Shown here: positions 1 through 32,864 of the stretch, piece after piece | How the letters are laid out: the number at the start of each line of letters is the position of its first letter | How positions within the stretch are numbered: the first letter of the stretch is position 1 | Assembly (NCBI GenBank): GCA_026415995.1 | Contig: JAOAGB010000063.1 | Location: forward strand, 1 to 32,864 | Origin: Thermodesulfovibrio sp. | Lineage (GTDB): Bacteria > Nitrospirota > Thermodesulfovibrionia > Thermodesulfovibrionales > Thermodesulfovibrionaceae | Reading direction: 5' to 3' | DNA: 32,864 bases | Program-made: the position numbers and the translations under genes | The notes under the pieces: generated by a model | Databases searched by the model: none | The model's input: only the letters and a program-made list of their open reading frames with translations | Told to the model about the DNA's origin: nothing

Positions 1-615
1 ACCATAATAGGTCTTTAATTTATATAAAGTAAGTTCATCTGCAGAGGGTATATCTTTTTTTAAATCTTCTTCAGTTTTCTTTATAGCCTTTTCAATTTCA
101 TCTTTTATTTCTTTTGCAAGTATTCTCAAATCTCTTACTAAGGTAAGGCTCCAATAAAGCTCTTTGGTCTTTAAAATTAACTCTGACCGTTTCTTTTCGA
201 GCTCAGATTCAGAAACTTTTATACCTCCTTCTGCAGCAGTTTTGTAGCCAGAAATTTTGCCAAAGGTGTAAATGGGCTGTAAAACCTGCATTGTTAGCAT
301 TCCAAAAACACCATTAATTGTTGTTGACTTCACATCTGTTCTAATTTCAGGAGATATTGCTTCTTTTTCAGCCTTTGGTGAAGGTCCTCCGATTACCATA
401 AGTTCAATCTGTGGGAAAATAGCACCTTCAGCCTGATTCAGTTTTGCTTTGTAAATTTCAATATCCCTCTTATATTCTCCAAGTTCAGGATGAAATCTTA
501 TAACTCTCTCTATACAACCTTTGAGATCCAGAGATAAAGTTTCTTCTCCATAGCTTAAACCAGGAAACAAAAAAATAATTAAAAAAATTAAAATCCTAAA
601 TTTTACCAAACACAT
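1..615 (-). CDS. TolC-family outer membrane protein, 3'-truncated by window edge
   Basis: Not in the ORF track. Manual translation from ATG at 615 is open to position 1: MCLVKFRILIFLIIFLFPGLSYGEETLSLDLKGCIERVIRFHPEL...AIFPQIEL...VLQPIYTFGKI...LKTKELYWSL. Signal-peptide-like N-terminus and the P-x-I/L and Q-P-I-Y-T-F-G patterns of outer membrane efflux proteins. Start codon uncertain. Confidence 0.8.
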   Translation of the reverse strand, partial: MCLVKFRILIFLIIFLFPGLSYGEETLSLDLKGCIERVIRFHPELGEYKRDIEIYKAKLNQAEGAIFPQIELMVIGGPSPKAEKEAISPEIRTDVKSTTINGVFGMLTMQVLQPIYTFGKISGYKTAAEGGIKVSESELEKKRSELILKTKELYWSLTLVRDLRILAKEIKDEIEKAIKKTEEDLKKDIPSADELTLYKLKTYYG

Positions 616-1039
616 ATTTAGATAACACCTCCTCTATGTCTACTGATGATTCTGTTTCTCTAATTTTACCACCTTGTGCTAAATATTTCTCAGCCCCACC
701 TGGTGTAATCTGTATATATTTCTCTCCAATAAGGCCCTTGGTTCTAACAGAAGCGGTTGAATCTTCAGGTATTTTAATAGAGCTATTAATTCTAATCTCA
801 ACTATTGCTTGATACTTTTCATTAATTGTAACCTTTTCTACAGAACCTACAGGAACACCAGCTATTTCCACAACTGACCCCTTTTTAATTCCTCCAACCT
901 TATCAAATTCTGCATATAAATTATAATATCCTGTAGAGAACAAATCAATTTTACCAAGCTTAAAGGAAAGATATCCTAATGCAATTATCCCTATAAGTAC
1001 AAATATACCTACTGCTATTTCAAGATTTTCTCTCTTCAT
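596..1039 (-). CDS. mlaD: MCE/MlaD lipid-binding subunit
   Basis: N-terminal TM (IAVGIFVLIGIIAL) and MCE motifs (AEFDKVGGIKKGSVVEIAGVPVGSV, TKGLIGEKYIQITPG). Start moved to ATG 1039, which has GGAGG upstream. Confidence 0.92.
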   Translation of the reverse strand: MKRENLEIAVGIFVLIGIIALGYLSFKLGKIDLFSTGYYNLYAEFDKVGGIKKGSVVEIAGVPVGSVEKVTINEKYQAIVEIRINSSIKIPEDSTASVRTKGLIGEKYIQITPGGAEKYLAQGGKIRETESSVDIEEVLSKYVFGKI

Positions 1040-1775
1040 TTTTACCTCCATTTTCTATTCCCATTATAAAATTTTTTACAATAATATTCTCACTTTTCTG
1101 AATTTCCTCAGGAGTACCAACTTCAACAATTTTACCTTCATGAAGCATGGCAACTCTGTCTGAAATTTCAAATATTTCTGGAATCTCGTGGCTTATTATT
1201 AATCCTGTAAAACCATACTGTTTCTGTGTATCTCTTATAAGTTTATGAATGGAACGAACAAGTATAGGGTCAAGCCCTGTAGTAGGCTCATCAAAAAGTA
1301 TTATTTTTGGTTTTCCAATAAGGGCTCTTGCAAGGGCTACTCTTTTACGCATCCCGCCACTAAGCTCAGCAGGATATTTGTATTCCATGCCTTTCAGTCC
1401 AACATCTGCAAGTGCTATTAAAACTTTTTCGTTTATGATGTTTTTATCAAGCTTTGTTTTTTCTCTCAAGGGAAAGGCCACATTTTCGTAAACAGTCATT
1501 GAATCAAAGAGTGCTCCACCCTGAAAAACAACTCCTATTTCTGCCCTTATCTCATCAAGCTTGCTTCCTTTAAGTTCTGTGATATCTTGCCCTTTTATAA
1601 ATATACTTCCTCTGTCAGGCTTTAGTAATCCTACAATATGTTTTAAAAGGACAGATTTACCGCCTCCACTTCTTCCAATAATTGCTGTTACCTCTCCCTC
1701 ATTAATAGTAAGATTTACCCCCTTTAAAACATCCTGTTTTCCAAAAGATTTGTAAAGTTCTTTTATTTCAATCAT
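1020..1775 (-). CDS. mlaF: MlaF/Mkl ABC transporter ATPase
   Basis: Walker A GRSGGGKS, FQGGALFDSMTV, LSGGMRKR, DEPTTGLDP. Start moved to ATG 1775, overlapping the mlaE stop (ATGA). Confidence 0.93.
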   Translation of the reverse strand: MIEIKELYKSFGKQDVLKGVNLTINEGEVTAIIGRSGGGKSVLLKHIVGLLKPDRGSIFIKGQDITELKGSKLDEIRAEIGVVFQGGALFDSMTVYENVAFPLREKTKLDKNIINEKVLIALADVGLKGMEYKYPAELSGGMRKRVALARALIGKPKIILFDEPTTGLDPILVRSIHKLIRDTQKQYGFTGLIISHEIPEIFEISDRVAMLHEGKIVEVGTPEEIQKSENIIVKNFIMGIENGGKNEERKS

Positions 1776-2542
1776 AAGAGAAATGCTCCAAGCATATAAT
1801 CCCACAGGAGAATTACTACAGATGAAAGTACCACAGCATTTGTGGTAGCTCTGCTTACTCCTCTTGCTCCATAACCCGCGTTATAACCCATATAGGTACA
1901 AATCCATGTTACAAGAAGTCCAAAACTCAATGATTTATATAGACCAATCCTTATATCTTCCATATCAACATAAAGCTCCATCTGGGCAAAGTATGTTCCT
2001 TCGCTTAGACCAAGAGCATGAACTGATACAAGATAGCCTCCATATATTCCAACTACATCAAATATTGCTGTAAGCAGAGGAAAAGTTACTATACCTGCAA
2101 GAATATTGGGTACTATTACATATTTTATAGGATTAACTGCCATAACAGTAAGTGCGTCTATCTGTTCAGTAATCCTCATTATGCCAATTTCTGCAGTTAT
2201 TGCTGATCCCGCTCTTCCAGTAACCATTAATGCACATAGTACAGGACCTAATTCTCTAATAAGTGAAAGAGCAACCACAGGGCCTAATAATGCCTCTGCA
2301 CCGAATTTATTAAGAGCATAAAATCCTTGAAGAGCAAGAACCATTCCGCTGAAAGCTCCTGTAAAAATAACCACTATCATTGATTTATTGCCAAAAAATT
2401 TTATTTGTCTCAGTAAATTTTTAAATCTAAATGGCGGAGTAAAAATGTGAAAAATTACTTCTGAGAGGAATATAAAAATTCTTCCTAAAAATAGCCATAA
2501 ATTTATTACTCTAATACCAATATATCTAAATATTAAGTTCAT
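1772..2542 (-). CDS. mlaE: MlaE ABC transporter permease
   Basis: IRELGPVLCALMVTGRAGSAITAEIGIMRITEQIDAL and GVSRATTNAVV motifs. Confidence 0.95.
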   Translation of the reverse strand: MNLIFRYIGIRVINLWLFLGRIFIFLSEVIFHIFTPPFRFKNLLRQIKFFGNKSMIVVIFTGAFSGMVLALQGFYALNKFGAEALLGPVVALSLIRELGPVLCALMVTGRAGSAITAEIGIMRITEQIDALTVMAVNPIKYVIVPNILAGIVTFPLLTAIFDVVGIYGGYLVSVHALGLSEGTYFAQMELYVDMEDIRIGLYKSLSFGLLVTWICTYMGYNAGYGARGVSRATTNAVVLSSVVILLWDYMLGAFLL

Positions 2543-2551
2543 TGAAGTTTT

Positions 2552-2581
2552 AAGATATCTCTTTTATATTTTTTTTGTCAA
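2552..2581 (-). promoter_or_regulatory. Putative sigma70 promoter of the mla operon
   Basis: TTGACA (2581-2576), 18 nt, TATCTT (2557-2552), 9 nt before the mlaE ATG. Confidence 0.55.
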
Positions 2582-2765
2582 TATAAAGCAATCCTTGAAA
2601 TTATTAATAAATGATTAAGTTTAATTGAAAAAAAACAAACAGATTCTGATAACTTTATTCATACAGTATTAAAAATATCACGGAATTATCCTATAGATAG
2701 GGAATTATCTCAAATGAAGATAAAAAAGGAAAAAATTAAATATAAATGGTAATTATAAAAAATAC

Positions 2766-2842
2766 TGGGGCGGATGACGGGATTCGAACCCGCAGCACCT
2801 GGAGCCACAGTCCAGTGCTCTAACCTTTGAGCTACATCCGCC
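2766..2842 (-). tRNA. tRNA-His (GTG) with G-1 and encoded CCA
   Basis: G-GCGGATG...CATCCGC-C-CCA acceptor stem, anticodon arm CTGGA-CTGTGGC-TCCAG, T arm GGTTCGAATCC. Confidence 0.97.
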
Positions 2843-2844
2843 AA

Positions 2845-2918
<74 letters not shown>

Positions 2919-2928
2919 AAGATAATAT

Positions 2929-2958
2929 ATTTTAAAAATTTTATCCTTTTTATTGCAA
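2929..2958 (-). promoter_or_regulatory. Putative promoter of the tRNA pair
   Basis: TTGCAA (2958-2953), 18 nt, TAAAAT (2934-2929), about 10 nt before tRNA-Arg. Confidence 0.5.
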
Positions 2959-2976
2959 CATTTGATATAATCAGAA

Positions 2977-3219
2977 ATGCAAAAGAAAATTTATGAAATT
3001 GAGGAAAAATGCATAATAAAACAAAAATTTGGAAAATGTCTTATACCTTTTAGAGCTGCTCTTTTCTGCCTTGACTGTCTTACTATTCACATTAAAGATA
3101 AATGTCCAAACTGTCTTTCTACTAATTCAGTTAGACTTATTGAGCTTTTTATATCGACACCAGATGCGACTGAAGAACAAATCAAAGAGGTCATTCATAA
3201 AAAATTCATTCAAATATAA
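2977..3219 (+). CDS. Small hypothetical protein with zinc-ribbon-like CxxC-x8-CxxC
   Basis: 80 aa, CLDC-LTIHIKDK-CPNC. Fills an intergenic gap; extended -10 TGaTATAAT ends 5 nt before the ATG. Confidence 0.6.
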   Translation: MQKKIYEIEEKCIIKQKFGKCLIPFRAALFCLDCLTIHIKDKCPNCLSTNSVRLIELFISTPDATEEQIKEVIHKKFIQI

Positions 3220-3294
3220 CAACTTTTAAGCTTTTAAACAAATTTTGTTAAAAACTCTGTTAATCCTTTAAAAAACTTACGATAAAAAATGGAG

Positions 3295-3326
3295 AAATTG
3301 CTATTTGCTTAAATTTATAGCATTTT
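3295..3326. terminator. Weak possible terminator hairpin between convergent genes
   Basis: TGCTAT...ATAGCA inverted repeat flanked by A/T runs next to the cytochrome b stop. Confidence 0.3.
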
Positions 3327-3981
3327 AGTTTTTCTTTATTTCTTCATACCAGAGGGAATGTCTGTGCTTTACATATTCTTCATCTATATAACCTGTTAAC
3401 ATGCTTTTCAAAAGAGGCCAGTTTGACCTGAATAATAAAACTGTTCCCACATGAATAATAAAGGCAAAGATAAAAATGAAACCAGATAAAGTATGAATAA
3501 GAGTATTTATTGATTCAGCTAAAGGTGACAAAACAATCCATTCTAAATTTTTCAAAACCTTTATAATTCCTGTTACTGTTAATAAGATTATGATAAAACC
3601 TATTCCCACATAAGCAATTCTTTGCTCAGGAAGATATTTTTCTGATGGTGGCTCTTTACCCAAGCCAATCATAGCTCCTATGACTTTGATGCTTTTAGAA
3701 ATATCTCCCCTTTTTGGTAAAAGGGCAAAATCCCTTCTCAATCCATGATAAAATATATGAAAAATTACTGCAGATACAAAAACAACAGAGGCAACATAAT
3801 GCACTATAGTGACATTGTAAAAATCTGCTGTCCATCCAAAACCTGGGATCTCAGTAATATAGTATCTTTTATAAAGAGGAAGACATCCAAGTCCTGTAAA
3901 AAGAAGTACTATACCTGAAAAAGCTATGATCCAGTGTTCTATGATTTCAATTAAGCTATGTCTTTTAATTTTATTTTTCAT
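3325..3981 (-). CDS. Membrane di-heme cytochrome b subunit (FdnI/PhsC-like)
   Basis: Four hydrophobic segments with His ligand candidates (EHW, IVHY, FHIFYH, LIHT, IIHV), KYLPEQR and C-terminal SMLTGYIDEEYVKHRHSLWY typical of formate dehydrogenase gamma-like subunits. Confidence 0.85.
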   Translation of the reverse strand: MKNKIKRHSLIEIIEHWIIAFSGIVLLFTGLGCLPLYKRYYITEIPGFGWTADFYNVTIVHYVASVVFVSAVIFHIFYHGLRRDFALLPKRGDISKSIKVIGAMIGLGKEPPSEKYLPEQRIAYVGIGFIIILLTVTGIIKVLKNLEWIVLSPLAESINTLIHTLSGFIFIFAFIIHVGTVLLFRSNWPLLKSMLTGYIDEEYVKHRHSLWYEEIKKN

Positions 3982-4948
3982 CTTCCCTTTCCTTCTTGGA
4001 GCTTTTCTTAGACAATACTGCTCCTATACTTGCTCCAATCATGGATAAAAAGCCAGAAACTAAGACTATCTTGCCAATTGGGTTGAAAGTTGATTCTATC
4101 TTATTTTCTATTTTAACTGGCATCTGAAATCTATCTTTCTTTCCATTTATGACCTTCTCTATTGTTTCGAAGGGAATTTTAGATAGATACGAAGTAGATG
4201 TGCCACCATTTTGTGTATTTCCATAAATATATAATCCTTCTGCTTTTGCTCTACTATAGGCCATGTCAAAAACCTCTTTTCTTCTACCAAACATAAATAC
4301 TGCCTTATCCCCGAGTCTCTCTCTACAAGCAATTACACAGGCAGGTTCCTCACCTTTTTTTATCCTATCTTTACAAAGATCGCACTTATACATAACACCA
4401 CCACCTGCATACTTTGGCAAAATATCTAAATATATGCCTACACCAGCCTGTCTCTGAGGTATATGCCAAGGACAAACGTCCCTACATTTTGCTCCACCAA
4501 AGCATAGTTTGTCATTTATCACAGAATTACCCTCCGGTCCTTTTGTTAATGCACCAAAAGGGCATTCTCTCACACATGGCGGATTATCACAATGCATACA
4601 TCTTCTCGGTATATTAACCTCTTGACCATCAATATTTATCTTCTGAACAAATATCCAATTGTATGGAGTTAAAGTATCAATCTTATCCCTTTTATCTGAC
4701 CAATCTTCATAGCTTTTTCTTGGCCAGTAAGGAGGAATCGGCTTTTTAGGCTCAGGGAATCTATCCCTATTATATTCTCTACAAGCTTTTACACATCTTG
4801 GCATTATTTCGCCTTTACATCCATCACATTTAGTAAGATCAATTATTGTTGCATATTTGCCTTCAATAGCCTCTGCTTGATTGCCCAATAAAAATGAACC
4901 CAAAAGAGTTGAAGAAAAAGCAAGAAATCCTCTTCTTGAAATCTTCAT
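3971..4948 (-). CDS. Tat-exported four-cluster Fe-S protein (HybA/FdnH/NrfC-like) with C-terminal membrane anchor
   Basis: SRRGFL twin-arginine signal with AEA cleavage site; Cys groups CDGC..C..C, CMHCDNPPCVRECP, CFGGAKCRDVCP, CDLC..PACVIAC; hydrophobic C-terminal helix; AGGAGG RBS. Confidence 0.9.
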   Translation of the reverse strand: MKISRRGFLAFSSTLLGSFLLGNQAEAIEGKYATIIDLTKCDGCKGEIMPRCVKACREYNRDRFPEPKKPIPPYWPRKSYEDWSDKRDKIDTLTPYNWIFVQKINIDGQEVNIPRRCMHCDNPPCVRECPFGALTKGPEGNSVINDKLCFGGAKCRDVCPWHIPQRQAGVGIYLDILPKYAGGGVMYKCDLCKDRIKKGEEPACVIACRERLGDKAVFMFGRRKEVFDMAYSRAKAEGLYIYGNTQNGGTSTSYLSKIPFETIEKVINGKKDRFQMPVKIENKIESTFNPIGKIVLVSGFLSMIGASIGAVLSKKSSKKEREDEK

Positions 4949-4961
4949 TATATAACCTCCT

Positions 4962-4976
4962 TCGGCAAACTGCCGA
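4962..4976 (-). promoter_or_regulatory. Candidate bacterial SECIS hairpin
   Basis: UCGGCA-GUU-UGCCGA begins 12 nt after the in-frame UGA at 4991-4989; the loop starts with GU after an 18 nt spacer from the UGA. Confidence 0.5.
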
Positions 4977-4988
4977 TTAGCTTATCCT

Positions 4989-5171
4989 TCAACCGCCTGA
5001 GTTAAAATAAGGATTACAACTTATAACATTACTAGAAAATTGAGAAATTAATTTTTCTGTTTCATTAGTTCCGCAAATAGGACATTTTTCTTTTTCATCC
5101 CTTTTATTCACTGATTTAAATACTTCAAAAGTATTTAAGCATTTTTTACACCTATATTCATATACTGGCAT
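4989..5171 (-). CDS. FmdB-family zinc-ribbon protein (possibly extends to 4977 by Sec readthrough)
   Basis: MPVYEYRCKKC...FE...CPICG...KLIS signature; AGGAGG RBS. Confidence 0.92.
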   Translation of the reverse strand: MPVYEYRCKKCLNTFEVFKSVNKRDEKEKCPICGTNETEKLISQFSSNVISCNPYFNSGG

Positions 5172-5182
5172 ACAAACACCTC

Positions 5183-5446
5183 CTATACCGCAGAAATATA
5201 TGTTTTGATAACCTTCTCTATGTCTTTTTCAAGCTTATCTATAGAGCTTTCATTTTTATTTAAGCAATCTTTAAGATAAAATTTTACAATTAAAAAACCC
5301 GCACCCTTAAGAGCTCCATTTATGGAGGCAAATTGGGTTATTATTTCCTCACAAGCCCTTCCAGATTCAATCATTCGTTGTAATCCCCTTAACTGTCCCT
5401 CTATTCTTTTTAGTCTTTGAATTAATTTCGTTTTATTTTCCACCAC
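5183..5446 (-). CDS. CsoR/RcnR/CstR-family transcriptional repressor
   Basis: RLKRIEGQLRGLQRMIE...C32...Q...AL...C61 pattern; tandem GTG start options. Confidence 0.92.
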   Translation of the reverse strand: MVENKTKLIQRLKRIEGQLRGLQRMIESGRACEEIITQFASINGALKGAGFLIVKFYLKDCLNKNESSIDKLEKDIEKVIKTYISAV

Positions 5447-5449
5447 TTT

Positions 5450-5468
5450 GATACCTTACCCCCTTATC
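5450..5468. promoter_or_regulatory. Putative CsoR-family operator
   Basis: GATACCTTACCCCCTTATC: C5 tract flanked by GATA/TATC inverted repeat, between the promoter and start codon of the repressor gene. Confidence 0.55.
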
Positions 5469-5479
5469 TTATTTTTTAT

Positions 5480-5509
5480 AATATAAAATAAGCTTAATTT
5501 TGATGTCAA
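5480..5509 (-). promoter_or_regulatory. Putative sigma70 promoter of the csoR-like operon
   Basis: TTGACA (5509-5504), 18 nt, TATATT (5485-5480). Confidence 0.6.
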
Positions 5510-5529
5510 TAATGAGGGTATAATTTTGC

Positions 5530-5558
5530 TTGATTATTAAAAATTTTTATGCTAAAAT
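5530..5558 (+). promoter_or_regulatory. Putative sigma70 promoter of lysR
   Basis: TTGATT (5530-5535), 17 nt, TAAAAT (5553-5558) preceded by TGn. Confidence 0.6.
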
Positions 5559-5568
5559 TAATTTGTTT

Positions 5569-6477
5569 ATGGAAGACCATAAATTAAAAATATTTTGCAC
5601 TGTCGCAGAAACTAAGAGTTTCTCTAAAACTTCTGAAATCATTCATCTCACTCAACCTGCAGTTAGCCTTCAGATTCAAGCCCTGGAAGAACTTTATGAA
5701 ACAAAATTGTTTGATCGTTCATCAGGTACCATAACCCTTACACCTTCTGGCGAAATTCTATATAAATATGCAAAACAAATATTAACATTATATGCGGAAG
5801 CTGCGAAAGAAATAAGCAAAATAACAGGACTTATAAAAGGCTGTGTAAAAATAGGAGCAGGAACAACTGTTGGAAACTATATACTACCTGCAGTAGCAGT
5901 TGACTTTAAAAAAAGGCATCCTAAAATAAGAGTCAGCATTTCAATAGGTAATGCTAAGAAAATATTAGAAATGCTAAATACCAGCATGATAGATTTTGGC
6001 ATAATTTCTGAAATGCCAGGAAAGAGTAAATTCAATGTGGAATCAATAATATCAGATGAGCTATGTGTAATCTGCCCATCCGATCATCCTTTATGTAAAC
6101 AGAAAACCGTATCAATATATGACGTAGTAAAGGAACCTTTTGTTATTAGAGAAGAGGGATCAAGTACAAGAGTAATAATTGAGAAGTTTCTTAATGATAA
6201 TGGCCTTAGTATTTCCGATTTACACATTGCCCTTATTTTAGGCTCAACAGGTTCAATTAAAGAGGCTGTTGAAAGAGGAATGGGACTTTCAATTGTCTCT
6301 AAATGGGCAATAAGAAAAGAAGTATCCTGTGGAAACTTAAAAGTTCTAAGGCTCAAAGAGGGTGAAATAACAAGAGATTTTTATGTGGTATTACCTAAAA
6401 ATTCAATACTTGCTCCAGCTGTTGAAGAGTTCATATCCTATCTAAAAAATTACTCCTACAGTGACCTTCTTTTATAA
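5569..6477 (+). CDS. LysR-family transcriptional regulator (CysL/CmpR-like)
   Basis: HTH SFSKTSEIIHLTQPAVSLQIQALEE...LFDR, REEGSSTR in the effector domain. ATG 5569 preferred because the track's TTG 5530 coincides with the -35 box. Confidence 0.92.
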   Translation: MEDHKLKIFCTVAETKSFSKTSEIIHLTQPAVSLQIQALEELYETKLFDRSSGTITLTPSGEILYKYAKQILTLYAEAAKEISKITGLIKGCVKIGAGTTVGNYILPAVAVDFKKRHPKIRVSISIGNAKKILEMLNTSMIDFGIISEMPGKSKFNVESIISDELCVICPSDHPLCKQKTVSIYDVVKEPFVIREEGSSTRVIIEKFLNDNGLSISDLHIALILGSTGSIKEAVERGMGLSIVSKWAIRKEVSCGNLKVLRLKEGEITRDFYVVLPKNSILAPAVEEFISYLKNYSYSDLLL

Positions 6478-7890
6478 AGGGTCTCCAATTTTATGCAGTC
6501 TAATAACATTTTTATTACCCATAAAAGGCGAACTTGCAACAAAAACTACAGCATCTCCATTAGTTGCAAGATTTAAGCTTCTCAGTTTACTTTCCGTTTC
6601 TCTTAAAAACATATTATCTATTAAATTTATTGCAGCTGGTATGTGCATCGGAATAACTGCCCAAAGCAATGAAAGTCTTCGATATACTTTATAGTCAGGG
6701 GTAAAAGCTACAATAGGCATTTGAGGTCTCATCTTAGAAATAAGCAAAGCTGCAAAACCAGAATGAGAAAACACTACTATTGCCTTTGCTTGAATATCCT
6801 GAGCAACCCTCACAGCACCTGATGCTATAGCCTCTGGAAAATATTTAGTTACTCTAAATGATGAAGAAATTTTCTCTTTTAAACTCTCTTCTGTAAATCT
6901 TATTATTGAATCCATAGTTCTAACTGCTTCAACAGGATATTTACCCGTAGTGGTCTCTGCAGAGAGCATAAGGGCATCTGTGCCATCCAATACAGCATTT
7001 GCTACATCACTTGCCTCTGCCCTCGTTGGTCTTGAATGTTCTCGCATTGATTCAAGCATTTGAGTAGCTGTAATTACTAACTTTTTTCTCTGATTTGCAA
7101 GATCTATAAGAATTTTTTGATAAACAGGAACCTCTTGGGGTGGTAATTCAACTCCCAAATCTCCTCTTGCTACCATTATGCCATCACTCTCTTCAAGAAT
7201 TCTCTCAATGTTTTCCAAAGCTTCTCTCTTTTCAATTTTTGATATTAATGGCGGTAAATTAACTCCGTTCTTTGCAGCCCATTTTTTTATTTTAATTAAA
7301 TCATTTTCATTTCTGACAAAAGAAACTGCAATATAGTCAACGTCAAGTTTTATGCCAAATAAAAGATCTTTTTTATCCTTCTCTGTAAAGGAATCTATAG
7401 TGGTTCTTGTATAAGGTAGGTTTACCCCTTTTTTAGATTTTAAAATTCCACCCTCAACAACTACACCTATTAGTCTATCTTTAAGTTTTTCTATAATCTT
7501 AATTTTTAAAATTCCGTCATCTATTAAAATTTCCTCTTCTGCTTTTACATCCTCTAAAAGAGGCGGATAGGCAATATAAAGTTTTTTATCAGTGGAAATT
7601 TCATTTCCTGGAAATATCTCTAAGGTTTCCCCTTCTGTAAGCTTTACTTCACCACCCTCTACATCACCTATTCTGATTTTTATTCCTTGAAGGTCCTGAA
7701 GAATGCTTATAGATTTATCCAGTTTTTCAGCCTCTTCGCGAATTATTCTTACAATTTTATTAAACCATTCATAGTTGCCATGAGAAAAATTTAAGCGAGC
7801 TACATCCATTCCATAAAGAATTAACTGTCTGATAATCTCCCTTTTTTCAGTGGAAGGTCCTATTGTGCATATTATTTTTGCTCTTCGCAT
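6472..7890 (-). CDS. pyk: Pyruvate kinase
   Basis: KIICTIGP, ARLNFSHG, MVARGDLGVE, ATQMLESM, PTRAEASDVANAVLDGTD. Confidence 0.97.
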   Translation of the reverse strand: MRRAKIICTIGPSTEKREIIRQLILYGMDVARLNFSHGNYEWFNKIVRIIREEAEKLDKSISILQDLQGIKIRIGDVEGGEVKLTEGETLEIFPGNEISTDKKLYIAYPPLLEDVKAEEEILIDDGILKIKIIEKLKDRLIGVVVEGGILKSKKGVNLPYTRTTIDSFTEKDKKDLLFGIKLDVDYIAVSFVRNENDLIKIKKWAAKNGVNLPPLISKIEKREALENIERILEESDGIMVARGDLGVELPPQEVPVYQKILIDLANQRKKLVITATQMLESMREHSRPTRAEASDVANAVLDGTDALMLSAETTTGKYPVEAVRTMDSIIRFTEESLKEKISSSFRVTKYFPEAIASGAVRVAQDIQAKAIVVFSHSGFAALLISKMRPQMPIVAFTPDYKVYRRLSLLWAVIPMHIPAAINLIDNMFLRETESKLRSLNLATNGDAVVFVASSPFMGNKNVIRLHKIGDPL

Positions 7891-7898
7891 AATTTTAT

Positions 7899-9473
7899 TT
7901 ATAAAATTTCTATACCATTATTCTTCATTTTTATTATTATATGCTTTTCCCAATTAGGAAGTTTATGTTTATAATCTGTTCTGTAATGAGCACCCACGCT
8001 ATTTTTTCTTGCATAGGCTGATTCTGTAATTAATAGTCCCACAGTTATCATATTTTTAAACTCAATAGAGAGAGGTTCTAAAAATATAGAAGAAGAGAAT
8101 CTCTCATAAAATGGAGTAATAATAGATTTTGCGATACTTAGTGATTCGCCACATCTTATCACACCTACCTTGTTCCACATGGTTTCTCTCAGTTTATTTT
8201 TCATGGTAACCATTTCTAATGAATCTATATGCTGAATTTTTGCTTTAATAGGTATGTCTCTTTTAAAACTAAAACCCTCAAAGCCTTCTACATATTTAAT
8301 GGCACCCTTTGCTGATCTAAACCCAAAAACAAGTCCTTCAAGAAGACTGTTGCTTGCCAACCTATTCGCACCATGCACGCCTGTGCATGCTACTTCTCCA
8401 GCAGCAAAAAGACCTTTTATATTAGTTTCACCGAAATTATTTGTTTCTATGCCTCCCATTATATAATGGGCAGCTGGAGAAACAGGAACCATATCTTTAG
8501 CAATATTAAGATTAAACTTAAGACAAGTATTGTATATGGTAGGAAATCTTCTTTTTAAAAATTCCTCATCTAAATGTGTTAAGTCTAAGTATACATGGGA
8601 ACTGTTATTTTTTACCATCTCAGAAATTATAGCTCTTGAAACAATGTCTCTGGGAGCCAATTCGCCAAGAGAATGATAATGTTTCATAAATGCTTCACCA
8701 TGGATATTTCTTAAAATTGCTCCTTCACCTCTCATTGCCTCACTTAATAAAAACTGTGGGGCGTCCTTTTTAAAAAGAGCTGTCGGATGAAATTGAACAA
8801 ATTCCATATCTTTTAAATATGCTCCCGCTCGGAAAGCCATAGCCATTCCATCTCCAGTAATTACCCTTGGATTTGTTGTACGTGAATAAACCTGTCCCGC
8901 TCCTCCAGTGGCTAACAAAGTTGCCTTAGCAAAACACCTTATTATTTCCTTGTCTTTTAATAAAAAAGCACCATAGCATTGATTTTCATCAACAATTAAG
9001 TCTATTGCCATGGTAAATGAGGCTTTTTTTACATTTCTTATAGTAGAAACCTTATTTATTAAAACTCTTTCAATTTCCCTACCAGTTGAGTCTCCATGGG
9101 CATGTAGAACTCTCTTTCTTGAATGAGCACCCTCTAAGGTAAATGAAAGTTTTGTTCCTTCTTTATCGAACTCAGCTCCCCAATTTATTAATTCAATTAT
9201 TCTTTCAGGACCTTCTGATACTAAAATTTTTACTGCCTCTTCATTACATAAACCATCCCCAGCTTTAATGGTATCTTCATAATGTATGCCGATTTCATCC
9301 TCATCACTAAGAGCAACCGCTATACCTCCCTGAGCATATTCTGTACTGCTTTCCGTTGGTAAGTCTTTTGTAACAACAAGAACGTTACCACTTTTTGACA
9401 TTTCAATAGCAGCTCTGAGGCCAGCAACGCCGCTGCCAATAACGAGATAGTCAGTATAAATGTCTTCTGACAT
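7899..9473 (-). CDS. nadB: L-aspartate oxidase
   Basis: GSGVAG, AQGGIA, EGAHS, FVQFHPT, SEAMRGEG, LAPRDIV, GVHGANRLASNSLLE. Confidence 0.96.
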   Translation of the reverse strand: MSEDIYTDYLVIGSGVAGLRAAIEMSKSGNVLVVTKDLPTESSTEYAQGGIAVALSDEDEIGIHYEDTIKAGDGLCNEEAVKILVSEGPERIIELINWGAEFDKEGTKLSFTLEGAHSRKRVLHAHGDSTGREIERVLINKVSTIRNVKKASFTMAIDLIVDENQCYGAFLLKDKEIIRCFAKATLLATGGAGQVYSRTTNPRVITGDGMAMAFRAGAYLKDMEFVQFHPTALFKKDAPQFLLSEAMRGEGAILRNIHGEAFMKHYHSLGELAPRDIVSRAIISEMVKNNSSHVYLDLTHLDEEFLKRRFPTIYNTCLKFNLNIAKDMVPVSPAAHYIMGGIETNNFGETNIKGLFAAGEVACTGVHGANRLASNSLLEGLVFGFRSAKGAIKYVEGFEGFSFKRDIPIKAKIQHIDSLEMVTMKNKLRETMWNKVGVIRCGESLSIAKSIITPFYERFSSSIFLEPLSIEFKNMITVGLLITESAYARKNSVGAHYRTDYKHKLPNWEKHIIIKMKNNGIEIL

Positions 9474-11186
9474 TTAATCCTCGAAGGTTGTCCTGAGAAC
9501 TTCTTTTATAGAGGTTATTCCTTGCATTATTTTATATAATCCACTTCTTCTTAAAGTCAACATTCCTTGTTTTACTGCTTCTTTTTTAATATCTAAAGCT
9601 GTAGCTCCGGTAAGTATTAGCTCTTTTATTTCATCGGTAATGGGCATGACCTCATAGAGAGCTATTCTGCCCTTGTAACCTGTTAAGTTACATTCTGTAC
9701 ATCCTGCAGGACCGTATACTTTTAAAGTTTCAACTTCACTTTCGGTAAAACCCAATTTTAAAAGGGTTTCTTTAGAAACCGTTTCTTCTTTCTTACAATG
9801 TGGACAAAGTTTTCTAACTAACCTTTGAGCAACTACAAGTAGAACAGAAGAAGAGATCAAAAATGGTTCTATACCCATGTTAACCAATCTTGTAATAGTA
9901 CTTGGCGCATCATTTGTATGAAGAGTGCTTAGCACGAGATGTCCTGTAAGTGCAGCCTTAACTGCTATTTCTGCTGTTTCAAAGTCTCTTATCTCACCTA
10001 CCATTATTATATCTGGGTCTTGTCTCAAAAAAGACCTCAAGGCAGCGGCAAAAGTTAATCCAATTTCTTCTTTCACTTGTACTTGATTAATTCCCTGAAA
10101 ACTATACTCAACGGGGTCTTCAACAGTCATAATATTGACATCTGGTTTATTTAATCTCATCAATGCTGAGTAAAGAGTTGTTGTTTTACCAGAACCAGTT
10201 GGTCCTGTAACAAGTATCATACCATATGGTTTTTCCAGTGCCTCAAAAAAGAAATGTAATGATATCTCTTCAAAACCAAGCTTTGTTAAATCAAGCTGTA
10301 AAGAGCCTTTCTCTAAAATTCTCAGAACAATTTTTTCTCCATGAATAATAGGTAGAGACGAAACCCTGAAGTCAACCTCTTTATCAGCAATTTTTGCCTT
10401 AATTCTTCCGTCTTGAGGTAATCTCCTTTCTGATATATCAAGATGAGACATTATCTTAAAACGAGTGGTTAAAGCGCTTTTAATCTGTAATGGAAGATTT
10501 AGAACAGTTTGAAGAACTCCATCTATTCTGTATCTTACAGCCACACCTTTTTCATAAGGCTCTATGTGAATGTCACTTGCTCTCATTTTTATGGCATCAT
10601 AAATTATTTTGTTAGCGAGCTTTATAATCGGAGCATCTACCCTGACAACCTCTTCTTCCTTTGTCTCTACTTCATCACCTGCTGCCATATCAATAACAGC
10701 ACTCTCTATTAATTCATCAACCTGTTCAACGACCTTCTCATCTCCGTCAGTTTTCTTTTCTGTTTCATTAAAGTATTGCAACATTTCTGAATATTTTGTC
10801 AGATAAATATCTAAATTAAAACCTGTAAGAAGAAATTTCACATAATCAATTATTGTGTTTGATGGGTCACAAATTGCTACTTTTATAGTGCTTCCCTCTT
10901 TTCCAAAGGGCACCACTTTGTATTTTTTCATGATTTCCTTAGGAATTAACTTAATTACCTGAGGGTCTTTCTCGATTTTCAAAATATTTATTAGAGGATA
11001 GCCATATATCTCACTTAAGGCACTAAAAAGCTGATTTTCATCAATATATCCAAGCTTCATTAAGGCAGAACCGATTTTAATTCCTTCAACCTTTTGCACT
11101 TTAACAGCTTGTAGGAGTTGTTCTTCAGTTATAACTCCCTTTTTTACAAGATACTGACCAAGAGATGTTGCGCCTACTACACCCAT
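9474..11186 (-). CDS. pilB: Type IV pilus assembly ATPase (PilB/GspE family)
   Basis: ASDIHIEP, RRLPQDGR, GPTGSGKTT, RSFLRQDPD, TGHLVLSTLHTND, CPHC...CTEC zinc motif. Confidence 0.92.
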   Translation of the reverse strand: MGVVGATSLGQYLVKKGVITEEQLLQAVKVQKVEGIKIGSALMKLGYIDENQLFSALSEIYGYPLINILKIEKDPQVIKLIPKEIMKKYKVVPFGKEGSTIKVAICDPSNTIIDYVKFLLTGFNLDIYLTKYSEMLQYFNETEKKTDGDEKVVEQVDELIESAVIDMAAGDEVETKEEEVVRVDAPIIKLANKIIYDAIKMRASDIHIEPYEKGVAVRYRIDGVLQTVLNLPLQIKSALTTRFKIMSHLDISERRLPQDGRIKAKIADKEVDFRVSSLPIIHGEKIVLRILEKGSLQLDLTKLGFEEISLHFFFEALEKPYGMILVTGPTGSGKTTTLYSALMRLNKPDVNIMTVEDPVEYSFQGINQVQVKEEIGLTFAAALRSFLRQDPDIIMVGEIRDFETAEIAVKAALTGHLVLSTLHTNDAPSTITRLVNMGIEPFLISSSVLLVVAQRLVRKLCPHCKKEETVSKETLLKLGFTESEVETLKVYGPAGCTECNLTGYKGRIALYEVMPITDEIKELILTGATALDIKKEAVKQGMLTLRRSGLYKIMQGITSIKEVLRTTFED

Positions 11187-11189
11187 AAT

Positions 11190-12080
11190 TTATACTCTAA
11201 TTTTAATATAATTTAATAAATTTTTCACATCTTCAACTTTTGAAATAGCCATAATATGAATTCCTTGAGCTAACTTATTTTCTATTATATTCATCGCAAT
11301 ATTAGAAGCAAAATCTATACCAAATTTTTCCACATCTTCATCTTTTAGTTCTCTTACTTTATTTATAAGCCAATGCGGCACAACAATCCCAGGAATTTTT
11401 TCTGCAATATAGTGTAACATTTTTTTTGTTTTTATAATAATTATACCAACAATAACCTTTGTTCCATTAAATTTATCAGCAAAATCTAAAAATCTCTCGA
11501 GTCTTTCAATTTCAAAAATCATCTGAGTTTGGAAAAAATCAGCACCCATTTTCAATTTCTGCTCAAATCTCTTCAGTTGAGGTAAAATGGGTTCGGCATT
11601 AGGATTAACTACCGCTCCAATAAAAAAATCTGTTTTTCCATTAAGTGAATTTCCATAAATATCTTTACCTTCATTTAAATTTTTAACTAACTTTATCAAT
11701 ACAGAGGAATCAATATCATAAACAGGTTTGGCTTCTTTATGATCACCCAATGTAGGATGATCTCCTGTCATAACTAGAACATTTTTTATACCTAAGGAAT
11801 ATGCTCCAAGTAAGTCTGACTGAATAGCAATTCTGTTACGATCTCTACAGGTCATTTGTAGTACCGGTTCAAAATCAATATCCAGCGAGAGTTTACATGC
11901 AGCCATAGAACAAAGTCTCATTTTTGCCGATGGATTATCAGTAAAATTTACTGCGTCAGTTAAATATTTTAATTCCTCCAATTTATTAAGCATGGGTATT
12001 ATGTCAGGTCCTTTTGGAGGTGTCATTTCAACGGTTATTACAAAATCACCTTTCAGTAATTTTTCACGTAGTAAACTCAA
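11190..12080 (-). CDS. metF: Methylenetetrahydrofolate reductase, large subunit
   Basis: EMTPPKG, TDNP, TCRDRNR, TGDHP, GADFFQTQ. Start moved to TTG 12080, which has AAGGAG upstream. Confidence 0.92.
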   Translation of the reverse strand: MSLLREKLLKGDFVITVEMTPPKGPDIIPMLNKLEELKYLTDAVNFTDNPSAKMRLCSMAACKLSLDIDFEPVLQMTCRDRNRIAIQSDLLGAYSLGIKNVLVMTGDHPTLGDHKEAKPVYDIDSSVLIKLVKNLNEGKDIYGNSLNGKTDFFIGAVVNPNAEPILPQLKRFEQKLKMGADFFQTQMIFEIERLERFLDFADKFNGTKVIVGIIIIKTKKMLHYIAEKIPGIVVPHWLINKVRELKDEDVEKFGIDFASNIAMNIIENKLAQGIHIMAISKVEDVKNLLNYIKIRV

Positions 12081-12735
12081 CTTTTTTCTCCTTAACACTA
12101 TAATGTCTCGGGGAGTTAGCCTTTGACCAGTCTTTTGGTCCAAGAAGGCTTTCATAAAATCTATCTATTAAATCTCGTTTATTTAAAATATCAAAAGCTA
12201 TTATCCATGCACACTTTCTATGAGAATTGACCTCACACTTTCCATCTCTGTATCCTCCACAGGGACCGTTAAGCATTGATTTAGGACACAGAGTTACAAC
12301 ACAGAGACCTGTAATGGCAAGAAAACATTCACCGCAGGCTCTGCATTTTTCCTCAAATTCTTTTAATCGACGCATATTTCCAATGAATAAAGTATCATTA
12401 ACAGGAATAACTGGTTTGTCTTCGAAAAATTCATTTAAAGTCTGCGTTCCTGCACCACAGGAAAGAACCAATATACAATCAGCTTCATCTAAAAATTGTT
12501 TATATACAGATAATTCTCTTTTTGTACCTAAAATCTGACAACCTGTTTTAGCTATAAACCAGCCAGTAACTTTCTTACCTTCTTTTTCCAGCCACTCTTT
12601 TAAATTTAAAATAGCCTCTTCATTCCCAGTTCCACATAAAGTGGCACATTCAGAACATCCTACTAAAAAAAATGATTTATACTGATCGATATAATTTGAA
12701 ATTTCATCAATCGTCTTCTGCTTTGTAACAATCAT
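12064..12735 (-). CDS. metV: Methylenetetrahydrofolate reductase small Cys-rich subunit
   Basis: GCSECATLC, SCGAG, CRACGEC, CPKSMLNGPCGG, CEV, CAW; directly upstream of metF. Confidence 0.88.
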   Translation of the reverse strand: MIVTKQKTIDEISNYIDQYKSFFLVGCSECATLCGTGNEEAILNLKEWLEKEGKKVTGWFIAKTGCQILGTKRELSVYKQFLDEADCILVLSCGAGTQTLNEFFEDKPVIPVNDTLFIGNMRRLKEFEEKCRACGECFLAITGLCVVTLCPKSMLNGPCGGYRDGKCEVNSHRKCAWIIAFDILNKRDLIDRFYESLLGPKDWSKANSPRHYSVKEKKVEFTT

Positions 12736-13595
12736 TAGCTTAATCCCTTCTGAACTTTTGTAGCATAAAGCGTATTTTCCATAAGCATAGCTATTGTCAT
12801 AGGCCCCACACCTCCAGGCACAGGAGTAATGTAAGAAGCTTTTTCTTTCACACTGTCAAAATCAACATCACCAACAACTTTTCCGTAATTTGTAACATTT
12901 ATGCCAATATCAATAATCACAGCACCATCCTTAACCATATCAGCAGTTATAAAATTAGGCTTGCCAATGGCAACACATAAAATATCGGCGTTTTTGGTAA
13001 TTTCTCCAAGCCTTTCAGTTTTGCTATGGCATAATGTAACTGTGGCATTTCTCCTCAATAAAAGCAAAGAAAGAGGCTTGCCCACAATAATGCTTCTACC
13101 AATTACAACAGCTCTTTTGCCCTCTGTTTCTATCTCATAGGCATCAATCATCCTTATTATCCCCTTCGGCGTGCATGGTATAAAAAGAGGATTGTCGATT
13201 AAAAGTCTACCAAGACAATATGGTGTAAAACCGTCAACATCTTTTATAGGTTCTATCTTCTGTAAAATGTTATTCTGATTAATATGACGAGGTAAAGGTA
13301 ATTGAACAAGAATTCCATTAATAGATATATTACGATTTAATTCGTCAATCAAGTTGATTATCTCTTCTTCCTCTGTTCTATCGGGCAATCTGAATATCAA
13401 ACTTTTAATACCTAACTCTTTACATGTTTTTTCCTTAAGGGATACATATTTCTCTGAAGCCCTATTTTCTCCAACAAGAATCACTGCTAAACAAGGGGTG
13501 ATACCCTTTGTTTTTAACTCTTCTATTTCCATTTTTATTTCTTCTTTAACAATAGATGCAAGAAATTTCCCATTTATCAATGTAGAACTCATCAT
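12735..13595 (-). CDS. folD: Methylene-THF dehydrogenase/methenyl-THF cyclohydrolase
   Basis: [43 protein letters not shown]. Confidence 0.97.
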
Positions 13596-14158
13596 TCCTC
13601 CCTTCTATTTATCAACTCCAGTGCTTCCTGACGAGTAGCCTGACTTTTTCTGAAAATACCTCTTACAGCAGATGTTACTGTTTTGGTTCCAGGCTTTTTT
13701 ATACCTCTCATACTCATACATAAATGTTCTGCCTCAATAACAATCATGCAACCCTTCGGCTTTAGCTTCTCCATTAATAAGTTAGCCAGCTGACTTGTAA
13801 GCCTTTCCTGAACTTGAGGCTTCTTTGCAAGATAATCAAGAGCCTTGGGAAGTTCACTTAATCCAACAATTTTGCCATCTGGAATATAAGCAATATGGGC
13901 ATTGCCAAAAAAAGGCAAAAGATGATGTTCACATATGGAATAGAAAGGTATATTTTTAATCAGTACCATCTCATCATGTGTTTCACCTTCAATACATTTC
14001 AATAAATCCTCATCTGGTGGAAACAAACCTCTAAAAATTTCCTCGCACATCTTGGCAATACGTGCAGGTGTTTCCTTAATTCCAGGCCTTTCGGTATTCT
14101 CACCTATGCCTTCTAAAATTAACCTAACTCCTTCTTCAATCTTTTTTTTGTCAAACAC
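13592..14158 (-). CDS. folE: GTP cyclohydrolase I
   Basis: [33 protein letters not shown]; GTG start. Confidence 0.96.
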
Positions 14159-14708
14159 AGCTTATCATCCTTTCATCGGTAATTATTAAATCAACCTTTT
14201 GATCAAAAGATTCTACAGGAATTTCATCAACTATCTGTTCTTCATAAGCTAATCCTACAGCTAATCCTCTCCTATTAAAAAGAAGTCTATCATAAAAACC
14301 TTTCCCATAGCCAATTCTGAAACATCTTCTATCAAAAGCTATTCCCGGAACAACAATAACTTCTATTTCTTCAATAGATGCTTTTACCCCTCCTTGAGGT
14401 TCAAGAATAGATTTATATCCATGAGATAGTTGTTTTATGTTGTCTATCCAGAACAGTTCTAAATGATTATCAGTTACCCTCGGAAATGCTGTTTTTATTG
14501 AACTTTTATTACAAAAATGAAAAATTTTCCATGTATCCACTTCACTTCCATATGAGGCATAAAGAAGAACCGATTTAATTCCTTTCTTTGACAATAAATT
14601 CTCAAAAGTAGTGGTTATTTTTTCATCTTTTTGTATTTTTAGAGGTTTTGGTATCTTATTTCTTATCTCAAGCATTCTCTTTCTTATATATTTTTTATCT
14701 CTTTGCAT
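14151..14708 (-). CDS. fau: 5-formyltetrahydrofolate cyclo-ligase
   Basis: SEVDT, ILEP, VPGIAFD...[11 protein letters not shown]. Confidence 0.95.
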
Positions 14709-14822
14709 TTTTAAATCTTATCTGAAAAATAAAACAGTACTCTAACGGCATACTAAAAGAATCCATAAAAAACATTTAAAATTATACCATTAACTTAAAT
14801 ATTTATGGTATCATAAAACTTT

Positions 14823-16022
14823 ATGGAAGAAAAAGAAATAATAAAACAATCCGAAAACCTTCTTATTCCTACCTATTCAAGATATCCTATTGTTTTAAGA
14901 AAAGGACGTGGCGTAAGAGTATGGGATATAAATGGCAAGGAATATCTTGACTTTCTTGCTGGTATCGCTGTTAATGTTCTTGGTCACTGCCCAAGAAAAG
15001 TAGTAATGGCAGTACAGAAACAGGTGCAAAGACTTGTCCATGTCTCAAATTTATATTACACTGAGCCTCAGCTTGCTTTGGCAAAAATTCTAATAAAAAA
15101 TTCTTTTGCTGACAGAGTATTCTTTTGCAATTCTGGTACTGAAGCAAATGAAGGCGCTCTTAAACTTGCAAGGATTTATATGAAGAGTAAATTCAGCATT
15201 GACCGTTATGAATTTATATCTACATACAATTCATTTCATGGTAGAACATTTGGAAGTCTTAGTGTTACTGGGCAGGAAAAATATCATCATGGCTTTGAAC
15301 CTCTATTGGAAAGTGTAAAATTTGTGCCTTTTAACGATGTTCAGGCAATAAAAGATGCAATTAATGATAAAACGTGTGCAATTATTCTGGAGCCAATTCA
15401 AGCAGAAGGAGGCATAAACCTTCCTGAGAGGGATTATTTAAAAAAAGTACGAGAGATATGCAACAGTGAAAGAATTCTACTTATTCTTGATGAGGTTCAG
15501 ACAGGTATTGGAAGAACTGGAAAACTTTTTGCATACGAACATTTTGGAATTGAACCAGATATCATGACCCTTGCAAAAGGACTGGGAGGTGGAATACCAA
15601 TTGGAGCAATACTCACAAAAGAAGAAATTGCTAAAGCCTTTGGACCTAAAACTCATGCATCTACCTTTGGTGGAAATCCAGTAGCATGTTCTTCTGCATT
15701 AGCAACTCTTGATACTGTTTTAGAGGATGGTTATTTAATTGATCATTGTCAAAGAATGTCTAAGTATTTTATGAAAAAACTCAATTTTTTGAAAGATAAA
15801 TATCCTGAGAAAATAAAAGAAGTAAGAGGATTAGGACTACTTATTGGAGTTGAATTAACATTTGACGCAATAGAAATTGTAAAAAAATGCATGGAAAAGG
15901 GCTTGCTAATAGGGACTGCTGGAGATGGCTCTGTACTAAGATTTACCCCACCATTGATAATAGATAAAGATGATATAGATGAAGCAATATCAATTCTTGA
16001 TAAGGTTTTTAGGGAGGCTTAA
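14823..16022 (+). CDS. argD: Acetylornithine aminotransferase
   Basis: YLDFLAGIAVNVLGH, NSGTEANE, SFHGRT, DEVQTG, TLAKGLGGG; adjacent to argF. Confidence 0.95.
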   Translation: MEEKEIIKQSENLLIPTYSRYPIVLRKGRGVRVWDINGKEYLDFLAGIAVNVLGHCPRKVVMAVQKQVQRLVHVSNLYYTEPQLALAKILIKNSFADRVFFCNSGTEANEGALKLARIYMKSKFSIDRYEFISTYNSFHGRTFGSLSVTGQEKYHHGFEPLLESVKFVPFNDVQAIKDAINDKTCAIILEPIQAEGGINLPERDYLKKVREICNSERILLILDEVQTGIGRTGKLFAYEHFGIEPDIMTLAKGLGGGIPIGAILTKEEIAKAFGPKTHASTFGGNPVACSSALATLDTVLEDGYLIDHCQRMSKYFMKKLNFLKDKYPEKIKEVRGLGLLIGVELTFDAIEIVKKCMEKGLLIGTAGDGSVLRFTPPLIIDKDDIDEAISILDKVFREA

Positions 16023-16024
16023 GA

Positions 16025-16924
16025 TTGAAAAAAGACTATCTTAGGGTTTTTGATTTATCTAAGGATAATTTTATTTTCTTAATAAATAGAGCGATAGAAC
16101 TAAAGTCTATTAAAGATTATTCAAAGGCTCCATTGATAGGAAGAAGTATCGGCATGATCTTTGAAAAACCTTCTACAAGAACACGAGTTTCTTTTGAGGT
16201 GGCAGTATATCAGCTTGGAGGTCATCCTGTTTATCTGAGTCCTCGAGAATTGCAGTTGTCAAGAGGTGAAACTATTAAGGACACTGCTCAGGTTTTATCT
16301 CGGTATCTCGATGCCATTGTCATAAGGACCTTCTCACATAGCACCATAGAGGAATTTGCAAGATGGTCCCAAGTTCCTGTAATAAATGCTCTTACCAATG
16401 AGCATCATCCCTGTCAGGCAATGGCAGACATGATGACAATTCTTGAAAAAAAGGGCAAGACGGAGGGAATAAAAATTGCATATATTGGTGATGGAAACAA
16501 TGTCGCTAATTCCCTGATTGAAGCATCGGCACTTACAAGGGCAAAAATAAATATAGCCACACCTAAAGGTTTTGAACCTCTCAAGGATTCTGTTGAAAAG
16601 GCAAAAACTTTGACAGAAGTAACACTTCTTAATGATCCATATGAAGCGGTTATAGATGCCGATGTGATTTACACGGATGTATGGCTCAGTATGGGTGAAG
16701 AAGGAAACAATGAGAAAAAAGAAAAATTCAAAAACTTTCAAATAAACTCTAAATTATTAAAAAGAGCAAAACCAGATGCTATAGTTATGCACTGCTTACC
16801 TGCTCATAGAGGTGAGGAAATAACTGATGAAGTTCTTGACGGTACTCAAAGTGTTGTATTAGATCAGGCAGAAAATAGATTATATACTGAGAAAGCAATT
16901 CTTGAATTTTTACTTCTTTTGTAG
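16025..16924 (+). CDS. argF: Ornithine carbamoyltransferase
   Basis: FEKPSTRTR, HPCQ, GDGNN, DVWLSMG, HCLP; TTG start with GGAGG. Confidence 0.97.
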   Translation: MKKDYLRVFDLSKDNFIFLINRAIELKSIKDYSKAPLIGRSIGMIFEKPSTRTRVSFEVAVYQLGGHPVYLSPRELQLSRGETIKDTAQVLSRYLDAIVIRTFSHSTIEEFARWSQVPVINALTNEHHPCQAMADMMTILEKKGKTEGIKIAYIGDGNNVANSLIEASALTRAKINIATPKGFEPLKDSVEKAKTLTEVTLLNDPYEAVIDADVIYTDVWLSMGEEGNNEKKEKFKNFQINSKLLKRAKPDAIVMHCLPAHRGEEITDEVLDGTQSVVLDQAENRLYTEKAILEFLLLL

Positions 16925-16957
16925 GAATATTCCTACAAATATGTAGGATTTTTCCGA
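16918..16957. promoter_or_regulatory. Tandem palindromic transcription factor sites
   Basis: Perfect 22 bp palindrome TTTGTAGGAATATTCCTACAAA (16918-16939) and an imperfect copy TAGGATTTTTCCGA (16944-16957); cores are 22 bp apart. Confidence 0.7.
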
Positions 16958-16986
16958 TTTACAACCCTTTCTCTAAACTGCATAAT
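16958..16986 (+). promoter_or_regulatory. Putative sigma70 promoter of the lactate operon
   Basis: TTTACA (16958-16963), 17 nt, CATAAT (16981-16986); AAGGAGG RBS downstream. Confidence 0.65.
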
Positions 16987-17017
16987 TATAAAAATTAAGC
17001 TTTAAGGAGGGAGTGTT

Positions 17018-18784
17018 ATGCCATGGAACATTAACGTTGATCCACTTGGCAGTCTTGCAATCAGTGCTTTAGTAGCAGCAGTGCCTATTTTCTATCTCTT
17101 TTGGGCTCTTGCCTATAAGAGGATGAAAGGTCACTGGGCAGCAATCTCAGCAGTTATAATTGCCATGTTAATTTCAATTGTTGCCTATGGAATGCCTGTG
17201 AATCTTGCTGTTCTTTCCACATTTAATGGTTTTATATTCGGATTGTGGCCTGTTTGTTGGATTGTTGTAACCGCAGTTTATATTTACAATCTCTCTGTAG
17301 AAACCAAACAGTTTGAAATTATCAAAAACTCTCTTGCCACAATTACAGATGACAGAAGAATTCAAGCAGTGATAATAGCTTTCTCTTTTGGTGCCTTTCT
17401 TGAAGGTGCTGCAGGATTTGGAACCCCGGTAGCAATTTCTGCTGCAATGCTTGCAGGATTAGGTTTCAACCCCATTTATGCATGTGGTATATGTCTAATT
17501 GCAAACACAGCACCAGTTGCCTTTGGCGCTATTGGTATACCTATCGTTGTTGGTGCAGGCGTTTCTGGTGTTGACATGATGGCATTAAGTAAGATGGTGG
17601 GAAGACAACTACCTTTCTTCAGTGTTTTAGTTCCTTTTTATATGGTCGTTGTCATGGCTGGATGGAAAAAGGCTATTGAAATATGGCCAGTATTACTTGT
17701 AAGTGGTGGCTCCTTTGCTCTTACTCAGTTTATCGTTTCCAACTATATTGGTCCCTACCTACCTGATATTCTCTCAGCAATCATATCAATCATAGCGACA
17801 GTTATATTTGTTAAAATTTGGCATCCAAAAGAATCCTGGACTTTCTCCCACGAAGCCTGTGCTGAAGGAAAAGCATGCCTTCAGTATTCCTTTGGTCAGG
17901 TTTTTCGTGCATGGGCACCTTTCATCCTGCTTTCAATCTTTGTTGCTGCCTGGGGGATAAAACCTGTAAAGGCAGTGCTTGATCAAATTGCTACATTTAA
18001 ATTCCCTATCGCAGGACTTGATAAAGCAGTAATAGATCATCTTGGAAAACCAAAAGCTGCTGTGTATGCCTTTAATCTTCTATCAGCAGCAGGAACAGCC
18101 ATACTCTTTGCAGGAATTCTTTCAATCCCTGTAATGGGTGCATCAATTGGAACTGCTTTAAAAGTTGCAGGAAGGACACTTAATCAACTTAAATGGCCAA
18201 TTGTAACAATCGGAACAATCCTCGGGTTTGCCTATCTATATAACTTTTCAGGAATGGCAATAACCCTTGGTTATGCCTTTGCATCAACAGGGGTAGTATT
18301 TCCACTTTTTGCAGCCTTTCTCGGCTGGCTTGGTGTTTTCATGACAGGTTCAGATACATCTTCTAACGCACTTTTCGGAAAATTACAGGAAGTTACCGCT
18401 CGTCAACTTGGTATAGACCCTGTGCTTACTGTAGCAGCAAACTCCTCTGGTGGAGTTTTTGGTAAAATGATTTCTCCTCAATCCATTGCAGTTGCTACAG
18501 CAGCTACTGGATATGTAGGACATGAAGGTGATATATTTAGATTTACACTGAAACATTCAATCATTCTTACATTCATAATGGGGTTACTTGCAATGCTTCA
18601 AGCTTATGTATTTACATGGATGATTCCTCAATGGGAACAAGTGGTACAGGTAGCTGTACAGGCAGCAAAACCATCAGCTCAAGCAGTAAGCTCAGAAGGT
18701 GTGACATACCTTGTGGTAACCTTCGCAATCTCCTTGTTTATCGTTATTCTTTCAAGAATAATCGGTAAGGGAGTCATAAAATGA
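17018..18784 (+). CDS. lctP: L-lactate permease
   Basis: FGAFLEGAAGFGTPVA, ANTAPVAFGAIG, TGSDTSSNALFG, GKMISPQSIA. Confidence 0.95.
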   Translation: MPWNINVDPLGSLAISALVAAVPIFYLFWALAYKRMKGHWAAISAVIIAMLISIVAYGMPVNLAVLSTFNGFIFGLWPVCWIVVTAVYIYNLSVETKQFEIIKNSLATITDDRRIQAVIIAFSFGAFLEGAAGFGTPVAISAAMLAGLGFNPIYACGICLIANTAPVAFGAIGIPIVVGAGVSGVDMMALSKMVGRQLPFFSVLVPFYMVVVMAGWKKAIEIWPVLLVSGGSFALTQFIVSNYIGPYLPDILSAIISIIATVIFVKIWHPKESWTFSHEACAEGKACLQYSFGQVFRAWAPFILLSIFVAAWGIKPVKAVLDQIATFKFPIAGLDKAVIDHLGKPKAAVYAFNLLSAAGTAILFAGILSIPVMGASIGTALKVAGRTLNQLKWPIVTIGTILGFAYLYNFSGMAITLGYAFASTGVVFPLFAAFLGWLGVFMTGSDTSSNALFGKLQEVTARQLGIDPVLTVAANSSGGVFGKMISPQSIAVATAATGYVGHEGDIFRFTLKHSIILTFIMGLLAMLQAYVFTWMIPQWEQVVQVAVQAAKPSAQAVSSEGVTYLVVTFAISLFIVILSRIIGKGVIK

Positions 18785-20172
18785 TCGATAGAGAGTTTAT
18801 AGATAAGTGTAAAAACATTTTTGGTCATGAAAATGTTCTTACAGAAAAGGCTGAACTTATAGCCTACAGCTATGATGCTACCCCTGGAATTCCCCGTGAA
18901 ACTCCAGGGGTGGTGGTATTTCCTGAAAATACAAAGCAGATTCAAGAACTAATTTTTCTTGCAAGACAAACAAAAACTCCCATTTATCCAAGAGGTGCAG
19001 GAACAAGCTTGAGTGGTGGACCTGTACCATTAAGCAAGGGAGTTGTAATTTCCTTTCAAAAAATGAACAAGATACTTGAAGTAGACCCTGATAATCTCAC
19101 AGCAACTGTACAGCCCGGTGTAGTAGTTGCTGAACTCAATACAGCAGTGTCTAAATTCGGCCTTCTATATCCTCCTGATCCCGGTTCAATGGCAACAGCA
19201 ACAGTTGGTGGAACAGTTGCTGAGAATGCCGGAGGTTTGAGAGGATTAAAGTATGGCGTTACCAAACACTATATAATGGGAATGGAAGTTGTTATGCCAA
19301 CAGGCGAAGTATTTCGCTTTGGAGGCAAAACAGTAAAAAATGTGACTGCCTATGACTTCACTCATCTATTTGTTGGTTCAGAAGGAACGCTTGGAATAGT
19401 TACAGAAATAATATGTAAACTCATACCAGCTCCAAAATATCGCAAAGCTATGATTGCTTTTTTTGACCGACTTGAAGATGCGGGGAAGACTGTCACAGAC
19501 ATCGTTCGCAATCATGTAATTCCTGCAACCCTTGAGATTATGGATAAAGTTACAATTCAGACAGTGGAAAATTTTGCAAAAGTCGGACTTCCTACTGATG
19601 CAGAGGCATTATTGCTAATCGAAGTTGATGGTATGGGCAAGGATTCAGTTGAATGGGAAGCTGAAAAGTGTGTTGAAATTATAAAGCAGAATAATGGTAA
19701 ATATAAAATTGCAGAGACAGACTCAGAAAGAGACTCTCTCTGGCAAGCCCGTAGAGCAGCATTACCAGCTCTGGCACAGGTAAAACCTGCCACAATTCTT
19801 GAGGATGCTACTGTTCCAAGAACTAAACTTGTTGACATGCTTATAGGTGTACAAAACATTGCCCAAAAATATGGTTTAATGATTGGCACCTTTGGTCATG
19901 CAGGAGATGGAAATCTACATCCTACCCTTTTAGTTGATCCCATGAATAGTGAAGAAATGGCAAAGGTTCATAAGGCAGTTGATGAAATATTTGAAACAGC
20001 TCTATCACTTGGTGGAACTCTATCGGGAGAACACGGAATTGGTGTGGCAAAACTAAAATATCTGAAAAACGAAATCGGACGCTCTGGAATAGATACAATG
20101 AGAAGAATAAAGCAAGCCCTTGACCCTGACAACATTCTTAATCCTGGCAAACTTGTTCCAATGGAGGATTAA
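18781..20172 (+). CDS. FAD-linked oxidase, GlcD-type (probable D-lactate dehydrogenase flavin subunit)
   Basis: PRGAGTSLSGG, YPPDPGS, GSEGTLG, GHAGDGNLH, SGEHGIG, NPGK; lactate operon context. Confidence 0.9.
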   Translation: MIDREFIDKCKNIFGHENVLTEKAELIAYSYDATPGIPRETPGVVVFPENTKQIQELIFLARQTKTPIYPRGAGTSLSGGPVPLSKGVVISFQKMNKILEVDPDNLTATVQPGVVVAELNTAVSKFGLLYPPDPGSMATATVGGTVAENAGGLRGLKYGVTKHYIMGMEVVMPTGEVFRFGGKTVKNVTAYDFTHLFVGSEGTLGIVTEIICKLIPAPKYRKAMIAFFDRLEDAGKTVTDIVRNHVIPATLEIMDKVTIQTVENFAKVGLPTDAEALLLIEVDGMGKDSVEWEAEKCVEIIKQNNGKYKIAETDSERDSLWQARRAALPALAQVKPATILEDATVPRTKLVDMLIGVQNIAQKYGLMIGTFGHAGDGNLHPTLLVDPMNSEEMAKVHKAVDEIFETALSLGGTLSGEHGIGVAKLKYLKNEIGRSGIDTMRRIKQALDPDNILNPGKLVPMED

Positions 20173-20173
20173 T

Positions 20174-21487
20174 GTGACAGTAAGTGCTAAAACAGTATTT
20201 GATGACTTGGAAACTTTAAAAAAAGAGCTTATCAGATGTATGAAATGTGGTAACTGCATGTCTGTATGCCCGATTTATAATGTTGAAAAAAAGGAATCTT
20301 CCGTAGCCCGTGGTAAAATTGCTCTTGGAGAAGCTATCTTATCGGAGAATATTAAAATAGATGATGAAACCCTTGTAAAGCTTATTTTTAATTGTCTTGT
20401 TTGCAAATCTTGTATGCTTGCCTGTCCTTCTGGTGTCAGGTTTGACAGAATCATTCTGGGGCTTAGATCAGCAATTGTAAAGAAAAAGGGAATTCCCTTT
20501 GTAAAAAAAGCACTTTTTGGACTTTTAAGGAATTCTGAACTTTTTGACAAAGGAATGAAAGCCTTTGCAGCAATGCAGGGATTATTTCTTAGTGCTGAGG
20601 AAGAAAAAAAACGGAAACCAAGAGGATTTCTTAGGGGAATAAGTTCAAGATTCGACGAAAAATTCATTCTGCCAGAACTTTCCCGTGAAAGCTTTCGTGA
20701 TAGATCGAAAGAGAAAGAGGAAGTTTCATTACCTCAGGCAACTGCTTTATTTTTCACAGGATGCTCGGTAAATTATCTTTATCCCGAAGTAGGTGATGAC
20801 TTAATTTATGTACTTAAGGAAAACAACGTTACCATAATTACACCAAAGAAGCAGAATTGCTGTGGAATGCCTGTCATGGTTCATGGAGATATTGAAACTG
20901 CCCGTGAGATTGCAAAGAAAAATATTGATATATTCGAAAAAACAGAGGCTCAATATATCGTTACAGTTTGTGGCTCCTGTGGTAGTGCCCTTAAACATGA
21001 ATATCCAATTATTCTTGAAAACACCGAATATGAAGAAAGAGCAAAAAAATGGGCTCAAAAGGTCTATGACATATCAGTATTTCTTCTTAAGGTCATAAAA
21101 TTTAAGGAACCAAAGGGAAAACTTAATCTAAAGGTTACCTATCATGATTCCTGTCATCTTAAAAAATCAATGAAAGTTTTTAATGAGCCAAGACAACTTC
21201 TTAAAATGATTCCTGGACTGACCTTAGTTGAGATGAAAAAACCCGATGCCTGTTGCGGAAGTGGAGGCAGTTATCATCTTACTTATGCTAATACTTCACT
21301 GAAAATTGCAAAGGAAAAAGCTGAAGATATAAAAGCAACACAGGCAAATGTAGTATGTACAGGCTGTCCTGCCTGTATGATGGAGATTTTTGAGAGTTTA
21401 AACAGATTTGGTGGTAATTGCCATGTCACACATACAGTAAGCTTACTCGCAAAATCATATAAAAATGAGAGGGCTGGAAATGTTTGA
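20174..21487 (+). CDS. GlcF-type Fe-S subunit (two 4Fe-4S motifs plus two CCG domains)
   Basis: CMKCGNCMSVCP, CLVCKSCMLACP, CCG twice, TYHDSCHL. Start moved to GTG 20174 after GGAGG. Confidence 0.9.
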   Translation: MTVSAKTVFDDLETLKKELIRCMKCGNCMSVCPIYNVEKKESSVARGKIALGEAILSENIKIDDETLVKLIFNCLVCKSCMLACPSGVRFDRIILGLRSAIVKKKGIPFVKKALFGLLRNSELFDKGMKAFAAMQGLFLSAEEEKKRKPRGFLRGISSRFDEKFILPELSRESFRDRSKEKEEVSLPQATALFFTGCSVNYLYPEVGDDLIYVLKENNVTIITPKKQNCCGMPVMVHGDIETAREIAKKNIDIFEKTEAQYIVTVCGSCGSALKHEYPIILENTEYEERAKKWAQKVYDISVFLLKVIKFKEPKGKLNLKVTYHDSCHLKKSMKVFNEPRQLLKMIPGLTLVEMKKPDACCGSGGSYHLTYANTSLKIAKEKAEDIKATQANVVCTGCPACMMEIFESLNRFGGNCHVTHTVSLLAKSYKNERAGNV

Positions 21488-22016
21488 ACTTTTTAAGCAA
21501 AAAGCAGAAGCAATAAATGCAGAAGTGTACTATTTTAAAAGTAAAGCAGAGGCTCTTGACTTTATTAAAGATTTTATCTTAGAACATAATCCTAATAAAC
21601 TGTCCAAAGGTGTTGTTTGGTGTGAATCTCCCTTTCTTGAAGGTATAGACAAAGACTCACTACTTATGGAATTACCACAGGTTGAATTTAACATTGACCT
21701 TAATTCAGCCTCATCAGCAAAGATTGGAATAAATCAGGTAGATTATGGCATTGCTGAAACAGGAAGTCTTGTAGAAATCTCGGAAAATGTTTCAAAAAGA
21801 CTATGTTCAACCTTGCCTGAAATTCATTTAGCCATTTTACCATTAAGCAAGATTGAGCCAACGATGGATGATATTATGAAAAAAATAGATATAAGAAAAA
21901 TTCCTTACCTTACTGTAATCAGCGGTCCCAGCAGAACCGCTGATATAGAGAGAGTGCTCACAATTGGTGTGCATGGACCTGAAAGAGTCCTGATTCTTTG
22001 TGTTGATAATTTTTAG
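21480..22016 (+). CDS. lldG: LutC/LldG lactate utilisation (LUD-domain) protein
   Basis: GIAETGS, ISGPSRTADIERVLTIGVHGP. ATG 21480 preferred. Confidence 0.9.
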   Translation: MFELFKQKAEAINAEVYYFKSKAEALDFIKDFILEHNPNKLSKGVVWCESPFLEGIDKDSLLMELPQVEFNIDLNSASSAKIGINQVDYGIAETGSLVEISENVSKRLCSTLPEIHLAILPLSKIEPTMDDIMKKIDIRKIPYLTVISGPSRTADIERVLTIGVHGPERVLILCVDNF

Positions 22017-22028
22017 GAGGATTCATAG

Positions 22029-24155
22029 ATGATAAAGGAAGACATTAGAAAAGCGCTTCAGAATGCCAATCTTAGCGGAGCTTTAACCCGCTTTTCAGAG
22101 GCTTATGCAGTAAGCAGAGCCAAAGCCTACGAAGGACTTAACTTTGAAGAAATACGAGAAAAAATTGCCTCTGCTAAAGCCTTTGTGGCAGAGCATCTCG
22201 AGGAAGTAGTTCAAACTTTTATTAAATCTGCTCAGGCAAATGGAGCAAAGGTTTTTTATACAAAAAATCCTGATGAGGTAAAAAAGTATATCCTTGATCT
22301 CGCCAGGAAAAACAATGTAAAAAGCATAGTCAAATCTAAATCCATGGCAACAGAGGAAATTCATTTAAATAAATATCTTAAAGAACAAGGAATTGAGGTA
22401 AATGAAACAGACCTTGGTGAATGGATTATCCAGCTTGCAGGCCAAAGACCTTCCCATATGGTATTACCAGCTATTCATCTTACAAGATACGATGTATCTG
22501 ATGTTTTTACAAAAAAAGTTGAACCAATAGAACCAGACATCGCCAGAATGGTTAAATTTGCAAGAAAACATCTTAGAAGAAAGTTTCTCGCAGCAGACAT
22601 GGGAATTACAGGAGCAAATATGGCAATTGCTGAAACAGGAACTTTGGTGTTGTTTACCAATGAAGGGAATGCTCGTCTTACAATGACATTGCCTAAGATT
22701 CATGTGGCTGTGGTAGGAGTTGAAAAACTGGTAGCCAAATTTGAAGACATATTCCCTATAATAAAGGCATTACCAAGAAGTGCCACAGCTCAACTTATTA
22801 CAAGTTATATATCCTTTGTAACCAAACCTTACACTCACATAGACGGTTCACAAAAAGAGTTTCATATAGTTTTACTTGACAACAAAAGAAGTGAGGCTGC
22901 TAAAGACCCTGTTTTCAAACAATCCCTTCAATGCATTAGATGTGCTTCTTGCCTTAATGTTTGCCCTGTATTTAGGCTAATTGGCGGGCATGTGTTCGGT
23001 AAAATATACACAGGTGGCATAGGAACAATTCTAACTGCCTGGACAGAGGGGCTCAAGGCTTCGAAGGACATTCAGGGGCTTTGTATTCAGTGTGGAAACT
23101 GTGTGAAAGTATGCCCAGGTAAGATAAATATTCCTGAACTTATTGTTGAGATAAGAAAAAGATTGGCAAAACAAGAGGGATTAAGCTTTACTACGCGGGC
23201 AATATACTCTGTTGTAAATAATAGAAAACTTTTTCATTCGATACTAAGAACTGCCTCTAAATTGCAGAAACCCTTTGAAAGAAGCGGGTTCATAAGACAT
23301 CTACCCTTTTTCCTCTCAGATTTAACACAGGAAAGGAGCCTGCCAGCAATTGCAGAGACTCCATTTAGAGATAGATTCAGAAAAATAATCCAGCCAAGTT
23401 CTGGGAAAAAAGTAATATTTTTTGCAGGCTGCCTAATTGACTTCGCCTATCCTGAAATTGGAGAAGCATTGATAAAGCTTCTTAACTCAGCTGGGATTGA
23501 AGTTCTATTTCCAGAAGAGCAAACATGCTGTGGGGCACCAGCAAGATACTCAGGGGTAATGGATGTGGCAGCGAACAACTCAAGGCAAAATTTGGAAGCC
23601 CTTTTAAGCGTTGAAGCAGATTTCATCATCTCTGCTTGTCCTACATGTACTGTTGCTCTAAAACAACAATTTATAAAGGATTTAAAAGAACAAAATTATA
23701 CTCAAGAAATTATTACAAAAGCAGAAAAAATTTCAAAAAAGGTAAAAGATGCTTCAGAATTTATAAATACTCTTATAAAAGAAAATAAGATTAAATTCGA
23801 TAGGAGTCAAGAATTAACTGTCACCTATCACGATCCCTGTCATTTAATTAGAAGCCTTAATATTTACAAAGAACCGAGAGAAAGTCTAACCATATCTGGG
23901 ATGAAATTAATAGAAATGTTTGAATCAGACACATGCTGTGGAATGGGTGGATCCTATTCATTAAAATTTCCTGAAATTTCAGGAACAATACTAAGAAGAA
24001 AACTTGAAAACATAAAAAAAACAGGGGTTGACATGGTTTGCACAGACTGTCCTGGTTGCGTGATGCAGATTAGAGGGGGCATTGACAAAGAAGGACTTCC
24101 TATTAAAGTAAAACATTCATTAGAAGTGCTTGCTGAGAGATTAAAGGAGGTTTAA
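22029..24155 (+). CDS. lldH: LutB-LutA fusion (LldH-type) L-lactate dehydrogenase large subunit
   Basis: VKSKSMATEEI, ETDLGEWIIQL, PSHMVLPAIH, TNEGN, two CxxCxxCxxxCP and two CCG domains. Confidence 0.9.
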   Translation: MIKEDIRKALQNANLSGALTRFSEAYAVSRAKAYEGLNFEEIREKIASAKAFVAEHLEEVVQTFIKSAQANGAKVFYTKNPDEVKKYILDLARKNNVKSIVKSKSMATEEIHLNKYLKEQGIEVNETDLGEWIIQLAGQRPSHMVLPAIHLTRYDVSDVFTKKVEPIEPDIARMVKFARKHLRRKFLAADMGITGANMAIAETGTLVLFTNEGNARLTMTLPKIHVAVVGVEKLVAKFEDIFPIIKALPRSATAQLITSYISFVTKPYTHIDGSQKEFHIVLLDNKRSEAAKDPVFKQSLQCIRCASCLNVCPVFRLIGGHVFGKIYTGGIGTILTAWTEGLKASKDIQGLCIQCGNCVKVCPGKINIPELIVEIRKRLAKQEGLSFTTRAIYSVVNNRKLFHSILRTASKLQKPFERSGFIRHLPFFLSDLTQERSLPAIAETPFRDRFRKIIQPSSGKKVIFFAGCLIDFAYPEIGEALIKLLNSAGIEVLFPEEQTCCGAPARYSGVMDVAANNSRQNLEALLSVEADFIISACPTCTVALKQQFIKDLKEQNYTQEIITKAEKISKKVKDASEFINTLIKENKIKFDRSQELTVTYHDPCHLIRSLNIYKEPRESLTISGMKLIEMFESDTCCGMGGSYSLKFPEISGTILRRKLENIKKTGVDMVCTDCPGCVMQIRGGIDKEGLPIKVKHSLEVLAERLKEV

Positions 24156-24157
24156 CA

Positions 24158-24580
24158 ATGATTAGGTATTTCAAAGTAAGAAAATTAATTCAGGGAAGAT
24201 TATTTAAAGGGCAGGAAATAATCTCAGAAATCACAAAATATCTTAAAGAAAATACTATAAATGCTGGTTTAATAAGTGGTATAGGAGCTGTAAGCAAAGC
24301 TAAAATAGGATACTATGATCAGACAACACGACAGTATATATCACAGGAGTTTAATGAACCAATGGAAATTTTATTTTTAAAGGGAAATATATCTATAAAA
24401 GATGGCGAACCTTTTCCCCATATACATATTGTTCTCTCAAAAAAAGATTACTCCTGTATAGGAGGCCATCTTTTTGAGGCCCAAGTTTTTGCCTTTGAAT
24501 TTGAACTTATTGAATTTGACGGAAATTTCTATGAAAGAGGATTTGATGAAGATACAGGCTTATTTCTTTGGAAAATTTAA
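24158..24580 (+). CDS. PPC/DUF296-domain protein
   Basis: GIGAV, EILFLKGNIS, HIH, GGHL motifs; AAGGAGG RBS. Confidence 0.88.
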   Translation: MIRYFKVRKLIQGRLFKGQEIISEITKYLKENTINAGLISGIGAVSKAKIGYYDQTTRQYISQEFNEPMEILFLKGNISIKDGEPFPHIHIVLSKKDYSCIGGHLFEAQVFAFEFELIEFDGNFYERGFDEDTGLFLWKI

Positions 24581-25494
24581 ATAAGCATCTCTTCAAGAGT
24601 AATTTTTACACATTCAGCTAAAACATCGAGATTGTAACCACCTTCAAGTACAAATATTTTAGGAGCGTAGGAGGAGTTAAGAATGCTTCTGACAATGCTT
24701 CTTACTCCTTCTGTGGTTACATTTATATAACTTAAAGGATCTTCTTGATGGATATCATAGCCAGCAGAAACTAATATAAGATCTGGCTTCACTTCTCTAA
24801 TTTTTTGAGGCAGTATGTCCTGAAAAACAGTCAAATATTCTCTGGTTCCTGAACCTGCTCTTAATTGAATATTATATGTACATCCTTCTCCTTTGCCTTT
24901 TCCAATTTCAAGCTCTCTACCAGTGCCAGGATAAAATGGAAACTGATGAGAACTAAAATAGAAAACTGAACAATCATCTTCAAAGATGTGCTGAGTACCA
25001 TTTCCATGATGGACATCAAAATCAATAATAAAAATTTTTCTGTATCCCTTTTTCTTGGCATAGGCAGCACCCACTGAGATATTATTAAAAATACAAAATC
25101 CCATAGCAGTGTCAACCTCAGCATGATGTCCAGGAGGTCTTACCGCACAAAAGGCTCTATCAACTTCCTTGTTATATACATAATCAATGGCATCCAAAAC
25201 AGCACCTACTGCATAACAAGCAACTTCATAGGTATTTTCACTTAGATAAGTATCTGGGTCTAAATATCCAGCCTTTGAGTTCTTAATTTTTTCAATGTAG
25301 TAAGGCTCATGAACAAGAGCGATTTCCTCGTGAGTTGCTTTTCTGGGTTTTATATGAACAAGCCTATCCCAAAGCCCTTGCCTTTTTAAGTGATTTACAA
25401 TAGCAATCAGTCTTTCCTTTGATTCTGGATGTCCCTGAGGGGTTTCATGCATTAGAAATATGTCATCATATACAAAGCCAACTTTTCTATCCAT
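24577..25494 (-). CDS. Zn-dependent histone-deacetylase-family protein
   Basis: HPE, RPPGHH, GFCIFNN, DFDVHHGNGT, SAGYD, LEGGY. ATG 25494 preferred over TTG 25530. Confidence 0.93.
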   Translation of the reverse strand: MDRKVGFVYDDIFLMHETPQGHPESKERLIAIVNHLKRQGLWDRLVHIKPRKATHEEIALVHEPYYIEKIKNSKAGYLDPDTYLSENTYEVACYAVGAVLDAIDYVYNKEVDRAFCAVRPPGHHAEVDTAMGFCIFNNISVGAAYAKKKGYRKIFIIDFDVHHGNGTQHIFEDDCSVFYFSSHQFPFYPGTGRELEIGKGKGEGCTYNIQLRAGSGTREYLTVFQDILPQKIREVKPDLILVSAGYDIHQEDPLSYINVTTEGVRSIVRSILNSSYAPKIFVLEGGYNLDVLAECVKITLEEMLI

Positions 25495-25547
25495 AAAAAA
25501 TGATATCTTATACCATACATGAAAAGTCAAGTTACAGAGAGTTTTAT

Positions 25548-26618
25548 CTATCTTACTTTAATTGGGAGTCTTATTATGACAGTACTTCCCTTCCCCAATT
25601 CGCTCTCAATAGATATAAATCCCCTATAATATTGAACAATTGTAAGAGAAATTGTTAGTCCAAGACCTGGACCGTAGACCTTTGTAGTAAAAAATGGGTC
25701 AAATATTTTCTTTATTAATTCCTTAGGAATTCCCTTGCCCGTATCAGAAATTTTTATTTCTAAGTCATTTCCTGTTAATTCAATAGAAATTTTTAAAATT
25801 CTCCTATCTGATTTTTCCATTGCCTCAATAGCGTTTTTTATGATATTGCGGAGCACTATCTTGAGGTGTTCTTTGTCTATATAAATTGAAGGTGTTTCTT
25901 TGAAATCTATTTCAACCTCTATTGCCTTGTCTTCAATTTCCTTTTCAAACTCTTCTAAAACCTCTTCTACCGCCTTTTTAGGGTCAACATTTTCAAGAAA
26001 GCCTATGGCGATCATTTTAAGATTAAGAATATCACTTAAAAGTCGTTCTAATCTCTCAGCTTCTTGTATTATGGTCATAAGATAAGGTTTATTAGGATCT
26101 CCTGGAGGTAGACTGTTATATACTTTTTTAGCAAATCCTGCTATACTAACAATTGGATTCCTTATTTCATGAGAAAGACTATCAATAACTTTCCTTACTG
26201 ACTCTGTTTTTTCCTCTTCAACAACCTTTTCTGCTGTTTCTTTCCTCGTAAGAAGAGAGCGAATCCTGGCTGATAGTTCTCTGTAATCAAAAGGTTTAGG
26301 GACATAATCATCGGCACCAATATCAAATCCCTTAACTCTACTTTCTACATCAGATTTTGCCGTAAGCATAATAATAGGGATCAGCTTAGTCTTTTCATCA
26401 TTTTTTAGTCTGCTGCAAACTTCATATCCATCCATTTTGGGCATCATGACATCAAGAATTATTATATCCGGATTAGATTCGTAGACCTTCTGTAAAGCTT
26501 CTTCACCGTCATAGGCTTCTATGGTGTTGTAGCCCTCGGCTTTTAGCCTTTTTCGCAAAAGTTCTACTGTATCAATATTGTCATCTACAATTAAAACCGT
26601 CTGTTGCTGTTCGTTCAT
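25548..26618 (-). CDS. Receiver-histidine kinase hybrid (REC-HisKA-HATPase)
   Basis: REC with IVDD, ILDVMMP, KPF; H-box SHEIRNP; NAIEA, DTGKGI, PFFTTK, GPGLGL. Confidence 0.92.
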   Translation of the reverse strand: MNEQQQTVLIVDDNIDTVELLRKRLKAEGYNTIEAYDGEEALQKVYESNPDIIILDVMMPKMDGYEVCSRLKNDEKTKLIPIIMLTAKSDVESRVKGFDIGADDYVPKPFDYRELSARIRSLLTRKETAEKVVEEEKTESVRKVIDSLSHEIRNPIVSIAGFAKKVYNSLPPGDPNKPYLMTIIQEAERLERLLSDILNLKMIAIGFLENVDPKKAVEEVLEEFEKEIEDKAIEVEIDFKETPSIYIDKEHLKIVLRNIIKNAIEAMEKSDRRILKISIELTGNDLEIKISDTGKGIPKELIKKIFDPFFTTKVYGPGLGLTISLTIVQYYRGFISIESELGKGSTVIIRLPIKVR

Positions 26619-26983
26619 TTATCTTTAAGATAAATTTTAATTTGTTCTGGAAATTCTCTTACATTAATAGGCTTTGATATATAACCATTACAGCCTGCCT
26701 GAAGAGCCTTTTCTTGATCTCCTCTCATGGCATGAGCAGTAAAGGCTATAATAGGGGTATCCTTAAAATCAGGTCTTGCCTTTAATCTTCTGGTAGCCTC
26801 ATATCCATCAATTTTAGGAATTGATATATCCATAAGTATGAGGTCTGGTCTGTAAGCAACTGCTTTTGCAATAGCGTCCTCTCCATCCACTGCCTCTATG
26901 ATTTCATATCCCTGTTTTTTTAGTATTTTTTTAACAAGCTCTCTTGAATCCTCATTATCATCAACTATTAGAATTTTTTTCAT
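26615..26983 (-). CDS. Single-domain response regulator (DivK-like)
   Basis: IVDD, ILMDISIP, FTAHAMRGD, ISKPI; no output domain. Confidence 0.93.
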   Translation of the reverse strand: MKKILIVDDNEDSRELVKKILKKQGYEIIEAVDGEDAIAKAVAYRPDLILMDISIPKIDGYEATRRLKARPDFKDTPIIAFTAHAMRGDQEKALQAGCNGYISKPINVREFPEQIKIYLKDK

Positions 26984-26984
26984 T

Positions 26985-29657
26985 TTAGCCTCCTATTTTT
27001 CTTAAACTATTCTTAAGCTCTGTTACAAGTTCCTCTTCTGAAAAGAGAGCTTTGTTAATTATATCCTTTATTCTACCATCTAATTCTTCCTTTTCCTTGT
27101 CACTGAGTTCCTTATTTGTAAGTGCTATTATTGGAGTCTCCTTTAGCTCTGTCGAACCTTTAATAAAATCAATAAAATCAAATGCGCTACTTAATGGATC
27201 CGTTATATTAACTATTAAAAGATCAGGAAATTGAGTTTTCACCAATTCGATAGCCTCTTTACTACTTAAGGCAGAATAAACTTCATAGCCACTCTCTTTA
27301 AGTATTTTTGAAATCTCATTATTCGTCTTTTCATCTCTCTCAAGCAGTAAAACTTTTTTAATAGCTCTGTAGGACTCTAAGTTTTTTATTTTTCTGAGAA
27401 GCAAATAACCATCAAGAGGTTTTACAAAGTAGTCTGCAGCTCCCAAACTAAAAGCAAGTGTTTTATTATCTATTATAGATACTATTATTACTGGAATATC
27501 CTTTGTTTCCTCATCTCCTTTAAGTTCTTTTAATACCTGCCAACCGTCTTTCTTAGGCATCATAATATCAAGAGTTATTGCAACTGGCTTTATTTCTTTT
27601 GCTTTTTTCACCGCCTCTTCACTACTAAGAATTCCTATGACCTTGTAATCTTTCTCTAAATATTTTCTGATTAAATCTACCGCATCGGGATTATCATCAA
27701 TTGCCAAAACAACTTTTTCCTTTTCTGAGGGTCTTGCTATCTCTGAGGTTATCTCCTCCTTATGTAAAACGAGATCTCTTACTACCTCACATATTTTACA
27801 GGCATCAGCCTTTTCAGGATATGAACCCTTTCTCATTCCTTTACAGTGTGTGCCTAAAACAAGCCAACATCTTTTCTCGGAAGAACCATACTCAGGACAG
27901 TTTACATGTCCACACTGAGTATAATCCCAGCATCTAACCATTTTACCTTCATAGGAAGGCTCTTGTAGAAAAACTTCCTTCGGCACTTCAAAATATTTAG
28001 CCAGTTCTTCTGCCATCTTATCTTCTATTACAGGAACAGGCTTATCAAAAACCTCCTTTTTATATGGTAAAAGAACATAGAAAGTACTGCCTTTACCAAC
28101 TTCACTTTCAGCCCATACCATGCCTTTATGTAATGCCACAAGGCCTCTTACAATGCTCAATCCAAGACCAGTTCCTTCATATTGTCTTGTTGTAGACACA
28201 TCGGCCTGAGCGAATTTATCAAAAATTTTATCGAGGTCTTCCTTTTTAATTCCTATACCCGTATCGGTTACTGAAATTTCTATAAATTGAGGATTACCTT
28301 CTTCATCCGGTCCCCTTTCTGAAACTTTTGCCTTTATTGTTATTCCTCCTTCATGGGTAAATTTTACTGCATTTGATATGAGATTTATTAAGATCTGTTT
28401 TGTTTTATCTTCATCCACATAAAGTTTCTCTGCTCCTGGTTCTATATTTAGTGAAAAAGTAAGTCCTTTTTTAGCAATTAAAGGTTCGAAGGTTACCATT
28501 ATTCCGTCGATAAGTTGTTTTAAATCTACTTCTTTAGGTCTAAGCTCAATTTTACCAGATTCTATTTTTGAGATATCGAGAACATCATTTATTAACTGAA
28601 GAAGATGTCTTGCATTTGCTGAAACCTTTTTTAGAGAAGCCTTTTGGTCATCATTCAAAGGTCCGTCAACTTCGTCAAGTAATAAATCTGTATATCCAAT
28701 TATGGCATTCATAGGAGTTCTCAATTCGTGGGACATGTTTGCAATAAATGCTGATTTCAATGTGTCAAGTTCTTTAAGTTGTTTATTTGCTTTCTGAAGT
28801 AAAGCTACAAGCTCTTCTCTTTCTTCAAGAAGTCTTGCTCTGCGAGTAAGCTCTTTTTCCAGTTCCATCTTTGATTTGGCAACTTCATTAACCATATAAT
28901 TAAATGTTTCTATGAGAATGCCAATTTCATCCTTCGGATATTTACTAATAGTAGTCATCTCACCCTTTGCAAATCTTTGTGTTGCATCTACCAATGTGTT
29001 TAATGGATTTCTAATAATCTTTTTTACTATAAATGTAATAACAACTGTACCAAGAAAAAAGGCAAATATGGTGAGAGCTACAGATCTATTTCTTTGAGCA
29101 TTTACAGTTCTATAAACCTCTTCAAGTCCTGTGCTCATTACAAGAGCACCTAAAACTTTTCTTGATGAACCATGACAATGGAAACATTCAGGCGAATTAT
29201 GGATGGGAAGAATGGTGATCAGGTTTCTCTCACCATTTAACTTAAATTCAACAGATTGTTTTGAGGTTGAATTTTGAGATATGCTCCTTTTAAATAAATC
29301 TTTAAACTCTTCATTTGTTATAACATCTTCTATTTTTGAGTGAATTATCTCTTTATTTGTAGAAAATGAAATAAATCCATTGAAATCAGTTAGGTATACT
29401 CTTATATTTTTATATTTTCTACCAATTTCCTCCAAATCCCTATGCATACTATCGCTGTCTCCTACAGTTAATGGATATTTCATTGTGGCATAAATAGTAT
29501 CAAGGACTTCGTTATTACCTGCTTCTACAAGACGTAATCTATCTCCTTTTCCAAAATAAATTCTAAACCATATCTCAATTATCATAACAATCGTGATGAT
29601 AATTATGAATGTTAAAAGAAGCTTATTACCTATTTTTTGAGTTATAAACTTAAACAT
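26985..29657 (-). CDS. Hybrid sensor histidine kinase with periplasmic heme-c motif, HAMP, Cys-rich insertion and two receivers
   Basis: Two TM helices flanking CFHCH; HAMP (DEIGIL); ANMSHELRTPMN; NAVKFT, DTGIGI, GTGLGL; 7-Cys insert; REC1 (TLDIMMP); degenerate REC2. Confidence 0.92.
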   Translation of the reverse strand: MFKFITQKIGNKLLLTFIIIITIVMIIEIWFRIYFGKGDRLRLVEAGNNEVLDTIYATMKYPLTVGDSDSMHRDLEEIGRKYKNIRVYLTDFNGFISFSTNKEIIHSKIEDVITNEEFKDLFKRSISQNSTSKQSVEFKLNGERNLITILPIHNSPECFHCHGSSRKVLGALVMSTGLEEVYRTVNAQRNRSVALTIFAFFLGTVVITFIVKKIIRNPLNTLVDATQRFAKGEMTTISKYPKDEIGILIETFNYMVNEVAKSKMELEKELTRRARLLEEREELVALLQKANKQLKELDTLKSAFIANMSHELRTPMNAIIGYTDLLLDEVDGPLNDDQKASLKKVSANARHLLQLINDVLDISKIESGKIELRPKEVDLKQLIDGIMVTFEPLIAKKGLTFSLNIEPGAEKLYVDEDKTKQILINLISNAVKFTHEGGITIKAKVSERGPDEEGNPQFIEISVTDTGIGIKKEDLDKIFDKFAQADVSTTRQYEGTGLGLSIVRGLVALHKGMVWAESEVGKGSTFYVLLPYKKEVFDKPVPVIEDKMAEELAKYFEVPKEVFLQEPSYEGKMVRCWDYTQCGHVNCPEYGSSEKRCWLVLGTHCKGMRKGSYPEKADACKICEVVRDLVLHKEEITSEIARPSEKEKVVLAIDDNPDAVDLIRKYLEKDYKVIGILSSEEAVKKAKEIKPVAITLDIMMPKKDGWQVLKELKGDEETKDIPVIIVSIIDNKTLAFSLGAADYFVKPLDGYLLLRKIKNLESYRAIKKVLLLERDEKTNNEISKILKESGYEVYSALSSKEAIELVKTQFPDLLIVNITDPLSSAFDFIDFIKGSTELKETPIIALTNKELSDKEKEELDGRIKDIINKALFSEEELVTELKNSLRKIGG

Positions 29658-30088
29658 TAATGAACTCCTCTAAGAAGTGGTCTAAATCTGAAAGTCCTTA
29701 TTCTTTCCTCGGTATGGCATGGTTCACAAGTTTTAGTAGTAAGTTTTCCTATTATATGTTCTCTCTTTCTTGTCTCCACATGCCTTTTACCAGGACCATG
29801 ACAGACTTCACAACCCGTATTTTTAAGATGCGGGGTTTTATCAACACTTACAAAGCCTCCTTTTTTACCATAACCTGTTGTATGACATTCATAACATCCT
29901 CTTAATTCTTCTGGAGTTATTTTATTTTTCATTTTTTCGACACCTAAAAAAGAGCGAGACATACGGGAAAATTTTGTAAAATTATCATACTGTTTTTGAT
30001 GACAAGGTTTACAGCTTTCAGTACCTATATAATCTGAAAAGGCTGTAAATGGTGAAAGGATAATCAGTAATATAATAACTAAGTTCAT
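29657..30088 (-). CDS. Periplasmic tetraheme cytochrome c (c554-like)
   Basis: Signal peptide; YIGTESCKPCH, CYECHTTG, GCEVCHGPG, CEPCH. Confidence 0.92.
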   Translation of the reverse strand: MNLVIILLIILSPFTAFSDYIGTESCKPCHQKQYDNFTKFSRMSRSFLGVEKMKNKITPEELRGCYECHTTGYGKKGGFVSVDKTPHLKNTGCEVCHGPGKRHVETRKREHIIGKLTTKTCEPCHTEERIRTFRFRPLLRGVH

Positions 30089-30094
30089 ATTTAA

Positions 30095-30123
30095 AGATTA
30101 TCAGAAAAGATAAGATTTGTAAA
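30095..30123 (-). promoter_or_regulatory. Putative sigma70 promoter for a leaderless cytochrome c transcript
   Basis: TTTACA (30123-30118), 17 nt ending in TGA, TAATCT (30100-30095), 6 nt, then ATG; no SD. Confidence 0.6.
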
Positions 30124-30170
30124 CTTTTATTGAATAAAAATTTATTTGATAATTATAAAAATTTTTAAAT

Positions 30171-30971
30171 TTAAGATTCTCTTAACATTATTCTTTCAAT
30201 TTTTCTTGCCAGAGCCTTCGAAGAATCTATTTCCACATAAACAGCTGAGAGAATGGAAGAAGTTGATGGAACATCAAACTTTTTAGGCATTTGTGTAAGA
30301 AACTTCTCTATTACTTCATCCTCTTTAAATCCTATAACTGAATTCTCAGGACCTGTCATGCCTACATCTGTTATGTATGCTGTACCCTTTGGAAGAATTT
30401 TTTCATCTGCTGTTTGAACGTGAGTATGGGTACCCACCACTGCACTTACCTTTCCATCAAAATAAAGGGCAAAAGCAATTTTTTCAGAGGTAGCTTCTGC
30501 GTGGAAATCAATAAAAATTATATCTGTCTCTCTTTTAATCCTCTCTATTTCCTTTTTTGTAGCTCTGAAAGGACAATCAAGCATATTCATAAAAATTCTT
30601 CCAGAAACATTCAAAACACAAACTAAATTATTTTTTCTTGTCCTTATTAGGGTGCTTCCCGCTCCTGGAACACCTTCTGGATAGTTTATAGGTCTCAGAA
30701 TTCTTGACTCTTTAGCAATATATGGAACAGCTTCTTTTTTATCCCACACGTGATTTCCAGTTGTTATTACATCTATACCATAAGAAAAAAGTTCTTCTGC
30801 CACTTTTTCTGTTATTCCAAAACCACCTGCCGCATTTTCACCATTAGCTATAACCAATTCAATTTTATATTGATCAACTAATTTTGGAAGCAATGCCCTT
30901 ACAATATTTCTTCCAGCTTTACCAACTATATCTCCAATAAATAGAATATTAACAGTTTCATTATTTGGCAT
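30171..30971 (-). CDS. ymdB: YmdB-family metallophosphoesterase
   Basis: [38 protein letters not shown]; follows rny. Confidence 0.95.
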
Positions 30972-32544
30972 ATTCTATAAATCTTGATTCTCTGATGACT
31001 GTAACTTTTATTTGTCCAGGGTAGCTTAATTCCTTCTCGATTCTTTTGCTTAACTCTCTTGCAATAAGGGCACATTCTTCATCCGTTACCATATCAGGTC
31101 TTACAATGAGTCTAACCTCTCTTCCTGCTTGAATAGCATAGCAGTTTTGAACACCTTGAAAAGACATGGCAAGCTCTTCAAGTTTAGTAAGCCTCTTAAT
31201 ATAACTCTCTATTGTCTCTCTTCGTACTCCTGGCCTGGCTGCGGACAAAGCATCTGCGGCTGCTACAAGAGCAGACTCTACACAACTGAATTCCACATCT
31301 TCATGATGACTTAGGATTGCATTAATAACCTCTTCACCTTCTCCATATTTTCTTGCAAGCATTGCACCTATTTCTTGATGAGAACCTTCCATCTCATGGT
31401 CTACAGCTTTTCCTATGTCATGAAGAAGTCCTGCTCTTTTTGCAAGTGTTACATTCACTCCAATTTCTCCTGCCATTAAACCGCTAAGCCATGCAACTTC
31501 TTTAGAATGTTGAAGCACATTTTGACCATAGGAGGTTCTGTATTTTAGTCTTCCTACAAGCTTAATTACCTCAGGATGAATACCACTTAACCCAAGCTCA
31601 AAAACCGCTTTTTCACCCTCTTCCTTTATTGATATATCCACATCTCTACGAGCCTTCTCCACCACTTCTTCAATTCTCGCAGGATGAATTCTTCCATCAG
31701 CTATTAATCTTTCAAGAGCTATTCTTGCCACTTCTCTTCTTATGGGATCAAAAGATGAAAGTATTACCAATTCTGGCGTATCATCAACTACAAGGTCAAC
31801 TCCTGTAAGAGCTTCAAATGCTCTGATGTTTCTACCTTCTCTTCCTATTATTCTTCCTTTCATTTCATCATTTGGAAGGCTCACTGCAGTAACTGTAGCA
31901 TCTACCACATAATCACTTGCATATCTCTGAACAGCAAGGCTTAATATCTCCTTTGCCTTTTTATCTGCTTCTTGTTTTGCCTCGTCTTCTATTCTTTTAA
32001 TGAGCTTAGCTGCTTCAAATTTAGCCTCCTGTTCAATCCTTCTAAAAAGTTCCTGCCTTGCCTCTTCTTCCTTCATGCCTGCTATTTTTTCTAAAAGACT
32101 TTGCTGTTCTTTTATAAGCTGCTTATAATGATTTTCGCTGTCTTGAATCTGCTTCTCTCTTAAAATTAATTCTTTTTCTATCTTGCTTAATTCAGATTCC
32201 TTTCTATCAACTTGTTCTAACTTACGGTCAAGTAGTTCTTCCTTCTGCCTGAGCCTCTTTTCCTGATAGGTGATCTCCTTAGTTTTTTCTTTAAGCTCTC
32301 TTTCTGCCTCTGATTTTAATTGATATACAATTTCTTTCGCTGAGATATGAGCCTCTTTTTTTATGGTTTCGGCTTCCTTTTTGATAGCTTCTGCTTCTCT
32401 TTTTGCTTCTTCAATAATCTTTTGTACTTCTTCATGGATTTTTGACTTTTCTTCAGTTAATTTGCTCTTTTTATATATATATAAACCATATCCAGAAGCT
32501 ACACCCGCAGCAACAGCAATAAGAATATATATAAATTCCATCAT
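30961..32544 (-). CDS. rny: Ribonuclease Y
   Basis: N-terminal TM, coiled coil, KH ([13 protein letters not shown]), HD (LLHDIGKA); AAGGAGG RBS. Confidence 0.97.
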
Positions 32545-32655
32545 AACACCTCCTTAAGATTATTTATGTTTGGCTTCCTTGAGGGAATATGATGAAGTGG
32601 ATAGAATAAAAATCTATAAAAATAATTAGTGCTTAACCTCTTTTATATCTATCTT

Positions 32656-32672
32656 AAAGTGGATTACTCCAC
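32656..32672 (-). terminator. Small hairpin just 3' of 6S RNA, possible weak terminator or processing signal
   Basis: GUGGA-GUAA-UCCAC (GNRA loop) followed by UUU. Confidence 0.4.
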
Positions 32673-32682
32673 CATCATCATA

Positions 32683-32852
32683 CCCCCGCCCTGCCGTGTG
32701 GTAGGGAAAGTCAGATCCCACTTGGACAAGTGGGTGCCTTGTAGGTAGGTTAGGCTTCCTCCGAAGAGGCATGCACACCGCTACCTACGCTGGCTCCCTA
32801 ACGGACCTAACTGCCGGATCCCCTTTTCCTCCATCACGCACAGGGCAGGAAG
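32683..32852 (-). ncRNA. ssrS: 6S RNA
   Basis: GC-rich island; closing stem CCUGCCCUGUGCGUG / CACACGGCAGGGCGGG; GGGAGCC and GGCACCCAC motifs flanking the central bubble; inner stem GUAGGUAG/CUACCUAC; located upstream of rny. Ends approximate. Confidence 0.88.
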
Positions 32853-32864
32853 CCTTTATTATTT

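Follow-up and report, generated by a model that had tools for sequence, protein, structure and literature searches.

A probable selenocysteine in the C-terminal tail of a widespread subfamily of FmdB-type zinc-ribbon proteins

Does the TGA that closes a small zinc-ribbon gene of Thermodesulfovibrio sp. end translation, or is it read as selenocysteine (Sec)? The gene lies on the minus strand of the window, that is, the whole 32,864-nt stretch of DNA analysed here (Table 1). From its ATG at 5171, 60 codons run up to the TGA, and the closest named homolog, also from Thermodesulfovibrio sp., is annotated as a protein of 60 aa. The original prediction was that a 64-aa FmdB zinc ribbon continues through the UGA over three sense codons to a TAA, and that a hairpin follows whose GU-starting loop lies 18 nt beyond the UGA. 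These elements are all present on the minus strand, which reads GGC GGT TGA (4991-4989) AGG ATA AGC TAA (4979-4977) TCGGCA GTT TGCCGA (4976-4962) AGGAGG. With the TGA taken as U, the C-terminus becomes SCNPYFNSGG-U-RIS, and the 64-aa product scores 61.3 bits against TIGR02605 (cut-off, 31.3; profile scan with C in place of U); the ribbon protein also passes PF09723 (55.2 bits against a cut-off of 34.4). We consider it very likely that the gene encodes an unannotated selenoprotein of a widespread subfamily, with ordinary decoding and a function that we infer from sequence. In an AlphaFold model with Cys for Sec, the ribbon is confident (pLDDT 85-90) and the tail is of low confidence (53-58). 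A fold search with the ribbon protein gave nothing at an E-value of 0.001 or better, the weak rows being generic zinc ribbons.

Table 1. Features at the zinc-ribbon locus of the window, and (last row) paralogs located near selA in other genomes.
Feature	Position	Strand	Basis or remarks
Cytochrome b subunit, FdnI-like, after Fe-S gene	3325..3981	minus	profile scan
4Fe-4S dicluster protein, HmcB/HybA-like below cut-offs, with twin-arginine motif	3971..4948	minus	downstream neighbour in 12 of 19 genus loci
Shine-Dalgarno AGGAGG of downstream gene	4956..4961	minus	abuts hairpin; sequence
Bacterial SECIS-like hairpin	4962..4976	minus	perfect 6-bp stem, GUU loop beginning 18 nt past UGA
Predicted true stop, TAA	4977..4979	minus	relatives use TAA, TAG and TGA at second stop
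In-frame TGA, predicted Sec codon	4989..4991	minus	same column TGA in 30 of 30 genus and order loci
FmdB-family zinc-ribbon gene, read through UGA	4977..5171	minus	64 aa: CxxC 8/11, CxxC 30/33, tail Cys52, predicted Sec61, RIS, TAA
CsoR/RcnR-family repressor, CstR-like, first gene of predicted operon	5183..5446	minus	x-C-x-C; C32 and C61; Tyr56 at His/Asn position
Conserved G-tract element ending GGTAT, candidate CsoR-family operator, partly also ribosome-binding site	5451..5467	minus	found at 16 genus loci with repressor
Sigma-70-like promoter upstream of predicted operon	5480..5509	minus	11 of 12 consensus matches; TTGACA recurs in genus loci
Divergent LysR, NF040786 (selenium metabolism-associated)	5530..6477	plus	281 bits (cut-off 250); neighbour in 17 of 19 genus loci
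Second FmdB paralogs near selA	G157:C108, G161:C256, G175:C97, G180:C19, G187:C27, G188:C27, G192:C20 (L291), G193:C222, G196:C32, G199:C306		

The hairpin had been likened to that of E. coli fdhF; our comparison was made with the published consensus model of the bacterial SECIS instead. The ranges given in PMC13188914 are a loop of 3-9 nt, a stem of 4-16 bp, a G at loop position 1 or 2, a spacing of 16-37 nt and a folding energy of -7.5 kcal/mol or lower. The loop, stem, G position and spacing of the hairpin at 4962-4976 all fall within them, and its energy by itself, -7.2 kcal/mol, is narrowly short of the last. The 47-nt region around it folds at -11.6 kcal/mol (z = -2.57), which 4 of 200 shuffles equalled. 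Because 67 of 953 long-ORF stops (7%) in the source genome (G000) pass a lenient hairpin test, a single copy is modest evidence. A genome-wide search of G000 with the SECIS pattern was uninformative, since it gave no excess over the reversed control (17 versus 17), and an Rfam search of eight loci (E-values up to 5) gave no match to a SECIS family and two weak, unrelated matches only.

By the sequence comparisons described here, it is conservation that lifts the UGA and its hairpin far beyond chance. Orthologs exist in 19 of 21 genomes of the genus, G006 and G014 having only weak paralog matches, and all 19 show TGA at the same column, two or three codons, and then TAA or TAG. One of them (L033, in G016) has an extra TAA at codon 6 with the tail and hairpin intact, and may be a pseudogene or an assembly error. 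The 11 best matches from other families of the order have G/T-TGA followed by four or five codons ending with Cys and then TAA, TAG or TGA; the codons after the TGA vary synonymously among them and the stem covaries. In the genus alignment the stem is paired in 97.4% of cells, against 21-54% for slid controls, the sequences being kin and not independent. Double changes were found at four of the six stem pairs, and the covariation score was reached by none of 500 shuffles, so the hairpin conservation with compensatory changes that the original prediction called for was observed. The ortholog in G002 is covered by contigs of four metatranscriptomes, all from one study; in two of them (X1 and X2) a single contig spans the repressor, ribbon and Fe-S genes with the TGA unchanged, although these contigs give no information on strand, level or single transcripts.

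All four genes that Sec insertion was expected to require, selA, selB, selD and selC (tRNA-Sec), exceed their cut-offs in the source genome, which is 63% complete. They lie on contigs other than that of the window, and the earlier remark that no sel genes are visible in the window thus holds, to which the adjacent NF040786 LysR gene can be added. selB is above its cut-off on C60, with a further N-terminal match on C54, and selD carries one in-frame TGA with a G-loop hairpin at a similar distance behind. selA was detected in 57 of 61 relatives, and in all 55 that are near-complete. G127 (locus L112; 96% complete) keeps the TGA, the hairpin and tRNA-Sec without selA or selB over the cut-off, which represents an assembly gap or a recent loss. 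G185 also keeps the tail form, and selA was not found in it. As a separate observation, 10 of 45 genomes have a second FmdB paralog no more than about 5 kb from selA (Table 1); L291, the one of these that was read, has a Cys-rich tail and a TAA stop.

No selA match was obtained in 19 of the 59 Nitrospirota genomes examined, and in 16 of these 19 the best FmdB match alone was read. The short-tail form is absent from that best match in 15 of the 16, the exception being G127. Among the 15, L108 (G079) is ambiguous: it is a 95-aa FmdB paralog with a TGA, two codons (the first for Cys), a TAG and a GC hairpin at 14 nt, and no Sec machinery was found in G079. The matches read in four selA-positive genomes (L081, L084, L091 and L111) show another tail type, so the tail form is not universal.

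Outside the phylum, a GTDB pattern scan that did not fix the stop codon (TRR) yielded 120 loci, of about 1,500 matching stretches estimated overall. In 103 of the 120 the pattern is in frame with an ORF of 55-68 codons, and the codon is TGA in all 103; two of these (L149 and L202) are Cys-rich non-members lacking the hairpin, and three members (L134, L195 and L215) are among the 17 others. As 104 of the 120 sampled loci are members, roughly 1,300 family matches can be estimated among the GTDB representatives. Judged by record titles and tree labels, about a dozen phyla are concerned: Desulfobacterota/Thermodesulfobacteriota, Nitrospirota, Myxococcota, Acidobacteriota, Chloroflexota, Planctomycetota, Bacteroidota, Ignavibacteriota, Spirochaetota, Armatimonadota, Fibrobacterota, Marinimicrobia, Zixibacteria and Krumholzibacteria. 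selA is present in 47 of the 50 source genomes checked out of the 120, none of them titled Nitrospirota; one of these selA matches (G164:C157:2068-3432) has one internal TGA. The misses are two non-members and one member (L166), so that, outside Nitrospirota, 44 of 45 genomes with a member have selA. Across the phylum of G157 (251 genomes), a TGA comes after the GF[ST] tail in 28 genomes (three known carriers, G157, G185 and G205, included), a TAA in none, and a TAG or a Cys, Tyr or Trp codon in none. The expectation of an invariant TGA in orthologs is therefore supported at each level, with no TAA or TAG at the Sec codon in 30 of 30 genus and order loci, in 103 of 103 GTDB loci, or in the 251 genomes (28 versus 0 versus 0). 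A tree on 47 columns gave 17 label changes for the Sec-tail form, one of them forced by well-supported branches, and would fit a single origin of the form as well as several. Database proteins with tails ending F/Y-R/K at the same column may extend the family (P0069, P0071, P0105, P0127, P0133, P0136, P0151, P0178, P0204 and P0224).

For a closer view of the family, members were required to have 55-77 codons before the TGA and another stop no more than 12 codons beyond it, and 182 remained after removal of 17 duplicate loci, L033 and four Cys-rich ORFs. The TGA is present in these 182 by definition, because membership required it, and the unbiased counts are those from the genus and order, from GTDB and from the 251 genomes. 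The second stop is TGA in 88, TAA in 57 and TAG in 37, and lies one to six codons on in 177 of the 182. The hairpin test, which was not part of the definition, is passed by 165 of 181 and failed by 16, with loops 15-23 nt past the TGA; the pass rate is about 30% for shuffles, 194 of 613 for other stops of the same loci and 10 of 37 for non-member paralogs. In loci L113-L130 (family f19), a short conserved element beginning AAGCC lies 10-20 nt past the SECIS and is possibly a terminator arm. The four ribbon cysteines (C8, C11, C30 and C33) are invariant in the 114 members aligned. Every one of the 182 members has a Cys in its tail: the 47 without Cys in the 13 residues upstream of U all have one after it, against 5 of the other 135. 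These 47 are not independent, because they belong mostly to one order, Thermodesulfovibrionales (elsewhere, L144, L189, L238 and L250). The Cys-to-U spacing is variable (1-13), in contrast to that of a fixed CxxU site, and the residues after U are few and poorly conserved. In other FmdB paralogs the tail is Cys-rich or long, each of the three stops occurs, and the hairpin is mostly absent.

According to PMC13188914, nearly all selenoproteins have Cys homologs, and such homologs are a usual, though not universal, supporting criterion. The original prediction had proposed to look for them here. In this it was disappointed: no Cys at the Sec column was found in 150 representatives, 120 database profile matches, a metagenome pattern scan or the 251 genomes of the phylum of G157. 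Two candidates from the metagenome scan proved on reading to have other tail types.

The order of genes in the genus is a divergent LysR gene, the CsoR-family repressor, the ribbon gene, the 4Fe-4S protein (ATG at 4948 in the window) and cytochrome b. By the consensus of CsoR-family operators, the G-tract element at 5451-5467 is a candidate operator. The best PDB matches of the repressor are 7MQ1-3, the CstR of S. pneumoniae; in this group of proteins x-C-x-C marks persulfide sensors and C-H-C marks copper sensors (bioRxiv 10.1101/2021.07.25.453692). Tyr56 of the repressor, a Tyr in all 16 genus copies, aligns to N55 of SpCstR and to the His of Cu-CsoR, and the repressor thus has the x-C-x-C pattern without the metal-binding His, as a CstR does. 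No rhodanese or persulfide reductase was found among the adjacent genes scanned. In family f19 the upstream genes include YgaP-like (six loci), rhodanese (three), CBS and AcrB-family genes. Counting thioredoxin, rhodanese, TauE, OsmC, NifU/NifX, ArsR, CsoR-like and desulfurase genes, categories of our own choice and with no background control, sulfur/redox-type genes lie no more than two genes away in 12 of 39 distant loci and not in the other 27 (120 of 151 neighbouring ORFs scanned). No partner gene conserved across phyla was found. The Fe-S protein and cytochrome b at 3325-4948 have no adjoining catalytic subunit in the ORF list and are possibly a stand-alone, quinone-linked electron conduit. 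A short way downstream of the operon, at 2766-2919 on the minus strand, are genes for tRNA-His and tRNA-Arg.

The comparisons above leave us confident that the UGA of the ribbon gene is read as Sec and that the protein ends three residues later. SelB bound to the hairpin would decode the UGA, and translation would end at the TAA three codons later; cells without selenium would make the 60-aa protein listed in databases. The CxxC/CxxC ribbon would bind zinc and dock on a partner, and the Gly/Ser-rich tail, with Sec61 paired with Cys52, would cycle between selenolate/thiol and a selenylsulfide or persulfide, accepting or passing reactive sulfur or selenium for partner proteins. We assign a probability of about 0.5 to this reading as a whole, that is, to Sec insertion through an ordinary bacterial SECIS together with a Cys52-Sec61 tail that swings as a redox arm and handles reactive sulfur or selenium. 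Given readthrough, a redox or chalcogen-carrier role of the tail is at least an even bet. For the handling of reactive sulfur, suggested by the CstR-like x-C-x-C repressor ahead of the gene, the chances seem evenly balanced; with the predicted co-transcription behind this repressor in the genus, the gene would be induced by reactive sulfur species. It is tentatively possible that the family is obligately Sec-containing, with no Cys version, that it ranks among the most widespread of the unlisted bacterial selenoprotein families, with roughly a thousand GTDB species across a dozen phyla, and that it represents a general Cys-Sec shuttle for sulfur or selenium, or a selenium gauge, of anaerobes that has been wired to a persulfide-sensing repressor in Thermodesulfovibrio.

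It seems very improbable that the UGA genuinely ends translation and that the hairpin serves as a terminator, as a stability element, or as an operator or promoter in the DNA for the next gene. All database products of tail-form members do end at the TGA, and no stop is more frequent than TGA in the loci fetched (272 of 613); there is a promoter-like match (10 of 12) overlapping the hairpin, and selA went undetected in G127 and G185. However, the TGA is invariant whereas the next stop is free to vary, the loop keeps its distance from the TGA in the members that pass the hairpin test, and the background share of TGA among stops at long frames in G000 is about 31% (276 of 903). The pattern of an intrinsic terminator (a GC-rich hairpin and a run of U) is not present, since AGGAGG comes next, and no terminator-like sites were found on the minus strand; promoter-like matches, including the one on the hairpin, are at chance level (4 versus a mean of 4.3). 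Moreover, the stem contains G-U wobbles, which point to RNA rather than to a DNA palindrome, and its sequence differs between phyla.

If Sec is inserted, it may serve other ends than the transfer of sulfur or selenium. The tail Cys and Sec could be soft-metal or Fe-S ligands of a metal or cluster chaperone or sensor, and this we regard as unlikely. The Cys-rich tails at the same place in other paralogs, among them one of G000 on C68, speak for it, as do neighbouring genes for NifU, NifX-like proteins, Fe-S P-loop ATPases, ArsR, CutA and DUF364 and, in the genus, the 4Fe-4S protein. However, one tail Cys and one Sec, as in most members, are too few for a cluster unless the protein oligomerises, and the adjacent repressor has no metal-binding His. 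It is rather doubtful, too, that the Sec is regulatory, with UGA readthrough as a selenium gauge that would switch the C-terminus for stability or partner binding or, in the genus, bring the ribosome onto the hairpin and so free the ribosome-binding site of the next gene. The missing Cys homolog would be expected if selenium dependence itself were selected, the extension is tiny and variable, the AGGAGG abutting the hairpin is partly paired in the 47-nt fold, and a selenium-associated LysR gene adjoins. Against this stand the tail Cys common to all members, which argues for chemistry, and the retention of the hairpin where the usual close same-strand gene does not follow (L023, L029, L034 and many distant loci).

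If the predicted Sec reading is true, many proteins annotated as 'zinc ribbon domain-containing' or as 'putative FmdB regulatory protein' have been truncated immediately ahead of the likely active residue, and lists of selenoproteomes miss a family of the size estimated above. A terminal Sec with no Cys homolog falls in a blind spot of searches based on Cys/Sec pairs or on truncation, and the family may have been missed so far because only one to six residues follow the UGA. The 64-aa protein would then be a first chemical point of entry to the FmdB ribbons, which have long gone uncharacterised.

FmdB selenoproteins have been predicted before. Two, with CxxU, were reported from GOS reads (TIGR02605/COG2331) in PMC2398784; for the published form, 2 selenoproteins stand against 807 Cys homologs. 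In what is available of PMC13188914, a 2026 list of 119 selenoprotein families, FmdB appears in Table 1 only as UxxU, different Sec positions count as distinct subfamilies, and the tail-Sec form is not seen. FmdB was not found in the main text of PMC13326102 or in its supplement, of which the material available may not extend to the family list of Table S2; PMC12013277 has no match for FmdB or zinc. No tail-Sec FmdB was found in the literature covered, which is largely that outside subscription, and the ribbon protein matches no selenoprotein model of NCBIfam release 20. The 'FmdB' of PMC11227280 is subunit B of formylmethanofuran dehydrogenase, a different protein.

The published FmdB selenoprotein and the tail form share the zinc-ribbon domain, the prediction of Sec and a bacterial SECIS of the ordinary kind. 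An N-terminal ribbon with a low-complexity tail is general to FmdB zinc ribbons (TIGR02605, PF09723). In the published FmdB selenoprotein, however, Sec lies in the CxxC-type motif of the ribbon, whereas the tail form has all four ribbon cysteines and its Sec one to six residues from the end (177 of 182). The consensus bacterial SECIS, as described in the legend to Fig. 2A of PMC13188914, has a 3-nt loop starting with G and then U, a 6-bp stem and an 18-nt spacing, as here. In the window the hairpin lies entirely past the final stop and is thus free of coding constraint, whereas in other members the hairpin and the end of the coding sequence, last codons and stop included, overlap.

Flexible C-terminal Sec tails are present in mammalian thioredoxin reductase, in SELENOK and SELENOS, and in the bacterial KCU-star and SaoC proteins. 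These have Sec near the C-terminus, often after Gly and with a Cys nearby, and can be compared with the ribbon protein in the way they work only: the fold differs, the ribbon protein lacks both a membrane helix and an FAD domain, and no homology is claimed. The persulfide-sensing operons under CstR contain rhodaneses and CoA persulfide reductase (bioRxiv 10.1101/2021.07.25.453692), whereas in Thermodesulfovibrio the repressor is followed by the ribbon gene, a 4Fe-4S protein and cytochrome b.
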